From the sequence record SRR22947725_2388: 55,334 bases of DNA, one strand, 5' to 3'. The position numbers were made by a program, and so were the translations under genes. Shown here one piece after another: positions 1 through 55,334 of this stretch. Numbering within the stretch: the stretch's first letter is position 1; each line of letters begins with the position of its first letter. The notes under the pieces were generated by a model. It had not been told where the DNA came from. It saw only the letters and a list, made by a program, of their open reading frames with translations, and did not search any database.

Positions 1-1
1 C

Positions 2-1978
2 ACAACTGAACGAAGCAAAGCTGTCACCGTCATGGAGGATGGTATCCTCAGTGCGCCTGCCCCTTACTCAGCGCCTTCGGCTTATTATATTCCAAATATA
101 GGACGCATGAGTGGTTTGGAAATTTTGAAGGGAAGTAGCCAAATCAAGTATGGTCCCCATATCACAGGTGGCGTCATTAATTATCTATCCACGCCCATAC
201 CGGTCGATCAGGAGACATTCCTCAAATTCTCATATGGATCCTACAACGAGGTGATTGGGCATTTTTGGCATGGTGATGTTCAGGAGCTTAACAAAGGTGG
301 TCGTATTGGCTATCTGGTGGAAGGGTTCTATCACGGTAGCGATGGGTTCAAGACCATCGATGCGACACCTGATTTTTCCGACACGGATGACACGGGTTTC
401 AGGCGGGTTGAGCCCATGGTAAAAATCTTCTGGGAACCTGATACGGCCAATTACAACAGGATAGAATTCAAATATGGATTCTCTGGCCTGGACGCGAATG
501 AGACTTACCTCGGATTATCAGAGGAAGATTTCAGTGCGGATCCCTTCAGACGTTACGCAGCTTCAAGGTTTGATCGTATTGAAACAGAGCAACAGCAGTT
601 TTCGCTTCGTCACATTGTCGAGCCGGATCCGAGCTTGCGCATCGCAACCACTGCCTACCTTCAGAACTTCACACGAAACTGGGCCAAACTCAAAGACTTG
701 AGAGCACCTGTCAAAATGGGGCTTTCCCAAGCTCTAATGGATACTGGTCCCGGTGGAGGTTTAGCTATCCTGAAAGGTCAGGCTGCCGGAACGTATCGTC
801 TCAGGAACAATGCACGAGATTACCAGCTCTACGGTATTCAAACCACCGCAACCAAGCAATTTGTAACAGGTAATGCCGAGCATGAATGGGAAACGGGTGT
901 TCGATTACATTTCGATGAAATTGATCGTTTTCAGTGGGATGTGCAATATGACCAGGCTGCCAATGGGACCATCACAGGTGCCCAGACGGGAGTGAAGGGA
1001 GCTGCCGGAGACCGGATTCAACAGTCAAGAGCGCTTGCGATTCATACCCAGGATCAGATTAAATGGGACCGCTGGTCGATAACGCCTGGTATTCGCTTTG
1101 AAACCGTTGATCAAGAATATGAACAGGATCAACGGCGCGGTGATGGAGGAGGCAGTCCTGACTCCGGTGATGGAAGTATTGATGCGGTTGCTGGTGGTGT
1201 CAGTTTTGGATACGAAATCAATCAAGACTGGAATGCCTTTTTTGGTGTTCACCGAGGCTTTTCGATGCCTGGTCCAAGATCATCCATTCGCAGTAATCTG
1301 GAAGAAGAAACGTCATGGAGCTACGAGTTGGGCACAAGATACAACAACCCTGAACGGGGTTTGACAGCAGAGGCCATTGCGTTCAGGACCGACTTCAACG
1401 ACTTGATCGTTGGAGGCAACATTGGCGGAGGCGGTTCTGCGACCACTGAAAATGTCGGCGATATCGATTCCATGGGACTTGAACTGGCGATTGGTTATGA
1501 TCATGGTCAAGCATCCAACTGGTCTATTCGCACGCCTGTGCGCTTGAGTGCAACACTGACCGATGCGACTCTGGATGGAGATGCCAGAAATACAGATGCA
1601 GAATCTTTGTTTGAAGGCGGTCGCGATGGTGCAGAAGTGCCATATATCCCGACTTATCAGTTCAATCTTCAAGCTGGTTTGGAATTTGGGAAACTCGGCG
1701 CCTATGCAAGTCTTACCTATGTTCCTGAGACCTTTACAAGTGCCAGTAACAACAGCGCAAATGTCCGAGCTGATGGCACATCAGATGCCAGGGTAGGGAC
1801 GACTGACAATTACTTGTTAACGGATCTCTCGGTTCGCTATCAGATAAGGGAGAATACGACCATTTTTGGCGGTATCCGCAATCTTTTCGATAAAGAATAT
1901 GTGGCTTCCAGGCATCCTCATGGTCCTCGTCCAGGATTACCACGATTTTTCAACGGAGGCGTAGAAATGAATTTCTGA
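2..1978 (+). CDS. TonB-dependent outer-membrane receptor, FecA-like (5' partial)
   Basis: The frame is open from base 2 (TTERSKAVTVMEDG...), so the true start lies upstream of the window. Plug-end motif 'LEILKGSSQIKYGPHITGGVINY', 'RNLFDKEY' and a terminal Phe (VEMNF). Confidence 0.93.
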   Translation, partial: TTERSKAVTVMEDGILSAPAPYSAPSAYYIPNIGRMSGLEILKGSSQIKYGPHITGGVINYLSTPIPVDQETFLKFSYGSYNEVIGHFWHGDVQELNKGGRIGYLVEGFYHGSDGFKTIDATPDFSDTDDTGFRRVEPMVKIFWEPDTANYNRIEFKYGFSGLDANETYLGLSEEDFSADPFRRYAASRFDRIETEQQQFSLRHIVEPDPSLRIATTAYLQNFTRNWAKLKDLRAPVKMGLSQALMDTGPGGGLAILKGQAAGTYRLRNNARDYQLYGIQTTATKQFVTGNAEHEWETGVRLHFDEIDRFQWDVQYDQAANGTITGAQTGVKGAAGDRIQQSRALAIHTQDQIKWDRWSITPGIRFETVDQEYEQDQRRGDGGGSPDSGDGSIDAVAGGVSFGYEINQDWNAFFGVHRGFSMPGPRSSIRSNLEEETSWSYELGTRYNNPERGLTAEAIAFRTDFNDLIVGGNIGGGGSATTENVGDIDSMGLELAIGYDHGQASNWSIRTPVRLSATLTDATLDGDARNTDAESLFEGGRDGAEVPYIPTYQFNLQAGLEFGKLGAYASLTYVPETFTSASNNSANVRADGTSDARVGTTDNYLLTDLSVRYQIRENTTIFGGIRNLFDKEYVASRHPHGPRPGLPRFFNGGVEMNF

Positions 1979-2011
1979 AGTGGATTTCCTCTTCAGTTCC
2001 TCGAACAATCG

Positions 2012-2046
2012 CGCCAGTTGACCTTTTTCGGTCAACTGGCGTATTT
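2012..2046 (+). terminator. Probable intrinsic terminator or stabilising hairpin after the receptor gene
   Basis: Perfect 12-bp inverted repeat CGCCAGTTGACC (2012-2023) / GGTCAACTGGCG (2030-2041), followed by only a weak T tract (TATTT). Confidence 0.6.
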
Positions 2047-2102
2047 GCATTCCAAAAACCAGTCGAGTATTTATTAGCAGGACACATGGCTCTCTGCTTG
2101 CA

Positions 2103-2121
2103 ATTGAGACTCATTCTTATT
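2103..2121. promoter_or_regulatory. Candidate Fur box
   Basis: ATTGAGACTCATTCTTATT matches the Fur-box variant AATGAGAATCATTCTCATT at 16/19 positions. It ends 16 nt before the ATG of a TonB operon next to an iron-type receptor. Confidence 0.65.
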
Positions 2122-2137
2122 AATGAAGTAGTACAAA

Positions 2138-2926
2138 ATGACATTCCAAACAACATTATGGCAACTTTTTGTCATCACCACGCTCCTTGGCTCAATCGAA
2201 TCAATGGCATTTGCCGACAGCCGCCTTGCTGACGCGCGGGCTGCCGTAGCTCAATGGGTGGAACTTGAAAAAAATATTTCCAGAGAACGGCTCGCCTGGG
2301 ATGAAAAAAAGCGTCTTCTGGAAGACATGACCGCTGTGGCTGAAGCTGAAATCGTCACGATAAAGGAACAACTGGAAGACTTGAGCGTTGCTGCCGATGA
2401 AAGCGAGAGACGCCGCATCGAACTTGTCAAAAAGAGCGACACTCATGCAGAATTATCCAGCAGCGTAAAAATCTCTCTTGAGTCTTTCGAGATTCGGTTA
2501 AAAACACTCTTTTCACGCTTGCCAAAACCGCTGGCGGATAAATTAAAAATGATCAAGGATCGTCTGCCTGATGATTCCAAAAAGACATCACTCGGTATAG
2601 CTGCTCGCATGCAAGCGGTGATCGCAATGATCACTGAAATTCAGAGATTTGACAGAGTGGTGACGACTGGTGAGGAGCTCATGAATCTCTCGGATGGGGA
2701 AACACGTGAAATTTACACCATTCATTTCGGACTCGGTGCCTCATACTTCATGACATCGGACAGTGCTGAAGGGGGCGTCGGTACCCCGGCTGAAAACGGT
2801 TGGCAATGGGAGTCCCGGCCACAACTTGTTTCCAGTATTCAACGTGCGATCGCATTGGCATCAGGGAATGGTGTCGAAGCTGGGTTTCTCTCACTGCCAG
2901 TCGCCACAAAACAAACCCAAAGATGA
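2138..2926 (+). CDS. DUF3450-family (TtpB-like) exported coiled-coil protein
   Basis: Signal peptide (..SMAFA|D), N-terminal coiled coil, C-terminal 'HFGLGASYF...GWQW...LSLPV' pattern. First gene of a TonB operon. Confidence 0.8.
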   Translation: MTFQTTLWQLFVITTLLGSIESMAFADSRLADARAAVAQWVELEKNISRERLAWDEKKRLLEDMTAVAEAEIVTIKEQLEDLSVAADESERRRIELVKKSDTHAELSSSVKISLESFEIRLKTLFSRLPKPLADKLKMIKDRLPDDSKKTSLGIAARMQAVIAMITEIQRFDRVVTTGEELMNLSDGETREIYTIHFGLGASYFMTSDSAEGGVGTPAENGWQWESRPQLVSSIQRAIALASGNGVEAGFLSLPVATKQTQR

Positions 2927-4368
2927 GGGCATTACAGCGATTTTCTGCGATTCACCTGGTGCAGCGTATTTGTTGTGGTGTCAGTTTTTGCCTCATGACG
3001 TTCGGATGGACCCAATCCATTGAACAACTTACCGAGCGGCAGCAAAATCGACTCGAGGAAGCAACGGAGCGCCTTAAAGTACTGCGTTTGGAAATTCGAG
3101 ATCAGCAAATCCCGATGGGGAAAAAACTTTCGGACCTTCGATATGAATCGGATAGCAAAGAACGCCTTCTAAAAGAGCGGCAGCGATTGCGCGACCGATC
3201 AAGCCTGAGTCTGGAGCAACTCGAATCCCAAGTGGCGGCCGGGAAAAAGGAGTTGGATTATATTGCCGGTAACTTGTTCAATGAGTTTGAATCCTCATTC
3301 AAGGCTGCACTTTCTCCAGGAGAAATAACGACTTTTGGAGAAGATCTTCGTCAATTGGACCTGTTGTTTGAGCGAGATGATACCACTGAAGCCGAGAAGA
3401 TTTCAGCTTCAATGGAACAGATAGCTGATTCCCTTGATCGTATCGATGGCCTGTTGGCAGGTAAAAGATATCCCGGCTCAGCGCTGGATCCAGAGGGAAA
3501 GCAGCTTGCGGGGAGTTTCATTCAAGTGGGGCCACTTCTTTACTTCATATCGGAATCAAAAGGCACAGTTGGTTGGGTGGAAGAGACCCGTACTTTAAAA
3601 CCCAAGATGCGCTCCATTGGATCCTCCGAGGTGAAGGCCATCCAAAATCTCTCAGAGACCGGGATTGGCCTTCTTCCCGTGGATCCGACTTTGGGGGATG
3701 CGGTTGCTTTTGCTGAGACGAAGGAATCCTGGCAAGAGCATTTTAAAAAAGGAGGGGTTTGGGTTATCCCGATCATTGGATTTGCGATTCTTTCGATGGT
3801 TGTCGCCATCTATAAATCCATTCAGGTTTCCTTGATCCGCCAGCCACAACCCAGGGTTGTGCACGAAATAATTGAAAAACTAGGCGCTAACGATTCAAAG
3901 GGAGCTCTCAGTTTGGCCGCATCGCAATCTGGACCGGCAGCTCAAATGTTGACTGAAGGTGTCAAGAACGCGGGCGAATCTGTTGAATTGGTAGAAGAAG
4001 TCATGTTTGAATCTATCCTGGGGGCGCAGCCTAAATTAGAGCGCTTTCTCAATGTGATTGCTGTCACTGCTGCCACAGCGCCCTTGCTCGGGCTTCTGGG
4101 GACGGTAACGGGAATAATCAAGACGTTTAAATTGATGGAAATATTCGGAGCGGGAGATCCCAAACCGCTTATTTCCGGTATCTCGGAGGCACTTATCACA
4201 ACCGAGATGGGGTTGGTTCTGGCAATTCCCGCCTTGATTGCGCATGCCTTGCTATCGCGAAGAGTCGCTGGCATTCTGGCGCAGATGGAGAAACTCTCAA
4301 TTGCTTTTGTGAACGGCTTGTCCCGCCGAGATGTTGGCTTCAAGGCTGCAGAAAATTCAACTGACTAG
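2923..4368 (+). CDS. TtpC-like large MotA/TolQ/ExbB-family protein
   Basis: Start placed at the ATGA overlap with the upstream stop. Long periplasmic N-terminal domain, then ExbB motifs '[14 protein letters not shown]' and '[13 protein letters not shown]'. Confidence 0.88.
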   Translation: MRALQRFSAIHLVQRICCGVSFCLMTFGWTQSIEQLTERQQNRLEEATERLKVLRLEIRDQQIPMGKKLSDLRYESDSKERLLKERQRLRDRSSLSLEQLESQVAAGKKELDYIAGNLFNEFESSFKAALSPGEITTFGEDLRQLDLLFERDDTTEAEKISASMEQIADSLDRIDGLLAGKRYPGSALDPEGKQLAGSFIQVGPLLYFISESKGTVGWVEETRTLKPKMRSIGSSEVKAIQNLSETGIGLLPVDPTLGDAVAFAETKESWQEHFKKGGVWVIPIIGFAILSMVVAIYKSIQVSLIRQPQPRVVHEIIEKLGANDSKGALSLAASQSGPAAQMLTEGVKNAGESVELVEEVMFESILGAQPKLERFLNVIAVTAATAPLLGLLGTVTGIIKTFKLMEIFGAGDPKPLISGISEALITTEMGLVLAIPALIAHALLSRRVAGILAQMEKLSIAFVNGLSRRDVGFKAAENSTD

Positions 4369-4371
4369 TCC

Positions 4372-5058
4372 GTGGAACTGAACCCCAACAACTTTTTTGT
4401 CGAAGTGATCTGGACTTGGGTGAGTGGTGGCTGGCTCATGCTACCACTCCTCATTCTGACATTCTTCATTTACTACAGCGCTCTTTTTCTCTGGTTGCAA
4501 CTGGAACATCATTATCTGGTGCAATCGGGAGTTCACTTGCTTTCAGATCATGAAATAACAGAGATTTTAGATGAAGGCTCCATACCGCTGCGTCAGATGC
4601 TGTGGAACCAGGACTCAGATATCGAAGACGTCAAAAGGCATTTTATTGAGGTCTCCAATGAATACCTTCCACCGATCAACCGACGCATTCATTTTCTAGG
4701 AATCATGATCACTATTGGTCCTCTGATGGGATTGTTGGGAACAGTGACGGGTATGCTTTCGACTTTCGACGGTATGATTGTCGGTCAAGGTGAGAAATTT
4801 CAAAATGTCGTTCAAGGTATCTCTGAGGCGCTGATTACGACTCAGACTGGCCTTATCATTTCCATACCGGCCATGGCCATTCTCTCAATCATTATTCAAC
4901 GGAGAAACCGGCTCAGGCGATCTATTGTACGTCTGGAACGTTTTAATACATGTCGGCTCCTCAGATTGGGCTGTCCGATTGGTTCAACGAAGGGAAAGGT
5001 CTCATCCATCGGATCGAAGCTGCCAACAAATTCAAGCGGGGCTATTCAAACTGCCTGA
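4372..5058 (+). CDS. exbB: MotA/TolQ/ExbB proton channel protein
   Basis: '[17 protein letters not shown]' and '[13 protein letters not shown]'; GTG start 3 nt after the previous stop. Confidence 0.88.
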
Positions 5059-5065
5059 ACAAATC

Positions 5066-5470
5066 ATGAGAAAACGGAAATTAGTTTTTGATCAACAATC
5101 CCGTGCCAGCGATATCAACGTGTCGCCGCTGATTGACATTGTCTTCATCCTCCTGATTTTCTTCATTGTGACCACGGTCTTTGTGGAAGAGTCCGGCGTT
5201 GAAGTGCAGAAGCCTCAGGCGGCTTCAGCGCAACAACTTGAAAAGCGTTCCATATTGATTGCAATCACTTCCGATGGACAAATCTTTCATGGAGGTCAGG
5301 AAATTGGCCTTCGCGGTGTCAGGGGGGTTGTCAAGCGGTTGCTCAAGCAGGAAGATATGCCTGTCATCGTTCAAGCCGATCGAACAATTTCCATTGATTT
5401 ATACGCCAACGTTCACGACGAAGCCGCACTGGCAGGAGCCAAACAAATAAATCTGGCTACAAAAAAATAG
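5066..5470 (+). CDS. exbD: Biopolymer transporter ExbD
   Basis: '[23 protein letters not shown]' TM with the conserved Asp, 'VIVQAD' motif. Start reassigned to MRKRK. Confidence 0.92.
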
Positions 5471-6156
5471 TGATCAAAGGGTTTCCACAAACAAAAAAGA
5501 ATTCAATCCGGGGCTTGGCTGCCGGTGGAGCTCTTCTGATCTCAACTGGATTGTTTTTGGTTATCCCGTTGACGCAAACTTTGAATGATACGGAAAAAGA
5601 CAGCGTGGAATACAGAACAATGCTGATGGCACCGCCACCGCCACCTGCCTTCATTCCCCCATCCGAAGAGGTCAGCGACATGGAGATTGATCTTCAACCT
5701 GTCATTCCGAAAATGGAACGTCCTGTCGAGGAAGTTCCCCTTCGTCAGCTCGAGCTTTCTCTCGCTCCCGGTATGGGAGTTGCCTTATCAATGGGGATCC
5801 CGAATATTCCCACCATTGATGGAATAGATACATTAGCAGATATCGAAAAAGTATTCAATTTTGATGAGCTTCTGCAGGTTCCAACCCTTTTAAACGGACA
5901 GATGATTCGCGCTGATTTTCCCAGGGAACTTGCTAGAAGAGGTTTGAAGGAGGCCAGGATTAATCTGGAAATATTGATCGATAAGACCGGAAAGGTAAAA
6001 GTCAATCGTATCCTTTCCATCTCCTTCGATCACCCTCGATTGCGCGAAGCTGCAAAGAAAGCAGCTTCACAAGCACGTTTTTCAATCACCAAGGTGAACG
6101 GTCGGCCAGTCACCGTGCGCGGCAGTTTTCCAATGACATTGCAGGCTCCCAGATGA
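5470..6156 (+). CDS. tonB: Energy transducer TonB
   Basis: N-terminal TM, PPPPP linker, TonB_C-like domain ('FPRELARRG...IDKTGKV...ARF...VNGRPV'). Follows exbB-exbD. Confidence 0.85.
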   Translation: MIKGFPQTKKNSIRGLAAGGALLISTGLFLVIPLTQTLNDTEKDSVEYRTMLMAPPPPPAFIPPSEEVSDMEIDLQPVIPKMERPVEEVPLRQLELSLAPGMGVALSMGIPNIPTIDGIDTLADIEKVFNFDELLQVPTLLNGQMIRADFPRELARRGLKEARINLEILIDKTGKVKVNRILSISFDHPRLREAAKKAASQARFSITKVNGRPVTVRGSFPMTLQAPR

Positions 6157-7526
6157 TACATTTCACTACTTATCCATACATTTTAGTTCTGATAGTAACT
6201 GTGCACTCGATACTGCTAGCATCGGGCGCTTCCTTTCCTCTCACGGATTCAGATCCTGACAGTGCGGCTTTCAGGCGTCGGTTTCTGGCCAGTCATGGAG
6301 TCAATGAAGCCATTGAACCCAAATTGACAGTCAAAGATCGGCCGCTGCAGGAAGCCATCATGCCTCTTATCCGAACGAACCCACAAAAAGCAATCGAACT
6401 TATCGAGAAAGAGCTCACGCCAGATACTAATCCCGCTTTTTTGAATATTCTTGGTAATCTTTATTACCAGACAAGTGATTATCCCAACACCGAAATTTAC
6501 ATGCTCCGCGCATTGAAAAAGTTTCCTTCACTGAGGCGATCATGGAGAACACTTGCTCTATCCTATGTGCAGCGTGGAATGATGGATCAAGCAATCGGTC
6601 CATTGATCAAGGTCATCGAACTGGGGGGTGGTGATGCTCAATCATATGGATTGCTTGCTTACGCGCATCTGAATGAAGCTCATTATGAATCAGCTTTGTC
6701 TGCCTATCGCATGGCGCGTATGTTCGACCCGAACAGCTTTGATTTCAAAAGAGGTCAAGCAATGTGCCTGATCAAGACGGAACAGTTGAGATCAGCCATT
6801 GCGTTGTTTGACGAACTCATCGTTGAAAGACCTGAAGAATCGACCTTCTGGTTGGCTCAGGTCAATGCCTTTCTGAGCTCAGAACAAACAGGAAAAGCCA
6901 TCGCCAATCTTCAAATTTTGTCAGATTCAGGAGCATCCACCTGGGAGAGTCAGATGATGCTTGGGGACCTTTACCTGAATGAGGATCTTTCCAAATTAGC
7001 CTTGGATAGTTACGCGCAAGGTTATCGCAAGCATCCACCTGTCGCAATGTCTCAAGCGGTCCGGCCATTGATTTATCTAGTCGGGAAAAGGTGCTTTGAA
7101 GAAGCTCAATCTTACTTTCAGCTCATCCAGTCAGATATACAAGGGAGTCTTGGCCTTGAGTTACAACGCCAGGTGAATACTGCATTGGCAAGGATTGAAA
7201 TGAGGCTTGGCGATCCAAAAAAAGCGTATGCGATTTTGACCGCATCAGTCGAAGAGGATCCTTTGGACGGTAACAGTCTGATGCTTCTCGGAGAGTATCA
7301 TCTCGAAAATCAGGACTATGAAGAATCCGAGTATTATTTCGAAAGAGCCACGGCGCTGGGTCCATTTGAGGCCGATGCCTATATTTTTCTGGGACGTTTA
7401 CAGGTGAAACAAGGGAACCTCAAAGCGGCTTTGATCCCGCTCCGCGAAGCTCAAAAGGTTGAGAATACCCCTAACCTGCAGCGCTACATTGAGTCGATCG
7501 AAAGTGCATTAGACCCACGGCGTTGA
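6153..7526 (+). CDS. TPR-repeat exported protein (TtpD-like)
   Basis: Signal peptide, many TPR-like helices (LGNLYY, LALSY, LGDLY, LGEYH, LGRLQ). ATGA overlap with tonB. Confidence 0.85.
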   Translation: MIHFTTYPYILVLIVTVHSILLASGASFPLTDSDPDSAAFRRRFLASHGVNEAIEPKLTVKDRPLQEAIMPLIRTNPQKAIELIEKELTPDTNPAFLNILGNLYYQTSDYPNTEIYMLRALKKFPSLRRSWRTLALSYVQRGMMDQAIGPLIKVIELGGGDAQSYGLLAYAHLNEAHYESALSAYRMARMFDPNSFDFKRGQAMCLIKTEQLRSAIALFDELIVERPEESTFWLAQVNAFLSSEQTGKAIANLQILSDSGASTWESQMMLGDLYLNEDLSKLALDSYAQGYRKHPPVAMSQAVRPLIYLVGKRCFEEAQSYFQLIQSDIQGSLGLELQRQVNTALARIEMRLGDPKKAYAILTASVEEDPLDGNSLMLLGEYHLENQDYEESEYYFERATALGPFEADAYIFLGRLQVKQGNLKAALIPLREAQKVENTPNLQRYIESIESALDPRR

Positions 7527-7819
7527 AACGAAAAGCATTCGGTGAAGATGTGTCACTGTGGGAAAGTATGGTTTGTCCTTCGTATGAAGGGACTGTCCTA
7601 TCGTTTCCATTCACCATGGTATTTCCATAGTGTTTAATTTCAGGTGATGTTTTTCGCCATGGTTGTTGAAAGATCCTGATAATGTTTTCCAATCACTTGC
7701 GTATGGTCAGGGTGACAAGTTCGGTGAAACACTCATGATCAATAGCAAAATTGCGATGTAAATCCCCAGTAATGAGATTCCTTGTCGACTTGTGAACTTT
7801 GCCGCATTCCCATGATGAT

Positions 7820-9361
7820 TTAGTTCGTTTTTCGGATTCCATGGTTTGGGTTGTTGCGCCCATCGAAATATTTGTCTCGAATCCACTTCGGTTGCCATCG
7901 GTCAAGGGTGCGTTTATCGTTCGCGTAATTGGGTTTTTTTGATGCAGGATTCGCAACGCCTAGAGGGTAAGGATCACCGAGTTTTTTACGGTGAGTCTCC
8001 ATCAGTTTGGACATTCTGATGACTTGTGACTGGTGAGCAGGATCATGGAGCAAATCAGTGGTTTCGTGCGGATCCGCTTCAAGGTTGAAAAGAAGACGGT
8101 GATTGATTTTAGGGTAAACATGCAGTTTCCATTTTCCATCGCTGACGGCACGCTGGTTGTCCTGGAAAGGTAGGAAAACAGAATCGTGCACTTGAGGGAT
8201 TTCAAGATGCATGATCGACCGCAGATTTTTGGAATCGTTTTCAACTGGCTGCTCCACGCTTGCGAAATCACAGATGGTGGCGTAAAGATCGTGCACGTAG
8301 GTGAAAGCATTGCTTGATTGGCCAGAAGGAATGCCGGGCCCACTCAGAATCAGTGGGCAACTCATGCTTTGTTCATAAACATTTTGTTTACCCAGTAGCC
8401 CGTGACTGCCCATTGCCAACCCATGATCTGCTGTATAAATGACGATCGTGTTTTTTGAATGAATACTTTTTTCAAGTGCTTTGATAATCCGGCCGACTTG
8501 TTCGTCGAGGTGTGTGATCAAACCGTAGTATTCACAAAGTTGATCACTGATCATTTCCTTCGTGCGTGGCCAGGGTGCGAGTCCTTCATCACGACCGGAT
8601 GTGGCTTGAGGGGCATTTTGAAACGGGTGCTGTGGCAGGAAATTCAAGGGGAGGGGGGGGCGGTTCTTGTAATACTTCTGACGATACTTTTCCGGTGGAT
8701 TACGTGGATCATGCGGAGCCATGAAAGCAACATACAGGAAGAAAGGTTGTTCTGTTCCAGCGCCCTGAATATACTGTATAGCATCATCTGCGAACACAGT
8801 GCTGGAGAATCCGCCAGCATCCCGTTTTGCGCTTAGTTTGCCTTCAGACAGGTCCTGAACCTGGAAATCAGCATGATTTGCCATTCCCCCCATGTAGATG
8901 GACTGTCCGTTGTGAAAAGATTGGTCCAGTGTGCTTTTGCCATTGTGCCATTTGCCGATGATGAAAGATTGGTAGTCACCTCTCTCACTCAGCAAAGCCG
9001 GCAGCGGTTTGGCGTTTCCCCAATTGGATTGAGGTTTATTACGAGGCAGTCGCATCCAGTGGCGCCCAGTCATCAACATGGCTCGACTCGCGACACATAC
9101 AGCACCGCTGAACGATCCCGCGCAATAATTGCGTCTAAAGCTGAAGCCACTTTCTGCCAATCGGTCCAAATTTGGGGTCTGAATGTGTGGGTTTCCATGT
9201 GCTCCAACCGTGTCCGCTCGCTGATCGTCAGCGAAAAGGAAAATGATATTGGGACGTGTTGCGCTCCTCGCCTGAACCAGGCAGACAAAGATCAAGCCAA
9301 TGAGAAGGGCGATTCGTTGCATCCTGGCGCTTGGAGAACTCAGCTTGTTCTTCGTGATCAT
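7820..9361 (-). CDS. Sulfatase (FGly-dependent, choline/arylsulfatase-like), exported
   Basis: 'RPNIIFLFADD', active site 'CVASRAMLMTGR', 'GKWH', 'ADHG..GSHGLLGKQ', 'LFNLEADPHE'. Start uncertain (9361 or 9322). Confidence 0.93.
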   Translation of the reverse strand: MITKNKLSSPSARMQRIALLIGLIFVCLVQARSATRPNIIFLFADDQRADTVGAHGNPHIQTPNLDRLAESGFSFRRNYCAGSFSGAVCVASRAMLMTGRHWMRLPRNKPQSNWGNAKPLPALLSERGDYQSFIIGKWHNGKSTLDQSFHNGQSIYMGGMANHADFQVQDLSEGKLSAKRDAGGFSSTVFADDAIQYIQGAGTEQPFFLYVAFMAPHDPRNPPEKYRQKYYKNRPPLPLNFLPQHPFQNAPQATSGRDEGLAPWPRTKEMISDQLCEYYGLITHLDEQVGRIIKALEKSIHSKNTIVIYTADHGLAMGSHGLLGKQNVYEQSMSCPLILSGPGIPSGQSSNAFTYVHDLYATICDFASVEQPVENDSKNLRSIMHLEIPQVHDSVFLPFQDNQRAVSDGKWKLHVYPKINHRLLFNLEADPHETTDLLHDPAHQSQVIRMSKLMETHRKKLGDPYPLGVANPASKKPNYANDKRTLDRWQPKWIRDKYFDGRNNPNHGIRKTN

Positions 9362-9549
9362 ACCTCGGTTGTTATCAAAAAATATTGTGGTGTATGAGAT
9401 CATTAAACGGAGATCCGTTTCTCATATCAATCTTATTGGCTGTCTCCATGGAGAAATGTGCTTATACCCGTATTCTTTCCTTCCTCATTCAACCCTTGAC
9501 CAGGCGATCTCAGGGGGAAACCGTTGTCTTCGATGGGCTTTTGATCGTA

Positions 9550-10995
9550 TTAAACCATGAGGTCATGCAACACATGTCCATGAACATCCGTAAGTCGAAA
9601 GCGCCGGCCTTGGAATTTGAAGGTAAACTGTTCGTGGTGGATGCCCATCAGATGCATTAAAGTAGCTTGAAAGTCATGAATATGGACCGAGTTTTCAACT
9701 ATGTTATAGCTGAAATCGTCAGTTTGGCCATAAGTCCTTCCTCCCTGAATACCTCCTCCGGCCATCCAGATGGAAAAACACTTTGGATGATGATCTCGTC
9801 CGTAATTTGTTTGCGTCAGTTCCCCTTGGGAATAGTTGGTACGCCCGAATTCTCCTCCCCAGACCACCAGTGTTTCGTCCAGCATCCCCCGTTGTTTGAG
9901 ATCTGTGATGAGGGCTGCTGATGCCTGGTCGGTATCTTTGCATTGACGCTGGATTCCTGATGGCAAATCGTCATGTTGATCCCAGCCGCGATGGTAGAGC
10001 TGAATGAACTTAACCCCTTTTTCCGCCATCCTTCGCGCCAGCAGGCAGTTTGCTGCAAATGTACCCGAATCTCTTGATGTTTCACCATAGAGATCGAAAA
10101 TGTGATCGGGCTCGTCAGTGGTATTGGTTATTTCAGGAACGGAGGTCTGCATGCGAAACGCCATCTCGTATTGAGCAATGCGCGTTTGAATTTCCGGGTC
10201 ATTGAAGCGTTGGGACTGCCGTTCCTGCAATTGGCGCAGAATGTCCAGCTGATCTCTGCGGTCCTTGAAATCCACCCCGGGAGGATTGTTGAGGTAAAGC
10301 ACTGGATCTTTCCCTGACCTGAATTGTACTCCTTGATGTTGTGAAGGTAGGAATCCGTTTCCCCACAATCGCGCGTAGAGAGGCTGTCCGTAGCGTTCCT
10401 TTGTGATCAAAACGATGAAGGCCGGCAGGTTTTCGTTGTCGCTTCCCAAGCCGTAATCAATCCATGAACCAATCGCAGGGCGACCAGGGAATTGAGAGCC
10501 AGTCTGAATCAATGTGGCGGCTGGATCGTGATTGATCGCATCGGTATGCATGGAGTTGATGACGCAAATATCATCGGCTACTTTGGCGGTGTGCGGCAGC
10601 AGGCTGCTGAACCAGGTGCCTGATTGACCATGACGGGAGAATGGGAACTGGGAGCCAGCCATCGGAAAAGAACTTTGACCCGCCGTCATGCCGGTGAGGC
10701 GCTGACCTTGACGTATTGATTCCGGTAGTTCCTGTCCATGTCTCTGATGGAGTATGGGTTTGTGATCGAAGGTTTCGATCTGTGAAGGAGCACCGCTTTG
10801 GAATAGATAGATGACGCGTTTTGCCTTTGGGGCGAAATGGGGCAGGCTGTTTTGGGTTCCGGTCGCAGCCCATCCTGTTCGATGCAATAATGTCGATAAA
10901 CCCAAGGCGCCCAGACCACCTGCCGATTGACCGAGAAAGGTGCGACGGTTCAGTCTGTTGGACTCGTTGATGATGTCGTGCATGCTATTTTTCAT
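9550..10995 (-). CDS. DUF1501-family Tat-exported protein
   Basis: Tat motif RRTFLG, plus 'HFAPKAKRVIYLFQSGAPSQIETFD', 'GWDQH', 'VVWGGEFGR', 'GRDHHP'. Confidence 0.93.
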   Translation of the reverse strand: MKNSMHDIINESNRLNRRTFLGQSAGGLGALGLSTLLHRTGWAATGTQNSLPHFAPKAKRVIYLFQSGAPSQIETFDHKPILHQRHGQELPESIRQGQRLTGMTAGQSSFPMAGSQFPFSRHGQSGTWFSSLLPHTAKVADDICVINSMHTDAINHDPAATLIQTGSQFPGRPAIGSWIDYGLGSDNENLPAFIVLITKERYGQPLYARLWGNGFLPSQHQGVQFRSGKDPVLYLNNPPGVDFKDRRDQLDILRQLQERQSQRFNDPEIQTRIAQYEMAFRMQTSVPEITNTTDEPDHIFDLYGETSRDSGTFAANCLLARRMAEKGVKFIQLYHRGWDQHDDLPSGIQRQCKDTDQASAALITDLKQRGMLDETLVVWGGEFGRTNYSQGELTQTNYGRDHHPKCFSIWMAGGGIQGGRTYGQTDDFSYNIVENSVHIHDFQATLMHLMGIHHEQFTFKFQGRRFRLTDVHGHVLHDLMV

Positions 10996-11035
10996 CTGAT
11001 GAAGGTGTTGAATATTGTTACCGCTTGCGCCTGTT

Positions 11036-14000
11036 TCAACGTTTCATGTAGGCTTCGTCAAAATTCATGATCGTCGAGGCAACTTGTGTCAACGCTGCCG
11101 TCTGAACCCGGTCCAGCTTCGGATTCAGAGGGTACGCTCCTACCTCCAATAAGGCATTCGTTGCCTCTGGATTGTTTTCGTATTTGGTGTAAGCCCGATC
11201 AAAAAGGGTGGTCAGCAAGTTGAGTTCGGTTGCGTCCGGATACCTCCCGCATAGAAGTCGAAATCCCAAGTTCAATTGATGATCGATGGTTTTGCCTGCT
11301 TCTAGTTGCATGCGCTGTGCCAGCACTCGTGCAGCTTCCATGAACTCTGGATCGTTGAGTAAGGTCAATGCCTGGATCGGCGTGTTGGTATGCTCGCGTT
11401 TCACCGTGCATACCGAACGATTGGGCGCATCAAAGGCGATCATGGCAGGGTGAGGTGTGGTTCTTCGAACGAAGGTGTACATGCTTCGACGATAAAGGTT
11501 GGAGCCTGTGTCGTGCTTGTAAGCGCTTCCGGGACCCGTTTTTTCTACCCACAATCCAGCAGGTTGATAGGGTTTGACACTTGGTCCACCGACTTTACGC
11601 GCAAGGAGACCGCTTGCGCTCAGCGCATTGTCACGAATCATTTCGGCTGAAAGACGGTGATATGGACCTCTTGCGAGGTAGGTGTTAGTCGGATCCTTTT
11701 CCATGTGCTGCTGCGCACTGACTGAGGATTGTTGGTATGCGGCAGAAGTCACCATGGTGCGAATCAACCAGCGCAGATCCCAGCCAGATTCCATGAAAGA
11801 CACGGCTAACCAATCCAGGAGTTTGGCATGCGAGGGCGGAGCGCCTTGTGAACCGAAGTCTTGCGGCGTGTCGACAATGCCCCTTCCAAAGATCATTTGC
11901 CAATAGCGATTGACCGTGACGCGCGCGGTCAGGGGGTTCTTTATGTCGGTTAACCATTGAGCCAATCCCAGGCGGTTTCGAGGCAGATCATCATCGAAAG
12001 CAAAGATCTTGTCCGGTGCATCGGGAAATACCTCCTCAGTTGGAGCGTCGTATTGGCCACGATTCAATACAAAAGTCTTACGAACTTTTTCCATTTCTCC
12101 CAATACCATCATTTCAGGTACACTTTTGAGTAAGGCTAATTTACGTTTTGTCAACGACCGGATTTTATTTCTTAAATCACGGGATTTCGCCTCTTCGCGA
12201 CGCAGTAAATGATCCGTAAAATAGGATGGAGGTTGGGATGATTCGTCCAGCGACTGATTGGTCAGCGTTGAGAACAAAGCAGCAGATTCCCGTTCGCTGA
12301 GGCATGATTTGAAAAATGTAATGTGATCGATGCTGCCGAGGAACACGCCGTTGTCACCCGTGTAAAAACGGCCACTTCTGCCAACGATAACCGGTTTTTG
12401 TGGCCACCCTTCCTGTTTTCCCCAGCTGTGGACAATACTTCGATAAAGGTTGTCGTAAGGAACGGTGTGATGGACCTTCTTTCCATTGACGAATAGCCCT
12501 GTATCCTGCGTGTTACCCAATCCACCATATGTGAACATGACATGATGCCATTCGTCCCTGGCTAACGAGATCTCTGATGTTATCTGCAGATAATTCTGCG
12601 GCCAAAATCCGATCAATCTCAAGTTGAGCCGGCTTTCCTCATCCAGAAAGAAATCCCAGCCCTTCCATGCATTACCAAGCTCACCTGAAATGCCCATGAT
12701 GGATTGGTTTTTGCCGGCCTTTTCCGAACGAATCCAGGCGCCGGCGGAGAAAGGTTCGTTTATTTCGAACGTTCCGTCCTCACGTAGAAAGACCAGATCA
12801 AACTCCTTGTCAAAACGGAGGGCATTTCCGACGCGTCCATTTACCTGTTCAGGGTCACCAGATGCCACGGACTTTGGATTGTCATCCACCATTTTGTCGA
12901 TAGGTGTGTTACGAACCACCCGGTGTATGGCGCCTTTGACAGGGATTTTTTCTTTGCGCATCGTATCCAGAGGGAATACGGCTTCTGGAACGGGTGCTGA
13001 AACAGGAGTCGTCTTTAGTCGTTGGATAGTTTTGGCATCAGCGATCCAATCTCTTTTCACTTCCTCAAGTTCTCTGAATGCCTGATCCAACTCTTCCTCG
13101 AGCTGTTGTAGATCGTGCTCTTTTTCAGGGTCGGGTAAAAGGAGCACGGGGCCGGAAGAACTGCCGCCTTCGGCGACCATGCCCAGCTCCTTCTGATTAT
13201 TGAAAAAAGCGGACAACTGATAATAATCTTTTTGTGAAATTGGATCGAATTTGTGGTCATGACAACTGGCGCATTCCAGAGTCAACCCCATGAAAGCGGT
13301 GCCAACAGTATTGATACGGTCCTGTACATATTTGATGCGAAATTCCTCATCAATGATGCCGCCCTCAGCTGACACTGGATGATTGCGATTGAAAGCCGTA
13401 GCCAGGATTTGCTCGCGCGTGGCGTTTGGAAGGAGATCGCCCGCCAACTGCCAAGTGATGAATGCGTCATAGGGCATGTTCTGTTGAAAGGCCTTGATTA
13501 CCCAATCGCGCCATGGCCAATGATAACGCTCGCGATCTCCATGCATTCCCTGTGAATCGGCGTAACGCGCTACATCCAGCCACTCCATGGCCAGACGCTC
13601 CGCATGTGCTTGCGAATGCAAAAAACGATCGATCAATTGTTCGTAGGCCGTGGGAGAGTCATCAGCCAGAAAAGTATCGATTTCTTCCGGGCTGGGTGGC
13701 AAACCGGTCAAATCGAAACTCAGGCGACGGATCAGATACTCCTTTGAAGCCCTGAGTGTGGGGTCTAGATCGCGATCTTTCAATGCGCTCAAAACGAATG
13801 CGTCGATCGGATGACGAATCATATGCCCATTTTCTTGCAAAGGGTTTTCCTGTTCGAATGGGAGGGTGGATTTGACGGCTGGAACAAAGGCCCAATGCTC
13901 TGTCCATGAAGCGCCCTCATTGATCCATTGGAGTATTTGTTGTTTTTCCTTTGTGGACAAACTTAAATTAGACTCAGGAGGCGGCATGCGTTCGTCAGAG

Positions 14001-14353
14001 TCTTCAGACTGCATACGTTGCCACGCAATACTTCGATCGGGATCACTTGGGACAAAGGCGTGACCATCGGAATCTTTCAGTAAGGCGAATGCATGATCCT
14101 TGTGGTCCAGCCTGAGGTCGGCTTTGCGTGCGCTGTCGTCAGGGCCGTGACACGGAAAACATCGATCAGAGAGGATGGGAAGAATATGAGTATTGAAATC
14201 GATCGGACCGGACGCTGCTTCATCAGCTCGGGCAGGTCCGGTGTTTATCGACAGGCAACACACCAGACAAACCATCCTGACACAGACAGAAAATCGGAAC
14301 CGCAAGGCTTCACTTCGAATGCGTTCATGAATGTTCATAAGTTTTTTATTCAT
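11036..14353 (-). CDS. Planctomycete cytochrome c (PSCyt1)/DUF1549/LamG/DUF1553 multidomain protein
   Basis: Heme motifs CFPCH and CASCH. 'WLDVARYADS', 'CHDHKFDPISQKDYY', a LamG-like 'EWHHVMFTY...LFVNG', and 'NPLTARVTVNRYWQ', 'RRSMY', 'NTPIQAL'. Confidence 0.93.
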   Translation of the reverse strand: MNKKLMNIHERIRSEALRFRFSVCVRMVCLVCCLSINTGPARADEAASGPIDFNTHILPILSDRCFPCHGPDDSARKADLRLDHKDHAFALLKDSDGHAFVPSDPDRSIAWQRMQSEDSDERMPPPESNLSLSTKEKQQILQWINEGASWTEHWAFVPAVKSTLPFEQENPLQENGHMIRHPIDAFVLSALKDRDLDPTLRASKEYLIRRLSFDLTGLPPSPEEIDTFLADDSPTAYEQLIDRFLHSQAHAERLAMEWLDVARYADSQGMHGDRERYHWPWRDWVIKAFQQNMPYDAFITWQLAGDLLPNATREQILATAFNRNHPVSAEGGIIDEEFRIKYVQDRINTVGTAFMGLTLECASCHDHKFDPISQKDYYQLSAFFNNQKELGMVAEGGSSSGPVLLLPDPEKEHDLQQLEEELDQAFRELEEVKRDWIADAKTIQRLKTTPVSAPVPEAVFPLDTMRKEKIPVKGAIHRVVRNTPIDKMVDDNPKSVASGDPEQVNGRVGNALRFDKEFDLVFLREDGTFEINEPFSAGAWIRSEKAGKNQSIMGISGELGNAWKGWDFFLDEESRLNLRLIGFWPQNYLQITSEISLARDEWHHVMFTYGGLGNTQDTGLFVNGKKVHHTVPYDNLYRSIVHSWGKQEGWPQKPVIVGRSGRFYTGDNGVFLGSIDHITFFKSCLSERESAALFSTLTNQSLDESSQPPSYFTDHLLRREEAKSRDLRNKIRSLTKRKLALLKSVPEMMVLGEMEKVRKTFVLNRGQYDAPTEEVFPDAPDKIFAFDDDLPRNRLGLAQWLTDIKNPLTARVTVNRYWQMIFGRGIVDTPQDFGSQGAPPSHAKLLDWLAVSFMESGWDLRWLIRTMVTSAAYQQSSVSAQQHMEKDPTNTYLARGPYHRLSAEMIRDNALSASGLLARKVGGPSVKPYQPAGLWVEKTGPGSAYKHDTGSNLYRRSMYTFVRRTTPHPAMIAFDAPNRSVCTVKREHTNTPIQALTLLNDPEFMEAARVLAQRMQLEAGKTIDHQLNLGFRLLCGRYPDATELNLLTTLFDRAYTKYENNPEATNALLEVGAYPLNPKLDRVQTAALTQVASTIMNFDEAYMKR

Positions 14354-14823
14354 GGTTATTTTGTGATGTCGGGATTCGGAATGTTCAGATCCTACTTATC
14401 GTGTGAGATCTGTCGAGCAGAAGAGGGGGAGTGGTTGGATGATGTTTTTTCTGTGAGAAGGGCCTGAGGAGATGCATTTGAATCATCGAACCCTTAACCC
14501 GCCAGGCTTTGATACAAGGTTCTCATGATGATGTGGGCATCTTCCTGCATTTTGCTTTCAAATTGGATGCGAACATGCAGCTTCGACGGCAGATCGAGTC
14601 GTCATGATCCGGCTTTGGCAGTGTGCAGGAATGCTTGCGGCATGGGATGGGAAAGGGCACTGGAAACGACAAGGGACAGGGAAGTTCCGGAACCACCTGC
14701 TCTGATCTTTGCTGGAGTCCATGGATTTGATGTTCTTATCCATTGCATCACATACTCCTCATACCCCCATCCATCGTCTAAAAGAGATGATCCGCGGCGC
14801 TTTTACGGATCATGCTTGCATGA

Positions 14824-14852
14824 TTGATTTGTCATGAAGAGTCATTTACACT
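14824..14852 (+). promoter_or_regulatory. Candidate sigma70 promoter for the ThuA-like gene
   Basis: TTGATT-17 nt-TACACT, about 53 nt upstream of ATG 14906. Confidence 0.45.
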
Positions 14853-14905
14853 TTGCTCTATTCAGAATCAATCTTAAGACAAGAAGTCGTTCAAAAGAAA
14901 AAAAT

Positions 14906-15949
14906 ATGAGAATCAAAACCCATAGCAAGCTTATGTCCATGCTCACCCTTTGTGCCATATTGCTGCAGGGAGCGTTTTCCCTGCAAGCGGAACCGTGGGT
15001 GGTTTATGAAGGGGATTCAGGGCCAGGGAAGGGGAAACATATTTTATTCATTGCTTCTGATCATGAATATCGAGGTGAAGAATCTTGTCCGGCGATTGCC
15101 CGCATCCTTGCCAAACGTTACGGTTTCAAATGTACCGTGCTTTTTGGTCAGACATCTGAAGGATTTATCAAGCCTGGCTCATCAATCATACCGGGGATTG
15201 ATGCCATTGACGATGCGGACATGTTGTTCCTGTTCATGCGGTTCCTCCATCCAGACGATGCGTGGATGGCAAAGTTTGAAGGCTACCTTGATCGTGGAGG
15301 ACCCTTGCTTGGCCTTCGCACCACGACACATGCATTCAATGGCATCAAGGGTAAATACGCCAAGTACAACTACAATACATCCGGTGATTTTGTCGGTGGA
15401 TTCGGTCGGCAAATTCTTGGTGAGACATGGAACCCCGCATTGGGTGCCGGTCATTACGGTAGTAATCACAAGTATGCAACTTCGATGCATGTGGTTCCTG
15501 GTCAGGCGAGTCATCCTGTGATGCGAGGAGTGAAGGATATGCATGCCATGGCGGGAGCCTACTCTGCTGTCCCGATGCCGGGCTCTACTATCCTTGCCAA
15601 AAATCAGGTACTCTCTTCCATGGAAGTTGGAGCCAAGCCTCTGGAGAACAAACCCCCACAACCCGCCGCCTGGGTAAAAACTTATCAGTCGAAATCTGGC
15701 AAGGAAGGGCGCGTATTCTGTTCAACTCAAGGCGCCTCCGAGGACATCCTCAGTGAGGGAGTCCGGCGCATGATCGTCAACGCGACGCTCTGGTGCATGG
15801 GGATGGAGAAAGAGATTGAAGCCGATGCAGATGTCTCATTTGTCGGACCTTACAATCCAAGTACCTTCAGTTTTAACCCTTCCATCACCGACGCAAAGCC
15901 CAGCGATATCCGAGGGTGGGATACTGCCATTCTGAAAAACAAGGACTAG
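14906..15949 (+). CDS. ThuA-like (class I GATase-fold) exported protein
   Basis: Signal peptide (..SLQA|E), 'GKHILFIASDHEYRGEE', 'LGLRTTTHAF', 'HPVMRG', 'AWVK...GRVFCST.G'. Confidence 0.78.
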   Translation: MRIKTHSKLMSMLTLCAILLQGAFSLQAEPWVVYEGDSGPGKGKHILFIASDHEYRGEESCPAIARILAKRYGFKCTVLFGQTSEGFIKPGSSIIPGIDAIDDADMLFLFMRFLHPDDAWMAKFEGYLDRGGPLLGLRTTTHAFNGIKGKYAKYNYNTSGDFVGGFGRQILGETWNPALGAGHYGSNHKYATSMHVVPGQASHPVMRGVKDMHAMAGAYSAVPMPGSTILAKNQVLSSMEVGAKPLENKPPQPAAWVKTYQSKSGKEGRVFCSTQGASEDILSEGVRRMIVNATLWCMGMEKEIEADADVSFVGPYNPSTFSFNPSITDAKPSDIRGWDTAILKNKD

Positions 15950-16195
15950 GCGGCGTGGGTTGAAGCAGTAAAGTCGTGCGCCAGCACGGTTGATGTGGCC
16001 TCCATGCGAGCCTGATGCTGAACTGATTCGAACTTATGGTTGGCTTAAGCTTCACATAGCTGCGTATGAGTCATCGCAGTAAAAGGGATTGAGAGTGTTT
16101 TTTGGGGCAACGCCTGATGTGATCAAGAGTCAGCGTGGCGAATGCCCTCATCAGCTTTTGGAAATAATGATGCCTGATTTTGAGCACTGCTGAAA

Positions 16196-19100
16196 TTACC
16201 TGAACATCTCGACAAACTTGTGGATTTCGTTGAGTTTGGCAGTGGCAGACTTTCGGGTAAGGCGGGGAAACCTGCCACTCATCATGACCCATTGTCCATT
16301 GCGCATGATTTTGAGTTTATCTCGCTGGGTGGCGATTTCACTGATGCCTTTGAGGAAGGCTTTCCATTTCAGATCGCTCAACAGCATCAAACGCTCTACC
16401 GCATCAGGCAAGGGCCCGTAACGATCCCGAAGTTCATTTCTAAGCGATTGAAGGGACTCGGTATCGTTTATTTCAGCTATCTTGCGATATATTTCAATAC
16501 GCTGCTGAGGTTCTGTCACGTAATCCAATGGCAGGTAGGATGGTTCCTTGACGACCGCAATGACTTTCTCTGCGGGGGCTTCACTGACGTCGGTGGTTTC
16601 TATGTAAACCGCCGTTTCGCGTGGTATGGAAATTTCCAAACTGTCTTTCCCTCGGCGCCTTGATTTTTTCTTGCTTTCCTTGGTTTGTGCTTCGCTGGTT
16701 TCTCCAGGGTTCGTCAAAAGGAAATCCATGTCGACTTTTACATCCACACGCGGAGGAATTTTTTCGCCGCGTAATGCGCAGATGCTCTGCTTGAGAAGTT
16801 GACAGTAAAGATCGAAGCCAATGGCGGTAATATGACCACTTTGCTGAGATCCCAGAAGATTGCCAGCTCCCCGGATTTCAAGGTCACGCATCGCAATTTT
16901 GAATCCGCTGCCTAACTTGGAGTACTGTTTCATTGCACTCAATCGTTTGCGCGCATCCGTCAGGACACCCGCATGCCGCGGAAGCAACAGGTAAGCATAG
17001 GCCTGGTGTTTGTACCGTCCTACTCGGCCGCGTAACTGGTAAAGTTCACTGAGCCCAAAACGATCTGCTCGATCTATGATGATGGTGTTGGCATTGGGGA
17101 TATCGATGCCACTTTCGATGATCGTTGTGGATACCAATACGTCGGCTTCTCCATTGATGAAGGTACGCATCACTCCTTCTAGTTCCTTTGCTTCCATCTG
17201 CCCATGTCCCACTACAACGCGCGCATCCGGAACCAGAGTCTGAATTTTCTGAGCCATGACGTTGATGGTGCCCACTCGATTGTGAAGGAAAAAAACCTGC
17301 CCCTGACGATTCAGCTCCCTGCGTAAAGCATTCTTGATGGCATCCTCATCAAAAGGAATCACTATTGTCTCGACGGGTAAACGATCCTGTGGGGGCGTCT
17401 CAATCGTACTCATGTCACGAGCCCCCATCAATGCGAGATGAAGCGTGCGTGGAATCGGCGTTGCACTCAGGGTCAGGACATCGACCATTTTGCGCATTAA
17501 TTTGAATTTCTCCTTTTGTGCGACACCAAAACGCTGCTCTTCATCAATGACCACCAACCCCAGATCCTTAAAAGTAACGTCCTTTTGAATGAGTTTGTGA
17601 GTGCCGATGATGATGTCGACTGACCCCGTGGCCAGATCCTGAATAATTTGACGACTTTGCCTGGGTTTTTGAAATCTGGACAGCAACTCCACGCACACCG
17701 GGTAATCTGCCATGCGATCAGCAAACGTATTGTAATGCTGTTGAGCAAGTACTGTAGTTGGAACCAGGATGGCTACCTGGCGTCCGCCCATCACGGCTTT
17801 AAATGCTGTGCGAATGGCTACCTCCGTTTTTCCAAAGCCGACATCTCCGCAGATCAATCGATCCATGGGTTTGGCTCGCTCCATGTCTTGTTTGGAGGCA
17901 TCGATGGCACGGACTTGATCGTCGGTTTCCTCATAAAGAAACGCACTTTCGAACTCTCTCTGCCATGGTGTGTCTTCCCCAAATGAATGTCCGGATTCGC
18001 TTGCGCGTGCAGCCTGTATTTGAAGTAAATCCCCCGCAAGATCCCGAATGGATTTTTCAGCCTGAGCTTTTGCTTTTTGCCAACGACGCCCCCCCAACGT
18101 GTTTAATTGAGGTCTGCCTTTACTGGCCCCAATATATTTGCTGACGAGATGAGCCTCACTGACAGCGACGTAAAGTTTGGGAGGTTCGTCTCCGTAGTCT
18201 TTGGCAGCATACTCAATCACCAGATATTCGGGGCCCTTTTCATCATCCTCAGATTGCGAACCCACTGGAGGTAAACGCCTCAGCCCTACATAACGCCCAA
18301 TACCATGCTGCAGATGTACAACGTAATCTCCCTCTTCGAGATCTGCAAAATCGATTTGCAGTATAGATTTTGCTGCTGCCGCGTGGGGTGATTTGAGGCG
18401 ACGAGGGCGCTGTACTTTGTAGCGCCCAAAAATTTCAGCATCAGTGACAATCGCGCATCCAAGTGAGTCAGCCACAAAACCTCGACTAAGGCTACCCGTG
18501 AGCAAATGAAGGTTTTTTGACTGAGCAGAATCGCTGTTGAACCCTGACTCACTCCAGATTTCCTGAAAGCGCTGGCTTTCGCCTTCGTTGTTACAAATCA
18601 CCAGAACCTGATATCCCTTCCGCAACCAACGATGCATTTGGTTAAGGAAATCCTGACGTTGTTTTTCTGCGATGTGAGCCTCCGGACGTCGATCTCCCAA
18701 TGGACGGTATAGTTCCATGGATTCTAGATCTGGATGTAGCTCCATGCCCTGATCCATCGACATAGGTTCAGGGGAATCTTCAATGAAGCTGCCACCCTGA
18801 TCAGCTTCCTTTAATTCGGCACGTTTAAAATCGCCATCATTCAAACGCTTGAGCAATCCATACCAATCCATGAAATAGGGATCATCCTCAGGTATTTGCT
18901 CCATATAATGCTCTGCTGCCTCTTGAAGAGCCAATGGCTCTGTATCCAGAATGCATGCATCTTGAGGGAGATAGTCCAGGATACTGGAAAAGGGGATAAA
19001 CTTACTGGTGCCTGCTTTCTCGTTCTTCTCGATTTGTTGCTTGATGATGCCGAGCTCTCCACCAGGGGTGAGTTCGATCTTTTCAACACGATCTCGTGTA

Positions 19101-19834
19101 AGTTGAGATTCGGGTTGAAAATAGCGGATGGATTCCAGTTCATCACCAAAAAATTCAAGACGTACCGGCCAGGGACTGCTAAGAGGAAACACATCCAGAA
19201 TGCCGCCCCTGAGAGCTATCTCACCTTTCTGGGTGACCTTGGCTTCCGGCTCATACGCTTGATCTTCCAGCCATTCGACCAGATCCAGAGGGTCGATTAT
19301 ATCTCCTACCTTCAATGTTCGTGCACGTCCTTGAAGATCATCTGGTTCGAAGGTGCGTTGCATCAATGCCTGGATGGTGGTGACAATGACAGGCGCTGGT
19401 TGGTTTTCAGGATCTGATTGCCATCGCAAAAGAGCCATCAATGTGTCCAAGCGCTCGCTGATCACATCCGCATGAGGAAGTTTGGCTTCATGTGGTAGAT
19501 GTTCCCAAGCCGGGTAAAAATAAGGCTGTGAGAAAGACGACAGGTCTTCTTGATTGCTGAACCATTGCAACCAGGTTGTCAGATCCTGATGCATGGATTC
19601 CTGGAGTTTCAAGCCGGGAGTAATGACAACCAATGGACTCTTTGGATGTGCCGTTTTGTAACAGGCAGCCATGAAAGGCCAGCTCGACGATGGCGCAGGT
19701 GTCCATCGAACAAAGGGCCGCTGGCCGGAAGAATGCACCATTTCCTTCCACCATGAAGTGTCTTTCCAGTGACTCCATGGCTGCAGGGATGAATGCGTTG
19801 ATTTTTTATTTTTGTTCTTCACTTTCGAAACCAA
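16196..19834 (-). CDS. mfd: Transcription-repair coupling factor Mfd
   Basis: UvrB-homology region, RID '[14 protein letters not shown]', '[17 protein letters not shown]', 'DEEQRFG', 'SATPIPRT', 'QLRGRVGR', '[12 protein letters not shown]', TRCF C-terminus. Start codon uncertain. Confidence 0.97.
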
Positions 19835-20345
19835 ATCCCTCTTGCTCGTCGGATTGTTCCTCTTTCCAAATCTATTCTCATACCACTATCGGTGGTCTTC
19901 CCAATGAAATGCTGGTTAACGTCATCGTTTTTGATAAGTCGGGTTTGTTGATGGCCGGCGTTGTGATTTGCCAACCTTGATTTTTCAGGTGTAGAGACGG
20001 ATTCATGAATCTCATGCAACTGGTTAAAGATTGGCAGCAAAATGTGGATCAACACCTTCGTTAAAATAACCGACATCGGTGTGAAATCCATCGAAAACAT
20101 TCCTCGGTGTTTTTACGTTTCCATTATTATGCCTAGGTGCCAGAGCCTTAAACCATACGTGTTCGTCCTTTGCGCGTCTATCTCACTGACCAAAATCAAC
20201 CAGCTTTGCGAATGTTATCACACAGGCGAGTCAGGAAGCATGAAAAATTCAGTTTGGAGTGAATACCGTTATTTGTGTTTTTGTGGTATCGGTCATTCAG
20301 GTTCTCAGCGAACCTCAATGATTGAAATAATTGCATTGCGCATGG

Positions 20346-21422
20346 TTATTCCAGGAAATCTGAAACCTTGGCTACCCAGATTTGCCCCTGACAGGTGAAG
20401 CTGAAATGAGTCCCGGATGGATTGAGCTTCACGTTTCCAATGTTTTTCATTTCGATATCAGGGTCAAGAATCTCGGATGTTTCTGTCTCTAAATTCCATA
20501 GTTCTAGCGTCTGTTGGGTTGATCTGATTCTAAAATAAGGGAAAACCTGTGTCCTTCGAATGCGCCATCCAAGTGATAATCGTTCATATGCAATCAGCCA
20601 TGCATTGCCATTCTGGCAGTGCGATACAGAGGAGTTTTTGGTTACCAACATTTTCGGAACCATCAAATGCCGTTTTGATGCATCGTTCGCTGTCTGTTTG
20701 GCAAAGGATATCACATGCAGCGACAAGCTCTTTTCAGACCGTTTCATGAGATGCTCAAAGCACAGAACCCCGAGAGTGCCGTTTTTCATGAAGACATAAG
20801 GAGGGCTTGGAAAAAAGGGAAACGTCAGCTTGTTCCAGCCTGAATAGGAGGCATTTGTCGAAAATAAATGTGGATCCAATGAAAATTGGGTTTCTTTGAA
20901 TGTTGTCGATGGATCAACTTTCCAGGTGATCCATCCAGATTCATCAGGCAACCAGGTCAGATTCAACATATTATTAAGCCCTTCTTTCAATTCGACGGTC
21001 TTCTCACTTTCCCATTCATGGAGAAACTGCGCTTGCTCCGTTTTATTACCCATCACAAGAGCGAGGTGTTTTCCTGAAGGCGATGACTTTATCTCAAAAT
21101 GATTTCCTCGCTCTTCATGGTCCTGGAGATGAGGAGACAGGGCTTCCATCAACGATTCGTGGCCATCGTTTATATCCGTTTTCACACACAGAAAATCCCC
21201 TTGGTTTTTTTCTCGAAGAAAAAAGATTTCGTGATCAGATAGCCATCCATGATGCCTTGGTGCCTGAAGATCCATTTTAATCACCGGTTTGGCCAGTGCT
21301 GCCAGTGATTTTGGCTTGGATGTCTGAAGTCTGATGAATAAGTAGGCCGAAATGAAAACCAGAATGACCATGGCTGAAACTCCGACAATCAAGGAGATCC
21401 GAGCGAAGGATTTGAATCTCAT
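20346..21422 (-). CDS. Membrane-anchored hypothetical protein with TolB/PD40-like propeller repeats
   Basis: N-terminal TM, then repeats 'GWLSDHEIFF', 'SSPSGKHLAL', 'TWLPDESGW', 'LNPSGTHFSF..GQIWV'. ATGA overlap with the upstream gene. Confidence 0.6.
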   Translation of the reverse strand: MRFKSFARISLIVGVSAMVILVFISAYLFIRLQTSKPKSLAALAKPVIKMDLQAPRHHGWLSDHEIFFLREKNQGDFLCVKTDINDGHESLMEALSPHLQDHEERGNHFEIKSSPSGKHLALVMGNKTEQAQFLHEWESEKTVELKEGLNNMLNLTWLPDESGWITWKVDPSTTFKETQFSLDPHLFSTNASYSGWNKLTFPFFPSPPYVFMKNGTLGVLCFEHLMKRSEKSLSLHVISFAKQTANDASKRHLMVPKMLVTKNSSVSHCQNGNAWLIAYERLSLGWRIRRTQVFPYFRIRSTQQTLELWNLETETSEILDPDIEMKNIGNVKLNPSGTHFSFTCQGQIWVAKVSDFLE

Positions 21423-22864
21423 TTCCCGAGGCAATAAAGCGTTTGGCTCGTTCTCATATACAGCCTGTTCTCAACGATCGCAGGTGTCGCCATGATTGTT
21501 TCTTCGAAATCAATTTGAAACATGATATTGAGTTCCGGATTACCTGCTTCGATAACGCTGACAACGCCTGATTGAGCCGCTACGAGAATTTGTTTTCCAG
21601 CTGCAACAGGGGATGCGTAATAGTCGCCCAAGGCCCCAAGTCTTTCTTCGCGATAGATAACTTTACCCGTCGTTGCGTTCATGCATGAAATCATTCCTCC
21701 ATTTTTAACGAGATAAACATGGCCTTGATAAGCGAGTGGCGAAGGAACGTAGGGAAGTCCGCGAGTTTGTTTCCATGACAAGGTTGGAGGGCTTTTGAGT
21801 GATGGGCCAGGTTTAAGAGCCAAAAGTGCATTTTCACTTTTGCTGAAGATATCCGACATCGTTTCCCACTCCTTTCGAACAATCTTTCCATCCTTGTCTG
21901 CATCGATGTAAGGGAAGTGCATGCGCGCAGGCCCTGTGGCTTCAGAGCGCGCAATAGATGCATCTTTGTTTTCATCGTTTTCAAGAAGTTCATCAAAATT
22001 GGGGATTCTTGAAACACCCGCCCCCATGGTCCACCCAGAGACGTATAGATGCTGATCATCAAACGCGGGGGATGCGACTGTTTCATTTGGCAAACCTCCA
22101 ACTTCCCATGCGAGTTCCCCGTTTGAGATATGGTAGGCACACACGCGCAAGGTCCCGGAAGTGATGACAAGTTCGGGTTTTTCTGAAGGCCATGCTATGG
22201 GGGTGGAAAACCCTCGCCGAAAACCGGGCCGGGGTGTTTTCCAAACTTGTTTGCCGGATGCCGCATCTACGCAGAGAAGGTGGGAGCTGATATCCTGATC
22301 AACCTGTAAAAAGAGACGTCCCTCTGCCAGCACTGGGGAAGATGAAGCGCCGTGTTGGGTCACTGGGACAGGAAGAGGGAGTCTCCATTGCTCATTCCCT
22401 TCCATATCGTAGGAGAGCAAGCCATAAGACCCAAAGTATACAAACACAGATCTGCCATCTGTCGTCGGTGTCGAATTGGCTGGTGTTCCGTTGCGGTGAC
22501 CTCTTTCGATCTTCGTGGGCGGGATAGATTTTTTCCACAGTAGAGATCCATCATGTCGATTCAATACCTGTGTAGTGAGTTGATCGGATTCGTAGGTGGT
22601 CACCAAAAGTAGATCTCCCCAGATGCTGGGTGAGGAATGGCCTGGGGCGATATTCTTTTTCCAAATAACGGAACGATCAGGTCCGAACGGGATCGGAAGC
22701 GAACTGCCCGGAGCTCGGCCTTGACCATGTGGTCCCCTAAATTGAGGCCAATGGGCACTCTCAGACTGGAGAGCCATGACAGAATGAAACAGCAATGCAG
22801 TCCACAAAACCGATACCATTAACAAATTCGAAGGAACACGATGAATGGTATTTCTACAGGGCAT
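21419..22864 (-). CDS. PQQ-like (BamB-type) beta-propeller protein with EF-hand insert
   Basis: 'WPQFRGP.G.G', 'GHSSPSIWGD', 'G...WK' repeats, 'YASPV', 'ATPAI'. EF-hand-like loops DENKDASIARSE and DADKDGKIVRKE. Confidence 0.87.
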   Translation of the reverse strand: MPCRNTIHRVPSNLLMVSVLWTALLFHSVMALQSESAHWPQFRGPHGQGRAPGSSLPIPFGPDRSVIWKKNIAPGHSSPSIWGDLLLVTTYESDQLTTQVLNRHDGSLLWKKSIPPTKIERGHRNGTPANSTPTTDGRSVFVYFGSYGLLSYDMEGNEQWRLPLPVPVTQHGASSSPVLAEGRLFLQVDQDISSHLLCVDAASGKQVWKTPRPGFRRGFSTPIAWPSEKPELVITSGTLRVCAYHISNGELAWEVGGLPNETVASPAFDDQHLYVSGWTMGAGVSRIPNFDELLENDENKDASIARSEATGPARMHFPYIDADKDGKIVRKEWETMSDIFSKSENALLALKPGPSLKSPPTLSWKQTRGLPYVPSPLAYQGHVYLVKNGGMISCMNATTGKVIYREERLGALGDYYASPVAAGKQILVAAQSGVVSVIEAGNPELNIMFQIDFEETIMATPAIVENRLYMRTSQTLYCLGK

Positions 22865-22876
22865 GCTTGAATTATT

Positions 22877-24115
22877 TCATGGAGCAGTTTTTGTGTCTGC
22901 CGTCGTGTTGGCCCCACCTTTACCATCTTTTGTTTGTCCCAGGATTTTTGGCAGGTAAATTCCGGCGATCACACCTGCCACCAAGGCGACAGCTCCAAAC
23001 ACCCAGTAGGGAAGGGGAGTATGCATACCATACAAAGTCAGTGCGACCGGAGGCCCGATGATCCGCGCCATGGCAGATGCTCCTTGAGAGACACCTAGAT
23101 TGGTTCCCTGCTCATTGTCTGGTGAAACCATGGAAATAAGACCAGTTAAAGGCGCACGATTGATACCTGAGAAAATAGCATAAACAGTCAGTGAAACCAG
23201 AATCCAAACGACATTCTGTTTCAGTGGAATCATGAAGAAACTCAGAGTCAGGCCGAAAAAACTGGCAAAGATCAAGGGTTTTTCGCCGAACCGATTCACC
23301 AGTTTACCGATAGCTCCTCCCTGCACGCCTGCCGCAATAAATCCGGAATAGGCCAGGAAGTAGTAACATTGAGAAAGCTCATACCCAAAATAACTACTGA
23401 TCAGCAGAGGCAAGGTACTTTCGAAACATGTGAAACAAAGTGTGGCCAAGAAAACAAGCAGGACAAGCAATCTCAACTTGGGTTGTCCCAAAGTATGCAT
23501 CCACTGCTGAAATTGAGCACGTTTGACTGCGGGTTTGGCATCCTTGCTTTTACTCTCCGTAAGTATGAAGCAGGCTGCGATAAAGTTAATCAGGCAGATG
23601 CCTGCTGCGACCCAGCCTGGACCGGATATCCCCAGAAATGCTGCGCTCAATCCTCCAATGATCGGGCCGAAGACAAAGCCCATACCAAAGCCAAGTCCGA
23701 TGACAAGCCCTACACCTCGAGATCGTTTTTCAGGTGGCGTGATGTCAGCAACATACGCAGATGCAACAGAGAGGTTTGCACCGAACACACCTGCCAACAT
23801 TCTCGAAACGAGTAGTATGATCAAGCCATAGGTTCCGGTTTGAAGACTTGCATAACCAAAAACGGCATACGAAATCGTCGAGCCGGCCGTACTCAACAAA
23901 ATGATGGGGCGGCGTCCTATTCTATCCGAAAGCTTGCCCCACACCGGTGCAAAGAAAAACTGCATCAGGTTGTAGGAAGCAATGATGCACCCGATCATGA
24001 ATCCGGAAGCTTTAAACTGTTCTGCATAAATGGGTAGTAATGGCAGAACGATGCCAAAACCCACCAGGTCTACGAAAACAATCAGAAAGATGATTAGTAA
24101 TGTTGGTTTTTTCAT
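22877..24115 (-). CDS. MFS transporter, DHA1/TetA-like family
   Basis: 'DLVGFGIVLPLLP', motif A 'GKLSDRIGRRP', motif C-like 'GFVFGPIIGG', about 12 TMs. Start reassigned to MKKP. Confidence 0.93.
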   Translation of the reverse strand: MKKPTLLIIFLIVFVDLVGFGIVLPLLPIYAEQFKASGFMIGCIIASYNLMQFFFAPVWGKLSDRIGRRPIILLSTAGSTISYAVFGYASLQTGTYGLIILLVSRMLAGVFGANLSVASAYVADITPPEKRSRGVGLVIGLGFGMGFVFGPIIGGLSAAFLGISGPGWVAAGICLINFIAACFILTESKSKDAKPAVKRAQFQQWMHTLGQPKLRLLVLLVFLATLCFTCFESTLPLLISSYFGYELSQCYYFLAYSGFIAAGVQGGAIGKLVNRFGEKPLIFASFFGLTLSFFMIPLKQNVVWILVSLTVYAIFSGINRAPLTGLISMVSPDNEQGTNLGVSQGASAMARIIGPPVALTLYGMHTPLPYWVFGAVALVAGVIAGIYLPKILGQTKDGKGGANTTADTKTAP

Positions 24116-24510
24116 TCGGATTTCCAATGATTTGGCGCAAAAGGTAACCGCTAGCCTATAGAGGGTCAAAGGAGAAAATTTTAAAAAGCATGGAATGATG
24201 CACACATTGACTCATTCTCCCAAAGAATTCGCGGGGGCGGTATTTTCAAGTTTTCATGGGGACATTGAAGATGAGTCGAGTTGTTTGGTCATTTCATGTC
24301 TTTCCTCCCAGGAAAATTGGACCATCTTCGATCTGCGCTGTGCCTATCGTAAAGGTGGCTGATACATAAACTTTCCAAGATGAACTACCTCCATTCGAGC
24401 CCAGTCAGAGTACGCGCGGAGGCTCCGCAACTGCCCTTCTGAGCCAAGGTTTCGATTTGACTGCGTGCGGTGATTCGGTTCGAATAGCATGTAGATCAAC
24501 ACGAAAGCTT

Positions 24511-25392
24511 ATGATAAATCAAAAACTCTCCCGTCGTGGTGCATTGAAGTCTCTGACCGCAACTGGCATGGCAGTCGCCGCAAGCTCAAATATTGCGTCG
24601 CAACTGGAAGCTGCCAACATCAAGCCAGTCAAACTCAAGGGCAATGTGAATCATTCCGTTTGTAAATGGTGTTATTCCAAATTGAGTTTGGAAGAACTTG
24701 CAGAAGCGGCTTCAGAGTTTGGCATGCATTCCATTGACCTACTCACACCGGATCAGTTTCCGATCATTAAAAAATACGGTCTTGCCTGCGCGATGTCCAA
24801 CGGTCCGGGAGGTATTACCAAAGGTTTTAACAGAATTGAGCATCATGCCCAACTGATCGAAGGTTTTGAACGCATGATTCCTCAAGTTGCAGCGGCAGGG
24901 TTCCCCAATATTATTTGTTTCTCCGGCAATCGTGATGGATTGGACGATGATGAGGGTCTTGAAAACTGTGCCATTGGACTTGAGAAAGTCATGAAGACTG
25001 CCGAAAAATTCAAGGTAACCGTCTGCATGGAATTGTTGAACAGCAAAGTCGATCACAAGGATTATCAGTGTGACCACACCGAGTGGGGGGTGGCATTGGC
25101 GAAACGCATTGGTTCTGACAAATTTAAATTGCTTTATGATATCTATCACATGCAGATCATGGAAGGGGACGTGATCCGGAATATTCGCGAGTTTCATCCT
25201 TACATTGGACATTATCACACTGGCGGTAATCCCGGGCGTAACGAGATCGACGAGACTCAGGAACTCAACTACCCGGCCATTTGTAAGGCCATTGTCGAAA
25301 CAGGTTTCAGTGGCTACATTGCGCAGGAGTTCATTCCCGTAAGGCATCCGCTGGGAAGCTTGTATGAAGCCGTACGCACTTGCGATGTCTGA
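24511..25392 (+). CDS. Hydroxypyruvate isomerase-family TIM-barrel protein, Tat-exported
   Basis: Tat-like SRRGALK, plus 'MELLNSKVDH', 'LYDIYHMQIMEGD', 'HYHTGGNPGRNE', 'QEFIP'. Confidence 0.9.
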   Translation: MINQKLSRRGALKSLTATGMAVAASSNIASQLEAANIKPVKLKGNVNHSVCKWCYSKLSLEELAEAASEFGMHSIDLLTPDQFPIIKKYGLACAMSNGPGGITKGFNRIEHHAQLIEGFERMIPQVAAAGFPNIICFSGNRDGLDDDEGLENCAIGLEKVMKTAEKFKVTVCMELLNSKVDHKDYQCDHTEWGVALAKRIGSDKFKLLYDIYHMQIMEGDVIRNIREFHPYIGHYHTGGNPGRNEIDETQELNYPAICKAIVETGFSGYIAQEFIPVRHPLGSLYEAVRTCDV

Positions 25393-26500
25393 GGGTTTCA
25401 GGAGATCGATACAATTCAGATTCAAGGGCTGGATACTCTCAACGGTAATCATTTGCCTGCTGGGGGTGTCCTTTCTCTTATACAACGCTGAACCCAGGTA
25501 CGGAGGGCGGCGAATATCAACGTGGATGACGCTTTATTCAGAGGATCTTTCCCTGAATTCTGCTCAATCAGCCATTTATGCCATGGGTGCAGATGCGGTT
25601 CCGCATCTGGTCGCTCGTTTGAAAGTTCGTAATGATCTCCTAGCTCGAATATACGAAAGGAGTCCAGTTGTTTCCGGACTGATGGATCGCCTATTTCAAA
25701 GCGGTCAAAGATTTCGTAGCGTTCACCCTCAGGCAATGGTTGCTGAAGATTTGCTGATACATGCTCCCAAGGATTGGGATTCAAGGATTGAGGAATCCAT
25801 GATTGAAATGCTGTCTCAGGGGAATAGCACAGACCAGATCACTGCATTCAGGGTGCTTCATGCATTTAATCCAGATCCCAAGCGGCTCCTTCCTGTCTTG
25901 AGACTTATCCTTCAAAAACAACAGCAGGAAACTTCAAAGGCGGCGCTTGAGTTTATTCGCAGAAAGAAAATAGACGCCAAACCTTTGGAAGATGAAGTGA
26001 TTGCCCTTTTTCAACACAAAGACCCAACTCTTCAAGATAAAGCCTTGATTGTTGCCAGCTTTTCGAAATTGGATGTCAAAAAATCCATGCCATTCTTGAA
26101 ACCCCTTCTGGACAGTATGCCGGGCAGCCACAAAAAACGCATGGCCATGCAACTTCTGTCCAGTATCGCACTGCCTGTTCCTGAGCATATTTCATATTTG
26201 GAAACTGGATTGGATGACCCTTCGGACGAAGTTCGCAGGTATGCCGTTCTAGGTTTGGGAGGTTTAGGTCATGATGCACTCGATAGTCTGGGGGCGATGC
26301 TTAAGCTCCTCGCTGATGAAGATTTTGGTGTTCGCATGACAGCGGCAGACGCCATTGGTGATTTGGGGCCTGGTGCCACCAAGGCCATTCCTGAACTGAT
26401 TCGGACTTTGAACAATGATTTTTCAGGTGTCGGTCAGCATTGTCGTCGTGCCATCGAAAAAATAGACCCTGAGCAGGCAAAAAACATCATGATTCGTTGA
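25385..26500 (+). CDS. Membrane-anchored HEAT-repeat protein
   Basis: N-terminal TM, then 'EPRYGGRRISTW' and HEAT repeats 'LDDPSDEVRRYAVLGLG', 'LADEDFGVRMTAADAIG'. Alternative start at 25364. Confidence 0.85.
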   Translation: MSEGFRRSIQFRFKGWILSTVIICLLGVSFLLYNAEPRYGGRRISTWMTLYSEDLSLNSAQSAIYAMGADAVPHLVARLKVRNDLLARIYERSPVVSGLMDRLFQSGQRFRSVHPQAMVAEDLLIHAPKDWDSRIEESMIEMLSQGNSTDQITAFRVLHAFNPDPKRLLPVLRLILQKQQQETSKAALEFIRRKKIDAKPLEDEVIALFQHKDPTLQDKALIVASFSKLDVKKSMPFLKPLLDSMPGSHKKRMAMQLLSSIALPVPEHISYLETGLDDPSDEVRRYAVLGLGGLGHDALDSLGAMLKLLADEDFGVRMTAADAIGDLGPGATKAIPELIRTLNNDFSGVGQHCRRAIEKIDPEQAKNIMIR

Positions 26501-26555
26501 AAACTTGAATGTCCCCTCTTGACGAAATGAAAAAGTACACTTTACTTCATCACTC

Positions 26556-28406
26556 ATGAGTCAAAAAACGGAAAAACATGAATTTCAGGCGGAAATCCAG
26601 CAATTGTTGGATATTGTTATTCATTCCCTGTACACGGATAAGGAAATCTTTATTCGAGAATTGATCTCCAATGCATCGGATGCCTGTGAGAAATTGCGAT
26701 TTCACCAGACATCAGGCAAATCAATCCACGAGCCTGATGTTGAATTAAAGATCAGCATCGCGACCGACGACAATGCCAATACCATTACCATCACAGACAC
26801 GGGTATCGGGATGACTCGTGATGAGTTGGTAGAGAATCTGGGAACGATTGCGCACTCTGGATCCAAAGTATTCCTCAAGCAGATAGCCGAAGGAAAAGAG
26901 AAATCCAATGCCAATTTGATCGGTCAATTTGGAGTAGGTTTTTACTCTGCATTCATGGTAGCAGAGGAAGTCAAAGTGCACACGCGTTCCTGTGATGCGG
27001 ATAAACCAGGGCATACATGGATTTCAAAGGGGGCGGGAACATACGAGATCGAAGAAACGCCGGATTGCCCCCGGGGAACCAGAATATTCATCAAGCTCAA
27101 AGAGGATGATAAAGATTTCGCTCAAAAAACCCGTGTGGAATCCATCATTAAACAATATTCCAACTTTGTTACCTTTCCCATCGAATTGAACGGTGAAGTG
27201 GTTAACAAGGTCAGTGCCATCTGGACCCGTAGCAAGAGCGAGGTCAAAGAAGAGGAATACAAGGAGTTTTACCATTACATTGGGCATGATCATGAGGACC
27301 CGTTGACACGACTTCATTTTTCCGCTGATGCACCACTGGCGATCCAATCACTCGTTTATGTGCCGGCTAAGAACATGGAGAATCTGGGGATTTCCCGAAG
27401 TGAGAGCGAAGTCCACCTTTACTGCCGAAAAGTTTTAATTCAATCCAAAGCTGAAGGACTTTTCCCTGAATGGCTTCGATTCCTGAAAGGTGTTGTGGAC
27501 AGTGAAGACCTGCCATTGAACATTTCTCGCGAAACGATGCAGGACAGTGCATTGATGCAGAAACTCAACAAAGTGTTGACCACTCGCTTCCTCAAGCACC
27601 TTGATGAATTGAGCCGTAAAGATTCTGAAAGTTTTTATAAGATTTACGATCAATATCACAAATTCCTCAAGGAAGGTGTCGCTACAGACTTCACGCATCG
27701 CGATAATCTTGCGAAACTGTTGCGGTTCGAATCCAGTACTCAGGATAAAGACGCGAGGACATCGCTCAAAGATTATATTGAACGCATGCCTGAAGGTCAG
27801 AATGAGATTTACTTTCTTCTTGCTTCCGGGCGTGATGCTGCTGAACAGAGTCCTTATCTGGAAGTGTTCAAGGCCAAGAAATATGAAGTGCTTTTCCTTT
27901 ATGATCCTATCGATGAAGTAGTGATGGATCACTTGGGGCAATTCGAAGAAAAAAGCCTTACCTCAGCCGAAAAAGCTGATCTCAAGATCGAGGATGAAGA
28001 TAAGAAGACCGAGCAACTTTCAGATGAAGATGCTGAAGCTCTGGCCAAATGGGCTAAGGATAAATTAGGTGATAAAGTGGAATCTGTTCGCATTTCAACA
28101 CGACTTGTCAACAGTCCCGCTGTTGTGCTTGATAGCGACAAAACAATGACTGCCGGGATGCGTCGTATGATGAAATCGATGAATCAGGACCTGGGACCGG
28201 TGAAGGTTGACATGGAACTCAATCCTCGGCATGCGATTGTATCTCAGCTCCATGCCATGAAATCATCGAATGAAATCCTTGCTACCAAAGTCGCCGAGCA
28301 ACTATACGACAACGCCCGTCTGGCTGCTGGTATGGTGGAAGATCCCAAGACCATGGTCAATCAGTTGAACCAATTGCTGGAACAGGTGCTCACCGCCAGC
28401 AAATGA
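26556..28406 (+). CDS. htpG: Molecular chaperone HtpG (Hsp90)
   Basis: 'KEIFIRELISNASDA', 'DTGIGM', 'LGTIAHSG', 'IGQFGVGFYSAF', 'DLPLNISRE'. Confidence 0.98.
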   Translation: MSQKTEKHEFQAEIQQLLDIVIHSLYTDKEIFIRELISNASDACEKLRFHQTSGKSIHEPDVELKISIATDDNANTITITDTGIGMTRDELVENLGTIAHSGSKVFLKQIAEGKEKSNANLIGQFGVGFYSAFMVAEEVKVHTRSCDADKPGHTWISKGAGTYEIEETPDCPRGTRIFIKLKEDDKDFAQKTRVESIIKQYSNFVTFPIELNGEVVNKVSAIWTRSKSEVKEEEYKEFYHYIGHDHEDPLTRLHFSADAPLAIQSLVYVPAKNMENLGISRSESEVHLYCRKVLIQSKAEGLFPEWLRFLKGVVDSEDLPLNISRETMQDSALMQKLNKVLTTRFLKHLDELSRKDSESFYKIYDQYHKFLKEGVATDFTHRDNLAKLLRFESSTQDKDARTSLKDYIERMPEGQNEIYFLLASGRDAAEQSPYLEVFKAKKYEVLFLYDPIDEVVMDHLGQFEEKSLTSAEKADLKIEDEDKKTEQLSDEDAEALAKWAKDKLGDKVESVRISTRLVNSPAVVLDSDKTMTAGMRRMMKSMNQDLGPVKVDMELNPRHAIVSQLHAMKSSNEILATKVAEQLYDNARLAAGMVEDPKTMVNQLNQLLEQVLTASK

Positions 28407-28466
28407 CACGATCAGGAAAGCACCTCTGAAACTGTTCTGCTGTTCAAGTGTGCTATTTTGTTACAT

Positions 28467-28509
28467 AAGAAAAGCCCCTGTGCCAATCAAGGCTCAGGGG
28501 CTTTTTCTT
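28467..28509. terminator. Bidirectional intrinsic terminator between htpG and the PPIase gene
   Basis: AAAAGCCCCTGTGCC-aatcaa-GGCTCAGGGGCTTTT, with A and T tracts on either side, between convergent genes. Confidence 0.85.
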
Positions 28510-28519
28510 AATTTTAAAA

Positions 28520-29383
28520 TCACTCTTTCTTTTCCAGACGAATAGACTCGATCACCACAGGTGTGCTAGTTTTGCCGGAAGCATCAGTTTCCAGTTTGCT
28601 GATCTTATCGACTACATCCATGCCCTCGATCACCTTGCCAAACACGGTGTGTTTACCGGTCAAATGCGGTGTGTCCGCAACATTGATGAAAAACTGCGAA
28701 CCATTGGTGTTTGGACCCGAATTTGCCATTGCAATCACTCCCCTCAAAGGCTTTTTCGGGGTGAGATCCTTTTCGAACACATATCCCTGGTTTGTGTAAA
28801 CATCCTGCAGTGACATGGCGTTGACCGTCTTCTGAATCTCTTCCATTTTGGCTTTGAATTCTTCTTCAGACTTGATTCCCATTTTTTGAAGTGCCGGTCC
28901 CAGCACAAGGCGCTGGAAATCTTCTTGTGAGCGGACCAACAGCCAAGGGTGTGTTTGTCCTTCCTTGATGGCTTTCAATTCACTCAATCCAAGTCCGACA
29001 GCATTGACTTCGTCTTTAAACTGATATCCTGGTCCAGCTGTGCCTGTGCCGAGAGGACATCCTCCCTGGATCATGAAATCCTTAATGACACGATGGAATG
29101 TGAGTCCATCATAAAACGGTTTTGTTACTTCTTCTCCTGATTTGGCATCCTTGAAGGCTTTGCGTCCTTCAGCCAGATCGATGAAATTCTTCACAGTCTC
29201 AGGGGCTGCATCCGGCCAGAGTTCCAGTCGAACACTGCCTTCGGATGTTGTTACGATGGCGACCGGTTGTTGGGTCGATGTGGTTTTTTCTGCGGCTTGC
29301 GATGTCATAAATGAACTGGAGGTGAACAGAGTCACTGTCGCCATGGTGGCGATTCCTTTTTGTAATAAGTGGGTAATATTCAT
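28520..29383 (-). CDS. Cyclophilin-type peptidyl-prolyl isomerase, exported, with large insertion
   Basis: 'APETVKNF', 'FHRVIKDFMIQGG', 'AMANSGPNTNGSQFFI', 'HLTGKHTVFGKV'. Signal peptide (..SQA|A). Confidence 0.95.
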   Translation of the reverse strand: MNITHLLQKGIATMATVTLFTSSSFMTSQAAEKTTSTQQPVAIVTTSEGSVRLELWPDAAPETVKNFIDLAEGRKAFKDAKSGEEVTKPFYDGLTFHRVIKDFMIQGGCPLGTGTAGPGYQFKDEVNAVGLGLSELKAIKEGQTHPWLLVRSQEDFQRLVLGPALQKMGIKSEEEFKAKMEEIQKTVNAMSLQDVYTNQGYVFEKDLTPKKPLRGVIAMANSGPNTNGSQFFINVADTPHLTGKHTVFGKVIEGMDVVDKISKLETDASGKTSTPVVIESIRLEKKE

Positions 29384-29413
29384 GCCTAAATTCTCATACT
29401 AGTATCTAACCGA

Positions 29414-30202
29414 TTAATTGGAAGCTTTCTTGAAGAAAAGTAAGTGTTGTCTCGGTAATCCCTCGAAACTTCTAACCCATTCAAATCCTTGGTAGGTTGC
29501 TTCCTTCTGAACCTGTTTCTTGGACATTTTATGCAGCAATTTGATGGGCACACGAGGATCTTCCAATCGGTATTCTACCCATACCACTATGCCATCCGGT
29601 TTCAATGCTTCGCGGATGGCGGTCATCATTTCATGAGGGTATGAAAACTCATGATATACATCCACCATCAAGACCAAATCAACCGAGGCTTCAGGAAGAT
29701 TCGGAACTTTCTCCGTTCCCCTGATCATCTTAACATTCCTGATACCCTCCTGTTCGAGGTTTTGTTTCAGGATACGCAACATTTCTGGTTGGATATCCAC
29801 TGCCAGTACCCTGCCGCTATCGCCAGTCTCGGCTGCAAGACGCCGCGTGAAATAGCCACTGCCGGCGCCTATGTCTGCTATGGTATCTCCGGGCTTGATT
29901 CCAAGCGCCTTGATGAGCAAGTCGGGTCGTTCTTCATATTGCCTTTCCGGACGTTCCAACCAGTCAGCCCCAAGGTGGCCCATCACGTGTGAAATTTCCC
30001 GTCCCTGATACACCTTACCAATCCCATCCCTGCTCGGGCGTGGCATGGAGGTGTAGTGCGCACTCCCTGCTTTCTGGTTTTTCTGAGCCTCAACCGTGGT
30101 CAGAGTAAGCACGAGCGTCAACGCACTCAGAATTGCTTTTAGATGGCATTTCTTCCAAGCCCGGTTACGAGCTTGCCTTGATGGGGGGTAGGTTTGGTTC
30201 AT
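29414..30202 (-). CDS. Class I SAM-dependent methyltransferase with signal-peptide-like N-terminus
   Basis: Motif I 'IADIGAGSGY', 'AVDIQPEM', 'DLVLMVDVYHE', 'LKPDG'. Hydrophobic leader ..TVEA|Q. Confidence 0.9.
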   Translation of the reverse strand: MNQTYPPSRQARNRAWKKCHLKAILSALTLVLTLTTVEAQKNQKAGSAHYTSMPRPSRDGIGKVYQGREISHVMGHLGADWLERPERQYEERPDLLIKALGIKPGDTIADIGAGSGYFTRRLAAETGDSGRVLAVDIQPEMLRILKQNLEQEGIRNVKMIRGTEKVPNLPEASVDLVLMVDVYHEFSYPHEMMTAIREALKPDGIVVWVEYRLEDPRVPIKLLHKMSKKQVQKEATYQGFEWVRSFEGLPRQHLLFFKKASN

Positions 30203-30257
30203 ATGAGTTTGATTCTACTGGACCTCAAAGGGATCAGATTGCAAGTGATGTTTTCGA

Positions 30258-31754
30258 TTATTCCTTCAATACAGTCTTCTTCATTTGCGCTTTAGAGGGA
30301 CGCGGCCGGATTCTGGCAGGGGTGACGCCTCCGGTTTGACGGTCGAATTCATCCGGCGTTCGGATTGCTGGGATTTTGTCGTTTGTAGCCAGCCTCCAGG
30401 ATTGAAGGATATCGCGATGTTTTTTCAAGACGGTTTGGTAGGCATCGTGATGTACAAGGTTATTGAGTTCGTGAGGATCGTCAACAAGATCATACAATTC
30501 CTCGCCGGGTCTGGGCACAGTGAGGCATTGTTGTTGTTGTGCTTTGAGTTTTCCTGCCTGATGCAATTTCAACATGGCTTGAAACACGGGGCCTCTGACG
30601 GCGTCTGCCGGTGGAGTCATCGCTAGATCATTGTAATCATTGAGAATGTATTTGTATCGATGTGATCGAACGGCACGTGAATGATCCTCATAGTCGTGCC
30701 AGTGCTTTTCCGCGAAGCAATAGTTTCGGACAGATTTTCCCGGGTTCTTCAGCAAAGGGGCAAATGACTTGCCGTCCATACTTGATGGTTGCTTCACCCC
30801 AGCCAATTCCAGAAATCCTGCACCCAGATCAATGGAACTCACAAGTTCTTTGCAAACCGACTGTGGCGCAATCGTGTCCTTCCAAACCGCAAACATGGGC
30901 GTGCGAATGCCACTGTCATAGAGGGTTGTTTTGTCCCTTGGAAAGGGGCGGCCATTGTCACTTATGAAAAGGATCAATGTGTTTTGAGCTATCCCCTGAT
31001 CGCGGACACCTTCCATGACGTCACCTACAAATCGATCCAATCGGGTGGCTTCATCGTAATAAAGTGCCATATCTTTCCGCACCTCAGGAGTGTCGGGGAC
31101 ATAAGGAGGTAGACGGACATCATTCGCTCCATGCGGTTTTTCGAGGATACCTTCATCGTACGGACGGTGGGGGTCCAAAGCCGCAAGCCACAGAAAAAAG
31201 GGCTGGTCTTTGGGACGGGCATTCAGTGCGGTGAGCCAGTCAGCGCAACCACTCTTTGCATCGCCGATTGCAGTCTCCTTGAATTCGCCTGATTCGCCCG
31301 CCTTGCCTGAAGGAAGCTGGAATCCCGAGGTATCTACCTCCCAAATCCGATCAAACCGGTCCTTCACCTGATCGCCCAAATGCCATTTCCCGGCTGCCGC
31401 GGTCCAATAGCCTGCATCTTTCAACAGTTCGACAAAAGTGACCTGATTTTCAGGTAGAGGCCAGTGCAGTTGTTCCGCATTGGTGCGGTGTGGGTATTTG
31501 CAGGTGATCAGGCTGGATCGACTGGCGCTGCATGAACTGATCGTGAGAAACGCTCTGTCAAACCGCATGCCGGTGGCCGCCATGCGCGTCAAGTTGGGGG
31601 TGCGTATTGTTGGATGTCCGTAGGGCGCACTGTCATCCCATGCCAGATCATCAGCAATGATGAGGATGATATTGGGGCGTTCACTTGCTCCAAGATGCAA
31701 AGACAATGTGACAGTGCAAACACTCAGAGCGAAAATGAGATTTAAGAATTGCAT
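30258..31754 (-). CDS. Sulfatase (sulfamidase/SGSH-like), exported
   Basis: 'RPNIILIIADD', 'CSASRSSLIT', 'GKWH', 'DPHRPY', 'SDNGRPFPRDK', 'ELYDLVDDPHELNNL'. Confidence 0.93.
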   Translation of the reverse strand: MQFLNLIFALSVCTVTLSLHLGASERPNIILIIADDLAWDDSAPYGHPTIRTPNLTRMAATGMRFDRAFLTISSCSASRSSLITCKYPHRTNAEQLHWPLPENQVTFVELLKDAGYWTAAAGKWHLGDQVKDRFDRIWEVDTSGFQLPSGKAGESGEFKETAIGDAKSGCADWLTALNARPKDQPFFLWLAALDPHRPYDEGILEKPHGANDVRLPPYVPDTPEVRKDMALYYDEATRLDRFVGDVMEGVRDQGIAQNTLILFISDNGRPFPRDKTTLYDSGIRTPMFAVWKDTIAPQSVCKELVSSIDLGAGFLELAGVKQPSSMDGKSFAPLLKNPGKSVRNYCFAEKHWHDYEDHSRAVRSHRYKYILNDYNDLAMTPPADAVRGPVFQAMLKLHQAGKLKAQQQQCLTVPRPGEELYDLVDDPHELNNLVHHDAYQTVLKKHRDILQSWRLATNDKIPAIRTPDEFDRQTGGVTPARIRPRPSKAQMKKTVLKE

Positions 31755-31898
31755 GATTCGTATCCTGCTTGATTCGAGAAAAAGGATCGAGTCTGGAATA
31801 AATGTTTGGAATTTATCAATAGTTGGGACCGACCCTTATGGGCCCCTAATTCAAATGCAAGGTTGAGGTATGGGGTTTTTTTTGATTATTTTTTGTGG

Positions 31899-34328
31899 AT
31901 GGAAACTTCATGTTCGATTCCTGCTTCAGCTCAGGTGGTTGTGGTGGGTGGAGGTATCGTTGGCTGCAGCGTTGCCTATCACTTGACCAAGCTTGGCTTC
32001 TCTGACGTTGTTTTAGTTGAGCAGAAAGCTGTGGCCGGCGGAACGACCTGGCACGCAGCGGGGATGGTTGGTCGCTTGCGCACATCCAATAGCCTGACCA
32101 AGATCAACCAATACAGCGCAGAGCTCTACGCTGGTCTAGAGGCTGAGACCGGTCACGCTACTGGTTGGAAACAGGTGGGTAGCTTGGTTCTTGCCTCGAA
32201 TGAGGAACGCATGACCCAACTTTACCGTACTGCAGCCATGGCAGAATACCTTGGGGTTCAAGCAGATTTGATCAGTGCAAAAGAAGCTGGTGAAAAATGG
32301 CCACTGATCAAAACCGATGATTTACTCGGAGCCGTCTGGTTGCCAGGGGATGGTAAAGTGATCCCCAAGGAAACGGCGATGGCATTGGCCATCGGGGCTC
32401 AGCAGAATGGAGCCAGGATTTGTGAGAACGTTGAAACGCACGAAATCCTCCATCGAAATGGTAGAGCAGCTGGAGTCAAAACAAATCAGGGCTTGATTGA
32501 AGCGGAATACGTGGTGCTGGCTTGCGGGATGTGGTCACGTCAGCTTGGTTTGACCTGTGGTGTTTCCATTCCACTGGCACCTGTGGAACATCATTATGTG
32601 GTTTCGAATCCGATTGAGGGGGCCTTTGATGAACTTCCTTGTGGCCGTGACCCTGATGCAACGATCTATTTTCGAGGTGAAGATAATACGGTTCTTCTGG
32701 GGGCTTTTCAAAAATACACCAAACCTTGGCTTCAGGATCCGATTCCATCTGATTTTTCGTTCGATCTCCTGGAAGCGGATTGGAAAAAGTATCGTGATCC
32801 ACTCCGGGCGGGTGAATTTCGCATTCCAAAATTAAAAGACGCTGGCTATGCGAAATTTGTCAACGGCCCAGAAAGCTTTACTCCTGATAATCAATTTCTG
32901 CTGGGAGAAACGCCTGAATTACAAGGTTTGTTTGTGGCTGCCGGGTTTAATTCAGCTGGCATCGCATGTGCTGGAGGTGCAGGTAAATACCTGGCGGAAT
33001 GGATGAAGGAAGGGGAGCCTACAATGGATCTCTGGGCAGTTGACATACGTCGCTTTGGGCGCTGGGCCAACAACCGAACCTACCTGCGGGATCGTATCAC
33101 GGAAGTGCTTGGTCTTCACTACCAAATGGCCTGGCCCAATCGTGAAATGGAAACCGGCCGAAATATTCGGATGACACCCATCCATGATCAACTCAAAGAG
33201 TCAGGAGCCTGTTTTGGTTCCAAAGCTGGATGGGAACGGCCCAATTGGTTTGCGCATCTGCCATCCAAACCCGAGAATCAATATTCGTTCGGTAAACAGA
33301 ATTGGTTTGGCAATCATGCCCGGGAACATCTGGCCACTCGTGAGAGTGTGGCTTTGTTTGATCAATCCAGCTTCGCTAAATTACAGCTCAAAGGCAAAGA
33401 TGCCTGTGCTCTCATGCAGCATGTATGCGGCAACAATATGGACGTTGCGCCCGGTAAAGCCGTCTACACAGGCATGTTCAACAAGCGTGGAGGTTTTGAA
33501 TCTGATTTCACAGCCGTCAGAATCGCAGAAGATGAATACTATATTGTTACGGCATCCACTCAGGCGGTCCATGATGCCTCATGGATTTCCAGGAACACTC
33601 CTCAAGGCATGCAGGTATCCTTGACCGATGTCACCTCTGGAACAGGAGTGCTGAGTGTGATGGGGCCGGAGGCAAGGCGTTTCCTTCAGCCCTTGACAGA
33701 CACGGATCTTTCTGGAGAAAACTTCGCCTTTGCAACGTGTAAAGAAATCTCCATCGGAATGTCCACCGTGCGAGCGCTTCGCCTTTCCTATATGGGGGAA
33801 TTGGGATGGGAACTCCACGTAGGAATGGATCAGATGTCAGCTCTTTATAACTTATTGATGGATCACAGTAAAACTCATCCGATTCAACTCGCTGGTCATT
33901 ACGCCATCAACTCATTGAGATTGGAAAAGGGATTCCGTGCATGGGGTCACGAACTCTCCCCGGACGATAACCCACTCGAAGCCGGTTTAAGTTTTGCCAT
34001 TGATTGGCACAAGACATCGGCATTCATCGGCCAAGATGCATTGGTGAAAAGTAAATCTTCGCAACCACAAAAGCGTCTCGCCATATTTACGCTCAATGAT
34101 CCGGATATTTTCCTTTGGGGAGGCGAAATTATTTACCGTAACGGGCAGGTCGTTGGATATACCACATCGGGTTCTTTCGGGCATTCCGTTGGCGGGGGCA
34201 TAGCAATGGGGTATGTCCGCAGAAAAGATGGTGTGGACCGTGCATTCGTTCAGGGGGGAGACTATGCACTGAAAGTTGGAAATCAGATGATACCTGCCAG
34301 CGTGCATTTGAAAGCTCTGGTTAACTGA
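31899..34328 (+). CDS. FAD-dependent oxidoreductase/GcvT fusion (dimethylglycine/sarcosine dehydrogenase family)
   Basis: 'VVGGGIVG', flavinylation motif 'TTWHAAG', 'NGPESFTPD', 'GWERPNWF', 'SYMGELGWEL', 'SLRLEKG', 'GYTTSG'. Confidence 0.94.
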   Translation: METSCSIPASAQVVVVGGGIVGCSVAYHLTKLGFSDVVLVEQKAVAGGTTWHAAGMVGRLRTSNSLTKINQYSAELYAGLEAETGHATGWKQVGSLVLASNEERMTQLYRTAAMAEYLGVQADLISAKEAGEKWPLIKTDDLLGAVWLPGDGKVIPKETAMALAIGAQQNGARICENVETHEILHRNGRAAGVKTNQGLIEAEYVVLACGMWSRQLGLTCGVSIPLAPVEHHYVVSNPIEGAFDELPCGRDPDATIYFRGEDNTVLLGAFQKYTKPWLQDPIPSDFSFDLLEADWKKYRDPLRAGEFRIPKLKDAGYAKFVNGPESFTPDNQFLLGETPELQGLFVAAGFNSAGIACAGGAGKYLAEWMKEGEPTMDLWAVDIRRFGRWANNRTYLRDRITEVLGLHYQMAWPNREMETGRNIRMTPIHDQLKESGACFGSKAGWERPNWFAHLPSKPENQYSFGKQNWFGNHAREHLATRESVALFDQSSFAKLQLKGKDACALMQHVCGNNMDVAPGKAVYTGMFNKRGGFESDFTAVRIAEDEYYIVTASTQAVHDASWISRNTPQGMQVSLTDVTSGTGVLSVMGPEARRFLQPLTDTDLSGENFAFATCKEISIGMSTVRALRLSYMGELGWELHVGMDQMSALYNLLMDHSKTHPIQLAGHYAINSLRLEKGFRAWGHELSPDDNPLEAGLSFAIDWHKTSAFIGQDALVKSKSSQPQKRLAIFTLNDPDIFLWGGEIIYRNGQVVGYTTSGSFGHSVGGGIAMGYVRRKDGVDRAFVQGGDYALKVGNQMIPASVHLKALVN

Positions 34329-34382
34329 TCACTCTGGGGGCGGATGCTCTCCTTCTGTTCGCAATTGGGCAAGGTGAAAGCA

Positions 34383-35513
34383 TCAACAGCAAGCATCATT
34401 TTCCGCAACTTCGATTGTGGCTTTGTAATGAGCGCCCTTGGTTTCCTTTGGATGGCGAAGTTTTGGTTCGGTACATCCAAAAGCTTGGGCGCTTTCCAAC
34501 GGGATCGTTTCATTGGGCTCGATCCGTTCGAAGTGTCCCTCGTAAGGTGGTTTCCCATATATTTGGTAATTTTTATCGCATGTAGCGTAGCGTTTTCCTC
34601 GCTCCATTGTATTCCCGTCATCATCGGTCACGGCCTTGAAGGGGCCTTTGTATACAACTGCCTGATTTCGTTCCAGGCAGACGCCTTCCTTACCTTTGAA
34701 AGCCTGGACCGTGATCCCGCGGAACTCGATGCCTTCGACGGTTTGCCATGGGGATTCATCTCGCTTGAGTATTTCGATGCCGTAAAACCCTGCCTCCTCA
34801 AAGGCCTTGAGGAATCCTTCCTCAGTCAGCGCTCCGCTGATGCATCCGCTCCAGAGCTCATGGTCGTCCTGTAGATGCTGAGGTATGATTTCGTCTGAGA
34901 CGATGTCGGATATGATGGCCCTGCCACCTCTCTTGATGACGCGGAAAATTTCCGAGAACATTTGATTCTTGGCTGATGCATGCACCAGATTAAGTACGCA
35001 ATTTGAGACAACGGCATCGATACTTGCATCGGAAACAAGGGGACGAGTTTTTTTAAGGTTTTCCGTGATGGTATCCAGATTCAAAAAGTCATTGGCATTC
35101 AATACGGGATGTTTCACCAGCTCATCATCGAGCAAATCCAAATCCAGTGCCAGATCTTGAATCCTGCCTTTTTTGAAAACCACATTCGCATGGCCTGCTC
35201 GCTCTGCCACAACAGGAGCGTTTCGTTGCGCGACTTCAAGCATGTCATCCGTCATGTCGATGCCAATGACCTTACCTTCTGGCCCGACCACCTGAGAGGC
35301 AATGAAGCAAATCTTGCCAGTGCCGCTACCCAGATCCAGCACGGTTTCTCCTGGTTGCAAGTATCTCGAGGGATCTCCACAGCCATAATCTTTTTCGATG
35401 ACTTCTTGTGGAATGATTTCGAGATACTTCTGGTCATATTCTACTGGACAACAAAGAGCCGGTTCTGGTGCATTTGCGGCGGCTGCGTATCTTTTTTTTA
35501 CGTTGGATTCCAT
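34383..35513 (-). CDS. Arsenite methyltransferase-like (ArsM/AS3MT family) protein
   Basis: 'LCCP', 'YGCG', 'LDLGSGTG', 'GIDMT..ML', 'SNCVLNL', 'WSGCISGAL', C-terminal CC. Confidence 0.82.
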   Translation of the reverse strand: MESNVKKRYAAAANAPEPALCCPVEYDQKYLEIIPQEVIEKDYGCGDPSRYLQPGETVLDLGSGTGKICFIASQVVGPEGKVIGIDMTDDMLEVAQRNAPVVAERAGHANVVFKKGRIQDLALDLDLLDDELVKHPVLNANDFLNLDTITENLKKTRPLVSDASIDAVVSNCVLNLVHASAKNQMFSEIFRVIKRGGRAIISDIVSDEIIPQHLQDDHELWSGCISGALTEEGFLKAFEEAGFYGIEILKRDESPWQTVEGIEFRGITVQAFKGKEGVCLERNQAVVYKGPFKAVTDDDGNTMERGKRYATCDKNYQIYGKPPYEGHFERIEPNETIPLESAQAFGCTEPKLRHPKETKGAHYKATIEVAENDACC

Positions 35514-35854
35514 TTTTAATAACTGATCTTTACACTAAGAGACACCTTACAGGGATTTCTTCCAATTCAAAAATTAAAGGGATATCTGTTTCTTGGCTGA
35601 TTCCCCCTTGAATCAAGGTCTCAAGGGAATGATGGCACACATTCTTTCAATCAGCCCTCACTAATGAGCGGGCTTTATCACTTCAACGGCAAAAACCTGA
35701 CGAAGAAAGCGGATCAGGTCCCTGACCATATGCTCAATCTGAACGGATTTCGATGAATCCCGCGGCTGCCATCTTTCGCGTTGGAAATTTCGTGACAGTG
35801 CCGTAACCTTGCCCTTGAAACTAAAGCGACAGTCCTTGTTCATCGCTGCAACCA

Positions 35855-36472
35855 ATGAGAACGCGCATTAAAATTTGTGGAATCACCTGTCTGGAAGACG
35901 CACAGTTTGCTGTTCACTGCGGCGTGGACGCTCTGGGATTCATGTTTTTCGAGGAAAGTAAAAGATTCATCGATGTGGAATCGGCACGCGACATCTGTCA
36001 GGCAATGCCTCCCTGTCTCACCAAGGTGGGTGTTTTTGTGAATGCATCCAAGGAGCAGGTTCATCATGCGCAGCAAACTTGCGGTTTGGACACGCTTCAG
36101 TTTCATGGAGAGGAAGCGCCTGATTGGTGCCGGCAATTTGACGCCAAAACCATGAAAGCGTTCCGGGTTGGCGATGCAGAGACTCTTGAATCACTTGATG
36201 ATTATGATGTTAATGCATGGTTGGTGGACAGTTATCAACCGGGGGAACGAGGGGGAACCGGACATTCTTTTCAATGGGATTTGTTGTCAGCCATTCGACC
36301 TTATCGCAAGCCACTGTTTCTGGCTGGCGGCTTGACGCCAGACAATATCCAGAAGGCCATTCGTGAAGTACAACCTTTTGGTGTAGATGTCTCATCAGGT
36401 GTCGAATTGGCACCTGGGCGGAAATGCCCCGACAAGGTTGCATCTTTTGTGCGAAAAGTGCAGCAAGCCTGA
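35855..36472 (+). CDS. trpF: Phosphoribosylanthranilate isomerase
   Basis: 'IKICGIT', 'VGVFVN', 'QFHGEE', 'GGTGHSFQW', 'LAGGLTPDNI', 'VDVSSGVE'. Confidence 0.97.
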   Translation: MRTRIKICGITCLEDAQFAVHCGVDALGFMFFEESKRFIDVESARDICQAMPPCLTKVGVFVNASKEQVHHAQQTCGLDTLQFHGEEAPDWCRQFDAKTMKAFRVGDAETLESLDDYDVNAWLVDSYQPGERGGTGHSFQWDLLSAIRPYRKPLFLAGGLTPDNIQKAIREVQPFGVDVSSGVELAPGRKCPDKVASFVRKVQQA

Positions 36473-36584
36473 CGATCGTGAGCAAAACCACGCATGGCCG
36501 GATGATTGCCCTTGAAATACCTCTTTTCGGTTTCTAAAAGCTGAAAAACAAGGGCTTAAACAGTAAGAAAGTTTCATATCGTTG

Positions 36585-36612
36585 TTGACTCCTTTGGTTG
36601 GTTTGCTACTTT
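36585..36612 (+). promoter_or_regulatory. Candidate sigma70 promoter of rplM-rpsI
   Basis: TTGACT-16 nt-TACTTT with an extended -10 TGn. Confidence 0.55.
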
Positions 36613-36638
36613 CCTGCCTCTTATATTTTGGATTTGTA

Positions 36639-37073
36639 ATGAAGACATATCTGCCGAAGATTAATGTAGACGAGCGCAAGTGGCACGTAGTAGACGCTGA
36701 GGATATTGTCCTCGGTCGTTTGGCAACTCAGGTTGCTGATGTTCTCCGTGGCAAGAATAAACCCACATACACCCCGCACCTTGATGCTGGCGACTTTGTG
36801 GTCGTCATCAATGCCGAGAAAGTTAAATTGACTGGGAAGAAAGAAGATCAGAAAACCTACATGAGCTACTCAGGATGGTTCGGTGGCGAACGCTATCGCT
36901 CAGTGCCTGAAGTGCGTGAATCGCATCCTGATCGTCTGATCCTGCACGCAGTAAAGGGTATGCTCCCCAAAAACCGACTGGGGCGCAAGCTCCTGACCAA
37001 ACTCAAAGTTTACCGTGGCACTGAGCATCCTCATGATGCGCAACAGCCTGAGCCGATGAAAATCGAGCAGTAA
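36639..37073 (+). CDS. rplM: 50S ribosomal protein L13
   Basis: 'WHVVDA', 'LGRLA', 'LRGKNKPTYTPHLDAGD', 'GMLPKN', 'HPHDAQQP'. Confidence 0.99.
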   Translation: MKTYLPKINVDERKWHVVDAEDIVLGRLATQVADVLRGKNKPTYTPHLDAGDFVVVINAEKVKLTGKKEDQKTYMSYSGWFGGERYRSVPEVRESHPDRLILHAVKGMLPKNRLGRKLLTKLKVYRGTEHPHDAQQPEPMKIEQ

Positions 37074-37100
37074 TAGAATTTTAATACTCATAACCTGAAC

Positions 37101-37496
37101 ATGTCTGAAAATACTGATTTTTTGGGAACTGGTCGCAGAAAAACCTCTGTAGCTCGCGTGCGCTTGTCCGCTGGCACAGGAAAAGTATCCGTGAACGGAC
37201 GCAGCCTCGAGGAATATTTCCCATTGGAAACGCAGCGCAGCGATGTGCTTTTGCCTCTTAACATCACCGAAACCTCCAGCAAGCTTGACGTTCGAATCAA
37301 TGTTTGTGGTGGTGGAATGAGCGGCCAGGCTGGTGCAGCTCGCCATGGTATCTCCCGCGCATTACTCAACGTGGATGCCGATCTCCGTCCCGTGTTGAAA
37401 TCCGCAGGATTCCTCACACGTGATCCACGCATGAAAGAACGTAAAAAGTATGGTCAGCCAGGCGCGCGTCGTCGCTTCCAGTACAGCAAACGTTAA
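37101..37496 (+). CDS. rpsI: 30S ribosomal protein S9
   Basis: '[12 protein letters not shown]', '[10 protein letters not shown]', '[12 protein letters not shown]', 'QYSKR'. Confidence 0.99.
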
Positions 37497-37523
37497 TCAA
37501 ATTTACATCCTATCTGGATATAC

Positions 37524-37557
37524 AAAAGCCGTCGGTTTCTCCGACGGCTTTTTTTTT
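37524..37557 (+). terminator. Rho-independent terminator after rpsI
   Basis: AAAAGCCGTCGG-tttct-CCGACGGC followed by a run of 9 T. Confidence 0.93.
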
Positions 37558-37614
37558 CAAGAAAGAACACATATCGGTTGCGTTGTGTCACTGAATTGAT
37601 CAAGTTAACAAGCC

Positions 37615-38724
37615 ATGATCAGTTTTGATATACATGGATCAACGAGGCACCTTCAGCCGACGCTGTTGAGGGCTTGTCTTTGGTCTGTTTTATTTCATTT
37701 CATGGTCATTGCTTCCATTGAGCTTCTCCACCATTACGGATTCACTGAAAAAGGGCCACTATCCTCCTTGCTGGCTCCCAAGATGCCTGAGCTCAATGCT
37801 GCTGAATTAGAAAAAGAGTTGGAGATCACCCTGGATAAAGAACCTGAACCCAGCATTTTCTTTGATGCTGACCCTTCACTCGAGACGGAAGAGAAACCTG
37901 AGGACACTCCGTACTATGCCGTGATTGATTCCATCGCAGGCAACCCGGATATCTCTCAGGATTTGGATCAGCCCAAGCTCGAGGGCTCACAGGATAAAGT
38001 ATTCAAGACCACGGATACTGCACCGGGCGAAGAAATAACACCGGAACCTCCTGTCAGTGGGCTTCAACCATTCGTGCCTGAAGACGTCGAATCACCACCC
38101 GATACCGAGTCGGTTGAGGATTTTGAAACTGAGTCTTTGGAACCTCAGGAAGTGGATGTTCAAAATGATGGTGTATTCGAAGAAGCGATTGCCGTTGAAA
38201 CCAAAGAGCCCGAGATCAAACAGCCGGCTGAGATTCTGACGCGCATCAAGCCGCGAAAAGCTGTTCCGGTTCAGCAATCAACTCCCCCGAGAAAGGAAAG
38301 AACCCGCCCACGAACCATCGCAGAGGCCAAGAAACGCAACGGAATGCTTTTGGGCGAATCCATGAAACAGGAAGGCGGCGTAAAGAAATTTCGTGTTGAA
38401 TCCTCACCTGATCTTTTGGCAACGCCATTTGGGGCTTACGATGCAGCCATTATACAGGCCATTCAACAGCGCTGGTTTGGATTGCTCGAAGGATTGCCTT
38501 CTGCGCGCAATGCATCAGGGAAGGTTACCGTAAAATTTCAGCTCATGTCGAATGGGAAGGTCATGGAAATGTCGGTGGAGGAAGATACAGTGGGCGTGAT
38601 TCAATCTTTACTCTGTCAACGTGCGATCAGTGATCCTGCGCCTTACGGAAAATGGCCAAGTGATATGCGCCGTCTCGTAGGTGCTGATTACCGGCAAATA
38701 AGATTTTCTTTTTATTACAATTGA
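37615..38724 (+). CDS. TonB/TolA-like energy transducer
   Basis: TM with S-x3-H ('WSVLFHF'), long acidic Pro/Glu linker, TolA/TonB C-domain ('YDAAIIQAIQQRW...GKVTVKF...NGKV...AISDPAPY'). Upstream of exbB/exbD. Confidence 0.78.
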   Translation: MISFDIHGSTRHLQPTLLRACLWSVLFHFMVIASIELLHHYGFTEKGPLSSLLAPKMPELNAAELEKELEITLDKEPEPSIFFDADPSLETEEKPEDTPYYAVIDSIAGNPDISQDLDQPKLEGSQDKVFKTTDTAPGEEITPEPPVSGLQPFVPEDVESPPDTESVEDFETESLEPQEVDVQNDGVFEEAIAVETKEPEIKQPAEILTRIKPRKAVPVQQSTPPRKERTRPRTIAEAKKRNGMLLGESMKQEGGVKKFRVESSPDLLATPFGAYDAAIIQAIQQRWFGLLEGLPSARNASGKVTVKFQLMSNGKVMEMSVEEDTVGVIQSLLCQRAISDPAPYGKWPSDMRRLVGADYRQIRFSFYYN

Positions 38725-38848
38725 AAACAAAATATTAAAATCCCAGACTTTGAGCTTATCATCAGAGAGGCGAACATGCCTCTACCCGGGGGGGATTCAG
38801 TTTTTTGGGGCCAGAGGAAAGCAACATAAATTATTTCTATAAAAAACA

Positions 38849-39571
38849 ATGTTTGAATTTTTAGAGGCAGGTGGACCTTTCATGTGGTTGTTACTGATCA
38901 TGTCAGTAGTGGCCTTGACTTATATTATCGAGCGTGGTCTCGCATTGCGTTGGCGTAATGTGGTTCCGGATCAGATTGCTGAAGCCCTGAGTCAATGTGA
39001 AAGTCCGCAGGATTTATCGACATTGCATACCTTGTGCCAGCAGTTTCCATCTCCAGCAAGTCGCATGTTGAGCGCGGCCATGGATCAATTTCCATATTCA
39101 AAGGCTGAAAACATGGAAGCTTTGCAAACGCGTGCTCGAAAGGAAATCGCTCAACTCGAAAGCGGGCTGGTGGTGATCGAAGTGATCGTGGGTTCCGCAC
39201 CTCTCCTTGGTCTGGTTGGAACCTTGCATGGGCTCATTACGCTCTTTGGTGACTTTGGTGCCGCCAGCCTTGCTGATCATACTTCATTGGCCAAGGGTAT
39301 TTCCATTGCACTGAACACGACACTTACAGGGCTCCTGATTGCGATCCCATCACTGATTGCCTGGAGTTACTACAACAAGAAGGTGGAAACCATGGCTATT
39401 GAGCTTGAGGCGCTCTGTGATGAATTATTGCGGATATACTATCCGCCCTCAAGTGCAGCGAAGCAGGCTGAAGTCGTCCCGTCGGATGCCATTACAAGTG
39501 TTGAACCAGAACAACAGGCTCCCGCACCCAAGCGCCGTGCCAAGCGTCGGCGTGACTCAAAGCAATCCTGA
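38849..39571 (+). CDS. MotA/TolQ/ExbB proton channel protein
   Basis: 'GGPFMWLL', 'APLLGLVGT', 'GISIALNTTLTGLLIAIP'. Confidence 0.92.
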   Translation: MFEFLEAGGPFMWLLLIMSVVALTYIIERGLALRWRNVVPDQIAEALSQCESPQDLSTLHTLCQQFPSPASRMLSAAMDQFPYSKAENMEALQTRARKEIAQLESGLVVIEVIVGSAPLLGLVGTLHGLITLFGDFGAASLADHTSLAKGISIALNTTLTGLLIAIPSLIAWSYYNKKVETMAIELEALCDELLRIYYPPSSAAKQAEVVPSDAITSVEPEQQAPAPKRRAKRRRDSKQS

Positions 39572-39588
39572 TTGATAAGGAGACTATT

Positions 39589-40014
39589 TTGAAATTCCTC
39601 CAACGCAAACGTCAAAAGCCGCCGACGATTATCATCATATCATTGATTGATATCCTGATTGTGCTGCTGATTTTCATGATGGTGACCACTACCTTCAAGC
39701 AGAAATCGGTTTTGAATCTAAGTTTGCCACAATCGCGTGCTCAGTCCTCTGCGCAAACAGAGACCGGCAACATTACCATCAGTATTACCAAGAATGAACC
39801 CTTCCTGCACTGGGATGAATTACCCATTACAGAATCTGAATTGGAAGCTCGCCTCAAGCAAGTGGCGCAGGAAAATCCGGACATGACCGTCATTGTTAAA
39901 CCGGATAAAGACTCTACAACCGGGCATTTGGTATTTGTGATGGATGCTGCCAACGCGGTTGCTCTCAATAACATCAAGCTCAGGACCAAGCCTCTCAGGG
40001 ATGCAGTAGAATAG
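39589..40014 (+). CDS. ExbD/TolR-family protein
   Basis: 'SLIDILIVLLIFMMVTTTF', 'LPQS', 'VIVKPDK'. TTG start with an AAGGAG ribosome-binding site. Confidence 0.92.
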   Translation: MKFLQRKRQKPPTIIIISLIDILIVLLIFMMVTTTFKQKSVLNLSLPQSRAQSSAQTETGNITISITKNEPFLHWDELPITESELEARLKQVAQENPDMTVIVKPDKDSTTGHLVFVMDAANAVALNNIKLRTKPLRDAVE

Positions 40015-40110
40015 GCTGCCGCAAGCTGAGTCAATGCGCATGCATCGGCTTTGATTCATCGGGCTGCCAGATGCTCGACAACCATTTGCCAAATCGAATA
40101 TGATTTGCGG

Positions 40111-41937
40111 ATGAACCGATTGATCCTCTGCTGTTTCCTGCTGGTGACCTGCCTTCATGCCCAGCGCGATCCAACCCGTTTAACAGATGGTCCCATGCTG
40201 GGGGATGTGACTGCGAATTCCGTTCGCATATGGGGAAGGACTTCCGACCCCTCTGAATTTTTTGTCCACTATGGCACTGACAAAACATCAATGATACAGA
40301 TTTCAGAGGGTGTCATGACTTCCATTGCTCATGACAATACGGGCTCCATCATCCTGAATGGACTGCGGCCTGATACTCGTTACCACTACCAGTTATGGGT
40401 AAACGAGCGCCCTCACGGTGAGTCGGGAACTTTCAAAACACTCCCGGATTCTGCTTCTCTTATTGACCCGGAACACAATCCTGAGGGTTTATTCAATTTC
40501 AAGTTTCAAATCGGTTCTTGCGCGAATCAAAACCCGCTTCATGGCATTGGTCATCAGACTCCCACCTACGAGACCTTGAATCGTGATTGGAGTCATCGCG
40601 TTGATTTCCATATTATGAACGGAGATTGGCTTTATGAGGAGCTCCGGGATTACCCTCTTGAGGCCTGGCGATTGGTGCAGGATGTTGCTCTGAATGCCGT
40701 GCCTGACCCCCTTCAATGGATGCCAACAGTCGTTGGGGTCTGGGAGAATTACAAGCTGTACTTGCGGCGCAGCCATGACCTGTCCGACTGGCATCGAAAC
40801 GTGCCCAGCTATTTCACGTTTGACGATCATGAGCTGGTCAATGACATCTGGGGAACGGGAACGGCAGGCAAAAGGCATCGACGTACGGTGTTCCGTGATA
40901 TCGGAACCTACGCCTGGTATGATTATCTTGGATGGGCCAACCCGACTGCTCATGATGCCGAACTTCATGTGGGACGGGGCAGTATGAAGGCAGGGAGTGA
41001 TCTATTAACGGATTCTACTGTTGATTTCACTCAAATGCGGCTCAACGAAATGCTGAATCTTCACGTCCATTGGGGTACTCCTGAAGCGGGTGTCAACGAC
41101 ATGAAATATGACAACGATGATGGTCATCCCAATGCTTACGTTTACGATATAGTGGAAGTTGTCGACGCCCACACGTTACGTTTGCATATGCCTGCCAAAA
41201 CGACGGATGTCGTGACCTATTCCGTTGGTCGCCGCAGCTATGGGAAATTTCAGGTGGGTAATTGCGAATTTTATTTGATTGATACACGCAGTGCTCGCGA
41301 CATGCATGATGTGACGGAACGCGACCGACCCGGTTTATCAATGCTTGGAGTAGCTCAGAAACGATGGTTGATCGACAGTATGCAGCAAAGCGATGCTTCC
41401 TTTTTCTTTTTCATTTCCTCGGTGCCATTCATGATTCCCCATAGTGGGGCAGGAGGTTTCGAATCCGATGCTGCCAACAAGGAAGAAGCCTGGACTGGTT
41501 TTTTTGATGAGCGCGAACAGTTGATTGAATTTTGGAAGGATCTTAACAAGCCCGTTTTTGTGATGACTGGAGATCTTCACAACAGTTTTGCCGTTAAGAT
41601 CACCGATAAAATATGGGAATTCTGTTGTGGTCCTCATAACAGCGTCAATCATGTACCGGCTTTGGATGAGAGTAATCGTCCCGCCACGGGACCCTTTAAA
41701 TTCGGTCCCAGAGCATGTGACATTCGATGGAGCAGTTACATTCTGCCCGACCTGCCGCGTTTGGAGCGCCTTTATCCACATTTCTGTATCGTACAAGTGA
41801 ACAATGTCTTCAACATGCCTCAAAAAATCGGAGATACTCGATGGGTTGCCTATCCACACCCTCAAATCATCTTTCAATATTACGATGGACGCACAGGGGA
41901 ATTGGCCTATGCAGAATCGATCAGCCCAAGGCCATGA
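40111..41937 (+). CDS. PhoD-like metallophosphatase with inserted domain
   Basis: 'GPMLGDVT', 'GSCA', 'NGDWLY', 'DDHE', 'IDTRS', 'MLGVAQKRWL', 'GDLH'. Sec-type signal peptide. Confidence 0.87.
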   Translation: MNRLILCCFLLVTCLHAQRDPTRLTDGPMLGDVTANSVRIWGRTSDPSEFFVHYGTDKTSMIQISEGVMTSIAHDNTGSIILNGLRPDTRYHYQLWVNERPHGESGTFKTLPDSASLIDPEHNPEGLFNFKFQIGSCANQNPLHGIGHQTPTYETLNRDWSHRVDFHIMNGDWLYEELRDYPLEAWRLVQDVALNAVPDPLQWMPTVVGVWENYKLYLRRSHDLSDWHRNVPSYFTFDDHELVNDIWGTGTAGKRHRRTVFRDIGTYAWYDYLGWANPTAHDAELHVGRGSMKAGSDLLTDSTVDFTQMRLNEMLNLHVHWGTPEAGVNDMKYDNDDGHPNAYVYDIVEVVDAHTLRLHMPAKTTDVVTYSVGRRSYGKFQVGNCEFYLIDTRSARDMHDVTERDRPGLSMLGVAQKRWLIDSMQQSDASFFFFISSVPFMIPHSGAGGFESDAANKEEAWTGFFDEREQLIEFWKDLNKPVFVMTGDLHNSFAVKITDKIWEFCCGPHNSVNHVPALDESNRPATGPFKFGPRACDIRWSSYILPDLPRLERLYPHFCIVQVNNVFNMPQKIGDTRWVAYPHPQIIFQYYDGRTGELAYAESISPRP

Positions 41938-42008
41938 CAGCTCATGCATCGAAATTTGGAAGACTGCAACATTGCACATCGAAAACTTAATTGCTAGCGT
42001 TTCGCGCC

Positions 42009-42974
42009 ATGAGGATTTTGTCGGGTATTCAACCTTCCGGTGCGCTTCATCTTGGAAACTATTTCGGGATGATGCGTCCTGCAATCGAATTGCAGAACCA
42101 GGGCGAGGCCTATTATTTTATCGCTAATTACCACTCCATGACCTCGTTGTTCGATGCTGAACAGCGAAGGCAGAACGTGCTGGATGTCGCATTGGATTTC
42201 CTCGCCTGTGGACTGGATCCCGAACGCTCAGTGTTCTTCAAACAATCGGATGTGCCGGAGCATACGGAGTTGACCTGGATGCTCACGACCTTGACCCCCA
42301 TGGGACTGCTTGAGCGGTGTCATAGTTACAAAGACAAATTAGCTCGCGGAATATCACCCAATCACGGGTTATTTGCTTACCCTGTTCTCATGGCCGCAGA
42401 TATTTTGATCTATGATTCCAAGGTGGTTCCGGTAGGTAAAGATCAGAAACAACATGTTGAAGTGACGCGTGACATTGCCATCAAATTCAACCAACAGTAT
42501 GGAGACACTTTTATCATTCCTGAGCCGCAGATTCGAGAGGACGTTGCTGTCGTTCCTGGCACGGATGGCCAGAAAATGAGTAAAAGCTATGGTAATACGA
42601 TAGAGATTTTCGGATCTGAAAAACCACTCAAAAAGAAGATCATGAGTCTGGTGATGGATAGCCGTGGTATGGATGAACCTAAACCGGATGCAGAAAAAAA
42701 TATCGCCGTTCAACTCTTGAAATTGGTGGCTGAACCGGAGCTGGCCCAGGATTGCGAGGATCAATTAAGGGCAGGGGGGTATGGTTACGGGCACTTGAAG
42801 AAAGCGCTTTTTGAAGCCTGTTGGAGTTATTTTGAGCCCATGCGGCAGAAGCGTGAAGAACTTGCCAAAAATATTGATTTTGTTCAGGAGGTGTTATCCA
42901 AAGGTGCAGAGCGTGCTCGGTCAGTGGCTTCTGCTGTGAACAATCGGGCAAAGAACGCCTGTGGTCTGGATTGA
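42009..42974 (+). CDS. trpS: Tryptophan--tRNA ligase
   Basis: 'SGIQPSG', HIGH-like 'HLGN', 'YPVLMAADIL', 'VPVGKDQKQH', 'KMSKS'. Confidence 0.98.
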   Translation: MRILSGIQPSGALHLGNYFGMMRPAIELQNQGEAYYFIANYHSMTSLFDAEQRRQNVLDVALDFLACGLDPERSVFFKQSDVPEHTELTWMLTTLTPMGLLERCHSYKDKLARGISPNHGLFAYPVLMAADILIYDSKVVPVGKDQKQHVEVTRDIAIKFNQQYGDTFIIPEPQIREDVAVVPGTDGQKMSKSYGNTIEIFGSEKPLKKKIMSLVMDSRGMDEPKPDAEKNIAVQLLKLVAEPELAQDCEDQLRAGGYGYGHLKKALFEACWSYFEPMRQKREELAKNIDFVQEVLSKGAERARSVASAVNNRAKNACGLD

Positions 42975-43231
42975 AGAGTGCGGCCTCTCTACCTGTGCCA
43001 CATATATCTTGAGATAGTTTTTTCGCGGACAGGATGACATGAGTTCGAAAGGATTATGCAAATGATCTCAGAAAAAAATCATATCTCGGTTTGTCCAGTC
43101 TGGCATGCTTATGTCATGGAATGATTCGCCCTCTTAGATCTTTTATCGAATCTGCATCTGCAGATCGGTTTATGATCTGAATGATATCCTTCTAGAAAAA
43201 GCCTCCAAATTTCTTTAAACAAATGCCGTTC

Positions 43232-44568
<1,337 letters not shown>

Positions 44569-44592
44569 GTTGGAATTTAAATATCTAACAAA

Positions 44593-44623
44593 AGACAAGG
44601 CGCGGTTCTTCCGCGCCTTGTCT
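44593..44623. terminator. Strong hairpin after eno
   Basis: Perfect 13-bp stem AGACAAGGCGCGG-ttctt-CCGCGCCTTGTCT. Confidence 0.75.
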
Positions 44624-44633
44624 CTGTACAGTG

Positions 44634-44679
44634 AAAAGCGCGTGATCGGAGCAACCCCTTGCTGATCACGCGCTTTTTT
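44634..44679. terminator. Bidirectional intrinsic terminator
   Basis: AAAAGCGCGTGATC..AGCAA-cccc-TTGCT-GATCACGCGCTTTTTT. Confidence 0.8.
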
Positions 44680-44707
44680 CAAACCGGAAGAAAGCCAGGC
44701 TTTCTTC

Positions 44708-46063
44708 TTAGGCCATCCAACCCGGTCTGTATTCGCGTTGGATGATGTCTGAAATATCCATATTTTTGGCCTGAAGTCGCGTGCTATCCCATTCGATGCG
44801 CCCCCCAGCCTTGAGAGCAGCGTTACCCAGAAGGATCGATTCTGTCATTTGTGAGGCATAATCGAAATTGGATAGGGCAGGTTTACCGCCACGCATTGCT
44901 TCTACCCATTCATTCTTCATGGCCTGATCACCTCCACCTATGCGGGGGATCCAGGCATCCGGTGCCTCATAGTCCTTGAAATCATCGCCGGGCAGCAGTT
45001 TCCAACTCGATCCGTAATCATTGGGTGAGTAAAGTATACCTTTGTCGCCTACAATAATTGAACCACTGTTGGTTGGTTTTTCACCGTGAAAAAGATCCAT
45101 GGGGGGAAGGTTCTTTTTTCCATCCGGGAATTTACCTTCATACCAGTAATAGCTCAGAGGAGGCATGGCACCTCGGGCACCAAATTCGGTTTTGGTGGTG
45201 GCCCATGCGGGAAAAGTTTCTTCATTGATCGGACCATGATCCAAGGCCTCAACGCTGAGAGGATGACCAAGATTGAGTGCCATGAAAGCCAGATTCGCTG
45301 TATGACAGCTCATGTCTCCGATAGCTCCAGTCCCAAAGTCCCACCAACCGCGCCACTTGAATGGATGGTAGGCATTGTGATAAGGGCGATCGGGAGCGAC
45401 TCCCAGAAATAGATGCCAGTCCACATGATTTGGAATCGCGGGGGTCTCGTTCGGACGTGCGGTAATGGAAGGAGCTTGTGGCCACACTGGGCGATTCGTC
45501 CATACATGAACCTCCCGGACGGCACCAATCGCACCTGATTGAATCACTTCTACTCCTCGGCGAAGACCATCAGAGGCGGTGCCCTGATTGCCCATTTGGG
45601 TGGCTACCTTGTATTGACGTGCAACCTGCCCCATGCGCCGAGCTTCATACACTGAATGCGTCAGGGGTTTTTGACAATAAACATGTTTGCCGAGGCTCAT
45701 GGCCAACAAACCCGCAGGAGCGTGCATGTGATCAGGAGTACTGATTGTTACCGCATCAATTTCGGTATGCATCTCCTCGAGCATCTTCCGAAAGTCCTTG
45801 TATTTTTTGGCTTTTGCAAATTTTCCACCCTTCGCATCCAGTTTTGTTAGATCAATATCACAAAGAGCGACAACATCACCCAAATTCCCTGCTTGGTCGA
45901 TATCTCCAGACCCCTTTCCACCCACACCAATACCGGCAAAAGCGATGCGGTCATTGGCTCCAAAAACGCGTTTTGGGAAAAAGTTGAAAGTGAACGCGGA
46001 TGCGGCAGCGGTCCCAATGAAGGACCGGCGAGAAACATAGGTCTTACTGAATTTATTGGCCAT
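44708..46063 (-). CDS. Gfo/Idh/MocA-family oxidoreductase, Tat-exported
   Basis: Tat SRRSFIG, 'GIGVGGKG', 'STPDHMH', 'HVYCQKP', 'WRGWWDFGTGAIGDM.CH'. Alternative start at 46072. Confidence 0.94.
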   Translation of the reverse strand: MANKFSKTYVSRRSFIGTAAASAFTFNFFPKRVFGANDRIAFAGIGVGGKGSGDIDQAGNLGDVVALCDIDLTKLDAKGGKFAKAKKYKDFRKMLEEMHTEIDAVTISTPDHMHAPAGLLAMSLGKHVYCQKPLTHSVYEARRMGQVARQYKVATQMGNQGTASDGLRRGVEVIQSGAIGAVREVHVWTNRPVWPQAPSITARPNETPAIPNHVDWHLFLGVAPDRPYHNAYHPFKWRGWWDFGTGAIGDMSCHTANLAFMALNLGHPLSVEALDHGPINEETFPAWATTKTEFGARGAMPPLSYYWYEGKFPDGKKNLPPMDLFHGEKPTNSGSIIVGDKGILYSPNDYGSSWKLLPGDDFKDYEAPDAWIPRIGGGDQAMKNEWVEAMRGGKPALSNFDYASQMTESILLGNAALKAGGRIEWDSTRLQAKNMDISDIIQREYRPGWMA

Positions 46064-46403
46064 GATATCCATGTAGTGAAAATTTGATTCAGGGTGTGAT
46101 TTCAAAGTAATCACTCCAAAAAACCAAAGCAAGACTTGATCTCTTCAAAGTGTCCTTAAAAATGGAAAGATCAGGCTGTGTCCTGATGCATTGGGTCAGG
46201 CATGAGGAGCGGCACTCTGAGAGTCATGCAGCGTTGTTGCGAGACGTCTATTTTGCAGGTAAAGGATAATAGATGAGTTTTGAATCCCTTCCCCCTCTCC
46301 AGCGTGGGTGATTCATGCAGGGCTTGTGTCAACTTCATTTGATTCAGGATTTGTCATTTTTCCAATTGCAGCAGGTAAGTAATCACGGGTAAACTGTTAA
46401 TCG

Positions 46404-47111
46404 ATGGTTATGAAGAAAACACTTGGACGTGGACTTTCCCAGCTGATGAAGGGGAACGAGACCAAGGGAACCGATGCCAAAACGGCTAAGGCCCTTGCGA
46501 GTCCGGTGGATGCAGCTGAAGCTCCCTTGTCCGGCGTTTCGAAACTGATGCAAGGTCATCACGAACCAGCTGAAGTCCAGCCTGCAGCTGATGGGGTATC
46601 CAACCCTTTTCAGCAAGACGCCCCTTCCAGGACGGTTTTTTCAGTGCGCCTTGTGCCTGACTGGATCTACTACCTGAGTGATGTTGTTTTGCTGTCAGCG
46701 GTTCTCTGGATGGTTATACTCAGCCCTACAGCACCTACGTGGGTCGAATGGACGACCAGTCTGTTGCTAACCGTCCTGGCTGGTTTGATAGGTGTTTATC
46801 CCTGGGCTCGCAACGTGCTGGGCAACGATTCGCCTGTTCAGTCAGGTGAAATACCTCAGTGGAGTCTGGCTTCGAAGACGCAGCCCAATGGAACCGAGAA
46901 GGTATATGTCATGCATCTCCACGAGCCTTATACCGCAGTCGAAATTACGGAAACCAGTTGGAGCGGTGTACAGCCCAGACCCATCTGGCTATCGGGTACC
47001 CCTGATATCTCACCTGAAGACATGAAGCGCTTGCTCATGGGGGCAGCCGATTTTTACAAAAAACATCAGACTGACAAATCGCACTCGAATTCCAACGTAA
47101 GTGCAGCTTGA
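46404..47111 (+). CDS. Hypothetical two-TM membrane protein with N-terminal ParB-like LGRGL peptide
   Basis: 235-aa ORF filling the intergenic space. Starts 'MKKTLGRGLSQLM', has a low-complexity linker, two hydrophobic helices (about aa 85-106 and 113-134) and a soluble C-terminal domain. Confidence 0.8.
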   Translation: MVMKKTLGRGLSQLMKGNETKGTDAKTAKALASPVDAAEAPLSGVSKLMQGHHEPAEVQPAADGVSNPFQQDAPSRTVFSVRLVPDWIYYLSDVVLLSAVLWMVILSPTAPTWVEWTTSLLLTVLAGLIGVYPWARNVLGNDSPVQSGEIPQWSLASKTQPNGTEKVYVMHLHEPYTAVEITETSWSGVQPRPIWLSGTPDISPEDMKRLLMGAADFYKKHQTDKSHSNSNVSAA

Positions 47112-47671
47112 GGCGTCCACTCGGATTGTCTGAAAAGAGGGACCGTGTCTCCCTGCGTCTCAAATTCTCATATTTTTAACCCGAACGGGTCGTCAGTAAG
47201 TTCGACGATACTGCAACCTCAAAGTTTCCTTCCTCAGATGATTGGGTAGTTGAATAATGAGGTAAGAAAAACTTTGGAGATGACTTTGTCTTTGTTGCTC
47301 CGGAGTTTCATGTTCCTTTGAATCATGGGTGAAATAACCCTTTCCACTGCAGTAATAGAACCTTTTTGAGGGCGTGTTATTTGTGACTGAGAACACTTTG
47401 TCGCTGCAAGCAATTCAACCCATGCAAGGCCGAGAGTTTGATAGGTCATTCACGGGATAATGATTTCAAATTGCCTGCTGTATTCGGATCATTGACGGTC
47501 TCTTTATTGCGATTGGCAGAGGCTTCAGCCTGCTGCTTCGCTTCTTTGATCGGATTGAATCTGAAGTCTCATTGGCGTTCCCTTTGAGTTGAGCTCCATT
47601 GATAAAGATGATCCCCAGTGTTTTCTGATAATTCTGCTCAGCGATTTTCAATTACCTCGTAGCATTAGATA

Positions 47672-48724
47672 TTACTTCATCACCCCATGTTCGATGGATT
47701 CCATTGTCTTATCTGATGGAGGTTTAAGGCTGGCTGCTCCCGCATACCACAAACCTAAAACGGTGGTTGGTAAAAAGAAAATCAAATGCATGACGAGAGC
47801 ATAGGCCAAGGCGACTTCTCGGGATGGATGCAGATTTAATACTGCAAATCCGAAAATCATACCCGCTTCATAAATACCCCAATAACCAGGAGCGGCAGGA
47901 ATCATGACTGCCAGCGATTCGATGACAACCAAGGCGATTGCTTGCATCAAGGTCATGGTGATACCATCGAAACCCCATCCCAGGGTCTGAGCCGCGATGG
48001 CATTGATGATCCAGGTCAGTACTGAATAAAAAGTTATCCATAAGAATCTTCGAGGTTGTTTGATTGCTTGGAAGCCCCGGACAATTCCTTCAAGGCCATC
48101 TTCGATGGATTGATGCATGCTTTCCGAAATGGGGATCTTGCGCACGAATTTCAATAGCTTGATTCGTACTTTTCGAAACATGAGTAATCCCAATCCGCAA
48201 ATCATGATACTTGATCCCACAACTACTTTTTGAATCAGTGGAGCCAACATGCTCCCTCTAATCACAAATCCCCCAAATTCGACCGACATCCCGGGGTCGA
48301 TTGGGGGGATGAATGCCATGGAAACAATAAACAAGGCAATGAGAGTGACTCCATCAAACACTCGTTCGGTGACAATGGTTCCGAAGGCGATGGGTACTCC
48401 TGTTTTTTGTTTTTTACCCACATAGATTGCCCTCATGAATTCTCCCATTCGACCCGATGGCAGTACGTTATTAAAAGCAAAACCTACCATGATTGGTTTG
48501 AATAGATGATTTGAGGCTACTGGTTTATCCTCAGGAAAGAGTAGCGACCAGCGAAGCGCACGCACATAGATACCGGCATAGAACACAATCACCGTCACGA
48601 GAAGCCAGAACGGATGTACTTCGCTCAGCGCCCTCCAGAGTGCTTTCCAGTCAAGGTTTTGAAATACCCAGATACAGCTGAGCAGAGACACCAAAAGCCC
48701 AAGATAGACAGCCAGCTTTTTCAT
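47672..48724 (-). CDS. UPF0104/LPG-synthase TM (AglD/flippase-like) membrane protein
   Basis: 'RALRW', 'GFAFNNVLPSGRMGEFMR', 'TERVFD', 'PAAPGYWGIYE'; multi-TM. ATGA overlap with the GT4 stop. Confidence 0.9.
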   Translation of the reverse strand: MKKLAVYLGLLVSLLSCIWVFQNLDWKALWRALSEVHPFWLLVTVIVFYAGIYVRALRWSLLFPEDKPVASNHLFKPIMVGFAFNNVLPSGRMGEFMRAIYVGKKQKTGVPIAFGTIVTERVFDGVTLIALFIVSMAFIPPIDPGMSVEFGGFVIRGSMLAPLIQKVVVGSSIMICGLGLLMFRKVRIKLLKFVRKIPISESMHQSIEDGLEGIVRGFQAIKQPRRFLWITFYSVLTWIINAIAAQTLGWGFDGITMTLMQAIALVVIESLAVMIPAAPGYWGIYEAGMIFGFAVLNLHPSREVALAYALVMHLIFFLPTTVLGLWYAGAASLKPPSDKTMESIEHGVMK

Positions 48725-49842
48725 GGTTCGGGTGATCCCTTCAGCGCCATGGATTCCAGCCAATCACAGGCCTTGGGGAGTATGGCATCCCAGTGAAATT
48801 GTTTGGCGCGGTTCCAGGCTTCGATCCTGTATTGCTGGTATCTCTCAGGTTTTTTGATCATGTACTGGATTTCATCAGCAAGTGATTCGGGAGTTTCCTT
48901 TTTCGAGACCCTTCCGGTGACATGATCAAGAGTGGATTCGGTCAGGCCAGCCACCGGATAGACCGCTGAAGGTGTTCCCATGGCATTTGCCTCAATAATA
49001 TTCAAGCCCCAGCCCTCACGCACTGAAGTATGCAATAGTATATGAGCTTCCTGAAGAGACTGATCCTTTTGCTTCTCATCCAAAAATCCAGCGAAGGTCA
49101 CACGCTCATTTAAACCAAGTTCACCCACGCATTGTTTGAGTTGAGGCATGGATTCGCCCGTTCCGATGATTTTGAGTACTGCATCGATTTGGCGGTCTTT
49201 GAGACAGCGTAGGGTCTGGATCGCATGGTCGATACGTTTGTTGGGGGCAAGCCTGGAAACGACGGCCAAGCGTAATGGAGCGCTCATCAGTTTTTCTGGA
49301 AGTGAAGGCAAGGCCTGCGTGTAGACTCCATAAGGAATACGTTTGACGTTCTGGATGCCCCGCGCATGCAGCATGTCTTCAGTTCCCTTGCACGCGGTCC
49401 AGAAAGGCGTTTGGCGATAGAGCCAATGCGTGAATTGCTCCTGGATTCTTCCGATTTGATCCAGTGGCCATCGATAAAATGAAGACCATATTGGTCCTAA
49501 AACCTCGTGTATGTAGGAAACGCATTGAGTTTGAGTCCACCAGGGAGCAAACCAGGGAATGCCATGATGTTGATCAATCACGAGATCGAATCGAGCTTGC
49601 GATTGAAACCAGCGATTGGCGGCCAGTATAGATGTTCCCATGCCGCCACGTCGTATAATGTGAATGCCGTTCAAGATAGATTCCTGTTCACAATCTGGGT
49701 ATGCGTTTGCAAACCACCAGACGTCATGGCCTTTTGATGAAAGTGCACTGAGATAAGCCAACGAAACCCTTTCTGCCCCGCCTGAAGCAGGGTTTTGCGG
49801 GTCACGCCAGTTGAGCATCAAAAATCTCAGTTGTCTCTCCAT
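48721..49842 (-). CDS. Glycosyltransferase family 4
   Basis: 'LNWRD...GGAE', 'SRLAPNKRID', 'SVREGWGLNIIEANAMGTP' (EX7E motif). Confidence 0.93.
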   Translation of the reverse strand: MERQLRFLMLNWRDPQNPASGGAERVSLAYLSALSSKGHDVWWFANAYPDCEQESILNGIHIIRRGGMGTSILAANRWFQSQARFDLVIDQHHGIPWFAPWWTQTQCVSYIHEVLGPIWSSFYRWPLDQIGRIQEQFTHWLYRQTPFWTACKGTEDMLHARGIQNVKRIPYGVYTQALPSLPEKLMSAPLRLAVVSRLAPNKRIDHAIQTLRCLKDRQIDAVLKIIGTGESMPQLKQCVGELGLNERVTFAGFLDEKQKDQSLQEAHILLHTSVREGWGLNIIEANAMGTPSAVYPVAGLTESTLDHVTGRVSKKETPESLADEIQYMIKKPERYQQYRIEAWNRAKQFHWDAILPKACDWLESMALKGSPEP

Positions 49843-50041
49843 ATTATAATAAAATCCGGTCAATAACTCACTTGAGGTCAAATCCATCCACGAGCCTGGT
49901 AGGGGCGCCGTATTCGCGATCATCACCATGGACGAGTGATTAATTTAACCCTTTACACCCCAAGGGCAAGATTACACTCTGATGCTCTTACACCGGACAA
50001 GCATTTCTCAGTTGAAAAGATCAAAGAAAGATTTGATATCA

Positions 50042-51988
50042 ATGAAGGAACCCCTTTTCTCTCCACTGAACAAGGAGGCTTTTTGGATCACCATCCAACG
50101 TTCACAGGATTACCTTTTGAACGCTCAGTTACCAGATGGATACTGGCAGGGCGAACTGCGGATTGACTGCACATTGGTGGCGGATACTATTTGCTTCAAG
50201 CATTGGGACGGAAAAGTGGACGAAGTCTGGCAGCGCAAGGCCGTAAATCATTTATTGAACCTGCAATTACCGGAAGGCGGATGGAATATATACCACGGAG
50301 GACCTGCCGAGGTGAACGCCACGATTAAATCTTATCTGGCACTCAAACTTGCTGGATTGACGGAAGCGGATCCTCGCATGTCACGCGCTCGCTCGGTTCT
50401 GCTGAACCTGGGTGGAGTCCCTCGGATGAACACTTTTTCAAAACTCTATCTTGCCTTGCTGGGGCTCTTTCCCTGGAAATATTTACCGACCATACCTTGC
50501 GAAGTGATTTTGATTGGCAACTGGTTTTATTTGAACTTTCACGAGATGAGTAACTGGACGCGCAGCATAATCGTACCCTTGTCCATCATCAATCATTTCA
50601 AGCCTACAAGGAAACTGCGTCATCCCGTGACAATCGATGAGTTGTATCCGGATGGTTTTCACGAACGTGATCTTCGGCTGCCGCACACCCCGGAGATTTT
50701 CTCATGGCGTAACTTGTTTCTAGCCCTTGATAAGGTGAATAAGTTAGCTGAGAAATTTGCACAATGGGGTATTCATCCATTCCGGAGACAGGCTTTGAGA
50801 AAGAGCGAAGATTGGATGCTGGAACGATTCGAGGGCGCTGATGGTTTGGGAGCTATCTGGCCATCGATGCTCAATTCGCTCATTGCGATGAAGGCAATGG
50901 GCTACGAGGATGACCACCCGCAGGTGTTGCGTGCCGAGCGTGAATTAAAGAAACTTGAGCACGAGACCGAAACTGAGGTGCGCATTGAACCTTGTCTTTC
51001 CCCTGTCTGGGACACGGCGATTGCCTGCGCTGCCTTAAGTGCTTCCGGAGTTTCACCTGCGAACCCCAGAATGAGGAAGGCGGCTGATTATTTAGTTTCC
51101 AAGGAAATCCGCTTCAGAGGAGACTGGAAATACAAGAACGAGGCCGATGTTGAACCCAGTGGGTGGGCTTTCGAGCATGAGAATAAATGGAGTCCTGATG
51201 TCGACGATTCCGCCATGGTGATGCTCGCCTTGAGGCGCATGCAATCCAGTGACAAAAAAGCCCAGCAATCCTGTCTCAAGCGTGGTTTGGAATGGCTCAT
51301 GACTTTTCAGTGCAAGGGGGGAGGCTGGGCTGCGTTCGATAAGGATTGCACCAAGAGCATCATGGAAAAAGTGCCCTTCGCGGATCACAATGCCATGCTT
51401 GACCCTGAGTGTGCAGATATCACCGCGCGCATACTGGAACTATTGGGAGTTGAGGGTCTTACCCTTGAGCATCCTCAAGTGAAACTGGGCGTTCAATACC
51501 TGCGCTCTCAGCAGGAGGAGGATGGCTCTTGGTACGGGCGTTGGGGGGTTAATTACCTTTATGGGACATGGCTTGCACTCAGGGGGCTGAGAGCCTTGAA
51601 AATGGATATGCACCAACCTTGGCTGCAGAAAGCCAAGGACTGGCTGGAGAGTGTTCAATTGAAAGACGGTGGTTGGGGTGAGCGTTGTAACAGCTATGAA
51701 TATCCTGTTTTAAAAGGCCAGGGACCTAGCACAGCTTCCCAAACGGCCTGGGCTGTCATGGGCCTTTGTGCTTTCGGTGATCCTGGCCTGCCAAGTCTCC
51801 ATCGAGGTATTCAGTATCTCATCGATATGCAATCCGAGGATGGTTCGTGGCCCGAGGAAGAGACAACGGGCACTGGATTTCCCCTCGTATTCTACCTTAA
51901 ATACGATATGTATCGGAATTCCTGGCCATTGCTTGCTCTGGCAACTTATCAGGATTTGCTCAAGGCGAATGCCAATGCATCCCTCTAA
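50042..51988 (+). CDS. shc: Squalene-hopene cyclase
   Basis: DXDD motif 'PDVDD', QW repeats (QLPDGYW, QLPEGGW, QEEDGSW, QLKDGGW, QSEDGSW), 'PCLSPVWDT', 'GTGFP', 'FYLKY'. Confidence 0.97.
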   Translation: MKEPLFSPLNKEAFWITIQRSQDYLLNAQLPDGYWQGELRIDCTLVADTICFKHWDGKVDEVWQRKAVNHLLNLQLPEGGWNIYHGGPAEVNATIKSYLALKLAGLTEADPRMSRARSVLLNLGGVPRMNTFSKLYLALLGLFPWKYLPTIPCEVILIGNWFYLNFHEMSNWTRSIIVPLSIINHFKPTRKLRHPVTIDELYPDGFHERDLRLPHTPEIFSWRNLFLALDKVNKLAEKFAQWGIHPFRRQALRKSEDWMLERFEGADGLGAIWPSMLNSLIAMKAMGYEDDHPQVLRAERELKKLEHETETEVRIEPCLSPVWDTAIACAALSASGVSPANPRMRKAADYLVSKEIRFRGDWKYKNEADVEPSGWAFEHENKWSPDVDDSAMVMLALRRMQSSDKKAQQSCLKRGLEWLMTFQCKGGGWAAFDKDCTKSIMEKVPFADHNAMLDPECADITARILELLGVEGLTLEHPQVKLGVQYLRSQQEEDGSWYGRWGVNYLYGTWLALRGLRALKMDMHQPWLQKAKDWLESVQLKDGGWGERCNSYEYPVLKGQGPSTASQTAWAVMGLCAFGDPGLPSLHRGIQYLIDMQSEDGSWPEEETTGTGFPLVFYLKYDMYRNSWPLLALATYQDLLKANANASL

Positions 51989-52048
51989 TTCATTCAGAGA
52001 TGCTTGGCTTCGAATCACACGTGTTGAACAATACCATATGATAGTTTA

Positions 52049-52678
52049 GTGAAAGCGCTGGTTTGTTTTGCTGTAGCTCAGGAAAAGCAATATTTCCATG
52101 TCCGTGAAAGTGTGCATGTGCTTGTTACTGGCATGGGGGCTTCTGCGGCAGGATGTACTCTTGCCAGATTACTCGAAGTTGAACATCCACGTTTAATCAT
52201 CGCCGCTGGCTTTGCGGGTGGCCTGAATCCCGAGTTAAAGCTCGGTCAAATGATACTCGATGATTCTGATCTGTCAGAGCATGGACTCAATCTATCGGGC
52301 CCCGCAGCGCTGTTTCATGGAAAGATTCACTCTGCCTCCAAAGTCATGGTGACCCCTTTTGAAAAGGCTTCCCTTCGGAAAGAGTCCAACGCGGATGCCG
52401 TTGACATGGAATCGTCAGCTGTTCGATCGATAGCAAGAAGTCATCGCATTCCCATGGTTGCACTGCGTGTGATTACCGACCCATACAATGAAGCATTGCC
52501 GCTTGATTTCAACCAGTTCATGGACACTGCTGGCAGCATGCGCTACGGAAGGCTTGGCTGCCATTTGCTCAGAAATCCCAGCACCGTCTCTGGACTCATC
52601 CAGTTTCAAAAGAAGTTGAAATATGCTGCTCAGCAACTGGGTGAAACCCTCAACTCACTCCTGGACACGTCTGCTTAG
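52049..52678 (+). CDS. hpnG: HpnG-like nucleoside phosphorylase (hopanoid-associated)
   Basis: PNP/MTAN motifs 'TGMG', 'GFAGGL', 'AVDMES', 'RVITD'. Directly downstream of shc. Confidence 0.72.
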   Translation: MKALVCFAVAQEKQYFHVRESVHVLVTGMGASAAGCTLARLLEVEHPRLIIAAGFAGGLNPELKLGQMILDDSDLSEHGLNLSGPAALFHGKIHSASKVMVTPFEKASLRKESNADAVDMESSAVRSIARSHRIPMVALRVITDPYNEALPLDFNQFMDTAGSMRYGRLGCHLLRNPSTVSGLIQFQKKLKYAAQQLGETLNSLLDTSA

Positions 52679-52720
52679 AAACACACTGGTCCTACCGAAG
52701 CTATTGGAGGTTCGTGTCGA

Positions 52721-53725
52721 TCAAGCTGCCCTGAGGAGCCTGAGGTAGCCGAATCCCACAAAACGTTGATTTTCCTCGTCATACAAACGGTAATTTACCG
52801 CTTTCAAGCTGGCCCACAGAGTGATTTGAGGCACATTTTGGAAGATTTCTTCGCTCTGGTGACACTTCTCCAGGTTGTAATTCGGTATTCTGGGGCCCAG
52901 ATGATGAATGTGATGGAACCCAATGTTGCCTGAAAACCATTGCAACACCTTTGGTAGTCTGTAAAAAGAGCTTCCTTCCAGCGCTGCTGTGAGGTAGTCC
53001 CAATCTTCACTTCTTTCCCAGTAAACTCCTTCAAACTGGTGCTGCACGTAAAAAAGCCATATTCCCAGCGAACCAGCCACCAGCATGACGCTTGCTTGTA
53101 TGATCAAGTAAGCCTGCCATCCGAAAATATAACTCATGGCCACTGCCATGGTGAGCACTCCGATATTTGTCCAAAAGACGCTTTTGCGCTCTCGCGGTGG
53201 AGATTTGGGGGTAGAAAAACGGTGTTTGATGAAAAATAATCCCAATGGACCAAACCCAAACAAAACGATTGGGTTACGAATGAATCGGTAGGCTATTTTC
53301 TTCCATTTGGATGATTCAAGATACTCCTTGACTGTCATGATCCAGACGTCACCCATACCGCGCCTGTCCAAATTGCCCGATGTGGAATGATGGACACCGT
53401 GCTCCCACCGCCATTGGAAATAGGGGGTAAACTCCAGAACCCCAAGAATGGACCCCAGCGTATGGTTTGCCTTCTGTGATTTGAAGAAGGATCCGTGGCC
53501 GCAATCATGGAAAATAATGAACACGCGCACCAGAAACCCACCTGCCAGCAAGATTAGTGGCAGAAGCAGCCAGTATGAAACGTTCATGGCATAATACATC
53601 ATCACCCACAATCCAGCGTAGGGAACCAAGGTGTTCACTATCTGCCATATCCCTCTAGCCACTGATTGCTTCTGATACTTTGCAATTATGGCCTTCCACG
53701 TAACCGTATTTGGTTTTTTACTCAT
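52721..53725 (-). CDS. Membrane fatty acid desaturase (Bacillus Des-like)
   Basis: His boxes HDCGH, HGVHH, HHIHH; 'WLFYVQHQFE', 'RIPNYNL'. Confidence 0.95.
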   Translation of the reverse strand: MSKKPNTVTWKAIIAKYQKQSVARGIWQIVNTLVPYAGLWVMMYYAMNVSYWLLLPLILLAGGFLVRVFIIFHDCGHGSFFKSQKANHTLGSILGVLEFTPYFQWRWEHGVHHSTSGNLDRRGMGDVWIMTVKEYLESSKWKKIAYRFIRNPIVLFGFGPLGLFFIKHRFSTPKSPPRERKSVFWTNIGVLTMAVAMSYIFGWQAYLIIQASVMLVAGSLGIWLFYVQHQFEGVYWERSEDWDYLTAALEGSSFYRLPKVLQWFSGNIGFHHIHHLGPRIPNYNLEKCHQSEEIFQNVPQITLWASLKAVNYRLYDEENQRFVGFGYLRLLRAA

Positions 53726-53941
53726 TCGCGTAATCAATTTGCAGCCTTATTTGAAATCAGCCAAATTGTTTTTATTAGAAATTTCTTCTTTTTTGAAATA
53801 TTTTCTGAAAATGGCAAGCCAGATTTTTTGTAACTGGTTGTTTCCTAATAAAAAGGCACATAAACAGGGTGCATTGCTTATTTGCAGCCAGGTCGACAAA
53901 TTCATAGTTGACCTCCAGCTGATGCCTTTCAAAATGATTTC

Positions 53942-55108
53942 ATGGAATCAAGCATTGAGCATAGTCGACGTGACTTTCTGGGCAAGATGGCTTCATCCGG
54001 TCTCGTTCTAGGGGCTCCTTGGATTCGAGCCAGTACTGCGGAACCTTTGGTCAAGATACTGGATTTGAAAAAAATCAGTAGGTCACCTGAAATGTACCAT
54101 GGCTGGCCCACTTTATCTCTTTTGCAAAATGGCGAAATGGTCCTCGCCTGGTCTGGTGGTAGAGAAGGTCATGTATGCCCATTTGGGCAGGTTCATTACA
54201 TGAAATCGCGCGATGGGGGGGAACACTGGTGCTGGCCCAGAGTCATTTTGGATAGTGGTTTGGATGACCGCGATGCAGGTGTTCTTGAAACCAGAAGCGG
54301 TACCTTGCTAGTCACTACCTTCAGTTCTCTGGCTTACGAGCCGATTTTTCGGCGAGCGCTTGCATCAGGAGACTGGGATTCCAAACGGATTCGGCGTTGG
54401 ACAGCAGCCCATAACCGCCTTGATAGTGAGGCCCGAGAACGTGAATTGGGACAATGGATGATACGTTCCGAGGATGGAGGTAAATCCTGGTCTCGCCAAT
54501 ACGATTCCATTGTCAACAGCCCGCATGGGCCTATTCAATTGATGAGTGGCAGATTGGTATACGCCGGAAAAGAGCTCTGGACAGACAGACAGCGGGTTGG
54601 CCTCTGTGAATCTTCGGATGATGGGAAATCCTGGCGATGGTTATCGGAAATTCCTGCACGCGATGGGGATGATCCCAGAAATTATCATGAGCTTCATGCG
54701 GTTGAAATGCCCGACAGAAGGATCGTCGTTCACATACGCAATCATAATCCTGCGCACGCCCAAGAAACTCTTCAGTGCGAATCATCCGATGGAGGCAGGT
54801 CCTGGACCAAGCCCCGAAGTATTGGTGTATGGGGCTTGCCCTCCCATTTGCTGGGTCTTTCAGATGGCAGAGTCCTGATGACTTATGGTTATCGAAGACC
54901 TCCCTTTGGCAATCAGATTCGAATCAGCGAGGATGGACGCAAATGGTCTGCTCCAAGGACTATTTCAGATGATGGCGCCTCGGTGGATCTCGGATACCCC
55001 AGCACCGTACAATTGAAGGATGGCACATTTGTAACCGTTTGGTATGAACTTCCCAGAAATGCCTCAAACGCCGTGTTACGACAAGCGAGATGGGTATTGG
55101 AAAGCTGA
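53942..55108 (+). CDS. Tat-exported Asp-box/BNR (sialidase-fold) protein
   Basis: Tat SRRDFLG; Asp-boxes SRDGGEHW, SEDGGKSW, SSDDGKSW, SSDGGRSW, SEDGRKW; 'DLGYPS'. Confidence 0.88.
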   Translation: MESSIEHSRRDFLGKMASSGLVLGAPWIRASTAEPLVKILDLKKISRSPEMYHGWPTLSLLQNGEMVLAWSGGREGHVCPFGQVHYMKSRDGGEHWCWPRVILDSGLDDRDAGVLETRSGTLLVTTFSSLAYEPIFRRALASGDWDSKRIRRWTAAHNRLDSEARERELGQWMIRSEDGGKSWSRQYDSIVNSPHGPIQLMSGRLVYAGKELWTDRQRVGLCESSDDGKSWRWLSEIPARDGDDPRNYHELHAVEMPDRRIVVHIRNHNPAHAQETLQCESSDGGRSWTKPRSIGVWGLPSHLLGLSDGRVLMTYGYRRPPFGNQIRISEDGRKWSAPRTISDDGASVDLGYPSTVQLKDGTFVTVWYELPRNASNAVLRQARWVLES

Positions 55109-55301
55109 ACAAATCAATAACGGGGATTTGTAAAACATTCTGCACCATTATTTTGGGCTACTTTACATGGTCTTTATGGGAGACTGCACCATCGAACTGA
55201 TTTTGAATCTCATGTTGCGCATGCATTCGGGTCAGGAAGTATTCGAAAACAAACCTCGTTTTCAGCTGTCCCATAAATTTGCAAAAGCCATTGAAACCAG
55301 T

Positions 55302-55334
55302 AAAAAAGCCCAACAGCTGATCAGCTGTTGGGCT
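55302..55334 (-). terminator. Probable terminator for a gene beyond the window end
   Basis: A6 followed by the palindrome AGCCCAACAGCTGA|TCAGCTGTTGGGCT, which reads as hairpin plus U-tract on the minus strand. Confidence 0.6.

Follow-up and report, generated by a model that had tools for sequence, protein, structure and literature searches.

The stretch of DNA analysed here (record SRR22947725_2388, 55,334 nucleotides, hereafter the window) carries on its plus strand, at 46404..47111, an open reading frame (ORF) of 235 amino acids plus stop, whose protein begins MVMKKTLGRGLSQLMKG. The product is most likely a genuine protein of the inner membrane in a marine member of the Verrucomicrobiota, with both ends predicted to lie in the cytoplasm, and its close relatives are assigned to Pedosphaera sp. 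or Verrucomicrobiota bacterium. An in-frame TAA is located two codons 5′ of the ATG in the window DNA, and the ORF therefore cannot reach further upstream; the commonest start among the orthologues corresponds to the third codon of the window ORF (ATG at 46410, MKK...). Both the ORF and the pentapeptide LGRGL at 46422-46436 had been pointed out in an earlier reading of the letters alone (hereafter the sequence-only reading) and were borne out, with LGRGL occupying residues 7-11. No Pfam or NCBIfam model matched the 235-aa protein at E ≤ 10, and a pattern search for G..R..A came back empty, which agrees with the claim of the same reading that the GxxRxxA motif and a helix–turn–helix (HTH) are missing. 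The protein family is undescribed and currently without annotation. The features of the gene are as follows.

46404..47111, plus strand: whole ORF, 235 aa plus stop
46413..46454, plus strand: motif 1, KKTLGRGLSQLMKG, residues 4-17, a ParA-binding motif of the ParB type, right at the N-terminus
46455..46526, plus strand: linker 1, residues 18-41, variable in sequence and constrained in length, pLDDT below 50
46527..46556, plus strand: motif 2, LSGVSKLMQG, residues 42-51, a ParB-like hydrophobic motif without the central Arg/Lys
46557..46652, plus strand: linker 2, residues 52-83, a disordered membrane tether rich in Ala/Pro/Gln, pLDDT below 50
46653..46721, plus strand: VPDW anchor and transmembrane (TM) helix 1, residues 84-106 (AlphaFold2 helix 87-106)
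46722..46739, plus strand: short loop, residues 107-112, predicted to be periplasmic from K+R counts and AlphaFold2
46740..46826, plus strand: TM helix 2 with an extension into the cytoplasm, residues 113-141 (AlphaFold2 helix 113-141), ending YPWARN
46860..47096, plus strand: C-terminal domain, predicted cytoplasmic, residues 153-231, four beta-strands and then a long helix
47097..47108, plus strand: C-terminal tail VSAA, residues 232-235, a conserved end after a variable stretch

Contigs from RNA libraries lie over the ORF in 4 of 4 runs, from at most three studies, which is a weak hint and does not prove transcription; a single such contig extends over 46144-47148, which says nothing firm about transcript ends. 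Scans for Rfam families, promoters and terminators around the gene gave only chance-level matches.

Motif 1 and the N-terminus of ParB

Motif 1 has its central Arg9 at 46428-46430, and all eight DNA copies compared (the window plus L005-L011) encode KKxLG[RK]GLSxLM. Over the 14 codons of motif 1, pairwise comparison of these copies gave 92 synonymous versus 52 non-synonymous codon differences, as against 31 synonymous versus 221 non-synonymous differences over the 14 codons that follow; purifying selection acts on motif 1, and not on the neighbouring linker. Among the 27 inspected family members with the N-terminal motif, LG[RK]x[LI] is found near the start in every one (exactly LGRGL in 19), an Arg or Lys sits at the centre of motif 1 in 27 of 27, and the conservation of the motif persists down to approximately 20% overall identity. 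A six-frame scan of five related genomes for [LF]G[RS]G[LF]xx[LF] returned 76 matches, a number that does not exceed the reversed-pattern control. When 70 of these matches were examined, those within 15 residues of the first start of an ORF of at least 150 aa belonged only to ParB (3) and to the orthologues (4). An 'LGRGLGALL' locus (L032 and L053, in genomes G001 and G002) was rejected as a chance match, being out of frame in a long gene. The motif, its position, its conservation and its genome-wide specificity are thus direct observations, and motif 1 is more than chance.

Since the motif is short and two database gene calls start at Met15 (M15 is the annotated start in 2 of the 15 proteins of alignment A1), it could be argued that the resemblance is accidental or that the start of the ORF is mis-called, the peptide being either not made or functionless. 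However, for one of the two short calls (P0014) the matching DNA (L008/L119) encodes the peptide upstream, and this late start is therefore a gene-call artefact. Chance or a mis-called start is further contradicted by the stop two codons upstream, by the conservation down to approximately 20% identity and by the synonymous pattern, which implies translation, and it is regarded as very improbable. The sequence-only reading had made its proposal depend on a start that precedes the motif, and the synonymous substitutions do support a translated peptide.

ParB of the same order starts M[A/S]K[P/T/S]ALGRGLGALLGG in 30 of 30 genomes (in letters, M[AS]K[PTS][AV]LGRGLGALLGG), which is nearly the same as the start of the short forms of the family, e.g., (V/M)[AS]KPALGRGLGxLLG; therefore, even lineage-specific residues before LGRGL are common to ParB and the short members. 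The window protein starts (MV)MKKTLGRGLSQLMKG, to be compared with MSKTPLGRGLGALLGG in ParB of a close relative (G002). The match with ParB spans approximately 14 residues including the Gly pattern, and the comparison with the lineage's own ParB, made with the ParB of G002 and G005 and with 30 ParB N-termini as a check proposed in the sequence-only reading, turned out close. In all six genomes compared, the shared residues are encoded by differing codons in ParB and in the membrane protein of the same genome, so that the likeness is maintained in the protein sequence and does not stem from recent copying of DNA. A profile built from 29 ParB N-peptides was then applied in a six-frame search of five complete genomes: in G554 the family member is the top match (36.7 bits vs. 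33.5 bits for the genome's own ParB), and in G452 it ranks second (E = 0.24). For the window's own family the profile retrieved 0 of 3 at E ≤ 10 (G564, G636 and G694), and the peptide of this family is the most diverged from ParB, with LSQLM in place of LGALL.

The window protein and ParB/Spo0J thus have in common the same motif (a basic residue, then LG[R/K]GLxxLL), corresponding to residues 4-17 here, its location at the extreme N-terminus and a disordered linker next to it. In contrast to ParB/Spo0J, the window protein lacks the ParB/Srx CTPase domain, GxxRxxA, the HTH and the ParB C-terminal domain, and its body is a membrane hairpin. Where ParB has its CTPase domain, the motif is followed by a linker, the TM hairpin and an unrelated domain, and where ParB has its HTH and C-terminal dimerisation regions, the AlphaFold2 model shows four strands and one helix after the hairpin. 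A sequence profile search of the PDB returned no ParB and nothing below E 0.5, and the description of the protein as carrying a ParB-type peptide but no ParB domain holds. A further difference is that ParB bears one motif per subunit of its dimer, whereas the window protein bears two in one chain.

The second motif, the hairpin and the extent of the family

The degenerate second copy noticed in the sequence-only reading, GVSKLMQG, is present at residues 44-51, and G44, V45, L48 and G51 of motif 2 are invariant in alignment A1. Motif 2 was found in 25 of 27 family members; an Arg or Lys precedes the Gly in 7 of these (e.g., VGRGVGSLLQG), and the central basic residue is missing from 18, the window's copy included. 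The distance from motif 1 to motif 2 has a median of 35 residues (sd 3.9, n = 33), and the length of linker 2 across the family has a median of 38 (sd 11.4, range 22-72, n = 33); the spacing between the motifs is constrained, and the length of the membrane tether is not.

In TM helix 1, the membrane-embedded Asp93 is invariant in alignment A2, and P85, W87 and L96, as well as P133 in the TM helix 2 segment, are nearly invariant. The mean K+R count is 2.0 in the 15 residues before TM helix 1, 0.7 in the loop and 2.1 after TM helix 2 (n = 27), which fits a predicted N-in/C-in topology that would place the peptides in the cytoplasm. An AlphaFold2 run with 15 close sequences gave a mean pLDDT of 46, and the later model used alignment A2. 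These counts and the AlphaFold2 helices match the hairpin that had been read from the letters, with a very short loop and both termini on one side, and orthologues and far more remote relatives alike conserve LGRGL together with the hairpin.

The motifs could also be structural and have nothing to do with ParA, either as amphipathic helices lying in the membrane plane or as elements of self-association by which the hairpin protein is shaped or localised. This would be in line with the short helical turns that AlphaFold2 places at 12-14 and 46-49, and with the N-terminal peptide of Noc, described as a membrane-targeting helix in PMC4331003 and PMC8429893. However, the protein is integral to the membrane in any case, the motifs are rich in Gly, of low hydrophobicity and predicted to be disordered (pLDDT approximately 40-60), and the conserved residues are exactly those of the ParA-binding motif, with no amphipathic pattern; a structural role is accordingly judged improbable.

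The C-terminal domain is modelled by AlphaFold2 (alignment A2) with a pLDDT of 86-93, and its sequence is highly conserved. Its best fold match is AcrIIC2, with Z 6.2-6.4, rmsd 3.1-3.4, 78-82 aligned residues and 7-10% identity (Z 6.4, rmsd 3.2 and 79 aligned residues for the top match), which lies below the noise level of approximately Z 8 given for the tool. Foldseek against the PDB gave nothing at E ≤ 0.001, VIA-align (a wide search and a second look) gave nothing above Z 8, the matches listed being dominated by the helical hairpin, and the ESM Atlas gave no usable match. In a comparison with membrane proteins of the bacterial PH (bPH) domain type, which have two TM helices and a small beta/alpha domain, no Pfam match was obtained at E ≤ 10, and no PH-like chain was present among the fold matches listed. 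Alignment A1 shows no variation at S233 and A235 of the C-terminal tail and almost none at A234, the approximately 12 residues before the tail are variable, and P0023 and P0024 likewise end in AA.

This domain is confined to the long 'type A' subfamily, and the majority of members are short forms of 117-182 aa that do without it. What the sequence-only reading had predicted about the sequence itself held throughout, and its hairpin-plus-domain layout is refined here: a domain of approximately 85 aa does follow the hairpin, but it occurs in a minority of members and is not the family core. The conserved core consists of the two peptides, the disordered tether and the two-helix hairpin, to which the window's subfamily adds the approximately 85-aa alpha/beta domain. 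With the hairpin-only paralogues counted, a profile of the family finds matches in 273 of 301 genomes sampled from this order of Verrucomicrobia, and the form with the N-terminal motif was seen in approximately 65 genomes among the 150 matches listed. Among 401 sampled genomes of the phylum, the N-terminal part was matched in G001 only, and other verrucomicrobial families appear to do without a peptide-bearing membrane protein. Fused forms of 535-2000 aa were not found, which is weak evidence.

The 'type C' hairpin paralogues of the Verrucomicrobiota share the TM hairpin, with an LPxWxFxxxDxxLL signature, and align at profile positions of approximately 70-145 with E values down to 1e-18. They differ from the window protein in that no ParB-like peptide precedes the hairpin, and what follows it is, in other families, a coiled coil together with a beta-rich domain conserved at the C-terminus or, in L147, a GrpE-like domain (Pfam GrpE, E = 9.3e-8).

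Genomic setting and candidate partners

Canonical ParB was found in 5 of 5 other orthologue-carrying genomes and in 56 of 61 sampled genomes of the order, and because these genomes keep canonical ParB, the window protein adds to ParB rather than replacing it. Replacement had been considered for G001, which seemed to be ParB-less, but this genome is 79% complete and the five other orthologue genomes do have ParB. One Soj-type ParA is present in G001, as in 57 of 61 sampled genomes of the order; of the two further AAA_31 matches in G001, one is a Wzz-type tyrosine kinase and the other an Mrp Fe–S protein. The Soj-type ParA gene is not linked to the family gene in relatives. None of the 35 scanned window ORFs of at least 180 aa is a ParA-type ATPase, in keeping with the statement of the sequence-only reading that no parA is nearby, and Pfam searches of 115 neighbouring ORFs at 20 loci revealed no parA, parB, division gene or recurrent partner. 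These 20 loci, which come from different families, have differing neighbours (SNF2 helicase, MetH, aconitase and others), a Hsp70 or DnaJ gene lies at most three genes away in 2 of 20 (L155 and L163), and a Gfo/Idh/MocA oxidoreductase gene, transcribed divergently, is the sole neighbour conserved in the window's own family. The neighbourhoods give no clue to function.

The missing linkage to parA, the GrpE-like domain on the same-hairpin paralogue L147 and the nearby Hsp70 or DnaJ genes would all suit peptides that bind another partner, such as ParB, another P-loop ATPase or a chaperone, e.g., DnaK, in which case the likeness would reflect the shared ancestry of a generic short linear motif. 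However, the Hsp70/DnaJ neighbours are confined to 2 of 20 loci, the match of approximately 14 residues with its Gly pattern has a specificity far above that of a hydrophobic patch for chaperone binding, and ParA binding and activation is the only function on record for the ParB motif (PMC12462528). Another partner is thus considered quite unlikely, and a relation to ParA is taken up again below.

According to PMC12462528, the ParB motif alone is enough for ParA binding and activation, there are two peptides per ParA dimer, linking or juxtaposing the peptides increases activity, and the hydrophobic residues confer binding, while stimulation needs the central basic residue. Against this background, the window protein may bind or activate ParA from the membrane by means of tandem peptides that mimic ParB's, a reading to which we assign a probability of roughly 0.5. 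Against it count the missing linkage to parA and parB, the diverged peptide of the window's own family, the lack of a central basic residue in motif 2 and the absence of the protein from other verrucomicrobial families in the phylum sample; moreover, the normal ParB of these genomes leaves no need for a second ParA activator.

A variant of this reading is that the tandem peptides only hold ParA, as an anchor or inhibitor and with no hydrolysis, so that the protein would tether ParA-coated nucleoid DNA to the membrane or compete with ParB, with no recycling. The 18 of 25 second motifs that lack the central Arg/Lys point in this direction, given the separate roles of hydrophobic and basic residues in PMC12462528, and TipN and PopZ are known as membrane-anchored or pole-associated direct ParA binders (PMC9178275). 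However, the Arg/Lys of motif 1, the hallmark of an activating motif, is kept in 27 of 27 members, and mere holding is regarded as unlikely.

If the protein is instead a ParA activator, as preferred here, we infer ParA binding, ATPase stimulation and a cell-biological outcome of the following kind. The two tandem motifs would dock in the pair of symmetric pockets that receive ParB peptides at the dimer interface of ATP-bound ParA (Soj), thereby imitating the two peptides that a closed ParB clamp brings side by side, and motif 1, in which the central Arg is kept, would trigger ATP hydrolysis. ParA nearing the membrane would be captured and released as monomers, and the membrane would act as a ParA sink or as a competitor of ParB, shaping the ParA gradient on the nucleoid. 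A more far-reaching proposal, which is put forward tentatively and with some doubt, is that ParABS of this order has a third, membrane-integral part, in which two peptides on a single chain, spaced by approximately 35 residues, would clamp both pockets of a ParA dimer and turn the whole inner membrane, or a subdomain of it defined by the hairpins, into a ParA-hydrolysing sink competing with ParB-parS; it would be the first ParA activator made by grafting the ParB peptide onto a membrane anchor.

Significance and comparison with known systems

ParA gradients drive chromosome, plasmid and organelle segregation in most bacteria. The known ParA sinks PopZ and TipN use their own, poorly defined interfaces. 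For the window protein, the ParA interface would be readable from the sequence, because it would be a copy of ParB's activating peptide, placed in tandem and bolted to the membrane. If the proposed activity is true, evolution has re-used the ParB peptide outside ParB as a portable module, nature has supplied a test of the model of 'two peptides per ParA dimer' in this protein, and its peptide of approximately 60 residues is a handle for segregation in the little-studied PVC bacteria. With a predicted cytoplasmic tip that copies the peptide by which the segregation protein ParB holds and turns off its motor ParA, the family may represent a regulator of chromosome segregation at the membrane, so far undescribed, in a single verrucomicrobial order.

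In the literature covered, with subscription journals mostly outside its scope, no membrane protein with ParB's ParA-binding motif was found. The short N-terminal peptide of PomX activates the ParA/MinD-type ATPase PomZ. PomX/PomY of Myxococcus xanthus resemble the window protein in carrying an ATPase-activating peptide on a non-ParB protein (bioRxiv 10.1101/2025.12.01.691545), the activation being proposed for the window protein. PomX differs in being a soluble, scaffold-forming protein with PomZ as its target; it has no membrane anchor, and its peptide does not copy that of ParB.

TipN of Caulobacter crescentus is likewise membrane-anchored, by two N-terminal TM helices, and its direct contact with ParA tunes segregation (PMC9178275), such a contact being proposed for the window protein. 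TipN differs by a coiled coil of large size, and PMC9178275 reports no ParB-like peptide for it; in contrast, the window protein has the reversed order, with the peptides before the hairpin, and its AlphaFold2 model shows no coiled coil after the hairpin.

Noc of Bacillus subtilis, a ParB paralogue, is similar in that an N-terminal peptide links the ParB world to the membrane (PMC4331003 and PMC8429893). It is the mirror image of the window protein: in Noc, the ParB body is kept and the peptide is swapped for a membrane helix, whereas in the window protein, the ParB peptide is kept and the body is swapped for a membrane hairpin.

The reading frame and its N-terminal peptide

The gene under study and its two motifs lie as follows:

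46404–47111, + strand: membrane-protein ORF, 235 aa, N-terminus MVMKKTLGRGLSQLMKG
46422–46436, + strand: LGRGL of motif 1, the ParB-type peptide, residues 7–11
Residues 44–51 of the protein: GVSKLMQG, motif 2, a related second copy

The description of this protein in the sequence-only reading was accurate: LGRGL and GVSKLMQG were both located, the GxxRxxA pattern is absent, and a search of Pfam and NCBIfam with the 235-aa protein returned no match even at E ≤ 10. The remark that no parA lies nearby also stands, as neither a ParA-type ATPase nor a ParB was found among the 35 scanned window ORFs of at least 180 aa.

A word-indexed search with the protein retrieved 19 homologues of 54–98% identity, all unnamed. 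In an alignment of 15 of the resulting 20 sequences (A1; four near-identical sequences and one fragment omitted), 13 proteins start with MKKxLG[RK]GLSxLM and the other two start at Met15. The DNA 5′ of the called start of one of these, P0014 (L008/L119), encodes the motif 1 peptide, showing that its Met15 start is a gene-call artefact. The window ORF itself is not extendable upstream, because an in-frame TAA lies two codons 5′ of its ATG. The peptide is thus truly N-terminal, as had been proposed, and the start does not lie downstream of it. Seven DNA copies (the window, L005 and L007–L011) were then compared pairwise by codon, giving 92 synonymous vs. 52 non-synonymous differences over the 14 motif 1 codons and 31 vs. 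221 over the following 14 linker codons; purifying selection therefore acts on the peptide and not on the linker.

RNA-library contigs cover the ORF in four of four runs, from at most three studies, which is a weak hint of expression. One of them (run X2) spans 46144–47148, from ~260 nt 5′ of the start codon to 37 nt beyond the stop, and would fit a monocistronic unit, although contig ends are not transcript ends.

Family extent and membrane architecture

When 1.84 billion representatives were searched exhaustively with a family profile, 25 proteins were obtained at E ≤ 0.001. Distant relatives at ~20–33% identity retain the whole architecture (for example MSKPVLGRGLGSLLGG...VGRGVGSLLQG, then hairpin and domain), so that the LGRGL-type motif and the transmembrane (TM) hairpin are kept together in homologues. 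The seven loci with named records come without exception from MAGs or single-cell genomes of Verrucomicrobiota; one record is titled Pedosphaera sp.

When a 27-sequence alignment (A2; fragments P0030 and P0039 and the 967-aa repeat protein P0034 omitted) was used as the query, matches were obtained in 59 of 401 genomes of a phylum sample and in 273 of 301 genomes of the window's order. Outside the order the match is the hairpin alone (profile positions ~57–147), in ORFs of 360–950 aa, and LG[RK]GL does not precede the hairpin in 27 of 29 such ORFs, those with the hairpin near the start. Within the order, among the matches listed (150 rows), the N-terminus is by our count included in about 65 genomes: 13 with the full-length type A, including 8/8 genomes of the window's own family, and ~52 with the short type B. 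Type B proteins (117–182 aa) consist of motif 1, motif 2, linker and hairpin, and stop soon after TM2. The 29 loci inspected comprise 27 of type A or B, the hairpin-only paralogue L147, and L146, which was left out of motif counts. LG[RK]x[LI] occurs in all 27 type A/B proteins (exact LGRGL in 19) and motif 2 in 25, seven of which have R/K at its central position. Since the two peptides and the hairpin are common to both types, they form the conserved core, and the window protein's C-terminal domain is, on this comparison, a subfamily add-on. The observation of a ParB-type peptide on a membrane protein is confirmed and extends to the whole family.

Secondary structure of the window protein predicted by AlphaFold2 with A2
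Residues 87–106 and 113–141: helices
Residues 153–159, 165–171, 177–184 and 188–194: C-terminal strands
Residues 204–232: C-terminal helix

The mean pLDDT of this model is 70.5, with 86–93 in the C-terminal domain, just ~50–60 in the motif blocks and less than 50 at residues 16–39, 51–66 and 70–80. A fold search of the C-terminal domain with the full-length model gave no convincing relative, the best being AcrIIC2 (Z 6.4, rmsd 3.2, 79 residues aligned), under the tool's noise level. Mean K+R counts (n = 27) are 2.0 ahead of TM1, 0.7 within the loop and 2.1 following TM2, which supports a cytoplasmic location of both protein ends. Asp93 (46680–46682, within TM helix 1 at 46662–46721) is invariant in all 27 A2 sequences, and such a buried charge suggests a partner contact or an ion contact inside the membrane; the TM1 Asp is also found in hairpin-only paralogues. 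A rival explanation gives the peptides themselves a structural or membrane role. Spacing between the two motifs is constrained (sd 3.9 around a median of 35 residues), and the length of the tether joining motif 2 to the membrane is unconstrained (median 38, sd 11.4, range 22–72), both for n = 33 with one row probably mis-registered.

The protein ends in VSAA (47097–47108); close orthologues all have S233 and A235 and nearly all have A234, the preceding residues being variable, and the AA ending is seen in two distant members as well. Such an end is reminiscent of ssrA-type degradation tags with their C-terminal Ala-Ala.

The hairpin (LPxWPFxLGDxLL...) also occurs in larger proteins without a ParB-like peptide, in other verrucomicrobial families (L090–L118) and at L147 in the same order, and appears to be a membrane building block that the phylum can reuse. 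In the other-family paralogues it precedes a coiled coil, then a long stretch rich in Pro, Glu and Ala, and a conserved beta-rich domain at the C-terminus (...IGIGNKPxLRGxxxGLxWxxGxxMxFxxIGKWRW...), for which Pfam gave no match; the 320-aa L147 protein contains a GrpE-like domain (Pfam GrpE, above cut-off at E 9.3e-8).

Likeness to ParB and genomic setting

In close relatives the ParB N-terminus is MSKTPLGRGLGALLGG, and ParB starts with M[AS]K[PTS][AV]LGRGLGALLGG in 30/30 genomes of the order. Type B N-termini (e.g., VAKPALGRGLGTLLG, MAKPALGRGLGNLLG and VSKPALGRGLGNLMQG) agree with these starts even in the residues preceding LGRGL, bearing out the expected resemblance to the lineage's own ParB. 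The shared residues are written in different codons in ParB and the family protein in the six genomes with both available, so the likeness has been kept by protein-level selection rather than by recent gene conversion.

A chance resemblance to the ParB peptide is a further rival explanation. In a six-frame scan of five genomes with [LF]G[RS]G[LF]xx[LF], the 76 matches did not exceed the reversed-pattern control; among the 70 examined, only ParB (3) and the orthologues (4) were ORFs of at least 150 aa with the pattern no more than 15 residues from their start. A third candidate LGRGL-like locus was rejected, being out of frame within a long gene. Five complete genomes were also searched with a 22-column profile (A4) built from 29 of the 30 ParB N-termini, the other being omitted for a register shift. 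This profile ranked the type B protein of G554 best, at 36.7 bits vs. 33.5 for that genome's own ParB, and a type B protein of G452 second (E 0.24); in the three genomes that belong to the window's family, ParB alone was retrieved at E ≤ 10 and the type A protein in 0/3. The peptide of the window's subfamily is thus the most diverged (LSQLM vs. LGALL).

The nearest available genome, G001 (84% of sampled words in common with the window; 79% complete), encodes a single Soj-type ParA of 276 aa, and the next gene is not parB. Its other AAA_31 matches are to a kinase of the Wzz type and to an Mrp protein; no MinD-like protein was found, and ParB_N gave no match in this 79% complete assembly. ParB is present in 5/5 other orthologue-bearing genomes and in 56 of the 61 genomes sampled from the order, and ParA in 57 of these 61. 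In orthologue-bearing and sampled genomes alike parA and parB are unlinked, which is unusual for chromosomal ParABS systems. On single contigs they lie at ~0.98 Mb and 5.19 Mb in G452 and ~78 kb apart in G419; G452 has an extra adjacent parA-parB-like pair at 2788607–2789724.

Neither parA nor parB was ever seen adjoining the family gene across 20 loci, where neighbours vary. The sole constant neighbour, within the window's family, is divergently transcribed:

44708–46132, − strand: Gfo/Idh/MocA oxidoreductase, conserved in all seven related loci (L005–L011)

Across these loci the oxidoreductase is 86–98% identical vs. 54–98% for the membrane protein, which evolves faster than its neighbours, as judged from 54–64% vs. 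86–88% identity in L009–L011. On the 3′ side, window 47672–51988 looks like a hopanoid-related lipid locus (LPG_synthase_TM-like membrane protein, GT1/GT4 glycosyltransferase, squalene-hopene cyclase, then a PNP_UDP_1 phosphorylase-family gene). Elsewhere in the window, no Pfam family was found at E ≤ 1e-5 for ORFs 20346–21434 (−, 362 aa) and 37615–38724 (+, 369 aa).

The peptides might instead serve a partner other than ParA. At 2 of 20 loci an Hsp70-family gene (L155, G419) or a DnaJ gene (L163, G409) is found no more than three genes away from the family gene, and a GrpE-like hairpin paralogue also exists (L147); together these point faintly to a link with chaperones, possibly by coincidence.

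A putative membrane-bound ParA partner and its known counterparts

PMC12462528 reports that the central Arg/Lys of the ParB motif promotes hydrolysis and that two linked or juxtaposed peptides per dimer activate far better than one. The family protein carries a ParB-type motif and a related second motif, at a near-fixed distance, on the flexible, predicted cytoplasmic tether of a hairpin, and may accordingly be pictured as a membrane-bound ParA binder or activator. This is the simplest reading, in which we infer both binding and activation; it is plausible and passes every sequence-level test that could have failed it, and we give ParA binding about an even chance (roughly 0.5). Activation, mere holding and competition with ParB are indistinguishable from sequence.

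The window protein is not a ParB, having the peptide alone of ParB's defining features. The literature searched, which lay mostly outside subscription journals, gave no account of a membrane protein bearing the ParB motif. Functionally, the closest described things include PomX, which is not a ParB and has an activating peptide at its N-terminus. Also among them are Noc, the mirror-image case, and TipN, which has two TM helices and a coiled coil and binds ParA (PMC9178275).
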